Of a stretch of DNA of 64,000 nucleotides, positions 1 through 64,000 are shown in pieces (position 1 is the first letter of the stretch; each line of letters begins with the position of its first letter). The notes below the pieces were generated by a model. That model saw nothing but the letters and a program-made list of their open reading frames with translations, was not told the origin of the DNA and did not search any database. The DNA lies in sequence record DRR723986_3005; one strand, written 5' to 3'. Position numbers and translations under genes: made by a program.

Positions 1-1
1 C

Positions 2-784
2 CCTGCCGATACAGCACCGTTGTTCATGCCGTTTCGACCGCAAAACTCAGCATCCATGCTAGTGAACGACGAATCCATAACGTGGGATGAGCTTATGCAA
101 TACCGGCAGTCTACCCGCGCGATGCTCGCCGACCGTATTATGGACGACCTTGAGGCCGCGACAGCAGGCTCGGATGACCCCATGATTACTGAAGCAATGC
201 AAGTATTGGCAGCATGGGACAGACAAACCCTGCCCGAGAGCCGCGGTGCACTGCTGTTCCTTAACTGGGTGCAACAGGTTGGTATTGGTGCCATTTACCG
301 CGAAACCTTTTTCACAGAGAAATGGTCACCAGAAAAGCCGCTATCAACACCCGACGGCATTGCTGACCCTGCAGGCGCAGTTGCGGCCCTCGCCAGAGCA
401 GCTGCATCGGTTAAGCAAACATACGGCGCGCTCGACGCCCCCTGGGGCGAATTTGTGCGCACAAGATACGCTGGGCAAGACCACCCAGCAAGCGTTGGCC
501 CCGGCGTTATGGGTGCCTTCCGGGTTGCTTTCTTAAGCAGGCCTGATGCAGACGGCATTGTGCCGGTGATGGGCGGCAACAGCTTTGTTGCAGCGGTTGA
601 ATTCGGCGACAAAGTCCGAGCGCAGGGCATTCTCGGGCCGGGCAACACAACTGAATCGCGCACCAGCCATTACGGTAACCAATTGCCCCTGCATGCAGAA
701 GGCCAGTTCCGCGACATTCTGTTTTATCGTACAGATGTAGAGGCCGGTACAAAACGCCGCGAAACAGTAACCCTGCCTGAGTGA
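2..784 (+). CDS. Penicillin acylase family (Ntn-hydrolase) protein, C-terminal part; 5' end lies outside the window
   Basis: Frame is open from the window start. C-terminal motifs LAAWDR, PWGE and GGNSFVAAVEFG...GN...SHYGNQ are typical of glutaryl-7-ACA/AHL acylase beta chains. Confidence 0.8.
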   Translation, partial: PADTAPLFMPFRPQNSASMLVNDESITWDELMQYRQSTRAMLADRIMDDLEAATAGSDDPMITEAMQVLAAWDRQTLPESRGALLFLNWVQQVGIGAIYRETFFTEKWSPEKPLSTPDGIADPAGAVAALARAAASVKQTYGALDAPWGEFVRTRYAGQDHPASVGPGVMGAFRVAFLSRPDADGIVPVMGGNSFVAAVEFGDKVRAQGILGPGNTTESRTSHYGNQLPLHAEGQFRDILFYRTDVEAGTKRRETVTLPE

Positions 785-823
785 TCCGGTTAGCCTTCCG
801 CTTGAAAGCCAATTAGGGAGTTC

Positions 824-1663
824 TTGGTGAAGACAATTATGTATGTGGCGCTCTGCATTGCCTACTTTGGCGACAAAGGTGCTTCTGCAGCCGACAAATC
901 ATCTTCTCTGTGTGCAAACCAGATGAGTAAAACAGTTGATTTATTGGATAGAGGCCTTTTGGCCAAACCGTTTATTTTTGTTGGTGAAATTCATGGTAAC
1001 AATGAAACACCAGCCTTCACCGCCGCGCTTGTTTGCAGGCTCGTAAACAATGGGCTGCGGGTTTTGCTTGCAATAGAAGCCTCGGAGAACATCCAAATTC
1101 CTAGCAAAAACAATGCGGGCGAGCTTGTCTTTGAGAAAGATGATCTAGGGCTATCAGAAAGCTATTGGTTACCTGAAAAGAATTATGGGCGTACCAGCCA
1201 CGCCATGCTGAAGCTCATCGAAAACATAAGGCCTGTTGCACCAATTTCCTTTGTTGATGTGCCTTGGCCTTGGAGCCAACCTGTTGGTAACCGCGATGCT
1301 TGGATGGCGGAAAATGTAAAAGCACAATGGCAAACTGGAAAGTTTGATAAAATTATATTCCATGGAGGCAACCTCCACACACAGTTAGCCAACAGGCATG
1401 ACAAAAGCTTCCCCGCTATAGCAGACTATCTAAACCCCAATGAGCTTGTGTCGATCGCTGTTTTCTCGGCAGGCGGAAAATCGTGGCTTTGCCGTAATGG
1501 CCAAGGTTGCGGCCCCAAACCCACTGGTAACGGAGAACAGGTTACAAAAGTCAAAATTGAGGCAATATCTCCCAATAGCGACTTGCCTTATTCGATTGTG
1601 GTTAGGCTACCGAAATTCACACCGTCGTTTCCACTAGGCAAAGAGAACGCCCCCTCTCCTTAA
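824..1663 (+). CDS. Exported hypothetical protein, ChaN/EreA (TIKI superfamily)-like
   Basis: N-terminal signal-like segment; motifs FVGEIHG, LLAIE, RDAWMAEN and GNLH; GGAG RBS upstream. Confidence 0.55.
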   Translation: MVKTIMYVALCIAYFGDKGASAADKSSSLCANQMSKTVDLLDRGLLAKPFIFVGEIHGNNETPAFTAALVCRLVNNGLRVLLAIEASENIQIPSKNNAGELVFEKDDLGLSESYWLPEKNYGRTSHAMLKLIENIRPVAPISFVDVPWPWSQPVGNRDAWMAENVKAQWQTGKFDKIIFHGGNLHTQLANRHDKSFPAIADYLNPNELVSIAVFSAGGKSWLCRNGQGCGPKPTGNGEQVTKVKIEAISPNSDLPYSIVVRLPKFTPSFPLGKENAPSP

Positions 1664-2175
1664 TCCAAATATTTGTCTGGCAAAGGGTATTCTTCAGTTT
1701 CGCCCATCCAGAATACATTCATAATCCACCAGCGTTTGCCGTCATTCAGTAATTGAATGCTGTTGATACCTCGAGCGAAGGGGGTTTCATCTGCTAAAGT
1801 GCGCTTAGAATCGTAAGTGCTGAAAACATGAGTAATTACCCCATATTGTTCCGTTTTACGGCTCAATTCCCGTTCATGAAAACCATTTGCAACTAAAAAG
1901 GCACCAGACCGCTCAATATATTCATCCGGTGTAAGCACTGTAACGCCCACATTGCCGTTTGCCCCCTTACCGGAGGGGATTAAATGCGCACCGGGCTTGA
2001 ATAGATACCGGAACAGATCCCAATCACGTTCAACGCCTTTATCGCCCGAAATAACGCTATAAAGCGTGTGGATTGTTGAATCCAGTGTAGCGACCTTGTC
2101 GCTGTATTTTTCATCTGAAGCCTGTGCCTGAAAGCTTGCAAAAACAAACCCGATTACCAGTAAAATATGTTTCAT
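1660..2175 (-). CDS. Exported hypothetical protein, NTF2-like fold
   Basis: Signal peptide MKHILL...AQA; conserved-looking RDWDLFRYLF and RGINSIQL..DGKRWWI motifs. ORF track extends the start to 2193. Confidence 0.6.
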   Translation of the reverse strand: MKHILLVIGFVFASFQAQASDEKYSDKVATLDSTIHTLYSVISGDKGVERDWDLFRYLFKPGAHLIPSGKGANGNVGVTVLTPDEYIERSGAFLVANGFHERELSRKTEQYGVITHVFSTYDSKRTLADETPFARGINSIQLLNDGKRWWIMNVFWMGETEEYPLPDKYLD

Positions 2176-2425
2176 GACCATCCCCCTATTCATTGAAAAT
2201 TAACCATAAACCCAAAAGCGTGCTTTAACACACTAAACTATCGTTCACACGCTTTGAGCCCTTGCATCAGTGAGGACAGAATACACCCCATACCACGCCT
2301 AACATTTTTGACCTGTCAATTCTGACAGATTCGCTATACTGACAACAATACGTACAAAACGTGCGATGATTGGGAATGACAGCCTGATGACATGGTTCAT
2401 CAGCTTCATATAAGGGGGCCCAACA

Positions 2426-2905
2426 ATGGATATTCTATTATTCTGCTTATTTCTTGCTGCAACCTTTGCCGCTGGGGCAACGGGTGCGCTATTCCCTACT
2501 GGGTCTTGGTACAAAAATTTGAACAAGCCTTCATGGGTTCCCCCAGATTGGGTATTTCCAGTTGCCTGGACATCAATCTACTTACTCATTTCATTCGCAG
2601 GTGCGCGGGTGGCTGGGTTGGAGGGCAGCGGGCTTGCAGTAGCTTTCTGGGCCATACAGATTGCGCTCAACACACTATGGACCCCTGTATTCTTTGGCCT
2701 GCGAAATTTGCGCGCGTCCATTCCTGTCATCGCCTGCTTATGGTGCGCGGTTCTAGGGGCAACAATCACTCATTGGCAGTTAGATATGCTAGCTGGGCTA
2801 GCGTTCCTACCTTATCTGGTTTGGGCAACTATAGCGGCGGTGTTAAACTTGGCCATGCTACGTCTAAACCCGAACGAAGAACCATTGGATATGGCAAATT
2901 TATAG
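2426..2905 (+). CDS. tspO: TspO/MBR tryptophan-rich sensory protein
   Basis: WY..LNKPSWVPPDWVFPVAWT, LN.LWTPVFFG and LPYLVW motifs; five hydrophobic segments. Confidence 0.92.
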   Translation: MDILLFCLFLAATFAAGATGALFPTGSWYKNLNKPSWVPPDWVFPVAWTSIYLLISFAGARVAGLEGSGLAVAFWAIQIALNTLWTPVFFGLRNLRASIPVIACLWCAVLGATITHWQLDMLAGLAFLPYLVWATIAAVLNLAMLRLNPNEEPLDMANL

Positions 2906-3069
2906 GTGTTAGGCAGTTGCTAAGCTTCTCGCCAACACACCTTTTACTACTCCGGTGTTTGTTTAAAACGCACATGGCACAATCAAACAATTACCTGGCA
3001 AGCGACACCCCGGGCTAATTTTACAATCCGAACACCCAAAAAATCAGTATAAATATTTTGGAGGTTCGC

Positions 3070-3276
3070 ATGGATACCATTGACATAAGTGAAGCAATTG
3101 AACTGGCTTGGGATGATCAGGCATCTTTTGATGCCATTGAAAAACAAACGGGTCTATCTGAGGCGCAAATCATAAAAATTATGCGGTCAAACCTGAAACC
3201 GGGTAGCTTCAAGCTTTGGCGCAAACGCGTTTCGGGGCGTAAAAGCAAGCATCAAAAGTTACATTTACAGGGCTGA
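3070..3276 (+). CDS. TIGR03643 / DUF2805 family small protein
   Basis: IELAWDD..SFDAI...GL.E..II.IMR.NLKP.SFKLWRKRV.GR motif; GGAGG RBS before ATG 3070. Confidence 0.85.
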   Translation: MDTIDISEAIELAWDDQASFDAIEKQTGLSEAQIIKIMRSNLKPGSFKLWRKRVSGRKSKHQKLHLQG

Positions 3277-3297
3277 AAATAAAGCCAACCCAAAACA

Positions 3298-3331
3298 TAA
3301 AGCCCCGCGATCACATGATCGCAGGGCTTTA
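3298..3331. terminator. Probable bidirectional intrinsic terminator between DUF2805 and tRNA-Met
   Basis: Inverted repeat TAAAGCCC-CGCGATCA/TGATCGCA-GGGCTTTA with A/T flanks between convergent genes. Confidence 0.7.
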
Positions 3332-3335
3332 AAAT

Positions 3336-3412
3336 TGGTAGCCGAGGAGGGATTTGAACCCCCGGCACATGGATTATGATTCCACTGCTCTAACCAACTG
3401 AGCTACTCGGCC
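3336..3412 (-). tRNA. tRNA-Met (anticodon CAT), probably elongator
   Basis: Reverse complement GGCCGAGTAGCTCAGTTGGTTAGAGCAGTGGAATCATAATCCATGTGCCGGGGGTTCAAATCCCTCCTCGGCTACCA: cloverleaf, TTC loop, encoded CCA. It lacks the initiator C1:A72 mismatch and the three G-C anticodon-stem pairs. Confidence 0.93.
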
Positions 3413-3526
3413 TCAAAATGTCAATATATGCATGCATGAAATGGCAACTATATCGAACATGCTTCCAACGCGTTTACGACTTCTTTAAAAACTCAAAACC
3501 AGCGCACAGCCGCCAAAAGCTGGGCC

Positions 3527-3556
3527 GGTATATAAGAGCCCCGCTTCGCCGTCAAG
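3527..3556 (-). promoter_or_regulatory. Putative sigma70 promoter for tRNA-Met
   Basis: Minus strand reads CTTGACG-N17-TATACC, about 115 nt upstream of the tRNA. Confidence 0.55.
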
Positions 3557-3769
3557 CCGCTTTTTCATAGCCTCGTACCCCTAAATTCGCAGCTGTTGCA
3601 ACGGCAGTCATGATAAAACTTGACGATGACTGCTTGCAGGCTCACATTTACAACACTAGCTGGCGTATTTAGCGCCCAATAAGAAAAGAGCACAGGCTGG
3701 CGCAGGTGCTTAATAAAATATTCACGCACACATATTCGCTGAAAATCAGCGAGCTTTAGAGAGGGTCAT

Positions 3770-6700
3770 ATGAACAAGACATTATTGAAACTGGCGATGT
3801 CCGCCAGCTTAACCGCAATTGCCTTTACGACAGGCGCGTCAGCGGAAACCAGGCTGATGAAACAAGGCGCGATCTCTGAAGATCATATTGCTTTTGTATA
3901 CGGCGGCGACATTTGGATAGCAGACCGTGACGGCGACAATCCGCGCCAACTCACCACCCGGCGCGCACCGGAAATGATGCCGCAATTTTCGCCGGACGGA
4001 AAAACAATTGCCTTCTCTGCCACCTATGACGGCAACACAGATGTTTACACCATTCCCGTAACGGGCGGCCAACCCACACGCCTGACATGGCATCCCGGTG
4101 CCGATATTGTTGAAGGCTTCACGCCAAGCGGTGAGAATATTTTATTCACGTCCCGCCGGGAAATGACCAGCGGGCGCAGTGCGCAGGCTTGGCATGTAAA
4201 TATAAATGGTGGCTTCCCCACCAAAATTATGGATGCGGTTATGCAAAGCGGTGTTTGGGACACGGCAGGCGAACGTATCGCATACCAGCCCTATAACACC
4301 GCCCACCGCGGTGCCAGCGCATGGCGTAATCACAGGGGTGGTTCAACCCCGCCAATCTGGATTTTGACCCCTAGTAACGGCGAGTGGGAAGAAGTGCCGC
4401 ATGAACGCGCTTCTGATACCAACCCCATGTGGGTCGGCGATGATGTCTATTTCCTCTCTGACCGCAGCGGCATGAAAAACGTCTGGAAATATGACACCAG
4501 CAGCAAATCTGTCTCCATGGTGACTGACCAGAAAGATTGGGACATTTCCTGGGCTCGCCCCCACGGCACCGACATTTTGGTGACCACAACAGCGGGCGAT
4601 ATGATGGTGGTTGATACCCGGCGTGGCCGCACCCGTGCCGTCGATGTAACCGTTGCCACTGACCTACCGGAAGCTCGGCCCCAGTGGAAAGATGCCATGC
4701 TCAACCTGACAGGCGCAGGCCTGTCACCAACCGGCAAGCGTGCCGTTGTTACTGCGCGCGGTGATGTTTACACAGTGCCGCTGAAGGACGGCAGCACCCG
4801 CAATCTCACCCGAAGCTCTGGCATCAATGAAACATCAGGCCTGTGGTCACCCAAAGGCGGCGAAATCGCATATATCAGCGATGAAGGCGGTGCTTTAACA
4901 CTTAAAATCGCTGATCAAAACGGTGCCGTTAAGCGCAGCTTTGCTTTAGGCGAAGACGACTATTCCTTAGTTGACTGGTCTGGAAACGGCGAGAAAATTT
5001 TGTATGCAGACAACCACTTGGGTGTTTGGTCAATGGATGCAGCAACCGGTGATCGCAGCAAAATATATACCGACAACCGCCGATCAGGCGTGAACATCAG
5101 CCTGTCCTCTGACGGCAAATGGCTTGCTTATACAAAGTCACGTAGGAACTATTTCAACGATATATTCCTGTATAGCTTTGACGACGAAAGCCACACGCAA
5201 ATTACAGACGGCATGAGCCATGCTGTATCTCCGGCCTTCAGCCCGGATGGCAACTATCTGTATTTTGCCGCTTCAACCAATGCGGGCCCAACATCTGTTG
5301 GCCTTGATATGTCAACCCAGGAACGGCCCATTCGCTTTGGCCTGTATGCTGCAGTATTGGCAGCAGATGGCAAATCACCGCTTTTACCAAAGTCCGATGA
5401 TGAAGAAGAAAAATCAGCGGACGAAGGTGACGACAAAGAAGGCGATGAGGCCAAAAAGGACGACACCGCGATCACGGTTGACCTTGCGGGCCTAACAGAC
5501 CGCATTGTTGCCCTGCCGGTGGCAGAACGCTCCTATAGTTCCCTGCAAGTTGCGGGAGACGGCGCTTTGTTCTTCCTGGAAACAGACCAGCCCGGCGGTA
5601 CCATTGAGCCAAACGGTCGAGGTCGCCAATCAACAGCCTTGATGCGCTTTGACTTCACGGACAAAAAAGCCGCTAAAGCAATGGACATGGTTCAGGCTTA
5701 CAGTATATCCGCAGACGGCAAGCATATGATTGTTAACACACGGTCAAACGGCTTGATGACGGCCAAGGCAGTGAAAGACATAAACGCTGAAAAGTTAAAC
5801 ACAAGCGATGTGAAGGCCTTCATCAACCCCAAAGAAGAATGGGCGCAAATTTTTGATGAAACTTGGCGGTTTGAAAAACAGTATTTCTATGATGCCAATA
5901 TGCACGGACTTGATTGGGACGGTATTTACAAAAAATACCAACCACTGGTGCAGCATGTAGCCACCCGCGCTGACCTTACCCGCCTGCTCATCGACATGAT
6001 TTCCGAGATGCAAGTGGGCCACAACAGAACTGGCGGCGGAGACTTGTACCGCGACACGCCAGTGCAAATTGGCCTACTCGGCGCAAATCTTAGAGTTGTA
6101 GACGGCAAGTACCAGATTGCCCGCATCTTTAGCGGTGAAAATTGGAATCCGTTTGTTAACGCACCACTGGCAGCCCCCGGCATCGGCGTTAGCGAGGGCG
6201 ATTTCATTCATTCCGTGAATGGTGCACCTGTTTCCGGCGCAGAAAACATTTATGCCCACTTCATTCAAACGGTCGGCAAACAGGTAACCTTGGGCGTTAG
6301 CAGCGACGGTAATGCAGCAAACGCCCGTGACGTGGTGGTAGAACCCATCGCCAACGAGCGGCAACTGCGCCACTGGGCTTGGGTGGAAGGCAACCGCAAG
6401 AAGGTTGAAGAAGCCACTGACGGTAAAGTTGGCTATGTATACTTGCCAAACACTGGCGGGGGCGGTTTCACCTACTTCAACCGCATGTTCTTCGCCCAAA
6501 GCGACAAACCAGCCATGATTATCGATGAACGCCAAAACGGTGGCGGTCAAGCCGCCAACTATATTACTGACATTCTTTCGCGTCAGTATTTGTCAGGCTG
6601 GCAAGACCGTGACGGCATGACATTTGATACGCCGGGCGGTGCTGTGTTTGGCCCTAAGGTTATGCTGATTGACCAAGACGCAGGCTCGGGCGGTGACTTC

Positions 6701-7033
6701 CTGCCCTATAGCTTTAGGCGCATGGGGCTTGGCAAGCTGATCGGTAAACGCACTTGGGGCGGCCTCATTGGCATTGCCACCAATCCGCGGCTTATTGATG
6801 GCGGTTTCCTAACCGTGCCGTTCTTCCGTTTCTATACGCCCGAGGGCAAGTGGGAAGTGGAAAACATGGGTGTTGGCCCTGACATTGACGTAACGCTGGA
6901 CCCTGCAAAAGTGAATGCGGGCGAAGACACCCAGCTTCAACGCGCAATTTCAGAAGTATTGAAGGAGCTGGAAACCTATACCCCAGTGAAACGCAATACC
7001 CCCCCTGCAGCACCAACTGAGGTGGGTGGCTAA
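3770..7033 (+). CDS. Tricorn protease homolog (peptidase S41 with beta-propellers and PDZ), exported
   Basis: Signal peptide, PD40-type repeats (P.FSPDG), GYVYLPNT, IIDERQNGGG, catalytic AGSGGD and GKRTWGG; 1087 aa. Confidence 0.92.
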   Translation: MNKTLLKLAMSASLTAIAFTTGASAETRLMKQGAISEDHIAFVYGGDIWIADRDGDNPRQLTTRRAPEMMPQFSPDGKTIAFSATYDGNTDVYTIPVTGGQPTRLTWHPGADIVEGFTPSGENILFTSRREMTSGRSAQAWHVNINGGFPTKIMDAVMQSGVWDTAGERIAYQPYNTAHRGASAWRNHRGGSTPPIWILTPSNGEWEEVPHERASDTNPMWVGDDVYFLSDRSGMKNVWKYDTSSKSVSMVTDQKDWDISWARPHGTDILVTTTAGDMMVVDTRRGRTRAVDVTVATDLPEARPQWKDAMLNLTGAGLSPTGKRAVVTARGDVYTVPLKDGSTRNLTRSSGINETSGLWSPKGGEIAYISDEGGALTLKIADQNGAVKRSFALGEDDYSLVDWSGNGEKILYADNHLGVWSMDAATGDRSKIYTDNRRSGVNISLSSDGKWLAYTKSRRNYFNDIFLYSFDDESHTQITDGMSHAVSPAFSPDGNYLYFAASTNAGPTSVGLDMSTQERPIRFGLYAAVLAADGKSPLLPKSDDEEEKSADEGDDKEGDEAKKDDTAITVDLAGLTDRIVALPVAERSYSSLQVAGDGALFFLETDQPGGTIEPNGRGRQSTALMRFDFTDKKAAKAMDMVQAYSISADGKHMIVNTRSNGLMTAKAVKDINAEKLNTSDVKAFINPKEEWAQIFDETWRFEKQYFYDANMHGLDWDGIYKKYQPLVQHVATRADLTRLLIDMISEMQVGHNRTGGGDLYRDTPVQIGLLGANLRVVDGKYQIARIFSGENWNPFVNAPLAAPGIGVSEGDFIHSVNGAPVSGAENIYAHFIQTVGKQVTLGVSSDGNAANARDVVVEPIANERQLRHWAWVEGNRKKVEEATDGKVGYVYLPNTGGGGFTYFNRMFFAQSDKPAMIIDERQNGGGQAANYITDILSRQYLSGWQDRDGMTFDTPGGAVFGPKVMLIDQDAGSGGDFLPYSFRRMGLGKLIGKRTWGGLIGIATNPRLIDGGFLTVPFFRFYTPEGKWEVENMGVGPDIDVTLDPAKVNAGEDTQLQRAISEVLKELETYTPVKRNTPPAAPTEVGG

Positions 7034-7063
7034 GCGATTAACGGTTTAGGCTATAAGAACGTC

Positions 7064-7092
7064 AAAAGCCCCGGTCCGCCGGGGCTTTTTTT
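7064..7092. terminator. Bidirectional intrinsic terminator
   Basis: AAAAGCCCCGG-TCCG-CCGGGGCTTTTTTT between the convergent tricorn and TetR genes. Confidence 0.85.
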
Positions 7093-7105
7093 ATTCTCCA
7101 AGAGG

Positions 7106-7699
7106 TTAATCCCGCTTACCGTAAGCAAGCACTACATCAATGGTATGGTCGGTGAAGCGGGCCAGTTTTTCTTCAGGTTCGCCGTCAATCTTCATGACCG
7201 AAAGCGCTTCGCTGGCAGAAAGTAATATCCGGGCATCATCCCGGTTCTCGCGGCTGATGTTATCCTCAGACGCCCACAAAATCTCGCTTAACTTGCTAAG
7301 CACCTGGTCCTCGAATGCGCGGTACTTGCGGCGCATGTCAGGGTCGAACCTTGCGGCCCAGCCGGAACGCACCACAACGTAATTGAGGTGACTATCAACC
7401 ACGGCCAGTGACAACGCCGCAAGAAGCCGAAGAGCGGCTGGCGCATCGGCTTTCTCTACCGTCATGTCATCAAAAAGCGCCAGAAAGAACCGCGAAATTT
7501 CCTCGGTCACGGCGTCCAACAATGCCTCACGCGTCGGGAAATAAACAAAAGTAGCAGCAGTTGAAACCCCTACCCTGCGCGCGATGTCCGCGTGCTTCGC
7601 TTCGCCGAAACCTTTTTCTGCGAACAAATCTATCGCCGCGGTCAGCAATTGCTTGCGGCGATCTTCGGGGCTGAGTCGGGTCCGGGCTGCGCGTGCCAT
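7106..7699 (-). CDS. TetR family regulator resembling Vibrio LuxR/HapR/SmcR
   Basis: N-terminal HTH RTRLSPEDRRKQLL...FAEKG.G...HADIA..GVS.A.TF.YFPTRE.L. Confidence 0.88.
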   Translation of the reverse strand: MARAARTRLSPEDRRKQLLTAAIDLFAEKGFGEAKHADIARRVGVSTAATFVYFPTREALLDAVTEEISRFFLALFDDMTVEKADAPAALRLLAALSLAVVDSHLNYVVVRSGWAARFDPDMRRKYRAFEDQVLSKLSEILWASEDNISRENRDDARILLSASEALSVMKIDGEPEEKLARFTDHTIDVVLAYGKRD

Positions 7700-7764
7700 G
7701 AAAAATTCCTGATTATTCTCTTTTTAAGTAGCCGGAAAACTGACCATTTTTCAAGGGATTAATC

Positions 7765-7790
7765 CTTTATTGATAATATTGTCAATAAAG
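7765..7790. promoter_or_regulatory. 26-bp palindromic operator between tetR and alkB
   Basis: CTTTATTGATAATATTGTCAATAAAG has one mismatched pair and is followed directly by TTGACA (7792-7797)-N16-TATTCT (7814-7819). Confidence 0.75.
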
Positions 7791-7866
7791 CTTGACAATG
7801 ACCTCTGACATCATATTCTTAATGTAATAGTAAATTTGCCTGCCCTTTTTACGAGAGAGACCACCA

Positions 7867-9045
7867 ATGACGGATACAACTGCCCCCTATAAAGACAGTA
7901 AAAAATACCTATGGCCACTGGCCTCGGTTCTTGGGGTTCTTCCTGTTATCAGCGTGTTTTGGTATATGGAAACCTTGCATCCATTAACGCTGTGGTTAAC
8001 GCCGCTGTTCTTTTACGGGCTTGTTCCTATTATTGAAATTTTGGGCGGCGAAGATGAAAACAACCCGCCACGCGAAGCGATCCCTGGCCTGAGAGATGAC
8101 CCCTTTTATCGCTGGTCTGCCTATATGGGCTTGCCGCTTGTATACCTCAGTTGGGTGGTTGGTGCATGGTTCATTGCAACGCAGCCTTTTAGCTGGAATG
8201 GCTACATCGCCATGACGGTGGCCGCTGGCTTAAACGGCGCAGGCTCGCTCAATGCTGGCCACGAAATTGGCCACCGGCGCGATAAGGTGTCAATTAATGT
8301 TGCGCGTTTCCTCTTGTGCCTGTGCGGCATGGGACATTTCCGCATTGAGCATAACATGGGCCATCACGTTCAGGTTGCCACGCCGGAAGACAGCGCAACC
8401 GCGATGATGGGCGAGAACTTCTACCAATTTGTGTTGCACGAGCTGCCTGGCGGCTATGTAAGAGCATGGGCGATTGAAAAGGCGCGGCTGGCACGTGCAG
8501 GCAAGTCTGCCTTCTCTCTGCGCAATGAAGTGCTGTTAAACACCCTGATTACCATTGCCATGTATACGGCCATGCTCATAGCATTCGGCTTGATTGTGCT
8601 GCCCTACTTGCTGATTGCAGCCCTGCTGTCAAACCTGATGCTGTCTAGCGCCAACTATATTGAGCATTACGGCCTGATGCGCGGCAAGCGCGATGACGGC
8701 AAGTATGAGCGGGTACAGCCGCATCACAGCTGGAACGCCAATCATGTTGTCTCAAATGTGATGCTATTTCACCTGCAGCGCCATTCAGACCACCATGCCC
8801 ACGCAGAACGGCCTTACCAGTGCTTGCGGCATTTTGATACATCACCTCAGTTGCCCGCGGGGTATTTCACCATGTATCTAGCTGCATGGATACCGCCGGT
8901 TTGGTTCAAGGTAATGGACCCACTAGTGGCAGAGCAAATGGGCGGCGATATGACGAAAGCCTATATTATGCCATCAAAGCGCGAGGCGATTATGCGCAAA
9001 TGGCACAAGGCAACACCCGACATTAGTGCAGTTGCCGCTGAGTAA
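7867..9045 (+). CDS. alkB: Alkane 1-monooxygenase (membrane di-iron hydroxylase)
   Basis: His boxes HEIGH, EHNMGHH, NYIEHYG and LQRHSDHHA; N-terminal D.KKYLW and GED.NNPP. Confidence 0.93.
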   Translation: MTDTTAPYKDSKKYLWPLASVLGVLPVISVFWYMETLHPLTLWLTPLFFYGLVPIIEILGGEDENNPPREAIPGLRDDPFYRWSAYMGLPLVYLSWVVGAWFIATQPFSWNGYIAMTVAAGLNGAGSLNAGHEIGHRRDKVSINVARFLLCLCGMGHFRIEHNMGHHVQVATPEDSATAMMGENFYQFVLHELPGGYVRAWAIEKARLARAGKSAFSLRNEVLLNTLITIAMYTAMLIAFGLIVLPYLLIAALLSNLMLSSANYIEHYGLMRGKRDDGKYERVQPHHSWNANHVVSNVMLFHLQRHSDHHAHAERPYQCLRHFDTSPQLPAGYFTMYLAAWIPPVWFKVMDPLVAEQMGGDMTKAYIMPSKREAIMRKWHKATPDISAVAAE

Positions 9046-9065
9046 ACGAAACCTCCCAAAAACAT

Positions 9066-9100
9066 CACAAAAGGCTCCTTTTAAAGGGGCCTTTTTTGTG
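9066..9100 (+). terminator. Intrinsic terminator after alkB
   Basis: AAAAGGCTCCTT-TTA-AAGGGGCCTTTTTT hairpin with U-tract. Confidence 0.75.
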
Positions 9101-9230
9101 TTTAAAGGGGCCGTATTTTGAAAATATACCAATAATTCACAGATGCAGGTTACCCTGTTCACAAACCTCATCCACTGGACAGCCCGACGGGATGCACGTA
9201 GGGTCATATCATCATTAACGGAGGGCAGTC

Positions 9231-10850
9231 ATGGCACCATATCGTCCACTTAAGGGCTACCGCGCGCTTTATAACCCTGCCTTCAACAAATCAACAGCTT
9301 TCAACCGGGAAGAACGCGAAGAGTTCGGCCTGCAAGGCTTGCTCCCATATGGAATCGGCTCTCAAGATTCACAGCTAAAGCGCGTGCTTGAAAACTTACG
9401 CCGCAAAGGCAATGACATTGAGAAGTTCATCTTTCTTGCCGCTTTGCATGAACGCAATGAACGGCTTTTTTACCGCACCGTGGTTGAAAACATTGAAGAA
9501 ATTATGCCGCTTATCTACACACCTACTGTTGGTCAGGCGTGCAAAGAGTTTGCCCATATTTTCCGCCGCCCTAAAGGGTTTTATATAACGCCTGAAGACA
9601 AGGGCAATATTCGCGACATGCTGGACAATTGGCCCCGACCAGACGTGCGGGTGATTGTCATCACCGATGGCCAGCGCATTTTGGGGCTCGGCGACTTGGG
9701 TGCTAACGGCATGGGCATACCCATCGGCAAGCTCCAGCTTTATGTTGCTTGCGCTGGCATTTCGCCGCGCCAATGCCTGCCCGTTATGCTGGATGTGGGT
9801 ACCAACAACGAAGAACTGCTCGCGGACCCACTGTATTTAGGCTACCCCCAAAAAAGGGTTGAGGGACAAGCCTATTTTGATTTGGTGGAAGAATTTGTGC
9901 AAGCCGTACAGGACAAATACCCCCAAGCCCTTATTCAGTTTGAAGACTTCTTAACCCCTAACGCATACGGGCTCCTCTCGGAATATAAAGACCGCATCCT
10001 GTGCTTTAACGATGATATTCAAGGCACCGCTTCGGTAAGCCTGGCTGGCGTTTACGCTGCAACACGCGGCACTGGCATCGCCTTCAAAGACTTGCGCGTA
10101 ATGTTTCTAGGGGCAGGTTCGGCCGCAACTGGCATTGGCGACCTAATGGTAACAGCCCTTGAGGCCGAAGGGCTGAGCAACAAGCAAGCACGCGAGCGGC
10201 TCAACTTCGTTGATGTAAACGGCCTTATTGTTAAGGGGCGAAACGACCTGATGTCGCACAATCTGCCCTATGCGCACGACCGGCCAGCCATGGGTTTTGT
10301 AGAGGCCATTCGTACTATTAAACCAAATATCCTCATTGGGGCCACCGGCGCGCCAGGCACCTTCACCGAAGAGGCGGTCCGTGCCATGGCAGAGGTGAAC
10401 AAGCGGCCCGCTATATTTGCGCTTTCCAACCCAACCTCGCGTGCAGAATGCACGGCAGAACAGGCTTATAAGTGGTCTGACGGACAGGCATTCTTTTCAA
10501 GTGGTAGTCCATTCGCTGAAGTTGAGCATGATGGCCGCACGCATCGCCCTGGGCAAGGCAACAACGCCTACATTTTTCCCGGCATTGGCCTTGGTGTTAT
10601 CGCCAGCGGCGCAACGCGCCTGACGGACGCTATGTTTCTTGTGGCGGCACGCACCTTGGCAGACATGGTCAGCGAAGAAGATTTGGCAGCGGGCGCACTT
10701 TACCCGCCGCTTACCGACATTCGCGCTGTGTCATTAGCCATCGCGGTTAAGGTTGCAGAAGAAGCTTTCAAAAGCGGCCTCTCGACGGAAGACCGACCCG
10801 ATGAACTTGAAAGCCACATTATTGGACTGATGTATGACCCGGTATACTAA
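9231..10850 (+). CDS. maeA: NAD(P)-dependent malic enzyme (large-subunit SfcA/MaeA type)
   Basis: IYTPTVG, TDGQRILGLGDLG, QFEDF, FNDDIQGT, GAGSA, LSNPT and QGNNAYIFPG motifs. Confidence 0.92.
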   Translation: MAPYRPLKGYRALYNPAFNKSTAFNREEREEFGLQGLLPYGIGSQDSQLKRVLENLRRKGNDIEKFIFLAALHERNERLFYRTVVENIEEIMPLIYTPTVGQACKEFAHIFRRPKGFYITPEDKGNIRDMLDNWPRPDVRVIVITDGQRILGLGDLGANGMGIPIGKLQLYVACAGISPRQCLPVMLDVGTNNEELLADPLYLGYPQKRVEGQAYFDLVEEFVQAVQDKYPQALIQFEDFLTPNAYGLLSEYKDRILCFNDDIQGTASVSLAGVYAATRGTGIAFKDLRVMFLGAGSAATGIGDLMVTALEAEGLSNKQARERLNFVDVNGLIVKGRNDLMSHNLPYAHDRPAMGFVEAIRTIKPNILIGATGAPGTFTEEAVRAMAEVNKRPAIFALSNPTSRAECTAEQAYKWSDGQAFFSSGSPFAEVEHDGRTHRPGQGNNAYIFPGIGLGVIASGATRLTDAMFLVAARTLADMVSEEDLAAGALYPPLTDIRAVSLAIAVKVAEEAFKSGLSTEDRPDELESHIIGLMYDPVY

Positions 10851-11379
10851 TCCTATTAGAAACATACTTCTCGTTGCGTTTTCTGCGATGATGCTTTCGG
10901 CATCATCAGCAGCGCAGTCCCAGACAAATACAAGGGCCGACTACCTTGGCCTTTGGTGGAATGAGGACCGCACCGGAATCGTTGAACTGGTTATATCCGG
11001 TGATACTATTGAGGGCATAACCCGCTGGGGCAAACAACCGGACACAGACCGCAACAACCCAGACCCTGCCCTAAGGTCACGTAGCCTTATGGGCATTACT
11101 TTTCTGTGGGGTTTCACCTATGAGCCCAAGAAAAACCGTTGGAAAGACGGCAAGGTTTATGACCCCAACAACGGCAAAACTTATGATGCTAAACTATCGC
11201 TCACCAAAGGTGGCAAGGTTCTAAAAATGCGCGGCTATATTGGTATTTCGCTGTTTGGGCGCACCGCAGAATTTGAGCGCGTGGCACCGAGCGACCTGCC
11301 ATCTGACTTTGCGCAAAATATTATTTTTCGCAAGAACCAAACACTCCAACTGAAGCACGGGGCCACTTCAACAGAGTAA
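10834..11379 (+). CDS. DUF2147 family exported protein
   Basis: Signal peptide; D..NPDP.LRSR.L.G, W..G.VYDP.NGKTY and RGYIG.SLFGRT motifs. Confidence 0.85.
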   Translation: MTRYTNPIRNILLVAFSAMMLSASSAAQSQTNTRADYLGLWWNEDRTGIVELVISGDTIEGITRWGKQPDTDRNNPDPALRSRSLMGITFLWGFTYEPKKNRWKDGKVYDPNNGKTYDAKLSLTKGGKVLKMRGYIGISLFGRTAEFERVAPSDLPSDFAQNIIFRKNQTLQLKHGATSTE

Positions 11380-11383
11380 TACG

Positions 11384-12532
11384 CTAAGCCGCAGCTAACC
11401 TGGGATCAGCGCTAACAGCACCGCTGATCCAACCACCGCCTAGCACGCGATCGCCGTGGTAAAACACAGCGGCCTGCCCCGCGGAAACGCCAGATTCGGC
11501 CTCCAGCAACACAAGCCGTGCTGTGCCGTTTTCACCGGCATAAAGTTTGGCAGGCACGCCGGGGCGCGTTGAACGAATTTTGGCACTAACCAGCAAGCCC
11601 TCTTCGGGTATTTCTTCCCCAATCCAGCTTACTTCTTTGACCATAATTTCGCTGGTCAGAAGCGCTTCTTTAGGCCCAACAATCACTCGCTTACGAGCGG
11701 GGTCAAGCTTCAGCACATAAAGTGGTTCTTCAGTGCCGCCAATACCAATGCCGCGGCGCTGACCAATGGTATAACGCACAATGCCTTTGTGCTGGCCGAG
11801 CACATTGCCGTCTATATCGACGATATCACCGGGCTCCATCGCGCCGGGGCGCAGGCGTTCAATTACGCTTACATAGCCACCTTCAGGCACAAAACAAATG
11901 TCCTGGCTGTCAGGCTTATCAGCGATCGCCAACCCAAAACGCTCCGCATGGGCGCGGGTCTCGTCTTTGTCCATGCCGCCAAGAGGAAAACGCAAAAAGT
12001 CAATTTGTTCCTGTGTGCTGGCAAACAGGAAATAGCTTTGGTCTTTGCCGTCATCAACACCGCGCAGCAAATGTGCCTTACCGTTTTCACCAACAACACG
12101 CTGTACATAATGCCCGGTCGCCATACAGTCAGCGCCCAGGTCTTGCGCGGTCGCCAGCAAGTCTTTGAACTTTACAGTTTGATTGCAGCGCACACACGGT
12201 ATAGGGGTTTCGCCTTTAATATAGCTATCTGCGAAATCATCCATCACTTGCTCTTTAAAGCGGCTTTCATAGTCCAGCACATAATGCGGCATATCCAGCT
12301 CTTCAGCCACACGGCGCGCATCATGAATGTCTTGCCCGGCACAGCATGAGCCTTTTTTCTGCACGGCAACACCGTGGTCATAAAGCTGAAGCGTTATACC
12401 CACTACATCATAACCCTGCTCTTTCAATAAAGCGGCGGTTACAGAACTGTCCACGCCACCAGACATGGCAACAACAACCCGCGTATCGGCTGGGGCGCGC
12501 GCAAAGCCTAATGTGTTTAAAGTTGCTGTCAT
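11384..12532 (-). CDS. mnmA: tRNA 2-thiouridylase
   Basis: [37 protein letters not shown] and TIGQRRG; start taken at MTATLN (ATG 12532). Confidence 0.95.
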
Positions 12533-12736
12533 GGTTATGATCTCTCTTTGTACACGATATGGGTACATTGTTTCTCTGACAGGCATATAAGACCGATAAG
12601 GCCAGGAGGCAAGGGATTCCGGTACAAGCTTAATGCGGTATTTTTGTCCGGCAAGAAACTCCATACATATCTGGGCGAAATCAGTACTGGTGTTCAAACA
12701 CTTTAGTTTTCAACGGTTTTGGCGCTTTTCAAAAAC

Positions 12737-12752
12737 TGGCCCACGCCTTGCT
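12737..12752 (+). promoter_or_regulatory. Sigma54 (-24/-12) promoter of fliK-flgD-flgE
   Basis: TGGCCC-ACGCC-TTGCT matches TGGC-N7-TTGC; partial ftr-like CCGGCAAG about 90 bp upstream (12648-12655). Confidence 0.75.
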
Positions 12753-12819
12753 TATTAGAAAACCACACGAATGGCGAGCCACAGAAATGGCGAAACATCG
12801 AAACAGTAAGCAACGATAG

Positions 12820-14643
12820 ATGAACTCGATCGACAACCCATTGACACAAATAATGCAAGCCTTTGGCACTATGCCCGCAGGCGCACCTTTTGGTATTTAT
12901 GGCGCAGATATGAGCGCGGGTACCTCAAATGCAGATATTGCTGCGCATTTCAGCGGCTATATTGAAGGCACACCCGCACAAGTTGATGCTGCTTTGAGCG
13001 CATCCTTCGCTGGTTTGGCGAAAAACCATGTGGATATAACTCATTCTGTACAGGCCGATGCTGACCTTGCCATCGACCCCTCAGTCGTTAGTGCACCCAC
13101 ACCAATCACTTTTAACGCACTAAGCGGAAGCTCAAGCATCCATGAAAACGTGCTAAATGGTGAAAACCAACTGGACCCTGAAACTGCAGCGGCCTATTCA
13201 TTAGCAACTAATTACCATTCTGCAAAACCCATTGCGCTTTCTTCGGATGACCTTAAAGCCCTTCAGTCCGCCGCGCCGGCACCTTATGCAAGCCTTTCGG
13301 CGGCGCAACCTAAAACCGACCCATTTGGTTTAAACGGCATAACAAGCCTGCCTCAGCTGGAAAGCGTATCAGGTCAATTCCTGCCCACATCTGATCTTAA
13401 AGCTCTAATTGGAAGCGCCTCTAATATTATTGGCAGTCAAACGGATAGCCAACCCATCAGTTCGCCCAAAGTTAATACGTTAATTTCAGGCATAGAAGGC
13501 ACCATCACACAAGCACAAACAAACGGCGCAACAAATGCTCAGGCCGCAACGCTATCAGGTAGCGTGTCGCCACATACTGAGCTTGCCGGTACCGTAAACA
13601 ATGGGCTGCCAACATTTAAAAATAATGCTGACGTGTCCCTTACCAACCTTCAGGACAGTGCGGTAGTGGCTAAAATACAAACGCATAGTGCCGAGCAAGA
13701 CGGGCAAAAAAGCGCAGAACAAACAATAGTGTCAAAGCTGGATGCTGATGGACAGATACTGACCGTTTCGCAAAAAGCACGAGCAGCAAATAGCGCGCAA
13801 GCACTTGCGAAAAATTCAACATCAGGCGCACCGGGTACAACTTCAGGGCTACAAACAACAATGGCGGCGGCTGGTGTGGTAGCGGCACCCGCTAGCTCCA
13901 GCAAAAACACTGAAAAGACGACTAACAGTCTTGCAAATGATGCGCTGAAAACAAAAGCACCGGAAACATCACCGGGACTGCCAACAAACATGGCACACGC
14001 AGGTCAACGCGGCAGCTTCGATTGGACATCGCCCTGGATAACCCCCGAAAAGGCCACAGGTTGGTCTGACAGTTTTGCCGCATCTTTGGTCTCAAGCGGG
14101 CTAGGTGGCATGATGGGTAATCAAAGCGGAATAACTGGTATGAGCATGCTTGGCGGGCAGCCAAGCCCTTCTTTCAGCGGGCATGTAACCAAACAATTGA
14201 ACCTGCATATGACACGCGCCATTAAAGCCGGGGAACAAGAATTTTCCATGCGTATGGACCCTCCCGAGTTGGGCCGTGTTTCAGTAAAACTTAAATTTGG
14301 GCAAAACGGTTTGGTTAGATCTCAGATCATGGCCGAGCGCCCTGAAACACTGGAAATGTTGCAACGCGAAATTCGTGGCCTTGAGCGCGCGATTGAAGCC
14401 GGAGGCCACAAGGCAGAGCAAGGTGGCATCAGTTTTTCCCTTGATAGCAGTGGTCAGGAAAGCGCTGGTAAAGCCTTTGCTGAAGCCATGCAGCAAGACC
14501 GATTGCGCGAAGAAATGAAAAGCGGCACAGCCGACCAGGACGAGTTTACCTCTGACGCAGACGATTTAGAGGAAACACCGATCAATCTTGATGAAATTCT
14601 AGCAAATGTAACGCCGGAAACCGGCCTTGACGTTCGGGTTTAA
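12820..14643 (+). CDS. fliK: Flagellar hook-length control protein
   Basis: Long Ala/Ser/Thr-rich N-terminus; C-terminal FSMRMDPPELGRVSV...AERPETLEMLQRE domain; directly upstream of flgD. Confidence 0.88.
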   Translation: MNSIDNPLTQIMQAFGTMPAGAPFGIYGADMSAGTSNADIAAHFSGYIEGTPAQVDAALSASFAGLAKNHVDITHSVQADADLAIDPSVVSAPTPITFNALSGSSSIHENVLNGENQLDPETAAAYSLATNYHSAKPIALSSDDLKALQSAAPAPYASLSAAQPKTDPFGLNGITSLPQLESVSGQFLPTSDLKALIGSASNIIGSQTDSQPISSPKVNTLISGIEGTITQAQTNGATNAQAATLSGSVSPHTELAGTVNNGLPTFKNNADVSLTNLQDSAVVAKIQTHSAEQDGQKSAEQTIVSKLDADGQILTVSQKARAANSAQALAKNSTSGAPGTTSGLQTTMAAAGVVAAPASSSKNTEKTTNSLANDALKTKAPETSPGLPTNMAHAGQRGSFDWTSPWITPEKATGWSDSFAASLVSSGLGGMMGNQSGITGMSMLGGQPSPSFSGHVTKQLNLHMTRAIKAGEQEFSMRMDPPELGRVSVKLKFGQNGLVRSQIMAERPETLEMLQREIRGLERAIEAGGHKAEQGGISFSLDSSGQESAGKAFAEAMQQDRLREEMKSGTADQDEFTSDADDLEETPINLDEILANVTPETGLDVRV

Positions 14644-14660
14644 AGGAACAGGAAACAAGT

Positions 14661-15317
14661 ATGATTGACGCAATAGCAGCAGCAACTGCAAACGGTGCCG
14701 CAGCCACCGACAGCAAAAAATTGGCCGATGATTTTGATGACTTTCTGGTTCTATTGACCACACAGCTTCAAAACCAAGACCCGCTAGACCCTATGGATAG
14801 CGGTGAGTTCACGCAGCAATTGGTCGCCTTCACCGGTGTTGAGCAACAAATTCAAGCCAATCAAAACCTTGAATTGCTGGCTAATCTGTCTCGACTGCAA
14901 AACCTGGCAAGTTCAGCCAGCTACCTTGGCACGGATGCGCTGACGACAAGAGATGTAGGCGACCATAATGGCACAGGCATTAAATGGCAGTATCAAAACA
15001 CAGCGATAACGGATGTGCTAACACTGGAAGTGCGCAGCAGCACCGGCGACCTGATCTACTCTGAAAACGGTGAGACACGACTTGGCACACACCAGTTTAA
15101 CTGGGATGGCCACGATCAAAACGGCACCCTTGTGGAAGACGGTTCCTATAGCCTTGAAATCGTTGCCGCCAATAGCGACGGCGACAAATTATCACCCAAT
15201 GTCTTTGTGCAGGAAACAATCACAGCCGTAGATACCAGCGGATTTGAGCCGGTGTTTACCATTGGCCCGAACGAAGTGGACCAAACTGAAATTTTAGAAC
15301 TGATTTTTAACGGCTAG
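14661..15317 (+). CDS. flgD: Flagellar hook capping protein
   Basis: FLVLLTTQLQNQDPLDPMD..EFTQQL motif; F.WDG..G...DG.Y Ig-like domain. Confidence 0.95.
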   Translation: MIDAIAAATANGAAATDSKKLADDFDDFLVLLTTQLQNQDPLDPMDSGEFTQQLVAFTGVEQQIQANQNLELLANLSRLQNLASSASYLGTDALTTRDVGDHNGTGIKWQYQNTAITDVLTLEVRSSTGDLIYSENGETRLGTHQFNWDGHDQNGTLVEDGSYSLEIVAANSDGDKLSPNVFVQETITAVDTSGFEPVFTIGPNEVDQTEILELIFNG

Positions 15318-15450
15318 CCGAACTTGGCTAACCACACCCATCACTGGGCCGAAGCGCCCGGTTCATTCTCAAGGTTTTATATAAATCTTTGGAAACAACG
15401 AGCAGAAGGCCTGCAAACGTGAAAACGCAAAAGAATGTAGGAGAAATAAC

Positions 15451-16806
15451 ATGGCATTCACCGCTTTAGCAGCAGGTGTATCAGGGCTTCAGGCCTTTAC
15501 GGAAGGCGTAGGCGTCATTGCTGACAATATTACCAACGTTAATACCATCGGGTACAAAGAAACCCGGTCCAGATTTTCAACTCTTGTGACAGAAAACTCT
15601 TCACTGTCCACCTATTCACCTGGCGGCGTGCGAGCCTTCTCGCAAACACTGGTGTCTAAGCAAGGTTTGTTGCAACCATCAGGTTCAGCCACTGATTTAT
15701 CAGTGGACGGCGCAGGCTTCTTTGTTGTGCGGAATTCTGACCAAGCCGAAGATCAAGACAGTGAGTTTTTATATACCCGGGCTGGGGCCTTCACACAGGA
15801 TTCGGAAGGGTTTTTCCAAAATACTGCTGGTCTGTATCTCATGGGTTGGCCGCTTGATGATTCTGGGGCGATCCCCTCTAATCAAAATGACCCAAGCGAG
15901 CTTGTGCCTATAAACATTAACACGCTTAACGGACTTGGAGACGCAACATCTAACGTATCTCTACGCGCCAACTTGCAGGCCAGCACCCCGGTATTTGCAG
16001 GCACTTACACACCGGGCCAAATCGCAAATGGTACAGTGACACCAGACTTTGAAACCAATTTCCAGATTTTTGACAGCCTTGGCCGGTCGCAAACTGTTGT
16101 TTTCTCAGCGGTAAAAACTGGCGTTAATGAGTGGGGCTACGAATTAACCTTCGATGATGACAGCCTGCTTGATTCAGCAACACACACAGATGGGCTGATT
16201 GGTAGCGGCGATCTTCTGTTCAATCCAGACGGCTCAGTTGACTTAGCCAGCAGTACGCTAAACGATGTTTTTGCAGGGACCTCCGTCACCTTACCAGGAG
16301 GGTCTCTCACTTTTGACTACACCACAACTGGCGGCGTGCAGGTTAATGACGGGTCCTTCCAGATTGATTTTGGCTCAGACGGTGAAACCAACGGTTTCTC
16401 ACAGTTTGACAGCATTTCAACGCTCATTTCCTCCAGTGCAGACGGCGCTTCTTTCGACAATGTGAACGGCGTGTCTATTGGTGAAGATGGTTTTGTGACC
16501 GCCTTGTTTGATAATGGCTTAGCGCTTGATGTATTCCGGTTACCAGTTGCTATATTCCAAAACCCAGACGGCATGACCCGACGCCAAGGCAATGCATTCG
16601 GGATTTCAGACTTCTCAGGCACTTTTGCCTTACAACGTGCTGGTGAAGGCGGCGCCGGGAAGGTAGCGCCTAATTCATTGGAGCAATCCACTGTTGATTT
16701 GGCAAACGAGTTCTCTGAATTGATAAAAGTACAGCGGGCGTTTTCCGCTTCTACCCGAATCATCACTACCTCTGATGAGATTTTGGAAGAGCTGACGAGG
16801 CTCTAA
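15451..16806 (+). CDS. flgE: Flagellar hook protein
   Basis: GVSGL...IADNITNVNTIGYK, YTRAGAF and LEQSTVDLANEFSELI motifs; follows flgD. Confidence 0.95.
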   Translation: MAFTALAAGVSGLQAFTEGVGVIADNITNVNTIGYKETRSRFSTLVTENSSLSTYSPGGVRAFSQTLVSKQGLLQPSGSATDLSVDGAGFFVVRNSDQAEDQDSEFLYTRAGAFTQDSEGFFQNTAGLYLMGWPLDDSGAIPSNQNDPSELVPININTLNGLGDATSNVSLRANLQASTPVFAGTYTPGQIANGTVTPDFETNFQIFDSLGRSQTVVFSAVKTGVNEWGYELTFDDDSLLDSATHTDGLIGSGDLLFNPDGSVDLASSTLNDVFAGTSVTLPGGSLTFDYTTTGGVQVNDGSFQIDFGSDGETNGFSQFDSISTLISSSADGASFDNVNGVSIGEDGFVTALFDNGLALDVFRLPVAIFQNPDGMTRRQGNAFGISDFSGTFALQRAGEGGAGKVAPNSLEQSTVDLANEFSELIKVQRAFSASTRIITTSDEILEELTRL

Positions 16807-16831
16807 TTTACACTCGATTCTTCTTTTGCAT

Positions 16832-16861
16832 GAAACGGGCGGCCAGCTGGTCGTCCGTTTT
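16832..16861 (+). terminator. Intrinsic terminator after flgE
   Basis: AAACGGGCGGCCA/TGGTCGTCCGTTT stem followed by a T-rich tail. Confidence 0.7.
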
Positions 16862-17025
16862 CATTTTTTCATCTGAAATTTGCGTTCGCTTTCAACAAAA
16901 TTAGATACAATTTTATCTATTATATCTTTGTTAAACTGACTCTCGCTAAAATCCGCTAAGTCATTCAGAACAATGTGATTCGTGGTTAAAACTTTATATA
17001 ATACAAAAGGCAAAAGACAGCATCT

Positions 17026-17322
17026 ATGACCAACACTTCCAAAAATATCTTGGCATTCCCAAACACTAAAAAAAACCAACTACGTATGGAGCTACCAAGC
17101 CCTAAAACCAAACGCTGGGTTGCTCGTCGAAAAGCACAAGTTGTTATGGCAGTTCAAGCTGGCGTAATTAGCCTGACCGAAGCTTGCGAACGATATTCTC
17201 TATCGGTGGAAGAGTTTTTATGCTGGCAACGGGCAATTGAAAATAATGGCTTAAAGGGCTTGCGGGCAACCAGGGTTCAGCGCTATCGCACTAATGCCGT
17301 AGGCGACACCGGCAAGCCTTGA
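17026..17322 (+). CDS. sciP: CtrA inhibitor SciP (DUF1153)
   Basis: LPSPKTKRWVARRKAQVV.AV..G.ISL.EACERY.LSVEEF..WQ..I...G..GLRATR; sits between flgE and fliF as in Caulobacter. Alternative start at 17086. Confidence 0.9.
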   Translation: MTNTSKNILAFPNTKKNQLRMELPSPKTKRWVARRKAQVVMAVQAGVISLTEACERYSLSVEEFLCWQRAIENNGLKGLRATRVQRYRTNAVGDTGKP

Positions 17323-17348
17323 ACTACTGGAGCTTATCTCCCAATTTT

Positions 17349-17374
17349 GGGCTTTTCTGAAAAGCCCGCTTTTT
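17349..17374 (+). terminator. Probable terminator after sciP
   Basis: GGGCTTTT-CTG-AAAAGCCC hairpin followed by GCTTTTT. Confidence 0.55.
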
Positions 17375-17478
17375 CCTAAATTGAAGAAAAATATCAGTAT
17401 TTTTCTATTCTCATAGAACGCTTATAGTTCAGGTTTTGCGCGCATTTCTATGCTTTTCGGACCACTAAAAATCAAGAA

Positions 17479-17514
17479 TAGGCAAGTTTTGCCTAGATTT
17501 AACGATCTGTTTAC
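17479..17514 (+). promoter_or_regulatory. fliF promoter: ftr-like (FlbD) palindrome plus CtrA-like box
   Basis: TAGGCAA-GTT-TTGCCTA (17479-17495) next to TTAA-N7-TTTAC (17499-17514). Confidence 0.7.
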
Positions 17515-17578
17515 CTTGATCTCGTATTTCTCAACCAACGACAAAACGATACTTAAATCATAAATACCGGAATGTACG

Positions 17579-19276
17579 TTGGATAGTTTAATACAATTTC
17601 TGCGCAACCTGGGAACAGGTAGGCTGCTTCTGATTTCACTCGTTGGGGCTGGTACTCTAGCCTTCTTCTTCGTTGTTATTGGCGGTATGCGAACCTCGCC
17701 CATGACCGCTCTATACACAGACCTGGACCCTGCTGACGCCGCAACCATTGCCCAGCGACTAGAAGGTGACGGTATTCCGTACGAGACTAGCGCAGGCGGT
17801 CGTATCGTGCGTGTACCTCAAGATCAGGTTGACCGATTGCGATTACTGCTAGCAGGCGAAGGCCTTTCAGGCGGGGTAATCGGCAAGGAAATATTTGATC
17901 AAGAATCAAGCTTCGGACGCACAAGCTTTGAACTAAACGTTAATTATGTCAGGGCAATTGAAGGCGAACTATCACGCACCATTAAATTCATACGGTCCGT
18001 ATCAGAGGCGCGCGTTCATATTGTTATGCCTGAACGCAAACCGTTTCAGCGCGAAAGCGCGGGGCCTTCTGCTTCTATCTTATTGAAAACAAATGGCGCA
18101 CTTGGTCAGGCGCAGGCCCTTTCCATTCAGGCCCTGGTCGCCTCGGCTGTGCCCGGCTTATCGCCAGACCGTGTGACCATTTCAGACACAATGGGTCGCT
18201 TATTGGTTGACGGCGCCGCTGAAGGAGACTTTGCAAGCCTCTCCAATCTTGAAGACGCCCGCCGCTCAAAAGAACAACAATACCGCGACAAAATTGAGCA
18301 ACTGCTATCCCGAAGAGTGGGCGAAGGCCGTGTTCGCGCTGAAGTGTCCATTGATATGGACATGAGCAGAACGACAAAAAGCGAAACGACATATGACCCT
18401 GATGGACAGGTTGTTCTATCTTCAAATGTGGTAGAACAAACCGCAACCGAAAAAACAGATGTTGGCGGGCAGGTTTCAGTTTCAAACGCGCTTCCTGATG
18501 CAAGCGGAGCAAACGGCGGCACGGGCAGCAACAGCCAAACCACTGAAGAAACAACGAATTTCGAAAACTCAAAAATTGAAACCGTTACAGTACAAGAGCC
18601 CGGAACAATCACTCAAATGAGAGTATCTGTCCTCGTGGACGGCATCCGCACACTGGATGAAGCTGGCAACACCACCGATTATTTAGACCGTGATGCCGGC
18701 GAGATAACTCAGCTTCAACAGCTTGTAGAATCAGCCATCCCTTATGTTGCAAACCGCGGCGATACAGTGGTGGTGCAAAGTCTGCGTTTTGTTGACCCGG
18801 CACCTTTGGTTGCCGCTGACCCCGGTTTCAATTTTCTCGGATTGAATAAGGCCGATTTGGTTGACGTCCTCTCTACCGGTGGTTCTTTTGTGGCGATTAT
18901 TCTGGTTATCCTTCTTGTTGTAAGGCCACTGGTTATAAGAGTGATTGAGGCAATTCCTGACGCCCCGCCTCCGCCCGATCCGGCGCAAATTGAAAACAAT
19001 GTGCCAGAAACGCCTGCGATTACGGGGCCAACGCAAATAACACCCGAACTAATGGCCGCCGCAGCCGATGGAGATGAAAACGCGGCTGCACTGGTTGTAG
19101 CTGCACGTCAACAGGGTGCCTTGAGCCTAGACCAAATGGGTACTGACAACCGCATTGATGTGGCGCAGGTGGAAGGCCGAGTGCAAGATTCTGCCATCAA
19201 AAAAGTAGCAAATATTATTAAGTCAAACCCTGACGAATCTGTCTCCATCGTTCGTCATTGGCTTTATGCCGAATAG
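17579..19276 (+). CDS. fliF: Flagellar MS-ring protein
   Basis: Two TM segments; G.EIFD...FG.TSFE..VN..RA.EGEL.RTI, ARVHIVMP and LVASAVPGL; TTG start. Confidence 0.95.
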   Translation: MDSLIQFLRNLGTGRLLLISLVGAGTLAFFFVVIGGMRTSPMTALYTDLDPADAATIAQRLEGDGIPYETSAGGRIVRVPQDQVDRLRLLLAGEGLSGGVIGKEIFDQESSFGRTSFELNVNYVRAIEGELSRTIKFIRSVSEARVHIVMPERKPFQRESAGPSASILLKTNGALGQAQALSIQALVASAVPGLSPDRVTISDTMGRLLVDGAAEGDFASLSNLEDARRSKEQQYRDKIEQLLSRRVGEGRVRAEVSIDMDMSRTTKSETTYDPDGQVVLSSNVVEQTATEKTDVGGQVSVSNALPDASGANGGTGSNSQTTEETTNFENSKIETVTVQEPGTITQMRVSVLVDGIRTLDEAGNTTDYLDRDAGEITQLQQLVESAIPYVANRGDTVVVQSLRFVDPAPLVAADPGFNFLGLNKADLVDVLSTGGSFVAIILVILLVVRPLVIRVIEAIPDAPPPPDPAQIENNVPETPAITGPTQITPELMAAAADGDENAAALVVAARQQGALSLDQMGTDNRIDVAQVEGRVQDSAIKKVANIIKSNPDESVSIVRHWLYAE

Positions 19277-19324
19277 TTCAAAACTTGAGGGCAACAGCCC
19301 TGCGGTTAACGAAAAGGACGCAAT

Positions 19325-20335
19325 GTGAGTATTGAAGTAGGCAAATTATCAGGCGCACAAAAAGCTGCAGCTTTTATGCTGGCAATCGGCGAAGATTCCG
19401 GCCGCAGTATATGGGAAAAGCTAACCGATGATGAGGTTAAGGAACTGTCGCAGCATATGTCGTCTTTGGGGTCCGTAAACGCACTTGATGTGGAAGACCT
19501 ATTTGTTGAATTTGCCTCTCAAGTATCAACCGTTGGTAATTTGACCGGCTCTTATGACAGCACAGAGCGACTTTTATCCAAGATGCTGCCCAGTGACCGC
19601 GTCACCCAGATAATGGAAGAAATTCGCGGGCCTGCCGGGCGCACCATGTGGGACAAACTAGGCAACGTGAACGAAATGGTGCTCGCCAGTTACCTTAAAA
19701 ATGAATATCCGCAAACGGTTGCGGTAGTGCTTCAAAAAATTAAGGCCGAGCACGCGGCACGCGTGTTGTCTGTACTACCGGAAGACTTTTCCATGGAAGT
19801 CATCATGCGCATGCTGCGAATGGAATCGGTCCAAAAAGATATTCTCGACAAAGTTGAGCAAACCCTTCGGGTCGAGTTTATGAATAATTTGGCGCGCACA
19901 AGCCAACGCGACAGCCATGAAACCATTGCCGAAATATTCAATTTTCTCGACCGCAGTGCAGAATCCCGCTTTTTGGCAGCCCTTGAGGACCGAAACCGCG
20001 ATTCTGCCGAACGCATTCGCGCCCTGATGTTCACCTTTGAAGACCTTGCTAACCTTGATCCAAGCGGTGTCCAAACATTGCTACGCAATGTGGACAAAGA
20101 CAAGCTTGCGTTGGGCATGAAAGGCGCATCCGACACACTCAGAGACCTGTTCTTTTCCAACATGTCCGAACGGGCAGCAAAAATTCTGCGCGAAGATATG
20201 GAAGCCATGGGGCCTGTGCGATTGCGCGATGTTGATGATGCTCAAATGGACATGGTGAACAAAGCCAAAGACCTGGCCGAAGCAGGCGAGATTCTACTGT
20301 CCGATAATAAAGGCGAGGATGAGTTAATTTACTAA
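19325..20335 (+). CDS. fliG: Flagellar motor switch protein
   Basis: [29 protein letters not shown] and GPVRLRDV motifs. Confidence 0.96.
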
Positions 20336-21006
20336 TGGTTAGCCCCATAAAATATACCTTTGATCAGGCCTTCGATGGCGGTGCTAAATCGCGCCATGAC
20401 CTTGAGATTGAGCAACTGATGACCGAGGCCGAACAAGCCCGTCAGGAAAGCCATGCCCGCGGCCTTCAGGAAGGTCATCAGCAGGCGTTGGGGGAAATCG
20501 AAGCCGCCACAAAGGAGGCGATTGCCAGCCTAACGCAAGCAGCACAAGCGCTTTTTGAACAGCGACAAAAGCTGGAATCTAGCCTTAAGCAAGAAATGGT
20601 GCATTTGTCCTATGCCATTGCCTCAAAGCTGTCTTCGGCGCTCATCAGGTCAAAACCTACGGCAGAAGTGCAAGCCCTTATAGAAGATTGTCTGGCAACC
20701 GCAGCACCAGAGCCCCGACTGGTTGTCCGTGTTTCTGAAACTATATGCGACCAAATCGCCAGCGAACTGGATGCAATGAAAAGCGCCACAAATTTCACCG
20801 GCGATATCGTGTTGATAGGCGAACCACAACTAACGGCACTGGATTGCCGGGTTGAATGGCCTGACGGTGGTTCAGAGCGCAATCATGACATGGTCAAACA
20901 CGAAATCGAAGATGCCGTGCAACGCTTTGTCATATCAGAGTCAGAGCAATCAATCCCGAATGAAACCGGCCAAACTGGCGGGGCAGAAGCAGTACCAGCC
21001 GTTTGA
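20335..21006 (+). CDS. fliH: Flagellar assembly protein FliH (FlbE)
   Basis: KYTFD N-terminus, GxxxG repeats and DCRVEWPDGG; between fliG and fliN. Confidence 0.85.
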   Translation: MVSPIKYTFDQAFDGGAKSRHDLEIEQLMTEAEQARQESHARGLQEGHQQALGEIEAATKEAIASLTQAAQALFEQRQKLESSLKQEMVHLSYAIASKLSSALIRSKPTAEVQALIEDCLATAAPEPRLVVRVSETICDQIASELDAMKSATNFTGDIVLIGEPQLTALDCRVEWPDGGSERNHDMVKHEIEDAVQRFVISESEQSIPNETGQTGGAEAVPAV

Positions 21007-21062
21007 TACACAACCGCCCAACCAATTGGTTTGGCACCGAGATAAAACGATAGGATGAGAAG

Positions 21063-21422
21063 ATGGCAGACGAAAGCGAAACACCTGAAGACATGGGTCT
21101 TACCGACCTGTCATCGGATAGCGCAAAAAGCCCGGACCTTGCCCCAAAAGAAGATGGGCAAGTGCGTACCGCCCAGGAACTGGAACCTGTATTTGACGTA
21201 CCCGTCCGGGTGCAAGCCATTTTAGGCCGGTCCACACTGGAGGTAAGCCAACTGTTAAAACTGGCCCCGGGCGCCGTAGTAGAACTAGACCGAAAAGTCG
21301 GTGAAGCCATTGATATATATGTCAATAATCGCTTAGTGGCGCGCGGTGAAGTTGTTTTAGTGGAAGACCATCTCGGTGTCACCATGACCGAAATCATCAA
21401 ACTAGACGGCGCAGCAATTTAG
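21063..21422 (+). CDS. fliN: Flagellar motor switch protein
   Basis: SpoA domain VFDVPV...LG...LLKL.PG.V.ELDRKVGEAIDIYVNNRLVARGEVV. Confidence 0.95.
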   Translation: MADESETPEDMGLTDLSSDSAKSPDLAPKEDGQVRTAQELEPVFDVPVRVQAILGRSTLEVSQLLKLAPGAVVELDRKVGEAIDIYVNNRLVARGEVVLVEDHLGVTMTEIIKLDGAAI

Positions 21423-21448
21423 CGTGTGATGGAAGGATTACTCAACAT

Positions 21449-22216
21449 ATGAGTACCGTTTTTGGCATGTTAACCGCTTTTTTGCTGGTAGTCGGCGCCA
21501 TTCTGCTTGGCGGGTCGCCGCTTGTTTTCATAAACCTGCAAGGCGTTTTAATTGTTATTTTAGGCACTATTGCCGTTACTGCCATTAGCTTTCGCCTGCA
21601 GGAAATGATCTCGCTGCCAAACAACATATGGGCACTACTCAGACACGGTCAACGCGACCCGAACGAAGAAGCCATCAAAGTATTGAAAATTGCGGTCGAG
21701 GCAAGAAAACACAATGACATCCTTATGCTTGAACGCCTTCTACCACGACTGAAAGACACACCCTTCTTGATGAAATCAATCCAATTGGTGGTGGACGGCG
21801 CGCAGCCAGACGAAATTGAACAAATCATGCGACGCGAAGCCAGCACAGCAAGTGCAAGGCATATGCGTGCGGTTGATTTCTTGCGTCGTGCCGGTGACGT
21901 AGCGCCTGCAATGGGCCTGATTGGTACGCTCATTGGTTTGGTAAGGATGCTTGGCAATCTTGATAACCCGGCGGCGATCGGCCCCGCTATGGCGGTGGCG
22001 CTTCTGACAACTTTCTACGGCGCGGTTCTGGCTCACCTTGTTTTTATTCCACTTGCGGCAAAAACAGAACATTGCACAGAAGAAGAAGGCCTTGTGAACA
22101 ACCTTTATGCGATGGGGGCCACCTCCATCAGGCGCAAAGAGAACCCGCGCCGCCTTGAGATGCTTTTAAACACAATTTTACCACCCGCGAAACGTGTGAC
22201 CTTTTTTAAGTCATAA
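21449..22216 (+). CDS. motA: Flagellar stator A subunit (MotA/PomA family)
   Basis: APAMGLIGTLIGLV.ML..L..P..IGPAMAVALLTTFYG motif; four TM segments. Confidence 0.88.
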   Translation: MSTVFGMLTAFLLVVGAILLGGSPLVFINLQGVLIVILGTIAVTAISFRLQEMISLPNNIWALLRHGQRDPNEEAIKVLKIAVEARKHNDILMLERLLPRLKDTPFLMKSIQLVVDGAQPDEIEQIMRREASTASARHMRAVDFLRRAGDVAPAMGLIGTLIGLVRMLGNLDNPAAIGPAMAVALLTTFYGAVLAHLVFIPLAAKTEHCTEEEGLVNNLYAMGATSIRRKENPRRLEMLLNTILPPAKRVTFFKS

Positions 22217-22249
22217 CGCACGCGGCCAGAACTAAGACGGAGAAATACG

Positions 22250-23653
22250 ATGAGACTATTGATCGTTGGTACACTCGATGGGCAGCTTGGTGCCGCCAGC
22301 AAAATGGCCATGGACAAAGGTGCACAAGTGACCCACGCACCTGATGCTGATATGGCATTGAAAATTCTGCGAAGCCGGGGCGCTGACCTATTGATGATCG
22401 AGATTTCACTTGATATTCCCGCCATCATTCCAAAATTGCGCGCCGAGCATTTCTCTATTCCTGTGGTTGCTTGCGGCATCGGTACTGACCCTAAAATAGC
22501 AGCAGCAGCCATTCGCGGCGGTGCCAAGGAATATATCCCCCTGCCTCCGGATGCTGAGCTGATTGCAGCCGTATTAGAAGCAGTAGCCGAAGACGACCAG
22601 CCCTTCATCTACCGCGATGCCATTATGAAAGAAGTTGCAACACTGGCCGAGCGCATTGCGCCGTCTGAAGCCAGCGTGCTGATCACAGGGGAAAGCGGCA
22701 CAGGTAAAGAAGTTATGGCTCGTTTCGTTCACCAAAAAAGCCACCGCGCTAACAAACCGTTTGTGGCTGTCAATTGCGCAGCCATCCCTGAAAACCTTCT
22801 AGAATCTGAACTATTTGGTCATGAAAAAGGAGCATTCACCGGCGCGGTCGCACGCAGGATTGGTAAATTCGAAGAAGCTGACGGCGGAACGCTGCTTCTT
22901 GATGAGATATCCGAAATGGACGTAAGGTTGCAAGCAAAGTTGCTGCGCGCCATTCAGGAACGTCAAATTGATCGCGTTGGTGGCTCTAAACCTGTGAATG
23001 TGGACATTCGCATAATCGCTACATCAAACAGAAATTTGCAGAAAGACGTGAAGGAAGGCAACTTCAGAGAAGACCTGTTTTTCCGCCTGAATGTATTTAA
23101 TTTGCGCGTACCACCACTACGCGAACGGCCCGCAGATATTGCAGCTTTGTCTGTTTATTTTGCCGAAAAATATGCTGACGTTAACCAGGTTGAAAACCGC
23201 CCAATTTCAGAACAGGCTGTTGCTGTACTGAAGGCTCATACTTGGCCCGGCAATGTTCGCGAACTGGAAAATGCGATGCATCGCAGTGTATTGCTTGCCA
23301 ATGGTCCGGATATTTCAGTTGCAGCTATTATGCTGCCCGATGCAAGCGGCAACCTGACAATGCCATCAAGCTTAAGCGAGGCACCTGGCGACATAAGCGG
23401 CAGCACTGAACCAGCAGAAAGTGGTGGTGCAACTGACGTTGAAGACCAAGTTGCAATGGTCGGTAAAACTGTTGCCGAAGTAGAGCGCGAATTGATCATT
23501 GATACGCTAAAGCACTGCTTGGGTAATCGCACTCATGCCGCCAACATTCTTGGCATTTCTATCAGAACGCTGCGGAATAAATTGAACCAATATAACTCAG
23601 AGGGTGTTCCGGTGCCTCAGCCCGGCGATAGCGGCGCTCGCGTTGCCGTTTAG
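22250..23653 (+). CDS. flbD: Sigma54-dependent flagellar activator
   Basis: Atypical receiver MRLLIVG.L.GQL; AAA+ [23 protein letters not shown] and [34 protein letters not shown]. Confidence 0.93.
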
Positions 23654-23732
23654 GCCAATTCAGTTAGCAGCTTAATACTAGAAACTTATCCACCTCACCC
23701 TTTGAGTTTGAGTGCAATGGTAGCAAATTTAT

Positions 23733-25856
23733 ATGAGTAATACGGCAAGTGACAATCAAGCTGTAGAAGGCGCACCCGGCGGAAATCTGGCCATTTCGGC
23801 GTTTCTAAACGCATTAAAGCGTACTGATATCGCCTTTGCTTTTGGCATGGTTTTCATCTTGATGATGTTGATTATGCCAATGCCAGGCTGGCTGTTGGAC
23901 ATTATGCTAGCTACCAGCATTACCTTTTCTGTCATGGTGTTGATGACAACGGTCTTCATCACCAAACCACTGGAATTTAACAGTTTTCCTACTATCCTAT
24001 TGATCGCAACCATGTTGCGCCTCTCGTTGAACCTGGCATCTACACGGTTAATTTTATCAGAAGGGCACAAAGGTACTGACGCAGCAGGCGAAGTGATTGA
24101 AGCCTTCGGCCAATTCCTTATGGGCGGTGAAGTTGTTATTGGCATCATCGTTTTCTCAATTCTCGTAATTGTGAACTTTGTCGTGATTACCAAGGGGTCA
24201 GGCCGCATTGCTGAAGTGGCAGCCCGTTTTAGCTTGGATGCGATGCCTGGCAAGCAGATGGCTATTGACGCTGATTTGTCGTCCGGCCTTATCGATGAGC
24301 AGGAAGCCATTGCAAGGCGCAAAGAACTGGAAGACGAAAGCACCTTTTTTGGCTCGATGGACGGTGCCGCAAAGTTTGTGCGCGGTGATGCCGTTGCTGG
24401 CATACTCATTACAATCATCAATATTGTTGGCGGCATTATCATTGGCGTGGTGATTAACGACATGTCTTTCGCAGAAGCCAGCAGCCGTTATACCATTCTA
24501 ACAGTCGGCGATGGATTGGTGTCTCAAATTCCGGCACTAATTGTCTCAACTGCTGCTGGTATGCTTGTTACCAAGGCCGGTGTTTCAGGCCAAGTAGACC
24601 AAGCATTGTTTGGCCAGTTAAGCGCCGCACCGCGTGCGCTTGGCGTTTCCAGCTCATTATTAATTGTTATGGGTTTAATGCCCGGCCTGCCCTTCATTCC
24701 ATTCGCTTTACTTGGCGGTACCCTAGCCTACACGGCTTATGCGGTTTCGAACCGAAAAGAACAGAACATTGTTGACGGTGAAAATGCCAAAATCGCCGAA
24801 ACAGAAAAGGCCAAGCCTGAAGAAGAACCCATATCTGCCACACTAGCCATTGACCAACTGCGGCTGGAGCTGGGCTACGGCTTACTGACCATGATAAACG
24901 ACGACAGTGGTTTTCGTTTAACTGACCAAATCAAAGCGCTACGGCGACAACTGGCAAGCGAAATGGGTTTTGTCATGCCGTCTGTGCGCATTCTCGACAA
25001 TATGCAATTGCCGTCTAACACCTATGTACTGCGGGTGAAAGAAACCGAGATTGGCCGAGGTGACATCAGACCCGGTATGCTGCTCATAATGGACCCGGAA
25101 GGCCAGCCCGTACAAATTGCCGGTGAAGCAACCACAGAGCCAGCCTTTGGCCTGCCCGCCACATGGGTTGACTCAGGCTCGCGCGAGGAAGCAAATTTCC
25201 GCGGCTATACCGTTGTTGATGCACCCACCGTGATTACCACGCATCTGACAGAAGTGATAAAAAGCAACATGTCAGACTTGCTGTCATACGCTGAAACTCA
25301 AAAACTCCTGGAAGACCTTCCGGGCGAGCATCAGAAGCTCATTGCAGACATTATTCCAAGCCAGATCACAACATCTGGCTTACAGCGCGTACTGCAGGCA
25401 TTACTGGTTGAGCGCGTATCAATCCGCGACCTCGCAACCATTTTGGAGGGCGTCGCTGAGGCCACCGGCTTTACACAGAATATTGTTAATATAACCGAGC
25501 ATGTGCGCACACGCTTGGGCCGACAGCTTTGCGCGGCCTATGCCAACACGGAAGGATTAGTACCGTTGATCACGCTCTCTCCGGAGTGGGAGCAAGCTTT
25601 TGCTGAAAGCTTAGTGGGGCAAGGCGAAGAAAAACAATTGGCGATGGCACCAACAAAACTGCAAGAATTTATCAACTCTATTCGCTTGATATACGACCAA
25701 CAGGCCGAAAAAGGTGAATCCCCTGTCATGCTTACCAGCCCCTTGGTGCGCCCTTATGTGCGGTCGATTATTGAGCGGTTCCGTCCCTCAACGGTTGTCA
25801 TGAGCCAAAATGAAATTCATCCGCAAGCAAAAATCAGAACACTCGGCCAAATATAG
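23733..25856 (+). CDS. flhA: Flagellar export gate protein
   Basis: RLSLNLASTRLIL, RIAEVAARFSLDAMPGKQMAIDADL and LTVGDGLVSQIP motifs. Confidence 0.97.
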   Translation: MSNTASDNQAVEGAPGGNLAISAFLNALKRTDIAFAFGMVFILMMLIMPMPGWLLDIMLATSITFSVMVLMTTVFITKPLEFNSFPTILLIATMLRLSLNLASTRLILSEGHKGTDAAGEVIEAFGQFLMGGEVVIGIIVFSILVIVNFVVITKGSGRIAEVAARFSLDAMPGKQMAIDADLSSGLIDEQEAIARRKELEDESTFFGSMDGAAKFVRGDAVAGILITIINIVGGIIIGVVINDMSFAEASSRYTILTVGDGLVSQIPALIVSTAAGMLVTKAGVSGQVDQALFGQLSAAPRALGVSSSLLIVMGLMPGLPFIPFALLGGTLAYTAYAVSNRKEQNIVDGENAKIAETEKAKPEEEPISATLAIDQLRLELGYGLLTMINDDSGFRLTDQIKALRRQLASEMGFVMPSVRILDNMQLPSNTYVLRVKETEIGRGDIRPGMLLIMDPEGQPVQIAGEATTEPAFGLPATWVDSGSREEANFRGYTVVDAPTVITTHLTEVIKSNMSDLLSYAETQKLLEDLPGEHQKLIADIIPSQITTSGLQRVLQALLVERVSIRDLATILEGVAEATGFTQNIVNITEHVRTRLGRQLCAAYANTEGLVPLITLSPEWEQAFAESLVGQGEEKQLAMAPTKLQEFINSIRLIYDQQAEKGESPVMLTSPLVRPYVRSIIERFRPSTVVMSQNEIHPQAKIRTLGQI

Positions 25857-25916
25857 CCTAGCCACTTTGAAATAATAACAGAGCGATAAGCTCAAGAAGT
25901 AAGGACTATCCCTTTT

Positions 25917-26933
25917 ATGCGTCTCAAAACCTTTCATGCGACTTCAATGCAGGAAGTGATGGATGATGTGCGTACCATCCTGGGGCCTGATGCTATTATC
26001 GTGCAGGTTGATGAAGGCGGGCATGGTGTGCGGGTAACCGCAGCACTTGAGGGGAATGCCACACCACCGCCACCAGCTAATGCGCCGCTGCCTAACCAAA
26101 CGCCTGCTGAGTATGAGATTTCGCATCCCATCCCAAAGGCCATGGACTTTGATGCCGCAGATGTGGCCGCCGTGCTTAACCATCACGCCATACCATTTGA
26201 CACGGCCCAGCATTTCAAATCAGCAATCACCGCAATTGAGGCAAACAGCCTTTCTGAGGCTTTTGCTGCTGCGCTGGATGCTGTGGTAAGGTTTAGCCCA
26301 CTCACCGACAAAACTGCACGGCCAATTATGCTGATTGGGCCACCCGGTGTTGGCAAAACTATTTCAACAGCAAAACTTGCTGCCGATGCCTTGCTGCACA
26401 ATAAAACTGTGCGCCTGATAACCACTGACACCATTAAAGCGGGCGGCTTACAACAGCTTGATCACTTCGCTCAGTTAATGAAACAAACGGTTTCCACCGC
26501 CGAAACTCACGAAGAATTAGCAGCAGTTATGCGCAGCCAATCTGAAACCGCAGATCTAACGCTGATTGATACATCAGGCACAAACCCCTTTGATATCAAC
26601 GAACTAAAATCTTTACTGCAATTTATTCGGGCGATTGACGCAGAACCTGTGCTGGTTATGCCTGCAGGGCTTGACCCATTAGACGCCCAAGAAATAGCCG
26701 GTATTTTTGCCCGTATGGGGTGCCAACGTTTCATTGCCACACGACTAGACGCTGCTCGCCGCTACGCGGGGTTAATAATGGCAGCTCGGCCCGGCTATCT
26801 TGCATTAGCTGGCATAAGCCGCAGTCCATTTGTTGCTGATGGGCTTGAACCCGCAACCCCGGCAAATTTCGCCAGACTATTAACATCGCTGCCAAACAAT
26901 CAGGCGAATATTGAGAAAAACGAGCAAAAATAA
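25917..26933 (+). CDS. flhF: SRP-family flagellar GTPase
   Basis: MRLKTF.A N-terminus; GPPGVGKT...AKLAA, DTSG and TRLD; between flhA and the MinD-like gene. Confidence 0.85.
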   Translation: MRLKTFHATSMQEVMDDVRTILGPDAIIVQVDEGGHGVRVTAALEGNATPPPPANAPLPNQTPAEYEISHPIPKAMDFDAADVAAVLNHHAIPFDTAQHFKSAITAIEANSLSEAFAAALDAVVRFSPLTDKTARPIMLIGPPGVGKTISTAKLAADALLHNKTVRLITTDTIKAGGLQQLDHFAQLMKQTVSTAETHEELAAVMRSQSETADLTLIDTSGTNPFDINELKSLLQFIRAIDAEPVLVMPAGLDPLDAQEIAGIFARMGCQRFIATRLDAARRYAGLIMAARPGYLALAGISRSPFVADGLEPATPANFARLLTSLPNNQANIEKNEQK

Positions 26934-27703
26934 TGACAAAACACGCAGAAATTTCCGGTGGAAAGCTGATAACAATTGCATCCGGCAAAGGCGGGGTTGG
27001 CAAAACATGGCTATCGGTCACGCTAGCCCATGCACTGGCGCAGCTTGGGCGAAAGACTTTGTTGTTTGACGGCGACTTGGGGTTGGCCAATGTGGATATT
27101 CAGCTTGGCTTGATGCCTGAGCGCGACTTGGGAACTGTGTTGGCAGGAGATACAAGTTTACCAGAAGCAATCACCAAATTCACTGATGCCGCCGGTGGAA
27201 GTTTCGATATTATCGCTGGAAAATCTGGTTCTGGTGCCCTTGGGTCTTTAACACCAGCAACGCTTTCCGGCCTTAGAGATGACTTGGTCGCTTTCTCTGA
27301 AACTTATGATCACACGCTACTTGATTTGGCAGCCGGCGTTGACCCTTCGGTAACTACATTGTCAGACCATGGCGGTGATATTTTAGTGGTATTGAGCGGT
27401 GATCCTACATCCCTCACCGATGCATATGCCTTTATCAAGCTCACCATAGCGCGCAACCCGAGCGCCAGAATTTCCATCGTGGTCAATAACGTTGCCAGCA
27501 AAAAAGACGGCGAAAAAGTATATGAGGCCATCAAACGGGCCGCGGAAGGATTTTTAAAGATTTCGCCGCCGCTCGCAGGTATCATCAAAACGGATAAAAA
27601 AGTTGTTGAGGCAATTCGAGCGCAAATGCCCCTTTTGTCAAGACATCCACAATCAAAGGCAGCAGCTGATATTATGGCACTTGCCAATCGGCTGACTGGG
27701 TAA
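26933..27703 (+). CDS. flhG: MinD-like flagellar number regulator FlhG/FleN
   Basis: SGKGGVGKT, DGDLGLANVD and PTSLTDAYAFIK motifs. Confidence 0.88.
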   Translation: MTKHAEISGGKLITIASGKGGVGKTWLSVTLAHALAQLGRKTLLFDGDLGLANVDIQLGLMPERDLGTVLAGDTSLPEAITKFTDAAGGSFDIIAGKSGSGALGSLTPATLSGLRDDLVAFSETYDHTLLDLAAGVDPSVTTLSDHGGDILVVLSGDPTSLTDAYAFIKLTIARNPSARISIVVNNVASKKDGEKVYEAIKRAAEGFLKISPPLAGIIKTDKKVVEAIRAQMPLLSRHPQSKAAADIMALANRLTG

Positions 27704-27732
27704 CCCATCCACGCTAATCGGTGGAGGCACAT

Positions 27733-29964
27733 ATGAGCGATATTGCTGGCCCACCAGCACCGAAGGAAATCCAGTCGCCAATACGCGGCGCGGATAAAGC
27801 CGCTCATGTGTCCAAGGACCCCAACAGCACGAATACGCCATCCGGTGATCAGCCGCGCGAGCAAACAGCACGTGACCAAGGCGAAACGCAAAACAGCCGG
27901 GACCCTGCTGTTTCAATTGCTCCAACGGCAGCACACCTTAAGCCCGGCCAGGAAATTACGCAGACAGTTGCCAAGGTTGATGCCGAAGGTCGGCCCATCA
28001 TTGTCACAGAAACTGTCACGCTTGCCTTAAAACCGGCTGCTAGCCTAAAACAAAATGATGCTGTTCAATTAAAGGTTGTTGATGCGGGCAGGCATGTAAC
28101 AGCTGATTTGGTGCAACAGAATGCTGTAAAAATAGACCCGCCAGTAAGACTGTCCGTTACTGTGATTGAAGTACATGCACCAAGTAACGCGCCAAGCATG
28201 CAAAACCCGCAACAACCAATAGACAAACTTGACGCACCTTATGACGCCCCCAAAAAGCCGGTTGCTAACAATCCCGCAACTGTGCAAACAACAACCACAG
28301 AGTTGTCAACGCTCATTGGGCGGAACACCAATTTGCCGCCTATGTCTGCAAGCGATCAGGAAAGTAAAACAAGCCCAGCCAGTGCAAACGCATCCATCGC
28401 TAATTCAGCCGACCTTGCAACATTGATACAGCAACAATCCGCTGCCTCACATGAAAAGAAAAGTTCTGCTCCTGCCACCGGTGTAACACGCCCCCTAACC
28501 GCAAGTGGGCCCGGCATAGGACCAGCCTTAAACGCTGTGGCCATTAATGGTGCGCCTGCTGTTATCCAATTACTGGATACATCAATTAGCACGGTTAGGC
28601 CTGCCGATGTTGCAACTGTACAAAACGTGCAAACTGTTACGGCTGCAGAGGCAAGGGTATTACCCATTGGTGCTTCCGAAATAAGTGCGCGCACAGACAA
28701 GACCGGCGGCACAGGCGGTGCGGGCGGAGAGTTGATGAAATTAGAAACATCACTTGGTAATTTTATACTACGAGCGACAGATGCAACACCCCTGAACGGT
28801 GAACATGTCCGCGTGTCCGTTGGCACAGCCCCTAACCCCGCAGTTTCAAGCGCTGCTGAGCCGCTAGTCAACACAACATATCGAGCGCTATTGATAGAAA
28901 GCAAGCCAGGCGCGGTTCCCATCCAGATCAACATTTCTTTTCTAGGCAAAACAGAAAAAGCCGATGAAGCGGCAAGCAATGTTGCAACGGTTACCTCTGT
29001 AAAAACGGCATCCGCTTTTTTTGGTGCCAATGGCCCTAAAACGGACCTCAGATTACAAACAACCAGCGGGGATATTTCAGTCACGGTTCCTTCGGGGGTA
29101 AAGCCGCAGGTCGGCGACAAGATCGCCGTTCTAACAGGGGGAAGCGGCGGTCAACCCAGTACTGGTTTAACAAGCGCGGCTAATTCAACGCTGCAGACCG
29201 GATTGCAGGAGACCAACAACACTTCGGTGGCTCAACCAACACAAGCCGCCAGCTTGGCAGGCACACCGAATGTTTTGGCCAGTTGGCCTGCTATGGAGGA
29301 AAGCCTAGCAGCCCTTCTCGGCACTAATTCTGCGGCAGCGGCAAGCCTAACTGCAAAAACAGCGCAAGGCGGTAGCAAACTAACCAACAGCCTCCTGTTT
29401 TTCCTAAAAGCCGCTGGCATGGGAAATAGCGGCAACTGGATAGGCAATGAGGTTGAAAAAGCGTTGGCCCGATCATCACAGGTTTCGCTTGGTAAATTAC
29501 GATCTGACATAGGCCAAATGGCCAGCCTTGCGGGTGAAACCATCGGCGAATGGCGCCCTATTATACTACCCTTTGATGCGCGCAGTGGAGAAGTGCCACT
29601 GGCGGTACTGCTGCTAGGGCAACGACAAGATATTGACCCAGATAATTCGCGGGACAACCCAAATTCAGGCGAACAGGACCAAGAAGAAAACCAGCGTTTC
29701 ATCCTGCAAGTTCAATTCTCTATGTTGGGTGATATTCAATTGGACGGAAACATTAGCAAGCATGTTTTCGATTTAACCGTGCGCAGCAAAATGGCCTTAC
29801 CAAACGCTTTGCAACAAGACTCTACTGAGCTTTTCTATCAGTCCTTAGCTGCAAATGGTTTTTCTGGAAGCATCAGTTTCCTTCAGCAGAATCAATTTTC
29901 AGTCGATGCTGCCGCTATGATCGAAGACCATATGCGCATCGAACCACTAACGCCGACAGAATAG
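27733..29964 (+). CDS. Large hypothetical protein with FliK-like C-terminal domain
   Basis: GGAGG RBS before ATG 27733; low-complexity Ala/Thr/Ser/Pro body; C-terminal RFILQVQFSMLGDIQLDG...DLTVRS. Confidence 0.6.
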   Translation: MSDIAGPPAPKEIQSPIRGADKAAHVSKDPNSTNTPSGDQPREQTARDQGETQNSRDPAVSIAPTAAHLKPGQEITQTVAKVDAEGRPIIVTETVTLALKPAASLKQNDAVQLKVVDAGRHVTADLVQQNAVKIDPPVRLSVTVIEVHAPSNAPSMQNPQQPIDKLDAPYDAPKKPVANNPATVQTTTTELSTLIGRNTNLPPMSASDQESKTSPASANASIANSADLATLIQQQSAASHEKKSSAPATGVTRPLTASGPGIGPALNAVAINGAPAVIQLLDTSISTVRPADVATVQNVQTVTAAEARVLPIGASEISARTDKTGGTGGAGGELMKLETSLGNFILRATDATPLNGEHVRVSVGTAPNPAVSSAAEPLVNTTYRALLIESKPGAVPIQINISFLGKTEKADEAASNVATVTSVKTASAFFGANGPKTDLRLQTTSGDISVTVPSGVKPQVGDKIAVLTGGSGGQPSTGLTSAANSTLQTGLQETNNTSVAQPTQAASLAGTPNVLASWPAMEESLAALLGTNSAAAASLTAKTAQGGSKLTNSLLFFLKAAGMGNSGNWIGNEVEKALARSSQVSLGKLRSDIGQMASLAGETIGEWRPIILPFDARSGEVPLAVLLLGQRQDIDPDNSRDNPNSGEQDQEENQRFILQVQFSMLGDIQLDGNISKHVFDLTVRSKMALPNALQQDSTELFYQSLAANGFSGSISFLQQNQFSVDAAAMIEDHMRIEPLTPTE

Positions 29965-30092
29965 CCTTAGCTTAATTTCAGCTGATTTTTTCTGCTTCTA
30001 ACAGCAAGTAAATACCACTTGATTTACAGTGCCTGGCCAGTGATGGTGTCGCCAATATCAACCCAAGAACCTGCGTCAACAAAGGATCTTTA

Positions 30093-31019
30093 GTGCCAGT
30101 AATTCTAGCATTTGCAGCCTGTGTATTAATTTGGGGCTCCACCTGGTATGCGATTGAATTTCAATTGGGTACTGTCGCGACTGAATGGTCGGTTTTTTAT
30201 CGGTTCGCCATAGCAGCCATTTTATTACAGGGCTGGTGCTTGGTGCGCGGTAAAAAAACCTCTTTCGGTCGGTCTGATCACATTTTGGCGGCCGGCACTG
30301 GCATTTTCCTGTTCGGCATCAACTATTTACTTGTTTATATCGGCACTGAGCATCTGACATCAGGTTTGGTGGCCATATGTTTTTCTACCCTATCCATGAT
30401 GAATATCTTTTCAGCGCGTATTTTCTTAAAAACACCGATCCATCTGCCCGTACTTGGGGCCGCCGTTCTTGGTGTTACCGGTTTAGCCTTGGTTTTCGGT
30501 CATGAAATTGCAGAATTCTCATTTGCGGACGAAACCATGATTGGGCTGGCATTTTGCCTTGCCGCAACCACAATCGCATCGCTGGGTAATACCATTGCAG
30601 CCTCGGAAAAAGCTAAGGCAATACCCATATTACCTTTTACTGCGCTTGGTTTAATTTATAGCAGCGCTTTCAACTTTTTTGTCGCTTTAGCTTCAGGCGA
30701 GCCAATGGTTTTTGATGGCAATACGCCATACATAGCATCGCTACTTTACCTATCCGTTTTTGGAACCGTCATTGCTTTCACTTTGTACTTATGGCTCATC
30801 GCACAAATTGGCGTTGCCCGCGCAGGCTATATTTCCGTGGTTATGCCACTGGTGGCGCTCACAATTTCTACAATTTACGAAGGCTTTATATGGTCAGCAG
30901 CGGCGCTCACGGGGTTAGCACTTATTGTCCTCGGTAATGCCATTATGACCCGGCTAAAAAATAACGAAGCGCCTGTGCAACCCTCAAGCAAAACAGCTAG
31001 GCAGGACAACCAATTATGA
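30093..31019 (+). CDS. EamA/DMT family transporter
   Basis: LIWGSTW, YRFAIA and YLSVFGTVIAF.LY motifs; about ten TM segments. Confidence 0.9.
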   Translation: MPVILAFAACVLIWGSTWYAIEFQLGTVATEWSVFYRFAIAAILLQGWCLVRGKKTSFGRSDHILAAGTGIFLFGINYLLVYIGTEHLTSGLVAICFSTLSMMNIFSARIFLKTPIHLPVLGAAVLGVTGLALVFGHEIAEFSFADETMIGLAFCLAATTIASLGNTIAASEKAKAIPILPFTALGLIYSSAFNFFVALASGEPMVFDGNTPYIASLLYLSVFGTVIAFTLYLWLIAQIGVARAGYISVVMPLVALTISTIYEGFIWSAAALTGLALIVLGNAIMTRLKNNEAPVQPSSKTARQDNQL

Positions 31020-31068
31020 AAAGTGTGTAGACTGCCGCGTGAGCCTGTGTTTTGAGCTCATTTGTTCG

Positions 31069-31482
31069 TTAATGGTTCGCACTGTCAAAAGCCCGCCGTC
31101 CCAAATCATCCAGTTCATTCTGCTCAAGACGGTCCATGTCTTGGCGCAAACGACCCTTTTGCCGGCTATCGGCAATTTCAAAAGTTTTCAATTCCCTAAA
31201 AGCACCTGAAACCACATCCTGTTTTTCTTCAATCTCTAAATCTTTCTTGCGAATATCATCTAAAATCCAGGCTTTTTTCTCGCGGGCAGCCTCAATATAG
31301 GCGCCCATGGTTACTGAGCCAAAGTCACTTTGTGCCATAGAGTGTTGCGCTTGCATTTCTGCGTCAAGCTGCTCAAGCAAAGCCACATATTGAGCGCGCT
31401 CATCAAACAAAACCGCCAAAGCACGCCTTTGCTCATCAAGCTCCCATTTACGAAAACGAATGATACCGTCCAACTTGACCAT
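31069..31482 (-). CDS. fliJ: Flagellar export protein FliJ
   Basis: Coiled-coil LDE.RR.L...AFRELK.FE...EQ.ELDD; directly downstream of fliI. Confidence 0.82.
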   Translation of the reverse strand: MVKLDGIIRFRKWELDEQRRALAVLFDERAQYVALLEQLDAEMQAQHSMAQSDFGSVTMGAYIEAAREKKAWILDDIRKKDLEIEEKQDVVSGAFRELKTFEIADSRQKGRLRQDMDRLEQNELDDLGRRAFDSANH

Positions 31483-31507
31483 CAATTTTCAACTATTACT
31501 GGCAGCA

Positions 31508-32875
31508 TCAGGGCTGCTCATTTGCGGCTGCTAAATAATTGCTTATAGTCTCGGCTGCGGGGCCATTTTGCAAAATTGAATGCAATTGGTCATATCCGCT
31601 TTCCAAAGACGTATTGTCGTCTTTCCATTGCCCCAAATATGCCTCAAGCGGCTCGTTATACTCAATCGCGGCGTCCACTTCCGGGTTGCTGCCTGCGCGG
31701 TATGCCCCAAGGCGGATCATTTCTTCCATATCGGCATAAGTAGACAAAAGCCGCTTGGCCTCACGAACCAAAATATTCTGGGTATCTGTGTTACAGCGCG
31801 GCATCGTTCGCGAGATGGATTTTAGAATATTAATGGCTGGATACCGTCCGCGTTCAGCAATGGCACGTTCCATAACAATATGACCATCTAGAATACCTCT
31901 AACCGCATCGGCAACAGGCTCATTATGATCGTCACCTTCCACCAGCACAGTGAATAAGCCGGTTATATTGCCCGCGCCGCGCGGCCCAGGGCCAGCGCGT
32001 TCCAGCAATTTGGGCAATTCGGTGAAAACTGTGGGCGTATAGCCTTTGCTTGTGGGTGGTTCGCCTCCGGCAAGGCCAATTTCTCGCTGTGCCATCGCAA
32101 ACCGTGTGACACTATCCATAAGACACATAACATCAGCGCCGGTATCGCGGAAATATTCTGCTAGGCTCATGGTCATATAGGCAGCTTGACGGCGCATTAA
32201 GGCGCTTTCATCAGACGTTGCAACCACCACCACCGATTTGGCGAGGCCCTCTTCGCCCAAATCGTCTTCAATAAATTCCTGAACTTCACGCCCCCGCTCA
32301 CCAATAAGGCCTATGACGCTGACATCTGCAGCAGCATGACGGGCAACCATGGACAATAGAACTGATTTTCCAACGCCAGAACCAGAGAATATGCCCATAC
32401 GCTGGCCGCGACAGCAGCTGGTGAATGTATTGAGCGCGCGAACACCTAAATCAATTTTTTCTCCAACCCGTTGACGACCATGAGCAGGCGGCGGCATGTT
32501 TCGTAACAGGCACGGCATGGGCCCCTCACTGATAGGGCCTTTTCCGTCAATGGGTTCCCCCAGAGCATTAACAACCCTGCCAAGCCAACCTTTTGAGGGA
32601 AAGACCACTGGTTCTGACTGTGTTAAAACTGCTTTGCAGCCAACACCAATACCTTCAACAGCACCAAAAGGCATAGCCAATGCAGTTTGGTGCCTGAAGC
32701 CGATAATTTCTATGGGAACTTTCCGTCTGTCCCGGGTTTCAACCTCCAAGCGCGAACCAACAGAGATATACTGGCCGATACCCGCTAACTCCACGAGCAA
32801 GCCTCGCACGCCAGTTACGCGTCCATACCGGCTTTCCGTCTGGATTCGATCAATCTCTCTAACGAGGCTTTGCAC
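31508..32875 (-). CDS. fliI: Flagellar export ATPase
   Basis: [31 protein letters not shown] and VRGILDGHI motifs. Confidence 0.96.
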
Positions 32876-32928
32876 CGGTTACCCTTACCTAAACCACCCA
32901 AGTTCAAAACAGAATGTAAGTGCTTGTT

Positions 32929-32944
32929 GTTAACTTTAGGTAAA
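32929..32944 (-). promoter_or_regulatory. CtrA-like box upstream of fliI
   Basis: Minus strand reads TTTA-CCTAAAG-TTAAC. Confidence 0.6.
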
Positions 32945-33000
32945 AGAACGGCAGGCCCTTGTAGAAACATTTTTAGTTTATTTTTCATTTTTTTGCTTTT

Positions 33001-33040
33001 TCGTTAACCTTCGTTAACTTTTGTTAAGCATAATAAACCA
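33001..33040. promoter_or_regulatory. Phased TTAA half-site array upstream of ctrA
   Basis: TCGTTAACCT/TCGTTAACTT/TTGTTAAGCA/TAATAAACCA with 10-bp periodicity. Confidence 0.6.
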
Positions 33041-33132
33041 GATTGAGGACAAAGAAATGCGAATCGCTGATTGTCTAAGCCAAATTTCAGCGAATTTAAT
33101 GTTGTTTTGAGAAATACAAAAGGGGGCGAAAA

Positions 33133-33837
33133 ATGCGTGTTCTACTCATTGAAGATGATCCTACGATCAGCCGAAGTATTGAGCTAATGCTGAGCTCTGA
33201 GGGTTTTAACATCTATTGTACCGACCTGGGCGAAGAAGGCCTGGACCTTGGAAAGCTCTATGATTATGACATCATATTGCTTGATCTAAACCTGCCGGAT
33301 ATGCACGGTTATGATGTTTTGAAAAAGTTGCGGACCGCCAAGGTTAACACACCAATTTTGATCCTTTCCGGATTGAATGAGATGGAAAACAAGGTGAAAG
33401 GCCTTGGTTTTGGTGCAGACGACTATCTAACAAAGCCTTTCCATAAAGAAGAGTTAGTGGCGCGCATTCACGCGATTGTTCGTCGGTCCAAGGGCCATTC
33501 ACAGTCCATCATCAATACCGGCAAACTGGCAGTTAATCTGGATACAAAAACCGTTGAGGTTGACTCTAAGCGCGTTCACCTAACCGGCAAAGAATATGCA
33601 ATGCTGGAACTTCTATCACTGCGCAAAGGCAGCACGCTGACCAAAGAAATGTTTCTCAACCACTTATACGGCGGCATAGATGAGCCAGAATTGAAAATTA
33701 TTGATGTATTTATTTGTAAACTGCGGAAGAAACTCTCAAGTGCTTCCCACGGGCAAAATTACATTGAAACCGTATGGGGCCGCGGTTATGTGCTTCGTAA
33801 TCCGGTTGATGATGAGCAGCAAGCGGTTGCTAGCTAA
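33133..33837 (+). CDS. ctrA: Cell cycle master response regulator
   Basis: [27 protein letters not shown] and [32 protein letters not shown] are signature CtrA sequences. Confidence 0.97.
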
Positions 33838-33877
33838 ACGTCGCGCAACCTATTGCTGAAACAATAGCGCAAAGACG

Positions 33878-33904
33878 AAAAGACTGGCACTGCCGGTCTT
33901 TTTT
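33878..33904. terminator. Probable bidirectional terminator between ctrA and cheR
   Basis: AAAAGACTGGCA/TGCCGGTCTTTT inverted repeat with A/T flanks. Confidence 0.7.
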
Positions 33905-33951
33905 AATGCCCTTTTTTATGGCTTTTAACGCGCGACCACAGGCAGCCAAAT

Positions 33952-34791
33952 TTATTGAAACGCTATCATTTCTTCGGTTGGCGTTTGAGACGGTACATAC
34001 ATACCGCGGTATTCCCGCACAGGCCGAAGTTGGTCGGTGATACCAAGCACTGTCTCCGCTGCACCCAAGAATAAACTGCCATCGCTGGCAAGTGTGGCCT
34101 GCACGCGCTCAAGCACCTGTTTTTTCGTTGGCGGGTCAAAATAAATCAACACATTCCGGCAATAAATAACATCAAATGTACCGAGCGGGCCAAAGCTATC
34201 CAGCAAATTGAAGGGGCGGAAGGTGACCATCTCACGGATATCCTGATTGATCCGCCAAATGTCGCCTTCCTGTTTGAAATATTTTATCAGCGTTTGAATT
34301 GGCAGCCCGCGCTGTACTTCAAATTGGCTATATGTGCCTGCCCGGGCTTTTTCAAGCACTTGTGTACAGATATCCGTACCAATAATTTCAATATTCCAAT
34401 CTTTCCATCTCGCCCAATTTTCTCTTAGCAAAATAGCCAGCGAATAAGGCTCTTGTCCGGTTGAAGCTGCCGCACACCATATGCGCAAGCGCTTGTTTGG
34501 CCTAGCTTTCTCCATTGCAGGCAGTACTTGGTCCTTAAAAATATCAAACGGCGTATTGTCCCTGAAGAAAAAGGATTCGTTGGTTGTCATTGCCTCTGTA
34601 ACATCTTTAATAAGCCCCGCATCATGGCCGCTGCGTATCGCCTCAACCAAAGCATTCAAATTATCCATGCCTCGTTTTCTGGACAACGGCGTTAAGCGGC
34701 TTTCAAGCAAATAAACCTTATCCGGTGTTAGCATCAAACCGGATTGTTGCTTCAATAACTTGGAAAGAAATTCAAAATCCTGACTGTTCAT
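33952..34791 (-). CDS. cheR: Chemotaxis methyltransferase
   Basis: TTNESFFFRD, RIWCAAASTGQEPYS and FDVIYCRNVLIYF motifs. Confidence 0.96.
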   Translation of the reverse strand: MNSQDFEFLSKLLKQQSGLMLTPDKVYLLESRLTPLSRKRGMDNLNALVEAIRSGHDAGLIKDVTEAMTTNESFFFRDNTPFDIFKDQVLPAMEKARPNKRLRIWCAAASTGQEPYSLAILLRENWARWKDWNIEIIGTDICTQVLEKARAGTYSQFEVQRGLPIQTLIKYFKQEGDIWRINQDIREMVTFRPFNLLDSFGPLGTFDVIYCRNVLIYFDPPTKKQVLERVQATLASDGSLFLGAAETVLGITDQLRPVREYRGMYVPSQTPTEEMIAFQ

Positions 34792-35975
34792 GCCGCGCCC
34801 TCATTCAGCCATCTTTCGGCCGCAGCACCAAGCTTGGCAATAGGCAGAACTTCTGTACACAGACCCGCCTCGGCGACGGCTCCAGGCATACCCCATACCA
34901 CGCTGGTTGCTTCGTCCTGAGCTAATAAGGTTGCGCCAGCTCCCGTGAGTTCACGTGCGCCGGCAAGGCCGTCATGGCCCATGCCGGTCAAAATAACGCA
35001 GAGACTACGATCCCCAAAAACCTTAACGGCGCTGCGCAACAAGGGGTCAACCGCTGGGCGGCAATAGTTCTCTGGCGGATCATCTGTTATCCTTAAAACT
35101 GTGCGGGCTTTACAGTGAGCAACTTCCATATGCCTACCACCGGGTGCCACATAAATATGCCCGGTTTTTATCTCCAAACCGTCTGTGCCTTCGTGGGTGG
35201 GCCAGCCTGTTGCCTGGTGCAAATGCTCGGCCAATATAGCCGTGAAGGTGGCGGGCATATGCTGCGTAATCAAAACAGGCACAGGCGGCGCTTGATCAAA
35301 AGCACCGAAAAACTTTATCAACGCCTGCGGCCCGCCCGTTGAAGATCCCATCAATAATATCTCTGGCTTTCGCTTTGAGCCTTTACGCAGAACAACTGGT
35401 ACCCCTGTTGAGGAAGAACTGCTTTTATGGCTGGCTCGGCTTTGACGGGAATCAAACGGCCTGTTTATTACCCTTTCCCTTTCGCCCGGCACACCAAATG
35501 GTTGGCTTTGACCAAGTTTGCTGCGCCGACGAGCTCCCCATGCTTTTACCTTTCCAACGAGCTCATGCCTGAACTCAATGGTCGCATTAGTCGACCGGGA
35601 GGTTTCAGGTTTGGACACATAGTCCACAGCACCAAGTTGCAACGCCCGCAAACTTATCTCCGCGTTTTTCCGCGTTAATGTTGATGCCATAATGATTTGA
35701 AGACCCGGTTTCATGGCCTTCATTTTCGGTAACGCGGTTATGCCGTCCATTTCCGGCATTTCAATATCCAGCACTACCACTTCAATGTCGTGCTTCGCCA
35801 ACTTCTGCAACGCAGTGATTCCGTTATGAGCCGTGGCAACCACGTCAATTGAAGCATCGTCAGACAAATAGCGGCACAAGAATCCCCGAATGATTGCGCT
35901 ATCATCAACAACCATCAGCCGAAAAGGCGAAGCCTCAGTTTTCACTGTATTTGATTTTAAAACTGCTGAATTCAC
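34788..35975 (-). CDS. cheB: Chemotaxis methylesterase (REC-CheB)
   Basis: REC VVDDS...LDIEMP; esterase GSSTGGP, QHMP and LTGMGHDG. Confidence 0.96.
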   Translation of the reverse strand: MNSAVLKSNTVKTEASPFRLMVVDDSAIIRGFLCRYLSDDASIDVVATAHNGITALQKLAKHDIEVVVLDIEMPEMDGITALPKMKAMKPGLQIIMASTLTRKNAEISLRALQLGAVDYVSKPETSRSTNATIEFRHELVGKVKAWGARRRSKLGQSQPFGVPGERERVINRPFDSRQSRASHKSSSSSTGVPVVLRKGSKRKPEILLMGSSTGGPQALIKFFGAFDQAPPVPVLITQHMPATFTAILAEHLHQATGWPTHEGTDGLEIKTGHIYVAPGGRHMEVAHCKARTVLRITDDPPENYCRPAVDPLLRSAVKVFGDRSLCVILTGMGHDGLAGARELTGAGATLLAQDEATSVVWGMPGAVAEAGLCTEVLPIAKLGAAAERWLNEGAA

Positions 35976-35990
35976 GACGAGCTTCCTGAC

Positions 35991-36356
35991 TTAGACAAGA
36001 CCAACCTGAGAGAGCTTTGCTTCAATAATCTCGCGGTCAAAGGGCTTCATTATATATTCGTCAGCACCAGCCTCGATCGCCATTCGAATGTGCGACATAT
36101 CATTTTCGGTCGTGCAAAAAATAACGCTAGGCTGGACAATATCTTCCTTGCCCCGCAAAGCCTTTAAAAACGACAAGCCATCCATCACCGGCATATTCCA
36201 ATCCAGCAGAACAACATCCGGCATATTACGGTCGCATGCATCAAGGGCGTCTTTGCCATTAACTGCTTCTTCAATCTCGAAGGACAGTTCCTCAAGAATG
36301 CGCCGGGCTACTTTTCGGATGACTTTTGAATCATCAACAACAAGGCATAATTTCAT
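35991..36356 (-). CDS. cheY: Chemotaxis response regulator
   Basis: Single REC domain (LVVDDS, LLDWNMP, CTTEN, YIMKPF) inside the che operon; GGAGG RBS. Confidence 0.92.
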   Translation of the reverse strand: MKLCLVVDDSKVIRKVARRILEELSFEIEEAVNGKDALDACDRNMPDVVLLDWNMPVMDGLSFLKALRGKEDIVQPSVIFCTTENDMSHIRMAIEAGADEYIMKPFDREIIEAKLSQVGLV

Positions 36357-36409
36357 GAACAAAATCCTCCAAAGTCATCTTGGCACTTATTTTTCAAGGC
36401 ATTCATCTG

Positions 36410-36895
36410 TCACGCCGCGTTGCTGTTAGATTCAAAAGTGAGAAGGCTATCAATGTCTAAAATTGGCAGAAGATTTTTTTTCAACCGATAAACACCCGCG
36501 CTTACATGCGCCCAGCGAGGATCAAGCGTTACAGGGTTTTTTTCATAATACCGGCTTCCAACTGACAGAACCTCGCCAACTTTGTCGATTTGCAAGCTAT
36601 AGGGTTGTTCGTTGTGCTCAACGACAACAGACATGCTTGTTTGGCCCTGCTCTAGCGCTGGCAGGCCTAGTCTACACCGAAGGTCAATCGCCGTTACAAT
36701 CCGGCCACGCAAATTTAACACACCAGCGACCCAGTCAGGCGCACGGGGTACACGGGTAATTTTTTGCGCATTCAACACATCATGAACTTCCTGAACAGGA
36801 ATGCCCAATTGCTGGTCCCCAAGAAAAACAGTGACAAAGTCTTGAGTATCACCCAAAACAGAGTGTGCACTGGGTTTTACAGCCACGTCAGTCAT
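36410..36895 (-). CDS. cheW: Chemotaxis coupling protein
   Basis: ITRVP.AP..VAGVLNLRGRIVTAIDL motif. Confidence 0.95.
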   Translation of the reverse strand: MTDVAVKPSAHSVLGDTQDFVTVFLGDQQLGIPVQEVHDVLNAQKITRVPRAPDWVAGVLNLRGRIVTAIDLRCRLGLPALEQGQTSMSVVVEHNEQPYSLQIDKVGEVLSVGSRYYEKNPVTLDPRWAHVSAGVYRLKKNLLPILDIDSLLTFESNSNAA

Positions 36896-39603
36896 GCAGC
36901 ATCTCCCTGAATGCGAAGTTGCCGTGACAGGCTGTTCAACAACGTGTCTTTATCAAATTTGGCTATATAATCGTCGAATCCAGCTTCAAAACCACGTTCA
37001 ATGTCTTTCTCATCTGCCAAAGCCGAAAGAGCAATCAGGCGAATATTGTCCCACGCAGGATTGGCACGAACATAACGCGCAAACTCATTCCCGGACATAT
37101 CTGGCATCTCAATATCGGAAATAATAAAATCAAAATCTGGGTATGTTTCCAGTAATTCAAGCGCTGATTGTGCAGAAGGAACGGCGGTCACTTCATAGCC
37201 CGCAGCAGCGAGTAAAGGACGCAACATGCCGCGGAAAAAATCGCTATCATCCAAAATTAACACACGCTCCATAGGGCGCATAGATATAGCCTCAGAGCGC
37301 ATCTCTGTAGTTGCGAGCCATTCTGGGAAGGCCTTAGCAATAAAATGGGTTACATCGATAACTTCAGATGCTTTACCATCAATCACCGCAGAGCCAATAA
37401 CCCCGGCTTTGTCTGACACTAACTTGATATCCAGATCATCTTCAATGATGTCTACTATCTCATCAACAGCCAGCCCCATAATGTAATGTCTATCAGTAAA
37501 GACCAGCACAGGCTGGCTGCCTTGCTCCCGCAAGGTCATGCTTAGGTCTGCGTATATTAGTGGCATTAGAGCATCGCGGTATTGCACCATAAGCCGACCA
37601 TCTGACTTTTCGATTTTATCGAGGCTGATCTCTTCCAACCTGGCGACAAGAGATAACGGCACGGCTTTTGGGTAATCCTGCCCGGCCATGAATACCAACA
37701 TGCTCTCTCGCTCATCGGATACTGCAGTGTTTGCTTGGTTTTCCGCTTGGGCATCTTCAACCTTCGTATCGGAAACGCCCGAGCTTGCATGATGAGCGAT
37801 ACCGTTAGGGTCCAAAATCATAATCACACTACCATCGCCCAAAATGGTGTTGCCAGAGTAAAGATTTAAATCCTTCAAAATGGGTGCAACGGGTTTAACC
37901 ACAATCTCTTCGGTGTCGAACACCTGGTCAACCACGATGCCAAATTTGAACGCACCCACTTGCGACACAACGATAAAATCACCGGTACTATTGCGCGCTT
38001 CAATTTCCGCCCGGGTACAGAAGCCAAGCATTTCGTTCAAATAAACAAGAGGCAGCAAATGGTCCCGCAGTCGCAGAATGGGGGTATCATTTATTTTTTC
38101 AATTTTATGGTCGTTTTCTCCAGCGGTTTCCGCGCTGGTTGTCCGCACAAGTTCAAGAACACTAATTTGAGGAATGGCATAGCTTTCGTCTTGTGCTTTC
38201 ACAATCAAGCCCGCAACTATGGCCAGCGTTAAAGGTATCTTTATAGAAAAAGTAGACCCCGTACCAACAGTAGACACCATATCGATTATGCCGCCAATTT
38301 TCTCAATATTGGTGCGCACCACGTCCATGCCAACGCCGCGACCAGAAACGCTGGTTACTGCCTCAGCCGTAGAGAAACCGGGGTGAAATATAAATTGCTG
38401 GATCTGGCTTTCCGGCATTGCCGCAAGCTCATCCTTCGTCGCCAATTGTCTTTCAAGTATTTTTTCACTGAGTTTTTCTGCCGAAATACCACGGCCATCA
38501 TCTTTAATTTGAATAATGATGTAGCCGCCTTCATGGAAAGCATTCAGAGTAATGGAACCAGTCTCTGGCTTACCAGCAGCGACCCGTTCAGCGGGCATCT
38601 CAATACCGTGGTCCGCAGAATTCCGCACCATATGTGTCAATGGGTCTTTAATAAGTTCAAGGACTTGACGGTCAAGTTCCGTATCAGCACCCAACATTTC
38701 CAATTCAATTTTTTTGTCCAGGTCCACGGTTAGGTCACGCACAATACGCGGCAGCTTCGCCCAGGCATTGCCAATGGGCTGCATCCGGGTTTTCATCACC
38801 TTTTCCTGAAGCTCAGTGGTGCACTGGCTAAGCCGCTGCATGGGAACGCCCAAGTCAGAACTGTCCATATTGCGGGAAATTTGCAACAGTTGATTGCGCG
38901 TCAAAACTAACTCAGAAACCATGTTCATCAGGTCTTCAAGAAGGTCAACATTCACCCGAATAGACTGGTTTGAAAGCCGCATTTCCGGCGGCGGTGATTG
39001 CGTTTTTTCAACAGAATTGCTGTTGATATCTACTTGGCCCGGCGCTGCCCTATTTTGTTCTGCGAAGTCAGCACTGTCTTCAATATCATCAGGTCCGGGA
39101 GCACTGGCAAAAACAGCCTCCAGTTCTTCAAGCGACACTTCACCGGGCTTTAATGACCGGCCCAATCCTGGGTCAATAATTTCTCCGTCTACCGTGTCAG
39201 GTTCAGAGGTGTGGGCAGTCTCATCTTTACCTTCAGCAATGGCATCAAGGCGCTCTATTAAGATGGCATCGTCCCCTGCGGGTTCTTCTGCAGTTTCTTC
39301 CAGCCCTGCAAGAATTTCTTTTATCCTGTCCAGGCTTTCCAGAATAACTGTCACTGCACCTTCTGAGACCTGCAGGTCACCATCTCTGAATTTACCGAGC
39401 ACATTTTCCGAAGCATGGGCCACAGATTCTAATCGAGGCAATCCCAAGAACCCACAAGTTCCTTTAATCGTATGAACAAGTCGGAAAATATTATCCAAAA
39501 CATCCTTGTTGTTAGGGTTTTGCTCAAGTTTCACCAATTCGACATCAACAACGTCGATACTTTCCCCTGTTTCGGTGAGAAACTCGTTTAATAAATCATC
39601 CAT
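36892..39603 (-). CDS. cheA: Hybrid chemotaxis kinase CheA (HPt-dimerisation-HATPase-CheW-CheW-REC)
   Basis: IFRLVHTIKG, HMVRNSADHG, SGRGVGMDVV, two CheW-like domains and a C-terminal REC (ISDIEMP); start at MDDLL. Confidence 0.95.
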   Translation of the reverse strand: MDDLLNEFLTETGESIDVVDVELVKLEQNPNNKDVLDNIFRLVHTIKGTCGFLGLPRLESVAHASENVLGKFRDGDLQVSEGAVTVILESLDRIKEILAGLEETAEEPAGDDAILIERLDAIAEGKDETAHTSEPDTVDGEIIDPGLGRSLKPGEVSLEELEAVFASAPGPDDIEDSADFAEQNRAAPGQVDINSNSVEKTQSPPPEMRLSNQSIRVNVDLLEDLMNMVSELVLTRNQLLQISRNMDSSDLGVPMQRLSQCTTELQEKVMKTRMQPIGNAWAKLPRIVRDLTVDLDKKIELEMLGADTELDRQVLELIKDPLTHMVRNSADHGIEMPAERVAAGKPETGSITLNAFHEGGYIIIQIKDDGRGISAEKLSEKILERQLATKDELAAMPESQIQQFIFHPGFSTAEAVTSVSGRGVGMDVVRTNIEKIGGIIDMVSTVGTGSTFSIKIPLTLAIVAGLIVKAQDESYAIPQISVLELVRTTSAETAGENDHKIEKINDTPILRLRDHLLPLVYLNEMLGFCTRAEIEARNSTGDFIVVSQVGAFKFGIVVDQVFDTEEIVVKPVAPILKDLNLYSGNTILGDGSVIMILDPNGIAHHASSGVSDTKVEDAQAENQANTAVSDERESMLVFMAGQDYPKAVPLSLVARLEEISLDKIEKSDGRLMVQYRDALMPLIYADLSMTLREQGSQPVLVFTDRHYIMGLAVDEIVDIIEDDLDIKLVSDKAGVIGSAVIDGKASEVIDVTHFIAKAFPEWLATTEMRSEAISMRPMERVLILDDSDFFRGMLRPLLAAAGYEVTAVPSAQSALELLETYPDFDFIISDIEMPDMSGNEFARYVRANPAWDNIRLIALSALADEKDIERGFEAGFDDYIAKFDKDTLLNSLSRQLRIQGDAA

Positions 39604-39688
39604 GTTCGTTTTCCGGCGATTTGTACCTGCCATTTCGGCCATCAAACACGCTGGCTTATGGCCTTGCTCAACACCTTCTAGAAAAAGG

Positions 39689-39704
39689 GTTAAGATGGCG
39701 TAAA
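39689..39704 (-). promoter_or_regulatory. CtrA-like box upstream of cheA
   Basis: Minus strand reads TTTA-CGCCATC-TTAAC. Confidence 0.6.
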
Positions 39705-39769
39705 ACTTATCGATTTTACGAAAATTGGACGCTTATTGATTTAGAGCAAGGTGAGCACCTGTGCCCCGA

Positions 39770-40411
39770 TTAACTGCCGGTTTTAAAAACGCTGGTTATC
39801 TCAAGCTTTTGCGGCGATGAGTGGTCAAGTTCTATTGACCCGCCATGCTCCGACGCCAATATGCTTGCTAGATATGCCGGTATTACGCGAGGTTCCAACT
39901 CTTCTTCGTCTGTCTTGCCCTCAAGAGCCGCCTGAATATCTTCAGAGAAAATGACTCGCTCTCCTTCTGCAACAACAGACAGTGTAGTGGTATTGTTTGC
40001 GTGGGACTGCAAATGAACGGCTAGCGTGCCCCCCCGTATTAATGCTTCTGCGGCCACCAAACCCAAATTCAGCAATATTTTAATGCCGCCTTTACTAATT
40101 CCCTGCTCTTCAATATCCCACACGAGGTCTACTTTACTGCCAACCAGAAATGACCGAAGCGCCTTCTCCGCCTCACGTGTGTCCAAATCAGCTGAAAAAC
40201 CACCAGCTGCGCCAAACGCTAACCGAAAAAATTGCAATTTATTGCTCGTTTGCAGCGTCGACTTTTCGATCAAGTCAAAAACCGCTGCGCGCATCTCTTC
40301 GTCTTCTTCAGCGGCGAGAAGTTCAAGGCCATTATTAATCGCCCCAACCGGGCTGATTAGGTCATGACATAACCTGGAGCACAATAAAGCTGCAAAATCT
40401 AATTTAGACAC
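39770..40411 (-). CDS. chpT: Histidine phosphotransferase ChpT (DUF2328)
   Basis: AALLCSRLCHDLISPVGAINNGLELL and LQFFRLAFGAAG motifs. Confidence 0.93.
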   Translation of the reverse strand: MSKLDFAALLCSRLCHDLISPVGAINNGLELLAAEEDEEMRAAVFDLIEKSTLQTSNKLQFFRLAFGAAGGFSADLDTREAEKALRSFLVGSKVDLVWDIEEQGISKGGIKILLNLGLVAAEALIRGGTLAVHLQSHANNTTTLSVVAEGERVIFSEDIQAALEGKTDEEELEPRVIPAYLASILASEHGGSIELDHSSPQKLEITSVFKTGS

Positions 40412-40532
40412 TCGATCCTCCCAAAACGATTGATGGCCATTTTCGCGAGAAAGACCTTTCGAGGCAACTTTTTTATGCTAAAGCTCGGCGTTAATTCCTG
40501 TTCAATTTTCAAACCAACTTGAAGCAAACAAA

Positions 40533-41369
40533 ATGACCACAATGACAGATCCAAAAACCCTACTGGCGCTGGCACCGCAAATCATTGAGACAACATTGGC
40601 CGCGGGCACGGTTGTGATGGATGTTTTCAACACTGATTTTGAAGTATACGGCAAAGCCGATCAATCCCCTGTTACCGAAGCAGACCGGCGGGGCGAAGAC
40701 ATAATAACAGCGGCTTTAAGCAAAATCGCGCCGGACATTCCCATTGTCGGTGAGGAAGCCAAATCAGAAGGGCACTGCCCTGATATTTCTGGTGGGCTAT
40801 TTTGGCTAGTGGACCCACTTGACGGCACGAAGGAGTTTGTCAAAAAAGGCTCGGATTTCACGGTTAATATTGGCTTGATAAAAGACGGTGTTCCCATTGC
40901 CGGGTTTGTTTTGGCACCAGCCATGAATAAGCTGTATTGGGGTGTTAAGGGTGAATGTGCCTGGATTGCAGATGTTGAAGGTGAAAAGACCTTCAATCAA
41001 CGCCCTATTGCGGCCCGCAAATCCGACCCGGACAATTTGATCATTGTCGCCAGTAAATCGCACCGTTCAAAAGAGCTTGAAGCTTGGTTAGCACATTTCC
41101 CAAGCGCAGAGCATGTCTCTATTGGCTCCAGCTTAAAATTATGCCTGCTGGCAACCGGGGAGGCAGACTTATACCCGCGCTTGGGACCAACCTGCGAATG
41201 GGACACCGCTGCAGCGCACGCCGTTTTGTTGGCTGCTGGTGGCAGCGTTGAGACGAATGATGGCAACCCACTGGTTTACGCCAAAGACCTTAAAACATTT
41301 CTGAATCCCTGGTTTCTATGCCGGGCCGACAAAGACTTCAAGGTGCCCGCCTTAACAAGCGCTGCCTAA
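40533..41369 (+). CDS. cysQ: 3'(2'),5'-bisphosphate nucleotidase
   Basis: K.D.SPVTEAD, FWLVDPLDGTKEF, SKSH, GSSLK and YPRLGPTCEWDTAA motifs. Confidence 0.93.
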   Translation: MTTMTDPKTLLALAPQIIETTLAAGTVVMDVFNTDFEVYGKADQSPVTEADRRGEDIITAALSKIAPDIPIVGEEAKSEGHCPDISGGLFWLVDPLDGTKEFVKKGSDFTVNIGLIKDGVPIAGFVLAPAMNKLYWGVKGECAWIADVEGEKTFNQRPIAARKSDPDNLIIVASKSHRSKELEAWLAHFPSAEHVSIGSSLKLCLLATGEADLYPRLGPTCEWDTAAAHAVLLAAGGSVETNDGNPLVYAKDLKTFLNPWFLCRADKDFKVPALTSAA

Positions 41370-41374
41370 CATAT

Positions 41375-42928
41375 TCATTTATACTTTAGGAACACTGGCA
41401 AACATGCACCTTCAGTGCGGTCGCAATTTTCAACGTCAAAAGTTATGTACAGCTCCTCTGGTGCAAACACGCCAAGGCCCAATTTCAGGTTCGCTAGGCG
41501 CTGTTTCAGTCTATCGGGCATTAAACCAGCACCCAGTTCTGCCAAAATGGATGATGCTTGGCCATCGCTGGCCCGGTCAAGAACTGCCATAAGTTGCGCG
41601 TGAGTATAAGGTTTTTTCCTATTTGCATATAATCCCGCCAACACGCGTTCAAACGCCCCACTGCCCTTCGCCGCGTGCATTTCTCCGTCGAGTAACAACG
41701 CAAATACAGCACCACCGCCATAGACCAACATCCGATTATCTTGCTTTTGCGCGCCCGCTTCCACAAGCGACAATGGTCCCTTGGAGGACAAGGCCACATA
41801 GTAACGGCGGATTATGGTCGCAATTTTTTCCTCTAAACGACTGATATCAGCGGCCCCCGTTGCATATTGCGCCTTGATGGTCATGTAATCCGTGATACCT
41901 TCTTTAAACCATTCGGAATCCGCCGAAACAGCTGGTTTCATCGCGACACCATTCCACAAATGCCCAATTTCATGGGCAAAGCCATGCTGCCAAACTTTTT
42001 CATCCGCCTTGTTGTTTGGCACACTGAAGCGCTGCGCGAAACTTGCTTCAAAGGCACCACCATCTGTGCCCTCGTCGGACACCATAAACACATGGTAGCT
42101 TCCGCCAGCTGGCCCGCCGTATATATCCTGATAGTAGCTAAACAAAGCATCGGCATCTGCAACCGCACGCCGGGCGATTTCCTCAACCGCTTTCTCGTAA
42201 ACAATTACTAATGACGACTGACCAGCCATTACTTGAAAAGTTGGCATGGAAGGTCCCATTGCAAAACCGTTCTTCTGCAAATCCAGAATATTTTTTATGT
42301 GAAACCTGTTGTCACTTAATTTCCGCCAAGGCGCAGCAACAACCCAGTCTTCAGGAAGATCAAACGTAATAACCGATGAGCAAGACTGACGTGCATAATC
42401 TGCCAGCAGAACCGTCCAACCTGTAAAAAAGGAAGCGCCGTCAAAGTTATAGGCGATTTCTTCCTTGCCGTTTCGCCATGCATAGCTGTCATGATTAGCG
42501 TTAATATCATAACGTACGATTACATCATCACTACCAGCGTTGTCCGGCAGTGCCCAGGTGCCAACACCTTTATAATCAAGCGGTTGCTCGGTACTATCAG
42601 CATGAACTTGCCGGACATTCAAAATAAAATCGTCGGTTTGAACACTATTGGAGGCATCGCTTCTTGAAACAATATCAAGCTGATCTGTATCTCCAGCAAC
42701 CGCCATCTCAACCGAAAAACGGTTAAGCCCGGCAGGCGATATAATATAATTTGTTGGCATAGAAGGACACGACTTGGGGTCTAAGCTCCCTGATCCTGAG
42801 CCATATTTTTCATACAACAGAAAGCTACCAGCACCCACAATCGATAATCCTAGCAGGGCGCCTACGCTAATCAGAGCTTTTCGCTTGTTTTGGCCACCAA
42901 AATTATATGTCGGCTTATTACCTGTCAT
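41375..42928 (-). CDS. Membrane-anchored gluzincin metallopeptidase (M61/M1-like)
   Basis: HEIGH followed by WFKEGITDY; VYGGG; N-terminal hydrophobic anchor; GAGGA RBS before MTGNK. ORF track extends the start to 43018. Confidence 0.7.
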   Translation of the reverse strand: MTGNKPTYNFGGQNKRKALISVGALLGLSIVGAGSFLLYEKYGSGSGSLDPKSCPSMPTNYIISPAGLNRFSVEMAVAGDTDQLDIVSRSDASNSVQTDDFILNVRQVHADSTEQPLDYKGVGTWALPDNAGSDDVIVRYDINANHDSYAWRNGKEEIAYNFDGASFFTGWTVLLADYARQSCSSVITFDLPEDWVVAAPWRKLSDNRFHIKNILDLQKNGFAMGPSMPTFQVMAGQSSLVIVYEKAVEEIARRAVADADALFSYYQDIYGGPAGGSYHVFMVSDEGTDGGAFEASFAQRFSVPNNKADEKVWQHGFAHEIGHLWNGVAMKPAVSADSEWFKEGITDYMTIKAQYATGAADISRLEEKIATIIRRYYVALSSKGPLSLVEAGAQKQDNRMLVYGGGAVFALLLDGEMHAAKGSGAFERVLAGLYANRKKPYTHAQLMAVLDRASDGQASSILAELGAGLMPDRLKQRLANLKLGLGVFAPEELYITFDVENCDRTEGACLPVFLKYK

Positions 42929-43230
42929 TTTCTTATCCTCTTGCTGTTTCTTTTTCGCCATACCGTCTATATGCGCGGTATTTCTCAGCGTTCTTTTTTT
43001 CTGGGTAGTACGCAGCAAATATTATGCCATGCCAGTTGGCGATATAATTATATTTTCCAATGACTTACTGGTGGGACGAACGCATGTATTTACGCAATTG
43101 TTCACAAGCGAACACATTTCGTTCGGAAATGAACACACATGCAAACAGTAAAGCTTCCACATCTATTTTCGACAACTCTGCTCAAGTATTGTACAAACTA
43201 AAAAAAACAGCCACTTTAAGGAGTGAAATC

Positions 43231-43794
43231 ATGACTTTGTTAAGCATCGGCATCATTATATTTATTGGCCTTCATCTCATTCCTTATTTTGCGATTGGTC
43301 TAAGAACTGGCCTTATCAGCAAAATGGGTATGAATGGCTACCGGGGCTTGTTTGCTGTTTCCCTGCTTGCTGGCCTTGCCGCGATTATCTTTGGCTGGCG
43401 GTCAACAGTGCCAGATATGGTTTATGTGCCGCCAACCTGGGGCTTTCATGTTACGCCTTTGCTTGTGTTGTTTGGGTTTATTTTGTTCTTCTCAAGTCAG
43501 GCCCCAACCAACATCAAACGGTTTATCCGCCACCCACAAATGACCGGCGTTTTGCTATGGTCCCTTGGCCACCTGGCCGCCAACGGGGAAGACCGCTCCG
43601 TAATATTATTCGGTAGTTTTGCTCTATGGTCTGTGCTGGCAATCTTTGGCGCTAATCGCCGCGATAAAGTTTGGCAAAAACCAGACAAACAGCCTTTTTT
43701 CAAGGATATCATCACGGTTATCATTGGCCTGGCCATGTATGCGCTTGTGATTTACTTCCATGAAGCGGTTATCGGTGTGAGACCAATGCCTTAA
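43231..43794 (+). CDS. NnrU family membrane protein
   Basis: F.GLH, RHPQMTGVLLWSLGHLAANG and LFGSFALW motifs; AAGGAG RBS before ATG 43231. Confidence 0.85.
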   Translation: MTLLSIGIIIFIGLHLIPYFAIGLRTGLISKMGMNGYRGLFAVSLLAGLAAIIFGWRSTVPDMVYVPPTWGFHVTPLLVLFGFILFFSSQAPTNIKRFIRHPQMTGVLLWSLGHLAANGEDRSVILFGSFALWSVLAIFGANRRDKVWQKPDKQPFFKDIITVIIGLAMYALVIYFHEAVIGVRPMP

Positions 43795-43809
43795 CCAAAG
43801 CCTGATTGG

Positions 43810-44226
43810 CTAAACCAGCTCCAAGATATGCGCCGGGTCTTTCAACAGCCCGCGCGCTATCATGCCGCGCATGGGCTCGCCCGAATAAAACCATTCCGTC
43901 GCGATCTTGCCGTCCGCCCACATTTGCACATGCAAGCCATCTTCGCGGCGGTTTGTGCCACTTTCATCATCGTAAGACGTAGTGTTCAAAAAAGCGCAAA
44001 ACTCGCTTTCCGCGTCAATAAATATGTTTGAAATTTCAGCCTTCAGGCTCGTAGCGGAAGCAATAGTCAACTGCTTCCTGTCACGGCATGCCTGTAGCCC
44101 CTCGCCGAAAACCGCGCCGTTGATATAGATCACGCCGTAGTCGGCTAAAAACATATCCCACGCTTCGAGCACTTGCCCGGCCTCAAGCATGGCAATCTGC
44201 AAATTTACCGCGCTTTTATAGTCCAT
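43810..44226 (-). CDS. SnoaL/NTF2-like protein
   Basis: About 138 aa ending in Q.W.DGKI..EWFY, a typical NTF2-like C-terminal strand; starts 9 bp after tolB. Confidence 0.6.
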   Translation of the reverse strand: MDYKSAVNLQIAMLEAGQVLEAWDMFLADYGVIYINGAVFGEGLQACRDRKQLTIASATSLKAEISNIFIDAESEFCAFLNTTSYDDESGTNRREDGLHVQMWADGKIATEWFYSGEPMRGMIARGLLKDPAHILELV

Positions 44227-44235
44227 TACAGGTGG

Positions 44236-45600
44236 CTAGCGCGATGTTACGGGCAGCGGAGGCGACCAAGCAGGGTCAGACGCATCGTAGGGTGTTGGCA
44301 CCTTATGCTCATTGTAGCCTGTCAAATCCACCGACCACAGTGACGGCGTACCACCATTGCCTGCGTTATCAAATGGCGGTGTGCGGAAAAACATCAGTAC
44401 GCGACCATTCGGCGACCATGTTGGACCTTCATCCTGATAAGCATCTGTAAGCAATCGTTCGCCCTTGCCGTCCGGACGCATCACACCAATGCGGAACTTA
44501 CGGTCCCCAATTTTAGTGAAAGCAATAAGGTCACCGCGCGGCGACCATACCGGCGTTGCATAACGTCCACGTCCGAAAGATATGCGCTGAACATTATCGC
44601 CGTCTGGGTCCATCACATAAAGCTGCTGCGAGCCACCCCGGTCAGAGTTAAAAACAATATGCCGCCCGTCCGGCGAGTATGACGGTGAGGTGTCAATACC
44701 GGGGTCATTGGTTAGGCGCTCAACCTCACGGGTGCGTAAATCCATCAGGTAAATATCCGAGTTGCCGTCTTCTGCCAAAGTCATAACCACTTTGTTGCCG
44801 TCAGGCGAGAAGCGCGGCGCGAATGTCATGCTGGGGAAATCGCCCAACACTTCAAAGCGGTTTGAGAGAATATTAAACAAATAAACCCGAGGCTTATTGT
44901 CAAAATAACTGAGGAAAGTAATTTCCTGCCGGTTCGGACTGAACCGCGGTGTTAGCACCAAATAACTGCCATCGGTCAAAAACTGCTGGTTGGCACCGTC
45001 CTGGTCCATAATTGCCAAGCGTTTGATGCGATTAAGCGCCTCACCTTGCTCTGCTATATAAACAATACGGGTGTCAAAATACCCGGCTTCGCCTGTCAGG
45101 CGCGTGTAGATACGGTCAGAAATTACATGGGCAATGCGCCGCCAATTGGACGCAGGCGTATTATAGCCGACACCTTCCATTTGTAGTTCACCCACCACAT
45201 CCCACAGGCGAAATTCCACCCGCAAGTTGCCATTGGACAATATTTGCAGTCGCCCTGTAACAAGCGCCTGCGCTGCCAATGGCCGCCATGCGTTAAAACG
45301 CGGGCGAGTTGGCGCAGCCGTTATTTTTTCAATGAAGGCATTCTGGTCAATCGCCCGAAACAAGCCAGTAGATACAAGATTATTAGTGATCACTTCACCG
45401 ATGCTGGCGCCAATATCAATCAAACTTCCCGTTGGGGTTTCCACGTCCTCCACCGGCACAAAATCAGGAATAGCGATTGGCACTGGGTCAACACTGCCGC
45501 GCGTTACATCAACTTTCAACTGTGCGGTCGCGCTTGTTGCTATTGCAAAAAGCACCACTAGAAAACCAAAAGCTTTTCTAATCCAAATTGTTGCATTCAT
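44236..45600 (-). CDS. tolB: Tol-Pal beta-propeller protein
   Basis: [34 protein letters not shown] and PD40 repeats; start at MNATIW. Confidence 0.95.
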
Positions 45601-45619
45601 TCTGCTTTTTGTCCCCACG

Positions 45620-46489
45620 TTACCCGCCAATGAAAGTCGACGGATTAAAGTTAAAATCAATGTATTTCTGGTCTGCGCTCAGTTCTTTGGCCACTTCCGA
45701 GAAAGGCTCACTGAGCAAAACAGCGCGCTTCGCGCTTTCAGCAAAAACCCTGAAAAAAGCTCGGTCTGGGTCATTCAAATTACCTGCATCCAAAAATTCT
45801 GGCGACCGCGACAGATACCCATCAGGCCGCAACCATATACGGATCGTAACTTGCATTCCCTGAATACCCTTGGCACCACCGGGAATTGACCAATTTTCAG
45901 CAACTTTTTGGCCCAGAGCATCTATCACAGACGCCGTAGCAATTTGGCCGCGCAAGCCAGGCGAAAACAATGGCTTTGTGTCAGGCTCAGGCGCTTTTAC
46001 GGCTTCTTTTTTAGGCTCTTCCGCTTTCTGAACCTGTTCTTGCTCTTCTTTAATCGAACGATCAATCAGGGCGGCAATCCGTTTAACTTTCAGCCGCGAC
46101 GGTGGCTTTGGTTTAGCGCGCGGTGTAACCCGGTTTGCCAACTTTCGCGTTTCCGAAACCTGCGGCCGCGGCTTTGGCTTGGGAATTGGTGCTGCTTCTG
46201 CAGGTTTAACCTTCTCCAACAACGGCGCGGCGTCTTCAGCCACTGCTTCTACGGCCTCAGCAGCCGCATAATTGGGTTGCGGTTTTTCTTGCGCCTGCGC
46301 TTGTTGTACTTCTGGCGCCTTTGGGGCAACAACCCGGGTTTGTTCGGCTATTTGAACAAATTCTATGTTGATCGGTGGGGGCGGCGCAGGCATATCGCGG
46401 GCGAGGCGCGGCAGGCCGACCAATGCAGCAACAGCAACACCTACGTGCAATGCACCGGAAAATACCCAGCCAGTCTGTCCCACCCTCAT
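45620..46489 (-). CDS. tolA: TolA/TonB-like energy transducer
   Basis: SGALH TM motif, Pro/Lys/Glu-rich linker and C-terminal W..P.G...AESA.RAV; between tolR and tolB. Confidence 0.8.
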
Positions 46490-46547
46490 ATTCACTGCGT
46501 TGTTTCTCTTGCTTCCGTTCGTTGTGTTTGCCCCATTAAGTAGGCGC

Positions 46548-46988
46548 TTATCGTTGCTCTGCCACCAGTGCCACGCGCGTAAACCCGGCACGGTTAATAA
46601 CCCCAATTACTTGCATCACCTGCCCGTAATCCAGTTTTGTGTCACCGCGCACATAAATACGCGTATCACGGCTGCTACCAACAATAGCGGTCAACCGCGG
46701 CACAAGTTCATCAAGGCCAATGGCAGTGTCTGCGAGAAATATGGCACCTTCATGGTCAATGGATATCTCAAGCGGTTTGCTATCTTGCGGCAATGGGCGC
46801 GCCGCCGCTTTTGGCAGATCAACCTGAATACCCGCAGTCAATAATGGAGCTGCCACCATGAAAACAATCAATAATACCAGCATCACATCAACGAACGGCG
46901 TTACGTTTATTTCCGCCATTGGGCGGTATCGGCCGCGCCGACCGCCGCCACCTGAGGGCCTTCCGCCGCCTGTTACAGATGCGCCCAT
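46548..46988 (-). CDS. tolR: Tol-Pal protein TolR
   Basis: EINVTPFVDVMLVLLIVFMVAAP motif. Confidence 0.93.
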   Translation of the reverse strand: MGASVTGGGRPSGGGGRRGRYRPMAEINVTPFVDVMLVLLIVFMVAAPLLTAGIQVDLPKAAARPLPQDSKPLEISIDHEGAIFLADTAIGLDELVPRLTAIVGSSRDTRIYVRGDTKLDYGQVMQVIGVINRAGFTRVALVAEQR

Positions 46989-47734
46989 TAGGTGCCTCGC
47001 TCATCAAGTTGACGCGACAGTATGGCGGCAAATTCGTCGGCAAAGCCTTCAACCCGGCCAGCATAGCGCCCCAAATCAGTTGATAATTTGTTGTAGGCAA
47101 TAACCGCTGGAATTGCCGCAACCAGGCCCAGAGCGGTAGCTAGCAATGCTTCCGCAATACCGGGGGCTACTGTCGCCAATGAAGTGTCTGACGCCGTGGC
47201 AATCGCGGTAAAGCTATTCATAATACCCCACACAGTGCCAAAAAGACCAACGAACGGCGCCGCCGACCCAATGGTCGCCAAATAACCAACCTGGCCTTCA
47301 AGCCGGTCCATCTCGCGGCTGGTGGTTACATGCATAACTTTATTAATGCGGTCTTGAACGGTTACTTTATCAAAACCGCCCAAGGTAGACCCCAAGCTGC
47401 GCTGCCATTCTCGCATTGCCGCTACAAAGACAGCCGCCAGTGGATGATCAGGCGCTTGCTTTATGCCGGAGTATAGTTCGTCAAGAGAACTCCCCGACCA
47501 GAAAACATCTTCAAACTCATCAGCCTTGGCCCGCGCGTCTTTTACCCGCTGCCATGTATTGAAAATGATCGACCACCCCCATACGCTGGCCGCAAGCAAC
47601 ATAACCATTACCGCTTGCACGATAATATCCGCTTGCATGAACATGCCGAGAACGGAAAAGTCAGGCGCGTTGCCGCCCAATTCCATCGCTTCAACGGCTT
47701 GTGTCGCCGGTGCATTAATTGACTGGTCCTGCAT
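46988..47734 (-). CDS. tolQ: Tol-Pal protein TolQ
   Basis: LATIGSAAPFVGLFGTVWGIM and VAPGIAEALLATALGL motifs. Confidence 0.94.
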   Translation of the reverse strand: MQDQSINAPATQAVEAMELGGNAPDFSVLGMFMQADIIVQAVMVMLLAASVWGWSIIFNTWQRVKDARAKADEFEDVFWSGSSLDELYSGIKQAPDHPLAAVFVAAMREWQRSLGSTLGGFDKVTVQDRINKVMHVTTSREMDRLEGQVGYLATIGSAAPFVGLFGTVWGIMNSFTAIATASDTSLATVAPGIAEALLATALGLVAAIPAVIAYNKLSTDLGRYAGRVEGFADEFAAILSRQLDERGT

Positions 47735-47759
47735 TCAAGTCTCCTCAGGGCAACGTGTG

Positions 47760-48251
47760 TTATAGTGTAGCGTTTTGCGCGGCATTATACCAGTTTGTCC
47801 AGCATTCTTTTGCGTCAGCAGGCCAGCGCCGCGGTTTGCCATCGGTTCCGATCACGGCAACAAGCAATTCTGCATCGCTAACAACGGCGCCATCGCATGT
47901 TATCCATTGTTTTACTTCAATGGCAGCTGCGCGCACTTTTGTGACCATACTATGACCAACAAGAATATCGCCGATTTTTGCTTGTCGGTGATAGGCAATG
48001 TTTAGTTTGCTCACGACATAGGTCAGCGGGCCGCCATCCCTATCAGAAATAGCAAATAAATGATCCACATCTGCCGCTGAACCTCGAATACTCTCGGTAC
48101 GCACGCGCTCAAAAAAACTAACGTAACGGGCGTGATACATCATGCCGCCAACATCGGTGTCCTCGTAGTAAACCCGCATGGGGAAATGGAAAACACCATC
48201 TTTCCATCCGCCCCGACTGAGCGTGCCTACTGTAGGCGCGTCGGTCATCAT
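47760..48251 (-). CDS. ybgC: YbgC/FadM family acyl-CoA thioesterase
   Basis: [21 protein letters not shown] motif; ATGA overlap with ruvB. Confidence 0.88.
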
Positions 48252-49312
48252 TTGCCGTCTCCCAGCATATCCATTTGCGCCGCAGCTTCGCCTGTAATTG
48301 GCGGTGTTATGCCAATATGCTTCCAACCATCTGGCGAAAGCGTGCGACCGCGCGGCGTGCGCTGCACAAGACCCACCTGCATCAGGAACGGCTCAATGAT
48401 ATCCTCAATAGCATCGCGTGGCTCCGACAAAGCAGCTGCCAAAGTTTCAATGCCAACAGGCCCACCCGAATAGGTATCACCGATGCACATCAAATAGCGG
48501 CGGTCCATTGTATCAAGCCCGCGATCATCTACCTGAAGCCGGTTTAGCGCTGCATCAGCCGCAACCGCATCAACCGTGTCTCGCTCTGCGACCAATGCAA
48601 AATCACGCACTCGTCGCAAAAGCCGACCGGCAATGCGCGGCGTACCGCGTGACCGCGCCGCCACTTCGCGCGCGCCGTCGTCACTAATTTTCAAATCCAG
48701 CAGCTTGGCACTGCGGCGCACAACTTCGGTCAATTCTTCTGTCGTGTAAAACTCCAGTCGGGTTGGAATACCAAACCGGTCCCGCAGGGGTTTGGTGATC
48801 AACCCAGAACGCGTTGTTGCGCCCACCAATGTAAAGCGTGGAAGATCAATGCGCACAGAGCGTGCAGCCGGCCCCTCGCCAATGATCAAATCAAGTTGGA
48901 AGTCTTCCATTGCCGGATAGAGAATTTCTTCCACCGCAGGGCTTAGACGGTGGATTTCGTCAATGAACAAAACATCGCGTTCCTGCAAGTTGGTCAGCAG
49001 GGCCGCCAAATCACCGGCTTTGGTTATAACCGGACCTGACGTTGCACGGAAATTAACCCCCAGTTCGCGGGAAACAATTTGAGCAAGCGTTGTTTTGCCA
49101 AGACCGGGAGGGCCAAAAAACAACACATGATCCATAGCCTCGCTGCGGGTACGCGCGGCTTCGATGAATACATGCAGGTTTTCCCGCGCCTGTTCCTGGC
49201 CGATAAATTCTTTAAGCGACTGTGGACGCAGCCCAGCGTCAATAACATCGCCGAGGGCTTCTGTGCCTTCAACCAAACGGTCTTCACCAGTTATGTCTGA
49301 AAGGTCACTCAT
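48248..49312 (-). CDS. ruvB: Holliday junction helicase
   Basis: [22 protein letters not shown] and SRGTPRIA motifs. Confidence 0.97.
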
Positions 49313-49935
49313 AACGCGCTCAACTCTTTCAGCGCAGCCGGTACAACGGCACTAACGTCGGCACCTTCATCCAGATCACCGAGTACCTTCGCCACAGCTG
49401 CGTGTGCATCCATTGGCTTATACCCCAAGTTGGACAACGCCGAGACAGCATCCGCAACGACGGAATTATCAGCATCAGCGGCAGGTGCATCGGCGACGGA
49501 AGTAGCCCGAACGCCCTTCGGTTGGAAAACAAGACCAGTAACTTTGTCTTTCAACTCGGTGACAATCCGGGTCGCGACCTTTGGCCCAACGCCCTTAGCA
49601 CGAGCAACGGCCGTTTTGTCCTGTGCGGCAATAGCGTTTTGTAGGTCGGCCGGCGAAAGCGTTGAAAGGATCGCAAGCGCAACCTTTGCGCCGACACCTT
49701 GCACGCTGGTGAGTAGACGAAACAGATCCCGTTCCTGAACATCAGCGAAGCCAAACAGTGAGAGCGAATCTTCGCGAACAATGGTTTCAATATGCAGAGC
49801 AACTGCCTCGCCGATGCGCGGCAGTGCCATCAAAGTGCGGGACGATCCGCTGACCAGATAGCCCACGCCCTGAACATCGATAATCGCCCAGTCTTCACCG
49901 GTGCTATCAACCAGCCCTTTCAGTTTCGCAATCAA
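49309..49935 (-). CDS. ruvA: Holliday junction binding protein
   Basis: MIAKLKG from a TTG start overlapping the ruvC stop; DVQGVGY, VRED, VQGVGAK and SAL.NLGY. Confidence 0.95.
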
Positions 49936-50429
49936 CGGGTCATTCTCCCAATATTGGCGTTTGACGCCACATGATGCGCATGACAAATAGCAACTGCAAG
50001 GGCATCCGCGGCATCAGGCCCATTTATTTCAACGCCCGGCAGCAAAATTTGAACCATGGCATCAACCTGTTCTTTTGCGGCATGCCCCGCCCCAACCACC
50101 GACTTTTTCACATGATTGGGCGTATATTCCGCCACATCAAGCCCCGCTTGCGCCGGCACCAAAAGTGACATGCCCCGGGCCTGTCCCAGCTTGAGTGTAG
50201 AGGTGGGGTTTTTGTTCACAAAGGTTTCCTCCACAGCGCATGACACTGGTTGCCAAACACGCAGTACTTCGGTCAGGCCGATGTGAAGTTCTACCAGCCG
50301 TTCAGCGAGGGATTTTTTGGCGTCAGATTTGACAACACCGTTAGCCACATGGCGCAAATTATTGCCCTGTGCCTCGACGACACCCCAACCGGTTTTCTGC
50401 AGTCCAGGATCAAGGCCCAGAAGGCGCAT
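49932..50429 (-). CDS. ruvC: Holliday junction resolvase
   Basis: LGLDPG, LGQARG, VKKSVVG.G.A.K.QV and [12 protein letters not shown] motifs. Confidence 0.96.
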
Positions 50430-50458
50430 GAAAGTCCCCCGTCATAAAAGTCTGGTGT

Positions 50459-51211
50459 TTACTCTTCAGCCAATGCTGCCATTACGTCTGCCGGAATGTC
50501 ATAGTTACCGAAAATGGTTTGAACATCATCATTGTCTTCAAGCGTGTCGATCAACCGCATTAATTTCTCTGCAGCATCCTTGTCCAGTTCCATTGGCTCT
50601 TTGGGCTTGAAAATCAGCTTCGCGCTTTCAGGCTCGCTACCCAATGACTCTGTCAGGGCGGAGACAACCGCATGCAAGTCACCAGCTTCTGAATATACAG
50701 CATGACCGTCGTCATCGCTCTCAACTTCCTCTGCACCTGCTTCCAGTGCGGCTTCAAACATGCTGTCTGCATCGGTAACGTCTGCCGGGTAGGTAATTTC
50801 ACCAACGCGGTCAAACATAAAGCCAACGCAGCCACTTTCGCCTAGTTTACCGCCGGCTTTTGCCAGAATAGTCCGCACATCAGATGCGGTGCGGTTGCGG
50901 TTATCCGTCAGCGCCTCAACGATAATGCCAATGCCACCGGGGCCGTATCCCTCATAGCGCATTTCATCATAATTTTCAGCGTCGCCGCCTTCGGCTTTCG
51001 CGATAGCCCGCTCAATATTATCTTTGGGCATACTCTGGGCACGGGCGGTGGCAACAGCAAGGCGCAGACGCGGGTTGCTGTCCATATCGCCGCCGCCCAT
51101 TTTTGCAGCAACTGTAATTTCCCTGCTAAATTTCGAGAACATTTTCGAGCGCTTTTTGTCCTGCGCGCCCTTGCGGTACATGATGTTTTTGAATTTGGAA
51201 TGGCCAGCCAT
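50459..51211 (-). CDS. yebC: YebC/PmpR family protein
   Basis: [17 protein letters not shown] and LTDNRNRT motifs; upstream of ruvC. Confidence 0.95.
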
Positions 51212-51375
51212 GGCAACCTCTGGATCTATCCCTAAAATACTCGGGGTGGTTAAAATTTTGCACTGCGCGATCAAAGCGGCAGCATTTGGCCCTTTCTTAG
51301 CAGATTTAACGCTGTTGAACAGGGGTAAATGCCCCTATAGTGTTAACATTGTTTTGAACATAAGGGTTTACTGGC

Positions 51376-51828
51376 ATGGGCATGCACCAAGGTAGTTGTT
51401 ATTGCGGCAATATAACCGTGACGGTGAAAACGCCTGCAGGCGGCAAGGAACCCTTCACAGTAACGGTGCCGCGTGAATGTGATTGTAACTATTGCACCAT
51501 GCACGGAGCAGCGTGGGCCTCCACCCCTGATGCCGTGCTGGAGATTGAAATTCAGAACGAAGCGGCGATCAACCTGTTCGAGCAAGGCAGCGACAGCGCA
51601 CGCTTTTGGCTGTGCCAGCGCTGCGGCGTTGTGCCTGCCGTTACCTGCGACATTGGCGGCCACCGCAAAGGCGCGGTTAACGCCAACTGTATGATCGAGC
51701 GCGCCGCGTTCCCCGCCGCACGCAAAAGCAGCCCCAAGGAGCTGTCCGCTCAAGACAAGAAAGATCGCTGGTCTAGCCTTTGGATCGACAAGGTCGTGAT
51801 TAAAGACTGCTGGGACGTGGGACTTTAG
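51376..51828 (+). CDS. GFA (CENP-V) family zinc-binding protein
   Basis: GSCYCG, CDCNYC and CQRCG Cys motifs. Confidence 0.82.
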   Translation: MGMHQGSCYCGNITVTVKTPAGGKEPFTVTVPRECDCNYCTMHGAAWASTPDAVLEIEIQNEAAINLFEQGSDSARFWLCQRCGVVPAVTCDIGGHRKGAVNANCMIERAAFPAARKSSPKELSAQDKKDRWSSLWIDKVVIKDCWDVGL

Positions 51829-51836
51829 ACATTTCA

Positions 51837-52316
51837 ATGATAAATTTTTTGAAAATCGCGACCATCAGCATTTTGTTTCTGTCCGCATGTGCCGCAGAAA
51901 TTGAAAAGCTAACGCCTGCTCAGGAAACCGAAATTCGTAATGAGGTCAATGCTGCTTTCTCGGGGCTAGCGGAGGCTTCAAAAACGCTCAATCACGAGGC
52001 ATATTTTTCTTATTTTGATGCCGAAAAATACACTGCCCTCAATGAAAACGGTGAAGTTTTGCACTCATTCAAGGCATTCAAAGACATTTATGAGCCGCAA
52101 CTGGGATATCTGGAAAGCTACCAAAGCCTTGAATTCAGTAATGTAAAAATCGATGTGATTGATGCATCCACCGCCGTATTGGTGAACGAATATGAGGCAA
52201 CAGTTACTTTGAAGTCCGGCCAAACCGTCAGCGCCGCGGGTGCCGGAACGCAAGTCTGGTCGAAACGGACCGGCAGCTGGAAACTGGTCAATGTATCCAG
52301 TAGCGCAAAGCCTTAA
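51837..52316 (+). CDS. NTF2-like (DUF4440/SnoaL) lipoprotein
   Basis: Lipobox LSAC; C-terminal TQVW....G.WK.V..SSS. Confidence 0.7.
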   Translation: MINFLKIATISILFLSACAAEIEKLTPAQETEIRNEVNAAFSGLAEASKTLNHEAYFSYFDAEKYTALNENGEVLHSFKAFKDIYEPQLGYLESYQSLEFSNVKIDVIDASTAVLVNEYEATVTLKSGQTVSAAGAGTQVWSKRTGSWKLVNVSSSAKP

Positions 52317-52326
52317 ATAGCACACC

Positions 52327-53385
52327 TTATTTTATTGCTGGCAATACCTCGCCGGTAACCTGCTGACCTGCCGTCATGCCACCAACAGTAATCCATTGGC
52401 CTTTGAAATTCAGCAGGCCCCGATGGTCCATGCTTGCCACAGGCTTGTCCGGGTAAGCCACCCAGTTATCTTTGGCAAAATCCCAAGCAAAAACGTGAGC
52501 GGTTGGTTTTGAAGGCTCGCCGTTGTAGCCAATGCCGTTATAATTATAGGCGTTTGATGTACCCCCCACGAACAACACGCGGTTGCCCTGCACATCGCCA
52601 GCCCCGCCCATGCGGTAGTTGCCGCGCCCCGGCAGTTGCGGCAGTCGTCGGTACCTTATTTCAGCCGGGTCATCCGGGTTAATCGTACCCATCCAGCCCT
52701 CATTAACGGTTTCAAACCGCCGGTCACCGCCTTCGCGTGTTCCCAGTAACGCCACACCGTCCGCGATGACAAACCGGTTGCCAACAATGCCGCCCGCATG
52801 ACCAAACACCGGGCTGCCAGGATAATCGGTTGCTTTAAACCAATGGTTTTCAACTGTGTCATACGCCTGCACATCGCGGATGTTGCCGGTGTTGCGCCAG
52901 CCCGAAACCAAATAGATGTAACGACCGGCGTAAACAAAACTGACCGCATCATCTGTTGGCACCGGCATGTCTGGAATTCGGTCATATTGATTGGTGCGTA
53001 AATCGTAGCGGAAGTTTTCCGGCGTTGAAACTTCTGCGCCGTCTTCGGCCACCGTGTAGCCGCCAAACAAATACACCGCTTCGCCCAGCCCAACCGCGGT
53101 TGCTGCCAACCGCCCTTCCGGCACCGGCACATCTGCAAGACGCCGCCAAGAAGCCCCGCCTTCTGTATAGGCAAAAGCCTGCTTGCTAACATCTCTATAG
53201 GTTTTACCTGCAGTCAACCCCATGAAGCTGAAGAGAGTGGTCTTGCCGTCAATCTCAATTTGCGCAACAGCGTTATTAGCATGTGCGATAGGCAGTGGCG
53301 GCACCTCTTGAGAAGCGACAACGTATGACGACAGCATTAACAGCGTCCCAATAATTCCGCATATACGCGCTGCTATATTCCTCAT
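52327..53385 (-). CDS. Exported Kelch-repeat beta-propeller protein
   Basis: Signal peptide; repeats YLFGG, YLVSGW, FVGG and TVGG with downstream Y/W. Confidence 0.82.
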   Translation of the reverse strand: MRNIAARICGIIGTLLMLSSYVVASQEVPPLPIAHANNAVAQIEIDGKTTLFSFMGLTAGKTYRDVSKQAFAYTEGGASWRRLADVPVPEGRLAATAVGLGEAVYLFGGYTVAEDGAEVSTPENFRYDLRTNQYDRIPDMPVPTDDAVSFVYAGRYIYLVSGWRNTGNIRDVQAYDTVENHWFKATDYPGSPVFGHAGGIVGNRFVIADGVALLGTREGGDRRFETVNEGWMGTINPDDPAEIRYRRLPQLPGRGNYRMGGAGDVQGNRVLFVGGTSNAYNYNGIGYNGEPSKPTAHVFAWDFAKDNWVAYPDKPVASMDHRGLLNFKGQWITVGGMTAGQQVTGEVLPAIK

Positions 53386-53457
53386 GAAACGCCTCGTTTA
53401 TTTTGATCAGTTGGTTTATCCTCCAACCCTAGCGAACCCTGAGTAAGGAGACAATGT

Positions 53458-53856
53458 ATGTTAAGCAGACTTATCGCAGCCTCGGTTTTGGTCGGCTTGT
53501 CCTTCGGCGCATCCGCACAAGATGCGCCTGTCCGGGCTGATGGATTGATCAACTCGCCGATCACAACAGCGCCGAACCATGATCTGCTGATGACGCGCGT
53601 TCATATTTCGGCAAACACCGTTTTGTCCATGCATTCTCACCCCACGGAAGAGTTTCTCTATATATTGGACGGTGAAGCCATTCTGCGCATTCAGGGACGA
53701 GAAGACCAGCTATTGAGTGCGGGCGCAGCGGTGGTTATTCCAGCCGGCGCAATACATACAGCGGTTACCCACGATAGCGATGCTATTGCCCTGACCACAC
53801 GCGTTCAACCCAAGGGGCAGCCAGTTCGCATACCGGCACCGAAATCGTCAGAATAA
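53458..53856 (+). CDS. Exported cupin domain protein
   Basis: HSHP.EE..YILDG and IPAGAIH motifs; signal peptide. Confidence 0.85.
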   Translation: MLSRLIAASVLVGLSFGASAQDAPVRADGLINSPITTAPNHDLLMTRVHISANTVLSMHSHPTEEFLYILDGEAILRIQGREDQLLSAGAAVVIPAGAIHTAVTHDSDAIALTTRVQPKGQPVRIPAPKSSE

Positions 53857-53870
53857 AAGGAATTACATCC

Positions 53871-54644
53871 ATGTTCACCCTTGAAGGCAAAACCTATATC
53901 GTTACAGGTGCTTCCCGCGGCATCGGAAACGCAACCGCCAACATTTTACTTGATCTCGGTGCCAATGTGGTTGGCGGCTATTCTTCTGCCCTCGGCCACA
54001 TGAAAGGCTTGCAGGCTAAGTTCGGCAATGACCGCCTTCTCCCCTTGCAAATAAACCTTTCTGAACCGGGGGCCGCATTCAAAATGTGGGGCCAAGCCCT
54101 TGCCTTCAAAGGGCAAATTGACGGTATCGTCAATAATGCAGGCATTGCACCGTCCACGCCTTATGACACTGATGTCAGCCAATGGCAGGCTGACTGGTCG
54201 CAGGTTATGCAGGTGAATGTGCAGGCCGTTGCCGACCTGTGCAAAGCCGCCATTGAGCATTTTGAAGCCGAACGTGCCAAAGACGAAAAATTTCAGGGCC
54301 GCATTGTTACAGTGGCCAGTCGCGCGGCTTTCCGGGGCGACCAACCAGATTCACTGCATTATGCCGCCAGCAAAGGTGCGCTTGTAGCGCTGATGCGATC
54401 AATCGCGCGCGGTTTTGCTGGCAAGGGCATTTATGCCTTCACCATCGCGCCCGGCTGGGTTGGCACGGATATGGCGGCAGTGACAGAACTGCCCGGTAAC
54501 GAGCATATGCTAAAGGAAATCCCCATGGGGGCTGTGGCCCCGCCGGAAAACATTGGCAACATGATTGCCTTCCTGTTATCCGGCCTTGTTGACCATGCGA
54601 CCGGCACAACCGTGGACATTAATGGCGCCAGTTATGTGCGCTAG
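53871..54644 (+). CDS. SDR family oxidoreductase
   Basis: TGASRGIG, VNNAG and YAASK motifs. Confidence 0.92.
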   Translation: MFTLEGKTYIVTGASRGIGNATANILLDLGANVVGGYSSALGHMKGLQAKFGNDRLLPLQINLSEPGAAFKMWGQALAFKGQIDGIVNNAGIAPSTPYDTDVSQWQADWSQVMQVNVQAVADLCKAAIEHFEAERAKDEKFQGRIVTVASRAAFRGDQPDSLHYAASKGALVALMRSIARGFAGKGIYAFTIAPGWVGTDMAAVTELPGNEHMLKEIPMGAVAPPENIGNMIAFLLSGLVDHATGTTVDINGASYVR

Positions 54645-56470
54645 CTAGAAAGGCTGTCTTTAAGCTCTTCCAACTCCAGCCAGCGCAGTTCTTTCTCATC
54701 GAGCAGGCCTCGTTTCTCAGCAAGCTCGTCTGAAATACGCCCAAAGGCGCTCGGGTCTTTACTATAAAAATCAGGGTCTGAAACCTTGGCTTCAAGCTCG
54801 GCGATTTGCATCGACAGGCTTTCCACTTCAGCAGGCAATGTGTCCAGCGCATGCTGGTCTTTGAACGACAGTTTCTTCCTGCTCTTCGGCGCACCAGATA
54901 TGGAGACCACTTTGGATTTTTGCTTACGTCCCATGTCAAAAGCGGTGTCTGTTTTCGCACTTGCTGCACGCTGGGTGCGATAGTCACTGTACCCGCCCGG
55001 ATATTCCATAATCGTACCGTCGCCCTCCAGCACGATGGTACTGGTGACAACCCGGTCGAGAAAATCGCGGTCGTGGGACACTAGAAGAATGGTGCCTTTA
55101 TAGTCGGCCAGCGTCTCTTGCAACAAATCCAACGTTTCCATATCCAGATCATTGGTCGGCTCGTCAAGCACCATCAGATTGGATTTTTTAGCAAAATTGG
55201 CCGCGATAAGCAGACGGTTCCGCTCGCCGCCAGAAAGGCTGGAAACCGGGGTTCGTGCCTGACTGGGGTCGAACAAAAATTCTTTCAAATAGGTCATGAC
55301 ATGGCGGCTTTCATCGCCGACGAAAATCCAGTCACCATCACCGCCGGTCAACACGTCCATGACCGACATGTCGTCTTTCAGGTTAGCGCGTTTTTGGTCA
55401 ATAACGATGGACTGCAAATTAGTCCCCAGCTGCACGCTGCCTTCGTCAGGCGCAACTTCGCCCATCAACATTTTTATCAGGGTCGATTTACCAGCACCGT
55501 TCGGTCCGATAATGCCGATTCGGTCACCGCGCGCGATACGAATAGAAAAATCAGAAAACAGGCTGCGGCCATCATAAGACTTACTAATGCCTTTAGCCTC
55601 AATCACCCGTGCACCGGACTTGCCGCCGCCGCCAAGTGAAATGGTAACATCGCCTTTGGCTTTTACGATGTTGCGCCGCTCGTCGCGCAGGGCATGAAGC
55701 CGCCGCAACCGACCCTGGTTGCGGGTGCGTCTGGCGCTGATGCCTTCAACTGACCAACGGGTTTCTTCCTTGATAACTTTATCAAGTTTTTTCAGGGCAT
55801 CCGCTTCCTCAGTGAAGGTTTTTTCCTGCCATTCGTCAAACTTGGAAAAGCTACCATCAAACCGACGAATTTTACCACGGTCTAGCCACAGGCAAGCGTT
55901 GGCCAAGTTGCCAAGAAAAGTTCGATCGTGGCTGATCAGCACCATCGCACCGCGCCAGTTTTTCAGGTAGTCCTCAAGCCAGTTGATAATATTAATATCC
56001 AGATGGTTGGTTGGCTCATCAAGCAACAACAAATCGGGTTCGGCGATCAGCGTGCGCGCAAGGGCCGCGCGCCGAAGCTCTCCGCCTGATGCTGTATGCG
56101 GGTCGGCCCCGCCTTCCACACCCAAGTCAGCAATTAACACATCTGCCTTATAGTCTTCATCACCGCTTTGGTTAACCAACCCCGCCAGAATATAGTCACG
56201 CAAGGTGGCATGCCCGCTGGCATCTGGTTCCTGCGGCAAATAAGCCGCCGTTGCGCCCGGCTGAAGCCAGCGTTCACCGCCGTCACTGTCAATAAGCCCG
56301 GCAATAACCTTCAGGAGTGTTGATTTGCCTGCGCCGTTGCGGCCAATCAGGCACAAACGGTCATTATGGCCAATGTGCATTTCAAGCTTATCCAGCACAG
56401 GGTCAGAACCCCAATGAAGGTCGATATTTCTTAAGCTTAATAAAGGCGGTGCCATTGGCATGCTGTCCAA
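54641..56470 (-). CDS. uup: ABC-F family ATPase (Uup-like)
   Basis: Two ABC cassettes without TM segments; ARRTRNQGR linker; C-terminal KLSFKDQ..L..LP...RWLELE. Start uncertain by a few codons. Confidence 0.88.
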   Translation of the reverse strand: MDSMPMAPPLLSLRNIDLHWGSDPVLDKLEMHIGHNDRLCLIGRNGAGKSTLLKVIAGLIDSDGGERWLQPGATAAYLPQEPDASGHATLRDYILAGLVNQSGDEDYKADVLIADLGVEGGADPHTASGGELRRAALARTLIAEPDLLLLDEPTNHLDINIINWLEDYLKNWRGAMVLISHDRTFLGNLANACLWLDRGKIRRFDGSFSKFDEWQEKTFTEEADALKKLDKVIKEETRWSVEGISARRTRNQGRLRRLHALRDERRNIVKAKGDVTISLGGGGKSGARVIEAKGISKSYDGRSLFSDFSIRIARGDRIGIIGPNGAGKSTLIKMLMGEVAPDEGSVQLGTNLQSIVIDQKRANLKDDMSVMDVLTGGDGDWIFVGDESRHVMTYLKEFLFDPSQARTPVSSLSGGERNRLLIAANFAKKSNLMVLDEPTNDLDMETLDLLQETLADYKGTILLVSHDRDFLDRVVTSTIVLEGDGTIMEYPGGYSDYRTQRAASAKTDTAFDMGRKQKSKVVSISGAPKSRKKLSFKDQHALDTLPAEVESLSMQIAELEAKVSDPDFYSKDPSAFGRISDELAEKRGLLDEKELRWLELEELKDSLSS

Positions 56471-56582
56471 TCAATATGTATCGCGTATATCTTGATACTT
56501 GTTTCTGGCGTGCCTTATACCCACCTACTATAACTGTGGACAAGGCCAATCGACGAAACGCCTGTTTAGGGGAGGATATTTC

Positions 56583-57155
56583 GTGACAACTTCAGAGACA
56601 TTCACCAATCAGGCATTATCCAGCGAAACGCTTGAACCGCCCGAAGCAATGAACTTTGAAGCCCTTTCCCCCGCCTATAAATCAATGCTTTTGGTGTCTG
56701 CATTATTCTTTTTTGTTTTTGTCGTTTTGCTTAATTTCACGATTAACTTTTTTATAACCGGTTCAATACAAGCGCTACTGACCAGCACGGTTGGTATGTT
56801 GACTGTAAGTGCGGTCAGCTTGCTTGCGTTTTTGAGCCTTTTTCTGCCTAAAATGCTATGGCGGTCAAAAGGATATCAACTGCGTGAACATGATTTGCAT
56901 TTTCGTCGCGGAATTATATGGCGGCATGTTACGTCTCTGCCATATGTGAGGGTTCAGCATGTAGAGTTGGAAAGCGGCCCTGTTGAACGCTATTTCAAGC
57001 TTGCCACCTTAAAATTTTACACCGCTGGCGGCGGGTCAGCTGACGTTAGCATTCCGGGCCTACCATTTGGAACCGCATCCAAAATTCGTTCCTACGTTAT
57101 GGGCCGGGCTGGCGTTGACGGCAGCAATGAAAACCCAAGCAAGCATGCTAACTGA
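56583..57155 (+). CDS. YdbS-like membrane protein with a bacterial PH domain
   Basis: Two TM segments, then RVQHVE...GP.ER.F.LATL..YTAG; GGAGGA RBS before GTG 56583. Confidence 0.82.
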   Translation: MTTSETFTNQALSSETLEPPEAMNFEALSPAYKSMLLVSALFFFVFVVLLNFTINFFITGSIQALLTSTVGMLTVSAVSLLAFLSLFLPKMLWRSKGYQLREHDLHFRRGIIWRHVTSLPYVRVQHVELESGPVERYFKLATLKFYTAGGGSADVSIPGLPFGTASKIRSYVMGRAGVDGSNENPSKHAN

Positions 57156-58750
57156 TGGAATTAGGTGAAAAAACATACGCGCCTGGTGACAATGAAGCAG
57201 GTTCTGATCTTGGTGCAGTTTCGGCTCTGCGGTCTGACACATGGCAGCGGCTATCACCGGCTGCGGTTATATACTATTTGGTCAAGTTTGTTGGCGGCAT
57301 CATTAGAAACGGCCTGCAAGCATTAGTGCCGTTAACGGCTGTGGTTGCCACCACCGGCGATAGCAGATGGACTATTCTAATTGCGATGCTGCTGGTAGGC
57401 AGTGCAATTATGCTAATTGGTGCGTTGCTTAGTTATTTAAACTTCAAGTTTAGACTGGAAGGCGACAGTTTTCTAATTCGAAGCGGCGTGCTTACACGCA
57501 AGCGCCTAACCTTGTCTTTTGATCGTATTCAAAATGTTGCCCTAAGCGAACCGCTGTACTTTAGGCCACTGGGATTAGTAATCCTGACACTGGAAAGTGC
57601 GGGGTCTAAATCTGAAGAAGTGAACCTGGCGGGCATTCCGCGACCTCTTGCTAGTGTTATCCGCCGTCACGTGCTGGAATGGAAAAGCAAAACACAAACA
57701 CCGGCTATTGATGCAAACGCGCCAGACGAACCCCAAACAACTGCGAATGCAACCGGCACAAAAACAACCGATTTGCTGCGCCAGCCGGTTTCTGAACTGG
57801 CTCGATACGGCCTTAGCAACAACAATTTGTTTGTGCTGGCAGGCATATCTGCGGGGGTGTTCTCACAAATTGATAAATTTTGGGAAAGCACACTAGTCGC
57901 CGAATGGTTTGAAGTGTTGGGCGAAACCGTTGGCACCGGCACTATTGCTATCGCAGCCTTTATTGGCTTCGCTGCATTAGCCGTGTTGTTGGTTTTGGTG
58001 TTGGCAAGCGTTACCGGCGCCATCATCGCCAACTATAATTATCACTTATCCTACGGCGACCAGAAATATCATCGCACACGGGGACTATTTAACCGTGAAG
58101 AAACCAGCGTACCTGAAAAGAAGATACAAAGCCTGCGTATAACGCAGCCTATCATCGCGCGTTTCCTTGGCAGGTTTCACCTCGTGTTAGAACAAGTTGG
58201 CTTCTCAAGCAAAGACGGCTCCACCCAGAAAAATAACTTTATCATCCCCAGTGTTCAGCAGGATTTTTACCAGACATTGTCAGCGCGGCTGTTCCCGGGT
58301 ACTAGCATGTTGGACATGCCCTTAAATGCGATCAGTAAACGCTTCGTTCTCAGGCATGTCATTTATTCGGTTGGTATAATATCAAGCATTGTAACGGTGG
58401 CCTGGGCTACCCAATTCGGTTGGTGGGCTTTGGTGCCGCTAACAGCCCCAATTTTATCTGCGCCTTTGTTTATGCTGCGCCGCAAGCGATACGGATATGC
58501 GAGAAGCGCAACGCACGGTGTGGTAAGGTCAGGGTTTCTGGGCCACAATTTGACAGTGTTTGCCTTTTTTAAAGTGCAAACCATGGAAATTATTCAGTCC
58601 CCCGGCCAGCGCAAGCACAACCTTGCCGATGTTAAAATAAAGCTTGCCGGGCGCACGCTTTATATTCCCTATATGCCATTAAAAGATGCTGTTAGTTGGC
58701 GAAATGCCGCACTTTTGGAAGCCGAGACAAACACTGCGCCTTGGATGTAA
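57155..58750 (+). CDS. YdbT-like membrane protein with repeated bacterial PH domains
   Basis: W.RLSP, RIQNV, KIQS and KVQT..Q.P.QR motifs; TGATG coupling to the ydbS-like gene. Confidence 0.82.
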   Translation: MELGEKTYAPGDNEAGSDLGAVSALRSDTWQRLSPAAVIYYLVKFVGGIIRNGLQALVPLTAVVATTGDSRWTILIAMLLVGSAIMLIGALLSYLNFKFRLEGDSFLIRSGVLTRKRLTLSFDRIQNVALSEPLYFRPLGLVILTLESAGSKSEEVNLAGIPRPLASVIRRHVLEWKSKTQTPAIDANAPDEPQTTANATGTKTTDLLRQPVSELARYGLSNNNLFVLAGISAGVFSQIDKFWESTLVAEWFEVLGETVGTGTIAIAAFIGFAALAVLLVLVLASVTGAIIANYNYHLSYGDQKYHRTRGLFNREETSVPEKKIQSLRITQPIIARFLGRFHLVLEQVGFSSKDGSTQKNNFIIPSVQQDFYQTLSARLFPGTSMLDMPLNAISKRFVLRHVIYSVGIISSIVTVAWATQFGWWALVPLTAPILSAPLFMLRRKRYGYARSATHGVVRSGFLGHNLTVFAFFKVQTMEIIQSPGQRKHNLADVKIKLAGRTLYIPYMPLKDAVSWRNAALLEAETNTAPWM

Positions 58751-58763
58751 CGACTAGGCGTGC

Positions 58764-59228
58764 CTATCGATTTTCGTCCAGATACACTCTTACTTTTTGC
58801 AACAAAGGCACAGCGGCTTCAAAAAGGTCTTGCCCTAGTGCTTCGCCTATTTGCTGAAAAAGCGGTGTCAAAGCGGCAATTGCCGCAGCCCGGGCGTTTA
58901 CGCCTGCCTCTGTGATCTGCACGATTTTACTACGGCCATCTTCTGGGTGTGCCGTTACCTGCACAAAACCCTTGGCTGCCAACTTTTGCACGATATTCGT
59001 CATGCTGGGACGGGCCACCTGAAAAGCACTGGCTAGCTCAGCTGGCGTTTCCAGCTTACCCAACCGAACCATGTGATTGAGCACACCAAACTGCGCTTTG
59101 CTCAACCCTTGGGGTAAGGCACGCTCCAACTGTGTGGTTGCCAATTGCTCCATAATCCCCAGCTCATTAAAGAAGTGATAAATCGGATTATCTGGGGTTT
59201 CAGCTTCAGATATTTCGTTTTTTTTCAC
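58764..59228 (-). CDS. MarR family regulator
   Basis: LS.AQF.VL, ELA...V.RPSMT..V.KL..KGFV and D.RSK...T..G motifs. Confidence 0.9.
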   Translation of the reverse strand: MKKNEISEAETPDNPIYHFFNELGIMEQLATTQLERALPQGLSKAQFGVLNHMVRLGKLETPAELASAFQVARPSMTNIVQKLAAKGFVQVTAHPEDGRSKIVQITEAGVNARAAAIAALTPLFQQIGEALGQDLFEAAVPLLQKVRVYLDENR

Positions 59229-59240
59229 AAAACTCTCGCT

Positions 59241-60395
59241 TTAAATTTGATTTATCAGGCTTTTTTGCAGTTTCCAGCGCGGACTTGGGTCAACTTCCGG
59301 GGCATAACCAATACGAGCAAACATTTGAATTCTACCCGGTTGATCACACTGCAGTTCTTTATGCAATTCATTATAAAGTTTAACCATTTCAGGATATTCC
59401 TGCAAAGCTTGGCTAAGTGGATGGATGGCAACCCCCTGCTGCGTTGCTGTTAAATTTATTCGCATCCATGTGCGACCTGCATCCAGTTGCGAACGCCTAC
59501 TATTGTCCTGTGTCTCAACTGAGACATATCCCATTGCGGAATGCATAATGTCATAAAACATATCCAAGCCTCGCTTAAAAGTTTTGGACGTTGGGTCTGC
59601 CATCTGCGCTCGGTCAAGAAAGCCCAAGTTTGAAGCCATCTCCAACTGAAACCCGCCCAGGGCAATCCCGTCTGGATTAGCATTAATCTCTGACTTGCCA
59701 ATCCGCATCAGGTCTATGCTTTCCTGCATGGTTTGGGGCGTGTAGCTCTCAACCTTATGAGCGCGCCACGTGAGATCGCGGAGCCTTTCTATGGCAGACG
59801 GCTCTACGATCACGCCTATTACTGTGTCGTATTCGCTGCTTGCCAACAATGCATCTGCTGCACCCACGTTAACCGGCCGGTTCGTATCATACGGCAATTT
59901 GTTTGAACGGCGTTTTTTAATGAATGGAAACAAGAGGTCTTTGGCAACTGAAGTATCAGGGGCCACTGTAATTTTTGCTATTGGCCTTTTATCCAAGCGC
60001 TCAAACGGCTCGCCGTCCGGGAAATATTCAATTGACGCTCCATAACCATCTTCAGCCGCTGCAATAGTCAAAGTTTCAAGAAAACACCCCAAACCAATGG
60101 TGATTTGCCGATCAAACGGATCGGTATGCGGCAAACGGCGGTTCAGGTCACACGTGAGTATGATACCGGTTTCACCAACAAGTTCTGCAAGCCATGGCTG
60201 ACGGTTGTGCGGGTTAGGAGACAAAATTGCATAAGAGAGCGCCTTAAGTCGTGGGTCGGCAAAATTGTGGGCGCCGTCACTCCACGGTTCAAGCGCTTTT
60301 GCCGGTTTGCGGGTCGCGGCAAACAGGCCAAGCCCCGCCCCGGTTACCACCATGGATGCAGCACCTACCTTTAGAAGCTGTCGTCTGCTGATCAT
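59241..60395 (-). CDS. Acg-type FMN-binding nitroreductase-like protein with twin-arginine N-terminus
   Basis: SRRQLLK; A.LSPNPHNRQPW, RRSN and HPLSQALQE motifs; start at MISRR after an AAGGGA RBS. Confidence 0.8.
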   Translation of the reverse strand: MISRRQLLKVGAASMVVTGAGLGLFAATRKPAKALEPWSDGAHNFADPRLKALSYAILSPNPHNRQPWLAELVGETGIILTCDLNRRLPHTDPFDRQITIGLGCFLETLTIAAAEDGYGASIEYFPDGEPFERLDKRPIAKITVAPDTSVAKDLLFPFIKKRRSNKLPYDTNRPVNVGAADALLASSEYDTVIGVIVEPSAIERLRDLTWRAHKVESYTPQTMQESIDLMRIGKSEINANPDGIALGGFQLEMASNLGFLDRAQMADPTSKTFKRGLDMFYDIMHSAMGYVSVETQDNSRRSQLDAGRTWMRINLTATQQGVAIHPLSQALQEYPEMVKLYNELHKELQCDQPGRIQMFARIGYAPEVDPSPRWKLQKSLINQI

Positions 60396-60412
60396 TTTAT
60401 TATCCCTTTTAA

Positions 60413-60444
60413 TTAGCATACTAACTATATAGTTAGATGGCTAA
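60413..60444. promoter_or_regulatory. Palindromic operator upstream of the nitroreductase-marR pair
   Basis: TTAGC-ATA-CTAACTATATAGTTAG-ATG-GCTAA with a perfect 16-bp core at 60421-60436. Confidence 0.7.
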
Positions 60445-60457
60445 CCAAATCAAGACA

Positions 60458-60485
60458 AAAAGAAAAGGCGGACAAAAGCCCGCCT
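60458..60485 (-). terminator. Intrinsic terminator after the molybdoenzyme large subunit
   Basis: Minus strand reads AGGCGGGC-TTTT-GTCCGCCT-TTTCTTTT. Confidence 0.7.
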
Positions 60486-60509
60486 CATCAAACCAGTTTA
60501 TACTTGTAT

Positions 60510-62750
60510 CTATGCCGAGAGTTGATCGCGGATGGGAAGCCTGCGAATACGCTTTCCACTCGCAGCAAAAATCGCATTGGTAAGAGCCGCTGTAACAGGC
60601 GGCACACCGGGTTCTCCGACACCACCTGGAGGGGCATCAACATCCATAATCGCCACCTCAACATGCGGCGTTTCATCAATGCGACAAACCGGATATGTGT
60701 CATAGTTCGCCTGCACGATAGCGCCGTTTTCAGCCGTAATTTCGCCGTGCTTGGCGATGGACATTGAGAACAATACCGCGCCTTCCATTTGTGCGCGAAC
60801 CCGGTCCGGGTTAACGGCCAAACCGCAGTCAACCGCCATCCACGCACGCGTCACACTAAGCTCACCATCTTCGCTAACTTCAACCTCAACCGCACTAGCC
60901 ACATAGGTTGTGAAGCTGCGGTGAACTGATATGCCAATGCCGCGACCGTTGGGCATTTCTTTGCCGTACCCGGACATTTCAACAACTTTTTTCAAGGTTG
61001 CTTTCAACCGCCCTGTGTTGATGGGGTGTGTCTCAAGCGGCGCACCATAATTGCCGTATTCAGCGCCGTCATCTGCCGGGTTTACGTCACGGTCAGAGCC
61101 AATAAGCTCCATCCACAGGTCATCGGTTCTACGGCCTTCGCCGTGGGCAATTTCATCAACCATAGACCCCAGCGCAAAAGCCTGCTGGATATTGGCAACC
61201 GACCGCACCCAACCAATGCGGACATGCGCTTTGGCGTCACCTGAATTAACCTGCAGGTTATCAATCTCAAACGGAATGTCAGTAAGGCCAAGGCCAATCT
61301 CAAACCCGCCCGGGCCAGTTGCCGCAGGGTCAAACGTGCCGCCAATAGACGGATAAGCAGCCTTGTGTTTCCACGCAGTTACCTTACCGCCAGAAACACC
61401 CGCACGCACCCGCTGCGCCGCAATGGTATGGTAATACCCATGACGCATATCATCGGTTCGGTCCCAAACCATTTTAACCGGCTTACCGGCCTGCTTAGCC
61501 AAAAGCGCTGCTTCCACGGCAAAGTCAGGCTTTGACTTTCGGCCAAAAGCCCCACCCAGCATGGTGGCCTCAACGTATATCTCTTCTGGTTTCTTGCCAA
61601 CAAAGGCGGCCACAGTATTTTGTACTGATTGTGGATCTTGGCAGCACACCCACATTTTCAAATCATCGCCGACCCACTCTGCAGTTGCAGCAGGCGGCTC
61701 CATTGGGGCGTGATGTTGATGCGGCACAAAATAATCAGCCTCATAAGATTTGTCAGCCGACGCTAATGCAGCGTCTACATCACCGCGATTGAGAAAATTA
61801 TTGTCCTTCCCATCGATTGACTTCCAAAGCTCGGCTTCAAACTCAGTGGTGTCATAGCCAGCATTTGGGCCGTCTTCGAATTGCGCCTCTAGCGCCTCGC
61901 GGCCCTTCATGGCAGCCCATGTGTTGGTTGCCAAAACCGCAACGCCGCCCAAAGGTTTAAACAGGGCCGGGAAAGCCAGCTCAGGCAGTTCAATAACATC
62001 CACAACACCGCTAACGGCCATGGCCGCTTCCTTATTATAACCCGAAAGCTTGCCGCCAACGACAGGCGGACGGGCGGCAACAGCAAACAACATGTTGTCG
62101 CGCATTACATCCTGCCCAAACTGTGAGCTACCGGTAATGATATCATTCATGTAGATATTGCGAACCGGGCGACCAATATATTGGCGCATATTTTTGGCTT
62201 TAAACATCAAGCTTTCCGGCGCAGGCACTGGCAATTTCGATGCAGCTTCAACAAAGTCAGCAAAGTCTGCGCTGTTGCCCGAAACTGTGTTAATCAACTT
62301 ATGGTTTTTCACGTCAACGTCTGCGGCAGCAATGCCCCAACGCGTCGCGGCTGCCCGTACTAACATAGCCCGGGCTGAGGCACCTGCCTGCTGAAACGCC
62401 GTAAAGAACATACGAATGGAGGTGGAGCCATCAGTATTCTGGTCACCAAACTTTTTGTCACCGTATGCCGGTAAAAAGTTAATTCTGTCCCAGTCAGCAT
62501 CCAGCTCGTCTGCAATAATTTGCGGCAACCCAGTGCGGCTACCCTGCCCCATCTCAACCCGGTGGATGTCTATGTGTACTGTGCCTTCGCCATCAATCAT
62601 CAAATAAACCGAGCTTTTCAAGGCTTCACCGCCGTGCGCATCCGCGATAACTTTTTTGGAAACAACAGGTGCTACAAGCGCCAAACCTGTGACTGCGCCC
62701 ATTCCCTGCAATACACCGCGGCGCGATACATTTTTCACATGCACTGTCAT
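60510..62750 (-). CDS. Xanthine dehydrogenase family molybdopterin-binding subunit (IorB-like), Tat signal
   Basis: SRRGVLQ; EMGQG, GGAFGRK and [10 protein letters not shown]...A..NAIFAA.G.R.R.LP motifs. Confidence 0.9.
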
Positions 62751-63202
62751 GACTTGTCTCCCGCAACGTCGCGAATGGCCGCTTTAATGCGCTGATAGGT
62801 GCCACACCGACAAATATTGCCGTACATGGCGTCGTCTATCTCTGCATCGGATGGATTAGGGTTTTCAGCTAAAAGCGACGCTGCCTGCATTATCTGACCC
62901 GCTTGGCAGTAACCACACTGAGGTACATCATGCTTCATCCAAGCTTCTTGCAAAGCATGAAGTTGGTCGCCATTTGCCAACCCTTCGATAGTGGTAACCG
63001 AAGCGCCTTCAACATCTGCCATAAAGGTTTGGCATGACCGAACTGCGACACCGTCCACATGCACCGTGCAAGCCCCGCACAAACCGGCACCGCACCCAAA
63101 TTTACTGCCGGTTAGTCCAGCAATATCGCGCAAATACCACAAAAGCGGCATTTCCCCGTCGCCGCTATAGTCCATCGAACGCCCATTAACTGTGGTTTTC
63201 AT
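62747..63202 (-). CDS. (2Fe-2S)-binding small subunit (IorA-like)
   Basis: [22 protein letters not shown] and NICRCGTY motifs; ATGA overlap with the large subunit. Confidence 0.92.
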
Positions 63203-63286
63203 GCTGTCCCTCCCGCAGACTCAATTAATTCTCTTGTTACTATAGTGCCTAGACATGGTGTGTCTGGCAATTAAACTTTCTGTCAT

Positions 63287-64000
63287 TCATGCCGCCTGGC
63301 CTGGTGCAGGCTGAGGGCGTTTGAAAACCCATTTGGTCTCAGTGGAATCCGCCGAACTAAATTTGTAGCCGCCGCCATTAAAATTCTTCAGGTCTTCAGG
63401 GTTGTTTATTTCATTGTCGACAACATAACGCGCCATCATGCCGCGGGCTTTTTTTGCTAAAAACGAAATAACCCGCGCCTTACCCTCTTTCACGTCCTGA
63501 AAAACAGGTGTGATAACCGGTGCTTTAAGCGCTTTTACCGGCACAGCTTTAAAATATTCATTCGACGCCAAATTAATAAGCACCGGATGTTCATGGCCTG
63601 ACAGGTCTTTATCAATAGCTTTAGCGAGGCGGTCGCCCCAGAATTCGTATAGGTTTTTACCGCGGTCATTGTTAAAGCGTGTGCCCATTTCGAGCCGGTA
63701 AGCCTGCATAAGGTCTAGTGGGTTCAGAAGACCGTATAAGCCCGACAAGATGCGAATATGCTCATTGGCGAAATCGCGCCCGGCATCGCTTAATGATTTT
63801 GCGTCAAACCCCACATAAACATCACCCTGAAAAGCATCAATGGCAGGCCGGGCATTTGCTGGCGTAAAAGGTGGCTTAAACGCCTTAAAACGCGCCACAT
63901 TCAGGTCGGCCAACTGTTCAGAGATGCCCATCATCGCCTGCAGGTCCTGGCTTTTCAATTTTTTTGCTTTCACTGCCAATTTTTTTGCCTGAGAGAGAAA
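63287..64000 (-). CDS. yaaA: Peroxide stress protein YaaA (DUF328), 5' end outside the window
   Basis: F.GDVY, ILSGLYGLL.PLD...YRLEMGT, NLASNEY and SF.AKKARG.M motifs; frame is open to the window end. Confidence 0.92.
   Translation of the reverse strand, partial: FLSQAKKLAVKAKKLKSQDLQAMMGISEQLADLNVARFKAFKPPFTPANARPAIDAFQGDVYVGFDAKSLSDAGRDFANEHIRILSGLYGLLNPLDLMQAYRLEMGTRFNNDRGKNLYEFWGDRLAKAIDKDLSGHEHPVLINLASNEYFKAVPVKALKAPVITPVFQDVKEGKARVISFLAKKARGMMARYVVDNEINNPEDLKNFNGGGYKFSSADSTETKWVFKRPQPAPGQAA

Follow-up and report, generated by a model that had tools for sequence, protein, structure and literature searches.

TetR-family proteins that lie divergent from their target gene are usually repressors, and the rule of thumb for a local regulator of this kind is a divergent neighbour within about 200 bp. 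The LuxR/HapR/SmcR/OpaR/LitR proteins of the Vibrionaceae are masters that govern a large regulon under Qrr/LuxO. Their box is a 22-bp 9-4-9 palindrome, TTATTGATA-N4-TATCAATAA, published as the SmcR consensus TTATTGATWWRWTWNTNAATAA (PMC2859563) and as the ChIP-seq motif of Vibrio alginolyticus LuxR (PMC8034623). The latter paper names Arg9, Arg11, Ser49, Ala51, Phe54, and Asn55 as the base contacts of LuxR and links symmetric palindromic sites to repressed promoters, and the former enumerates 18 conserved residues of the SmcR ligand pocket. The native ligand of SmcR-type proteins was not known as of January 2026, according to PMC12977469.

Control of alkB by a TetR protein is, in the review PMC8784404, experimentally shown just in the Actinobacteria, to which it 'appears to be unique'. 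AlkX of Dietzia sp. DQ12-45-1b and AlkU of Rhodococcus are described there as TetR repressors dedicated to an alkB-type gene, to which the regulator studied here is likewise dedicated. C10-C24 fatty acids release AlkX, and effectors of this kind are proposed below. AlkX lies downstream of the alkW1 and rubredoxin genes and is co-directional with them, whereas the present regulator is divergent from alkB and has no rubredoxin gene nearby; by its description, AlkX is also set apart by a longer operator and a separate TetR sub-family. The same account mentions Orf10 of Alcanivorax hongdengensis A-11-3, a putative proteobacterial TetR beside alkB1 that is credited with 'sequence analysis only' and that we liken to our regulator by this description. 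A further point of comparison is Bacillus subtilis FadR (YsiA; PDB 3whb, 3whc), a local TetR repressor of lipid metabolism that responds to acyl-CoA and was solved with stearoyl-CoA. FadR shares 17-18% identity with the present regulator and controls beta-oxidation genes, not a hydroxylase.

Layout of the tetR-alkB locus and its operator box

The locus lies in a 64,000-nucleotide stretch of DNA from a marine alphaproteobacterium, the whole of which is called the window here (Table 1). Open reading frames and a repeat search confirmed what the first-pass annotation had described, namely a TetR gene divergent from an intact alkB across a spacer that contains a palindrome; the spacer and the palindrome within it also agree with the rule of thumb for local TetR regulators.

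Table 1. Features of the tetR-alkB locus (positions in the window)
Feature	Position	Strand	Details
Stem-loop between protease gene and tetR 3' end	7064..7089		A-run/T-run flanks; possible two-way terminator
tetR	7106..7699	-	HapR-like TetR-family regulator, 197 aa; ORF and PF00440
Divergent intergenic region	7700..7866		167 bp
Palindrome	7765..7790		26 bp; arms 7765-7777 and 7778-7790; 22-bp LuxR/SmcR-type box at 7767-7788
Predicted sigma-70-like alkB promoter	7792..7819	+	-35 TTGACA, 16-nt spacer, -10 TATTCT
alkB	7867..9045	+	Integral-membrane alkane 1-monooxygenase, 392 aa, without fused rubredoxin
Terminator-like stem-loop 3' of alkB	9069..9095	+

The translated regulator starts with MARAARTRLSPEDRRKQLL...FAEKGFGEAKHADIARRVGVSTAATFVYFPTREAL and carries HLNYVVVRSGWAARF further on. 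Pfam recognises a single domain in it, TetR_N (residues 18-64; 46.2 bits, cut-off 24). The gene alkB is intact. Its product matches FA_desaturase at 94 bits and two alkane 1-monooxygenases of solved structure, 8f6t_A over residues 5-386 (E = 2.1e-110) and 8sbb_A (E = 7.4e-108), and its translation contains HEIGHR, EHNMGHH, NYIEHYG, and LQRHSDHH, which we take to be the AlkB histidine motifs. An ORF of at least 40 aa with a rubredoxin-like CxxCG...CxxCG pattern was found nowhere within the window. Terminator-like sites stand on both sides of the tetR-alkB module. The one behind tetR has 11 pairs and is followed by a T-run on the + strand, and the A-run ahead of its stem suggests that it may be usable on the - strand as well; alkB looks monocistronic because of the terminator-like stem-loop at its own 3' end.

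The two arms of the palindrome, 13 nt each, are complementary at 12 of 13 pairs with zero gap between them. The first-pass annotation had called it an SmcR-type operator, and this was borne out: counted position by position, the 22-bp core agrees with the SmcR consensus at 21/22 positions and with the LuxR ChIP-seq motif at 19/22. The core occurs once in the window, and none of 100 shuffles matched it even with up to 3 mismatches allowed. No other site in the 64 kb reaches a half-site score of 16/18, the second-best match (15/18) lying inside fliN, upstream of a motA-like gene. A looser box pattern gave 12 matches in the window, compared to 2.03 expected, and all of these except the alkB box are inside ORFs. 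The box is a full symmetric palindrome and ends 3 bp ahead of the predicted -35 hexamer; the promoter matches the consensus at 10/12 positions in what was a consensus scan only.

Kinship of the regulator with LuxR/HapR/SmcR

The likeness to LuxR/HapR/SmcR that the first-pass annotation had claimed is specific, and it was recovered by single sequence, by profile, and by predicted fold. In a phmmer search of the PDB, LuxR/HapR/SmcR/OpaR proteins take every place among the best 18 distinct sequences (5e-20 to 3.3e-15), and Mce3R comes next at 2e-11. A profile built from 30 family members finds the LuxR/HapR group at 2.5e-48 to 1.6e-39 and the next match at 2.5e-16, with the SmcR/LuxR alignments spanning profile positions 3-196. 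The AlphaFold2 model of the regulator (pLDDT 90.8) has nine helices and a ligand domain folded like those of SmcR and FadR, and in this prediction its overall fold resembles that of the Vibrionaceae LuxR/HapR/SmcR/OpaR/LitR proteins at a TM score of about 0.8. The 23 Foldseek matches listed to rank 35 are all LuxR/HapR/SmcR (TM 0.78-0.82 for the top SmcR/HapR matches), the best having E = 3.5e-8 and TM 0.82 over 189 columns; among the matches listed, the first from outside this group, at rank 43, is the acyl-CoA-binding FadR of B. subtilis (E = 1.8e-5, TM 0.72 to the model).

From the N-terminal arm R-x-R-L-S-P through the helix-turn-helix, 31/61 residues are identical to the Vibrio LuxR/HapR type, and five of the six LuxR base contacts are kept (R6, R8, S46, A48, and F51), together with the equivalents of R17, H39, Y56, and R60. 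The sixth, Asn55 in the Vibrionaceae, is V52 here and is a valine in all 30 Kordiimonadales proteins and in 43/44 distant relatives. Outside the DNA-binding domain, only 17/131 residues (13%) are identical to an SmcR-numbered Vibrio protein. The Vibrio motifs given by the first-pass annotation agree with the Vibrio proteins; HLNYVVVRSGWAARF does align with DWLKVWFEWSAS, but with just 3 identical residues.

Two of the 18 SmcR pocket residues (F72 and A156) are identical in the regulator, compared to 17/18 in the Vibrio proxy P0349, and the changes include W114 to R, F115 to S, H167 to L, and C170 to S. The tryptophan that is replaced by arginine is present in 42/44 distant relatives and in 13/13 Vibrio proteins; therefore, the pocket of this subclade has been remodelled, and related proteins do not tell which ligand it accepts. 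By the same poor conservation (2/18 pocket residues and 17/131 residues outside the DNA-binding domain), the suggestion that the locus points to the natural ligand of SmcR is weak.

Nor, strictly speaking, is the protein 'built from the HapR/SmcR subfamily'. The LuxR/HapR/OpaR equivalog model NF040929 gives 70.6 bits against a cut-off of 350 and matches only over profile positions 4-118 of 200, and none of 132 relatives reaches 350 bits (maximum 245.3 bits, P0117). In the tree, the regulator falls in a 14-row Kordiimonadales clade (SH-aLRT 99 and 97) and the Vibrionaceae form a separate one (SH-aLRT 99), to which P0193, P0150, and P0235 are the nearest proteins from outside Vibrio. Membership of the equivalog is thus ruled out by score, clade, and pocket residues. 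Judged by these sequence comparisons, the regulator is not itself a quorum-sensing master; it has the head and the operator type in common with the LuxR/HapR/SmcR proteins of Vibrio as a fellow member of one broader TetR subfamily.

The module in Kordiimonadales and in distant relatives

The local module that had been proposed was found again in related genomes: alkB synteny and the box occur together in 27/29 Kordiimonadales loci and once more in a distant alphaproteobacterium (L070). Culturable carriers of the module include the type strains of Kordiimonas gwangyangensis (L017) and K. aquimaris (L008). Each of the 28 alkB-linked loci has a box that scores 15/18 or better in the tetR-alkB interval, and in 27 of them its distance to the alkB start is 51-130 bp. 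In L022, where tetR and alkB are separated by 1.2 kb, the box stays beside alkB. The two remaining loci, L011 and L012, have the regulator without alkB and without the box, so the regulator can have other targets; the 15/18 site inside fliN could be a second target in the window. Genes for a protease, a malic enzyme, and a DUF2147 protein recur as neighbours in 16/29 Kordiimonadales loci, all among L001-L023, which argues for vertical inheritance of the module.

The position of the box relative to the promoter varies. TTGACA follows it by 3-5 bp in the window, L001-L007, and L013, the predicted -35 of L023 lies inside it, and in other subclades it is merely 51-64 bp ahead of the alkB ATG. In L017 and L021, scanning the alkB strand gave no match to a consensus promoter, so the overlap of box and promoter is not general.

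Distantly related regulators of Myxococcota, Binatia, and uncultured Gammaproteobacteria also have a box of this type upstream and occur next to individual metabolic genes. Across phyla, it was found at 26/46 loci, the background being about 0.002 sites per stretch of 450 bp; the background scan covered 740,719 positions and gave four sites that score 15/18 or better, all of them ahead of a partner gene. Outside Kordiimonadales, alkB is the partner at just one locus. Most box-bearing distant relatives have an uncharacterised diiron-like protein as their partner, the commonest one outside Kordiimonadales; the AlphaFold2 model of a 394-aa example, from a 9-row alignment, has a pLDDT of 41.6, too poor for a fold search, and the R2lox paper (PMC9314684) holds nothing concerning regulators.

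In a quick tree rooted with six generic TetRs taken from the locus flanks, the Vibrio group is nested among locally arranged relatives. The AU test does not reject the opposite arrangement (p-AU 0.574), the tree with this nesting being 2.58 lnL units better, and therefore no direction of evolution is claimed, nor the ancestral role that the first-pass annotation had suggested. The near confinement of alkB as partner to Kordiimonadales adds to this reserve. One could imagine that the LuxR/HapR head and the 22-bp box are an old multi-phylum module of ligand-responsive local regulators of lipid or hydrocarbon oxygenase genes (alkB, the diiron-like protein, P450, and wax-ester synthase operons), from which the Vibrio masters were derived by loss of the local partner; fatty-acyl-type effectors of the local proteins would then show the ligand class of SmcR/HapR. 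We regard this as speculative and on the whole unlikely.

Proposed local control of alkB and its meaning

We consider it likely that the regulator is a TetR repressor that acts locally on alkB through the LuxR-type operator and is released by a ligand. What was observed is the order of the genes, the sequence of the operator and how widely it is conserved, the sequence and fold kinship, and the retention of DNA contacts; binding itself, the direction in which alkB is controlled, and the effector are inferred. A dimer of the protein would bind the single 22-bp palindrome in the tetR-alkB spacer and, as this palindrome abuts or overlaps the alkB promoter, would exert local control of the gene. 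Most likely, alkB would be repressed until a hydrophobic alkane-derived molecule fills the C-terminal pocket and frees the protein from the DNA, with long-chain fatty acids, acyl-CoA, alkanols, or the alkane itself as candidate effectors.

The protein could instead activate alkB, or both activate and repress it, by recruiting RNA polymerase from just upstream of the -35. The spacing of box and TTGACA in the window and the near subclade is compatible with this, the centre of the box then falling near -48 relative to the predicted start point, a position that activators can use, and LuxR-family proteins are described in PMC2859563 and PMC8034623 as doing both. However, the full symmetric palindrome is the type found at repressed promoters in the LuxR ChIP-seq data (PMC8034623), and neither the short box-to-ATG distance of other subclades nor the covered -35 of L023 suits an activator. 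The usual repression by divergent TetR-family proteins also speaks against activation, which we hold to be quite improbable.

A global regulator, the counterpart of the Vibrio masters that adjoins alkB by chance, seems very unlikely. The protein does share its DNA-binding head and box with a regulator of hundreds of targets, the loose pattern is in excess in the window, the fliN site scores well, and the gene persists without alkB in L011 and L012. Yet the alkB box is unique in the 64 kb at its score, the remaining loose matches are ORF-internal, and the box follows alkB through the Kordiimonadales loci. An Rfam search of the window gave a single tRNA and neither Qrr nor any other family of regulatory RNA, a result that says little for the whole genome. 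While the Vibrionaceae masters have a large regulon, the regulator here sits in a conserved divergent pair with one enzyme gene and one box. Finally, a generic TetR/AcrR regulator whose SmcR likeness and palindrome are coincidental, as the lone Pfam domain and the low C-terminal identity might suggest, is hardly credible, being contradicted by the profile search, in which more than 20 orders of magnitude separate LuxR/HapR from every other solved TetR, by the Foldseek ranking, and by the co-occurrence of the box at cross-phylum loci.

With a local repressor as the preferred reading, the regulation of alphaproteobacterial alkB would gain a concrete switch of one regulator, one 22-bp site, and one promoter, and the compact tetR-box-alkB module could double as a biosensor of hydrocarbons or lipids. 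A ligand should be easier to find for local relatives whose metabolic partner is obvious, although the conservation of only 2/18 pocket residues limits the transfer to SmcR. The LuxR/HapR pair of head and box, usually deemed a Vibrio speciality, would thus be used outside Vibrio as an ordinary local switch.

A divergent tetR-alkB module and its predicted operator

The module consists of a TetR regulator gene and alkB on opposite strands, divided by a short spacer. The sole Pfam domain in the regulator is TetR_N (46.2 bits). The partner carries a fatty-acid-desaturase-type domain (94 bits; Pfam), and its residues 5-386 align with the solved alkane 1-monooxygenase 8f6t_A (E 2.1e-110), with a further match to 8sbb_A (E 7.4e-108); judging from sequence, it is a genuine AlkB. 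No rubredoxin is fused to it, and no rubredoxin-like ORF of at least 40 aa was found in the 64-kb window. As terminator-like stem-loops flank the pair, tetR and alkB look like a closed module. The remaining window is ordinary chromosome, with flagellar, chemotaxis, Tol-Pal and Ruv genes and a G+C content of 50%, and the source organism, judged by its closest relatives, is a Kordiimonas-like alphaproteobacterium. The tricorn-like protease gene flanking the module is syntenic in several Kordiimonadales loci.

The sole inverted repeat in the spacer has 12 of 13 arm positions paired and a gap of 0. Its 22-bp core, TTATTGATAATATTGTCAATAA, matches the SmcR consensus TTATTGATWWRWTWNTNAATAA (PMC2859563) at 21 of 22 positions. 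Against the LuxR ChIP-seq motif of V. alginolyticus, described as a 9-4-9 palindrome (PMC8034623), 19 of 22 positions match, and of the three mismatches two are in the motif's 4-bp spacer, where conservation is poor. The core is unique in the window, and matches with at most three mismatches appeared in 0 of 100 shuffles. The half-site score of this box is 17/18; a loose box pattern had 12 matches in the window compared to 2.03 expected, all within ORFs except the alkB site. By half-site score the runner-up in the 64 kb (15/18), in which the outer TT is changed to CC, lies inside fliN. A MotA/ExbB-like gene follows ~130 bp downstream, and the site could be a chance occurrence or a second target.

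Coordinates of the module, its operator and features of related loci (L numbers; window unless a locus is named)
Feature	Position or locus	Strand	Basis
TetR regulator ORF, 197 aa	7106-7699	minus	ORF translation
alkB ORF, 392 aa	7867-9045	plus	ORF translation
Spacer dividing tetR from alkB, 167 bp	7700-7866		
Inverted-repeat arms	7765-7777, 7778-7790		
22-bp core	7767-7788		
Terminator-like stem-loop 3' of alkB	9069-9095		
Terminator-like stem-loop between tetR 3' end and neighbouring protease gene	7064-7089		
Tricorn-like protease, 1087 aa; PD40 repeats, Tricorn C1, PDZ, S41 peptidase domains	3770-7033		
Runner-up site	21307-21328		
fliN ORF	21063-21422		
MotA/ExbB-like gene	21449-22216		
IS110/IS116-family transposase gene	L004:4548-5645		
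alkB match in two pieces	L013:1409-2405		
Second, generic TetR-family gene	L004:6597-7184, L006:6591-7307, L007:6591-7307	minus	
~394-aa partner	L030, L032, L033, L035, L036, L038-L040, L042-L044, L046, L047, L049, L052, L054-L057, L059, L063, L064, L066, L071, L072, L075		
~394-aa partner, example	L038:4197-5381	minus	
Boxes upstream of wax ester synthase gene	L034:4420-4471 (two), L041:4434-4455		
Cytochrome P450 and ferredoxin-reductase-type gene	L037		Pfam
P450 alone	L069		Pfam
Soluble diiron monooxygenase (SDIMO)	L050, L058, L060, L061		Pfam
Luciferase-like monooxygenase	L051		Pfam
Wax ester synthase	L031, L034, L053, L062		Pfam
AurF-like diiron protein	L068		Pfam
Enoyl-CoA hydratase	L074		Pfam

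Kinship of the regulator with LuxR/HapR/SmcR

A single-sequence PDB search placed LuxR/HapR/SmcR/OpaR proteins in all of the best 18 distinct sequences (5e-20 to 3.3e-15), followed by Mce3R (2e-11), with most alignments to the LuxR/HapR group ending near residue 115. A profile built on A1, an alignment of 30 family members, retrieved the same 18 sequences at 2.5e-48 to 1.6e-39, with the next protein at 2.5e-16, and the alignments to SmcR and LuxR covered profile positions 3-196. The AlphaFold2 (AF2) model of the regulator has nine helices (pLDDT 90.8), and in a fold search all 23 listed rows through rank 35 were LuxR/HapR/SmcR chains, headed by Photobacterium profundum SmcR 8zf3_A (E 3.5e-8, TM 0.82, 189 columns, 28% identity). 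Among the matches listed, the first outside this group was B. subtilis FadR, an acyl-CoA-binding repressor (rank 43, E 1.8e-5). The profile coverage and fold matches together indicate that the likeness spans the whole fold, beyond the DNA-binding head, so the HapR/SmcR-like character proposed in the first-pass annotation holds by sequence, profile and predicted fold.

The same annotation had also placed the regulator inside the HapR/SmcR subfamily, which is not borne out. The NCBIfam HapR model is its best match at 70.6 bits compared to a cut-off of 350, and covers the first 118 profile positions only. As a proxy for SmcR we used P0349, a Vibrio protein in SmcR numbering with 17 of the 18 published ligand-pocket residues; the regulator is identical to it at 31 of 61 positions in the DNA-binding part and 17 of 131 beyond it. 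Only 2 of the 18 SmcR pocket residues are identical in the regulator, and Arg takes the place of a Trp found in all 13 Vibrio proteins and 42 of 44 distant relatives; reading the regulator as a guide to the SmcR ligand is therefore an overreach. Five of the six DNA contacts (Arg9, Arg11, Ser49, Ala51, Phe54 and Asn55) are identical, with Asn55 changed to Val, as in 30/30 Kordiimonadales proteins and 43/44 distant relatives.

Phylogeny likewise sets the regulator apart. A quick IQ-TREE analysis (LG+C20, 85 rows) took in the window protein, 11 Vibrionaceae proteins, among them some with the names LuxR/HapR/OpaR, LitR and SmcR-like, 12 representatives and six weak matches. To these it added 11 of the 29 Kordiimonadales loci and 44 of the 47 others; L073, L074 and L076, being truncated or weak, were set aside. 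The Vibrionaceae formed a clade (99) on a long stem, separate from the Kordiimonadales clade (99) that holds the regulator. With the weak matches swapped for an outgroup of six generic TetRs from locus flanks, the whole family came out as a single clade (96). A 66-row clade (97) contained the Vibrio group, joined to the Kordiimonadales clade in a polytomy, and the outgroup branches were very long. A tree holding all 62 non-Vibrio rows together was 2.58 log-likelihood units better and was not rejected by the AU test (p-AU 0.574).

Recurrence of the regulator, box and partner genes

A single scan of GTDB species genomes with A1 gave 76 loci, of which 29 are of Kordiimonas/Kordiimonadales type (L001-L028 and L048; 42-82% identity). 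The alkB pairing recurs: alkB lies immediately upstream of the regulator on the opposite strand in 27/29, and the distant alphaproteobacterial locus L070 has the same divergent pair (TetR 29%, AlkB 44% identical). Each of the 28 alkB-linked loci has a single spacer box of at least 15/18, and in 27 of them it is 51-130 bp from the start of alkB. As to putative autoregulation, the box lies at a constant distance from the regulator start (77.5-83.5 bp) only in the window, L001-L007 and L013; in L008, L018-L021, L024 and L025 it is 230-340 bp away. In L022, where an unassigned ORF separates the two genes and they stand 1.2 kb apart, the box is kept 87.5 bp from alkB and the regulator gene is 1.1 kb off. 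In L011 and L012, both Kordiimonadales bins, the regulator is present (64% identical) with no alkB within 6 kb; a ~600-aa methyltransferase-domain gene replaces it upstream of position 6001, and no box was found (best scores 11 and 12). Because the protease, malic-enzyme and DUF2147 genes beside the module are found again in 16/29 loci, all among L001-L023, the module fits vertical inheritance rather than a mobile cassette.

Several loci show local rearrangements. In L004, from one uncultured Kordiimonas genome, a transposase gene between the box/regulator and alkB puts ~1.4 kb between alkB and its operator, the box having remained on the regulator side. The L013 alkB match comprises two overlapping pieces in different frames with the first 54 residues unmatched; a frameshift, a pseudogene or an error in the assembly could account for this. 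In the close relatives L004, L006 and L007 a second TetR-family gene lies convergent and directly downstream of the HapR-like regulator, a place occupied by the protease gene in the window.

The remaining 46 usable loci, most with 28-38% identity (L074, 51% over a partial match), belong to Myxococcota, Binatia, uncultured Gamma- and Deltaproteobacteria and other groups. In 26/46 of these and in 26/29 Kordiimonadales loci, the 450 bp upstream of the regulator gene include a box of at least 15/18, compared to four such sites in 740,719 other positions, and all four precede a partner gene, either alkB (L022) or wax-ester-synthase operons (L034, L041).

The commonest distant partner (26/46) is a ~394-aa protein with 66-90% identity between bins of Myxococcota, Binatia, Gammaproteobacteria and Spirochaetota, whose gene is divergent from the regulator and 105-469 bp away; a box of at least 13/18 is present in 26/26 of these spacers and one of at least 15/18 in 21/26. 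It has two DEARH-type diiron-like motifs and no Pfam or NCBIfam family above cut-off, with weak matches to an R2-like ligand-binding oxidase (26 bits compared to a cut-off of 194) and a VlmB homologue (1e-3; PDB); its AF2 model was too poor for use (pLDDT 41.6). Other partners were assigned by Pfam from 98 candidate ORFs of 51 loci, and the box is absent from the 450-bp upstream stretch in the SDIMO, wax-ester-synthase, P450-only and luciferase-like groups. In the clade linked to wax ester synthase, the regulator gene lies 3' of the synthase gene in the same direction, and the L034 and L041 arrangement suggests an operon headed by the operator. As the regulator is the common element across differing partner genes, the box appears to belong to the regulator. 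On sequence grounds, a family of local regulators spread over several phyla uses the LuxR-type head and box together.

Putative mechanism and implications

A regulator dimer would bind the box and block the alkB promoter. Repression is favoured by the full palindrome, a class of site tied to repressed promoters in LuxR ChIP-seq (PMC8034623), by a predicted TTGACA -35 beginning 3 bp after the box, and by the predicted -35 inside the box in L023; an alternative -35, TTGATA at 7770, is also inside the box in the window. The repression reading is weakened by the box centre near -48 in the window and by promoter scans of L017 and L021, which found no consensus promoter on the strand of alkB. The effector might, as a guess, be a long-chain fatty acid, acyl-CoA or alkanol, given the lipid/hydrocarbon nature of the partner genes, FadR as the next-closest fold, and the response of Dietzia AlkX to C10-C24 fatty acids (PMC8784404). 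SmcR-type proteins are stated to have no known native ligand (PMC12977469).

A review lists AlkX as the TetR regulator for which control of an alkB-type gene has been demonstrated by experiment, and TetR Orf10 beside alkB1 of A. hongdengensis as known from sequence analysis only; in its words, such control 'appears to be unique to the Actinobacteria' (PMC8784404). Automatic JGI names with 'hemagglutinin/protease' regulator, found for 7 among 120 homologues listed, indicate that pipelines already flag the HapR likeness. Our literature search, whose coverage lay outside subscription journals, listed no paper that connects HapR-type regulators with alkB. The observed regulator-box-alkB arrangement is real and far beyond chance, and the original reading as a local HapR/SmcR-like alkB switch with an SmcR-type operator was right: the module is probably a TetR local switch, in a variant with a LuxR-type head and box. 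More widely, LuxR-type head and box would serve local regulators across several phyla.
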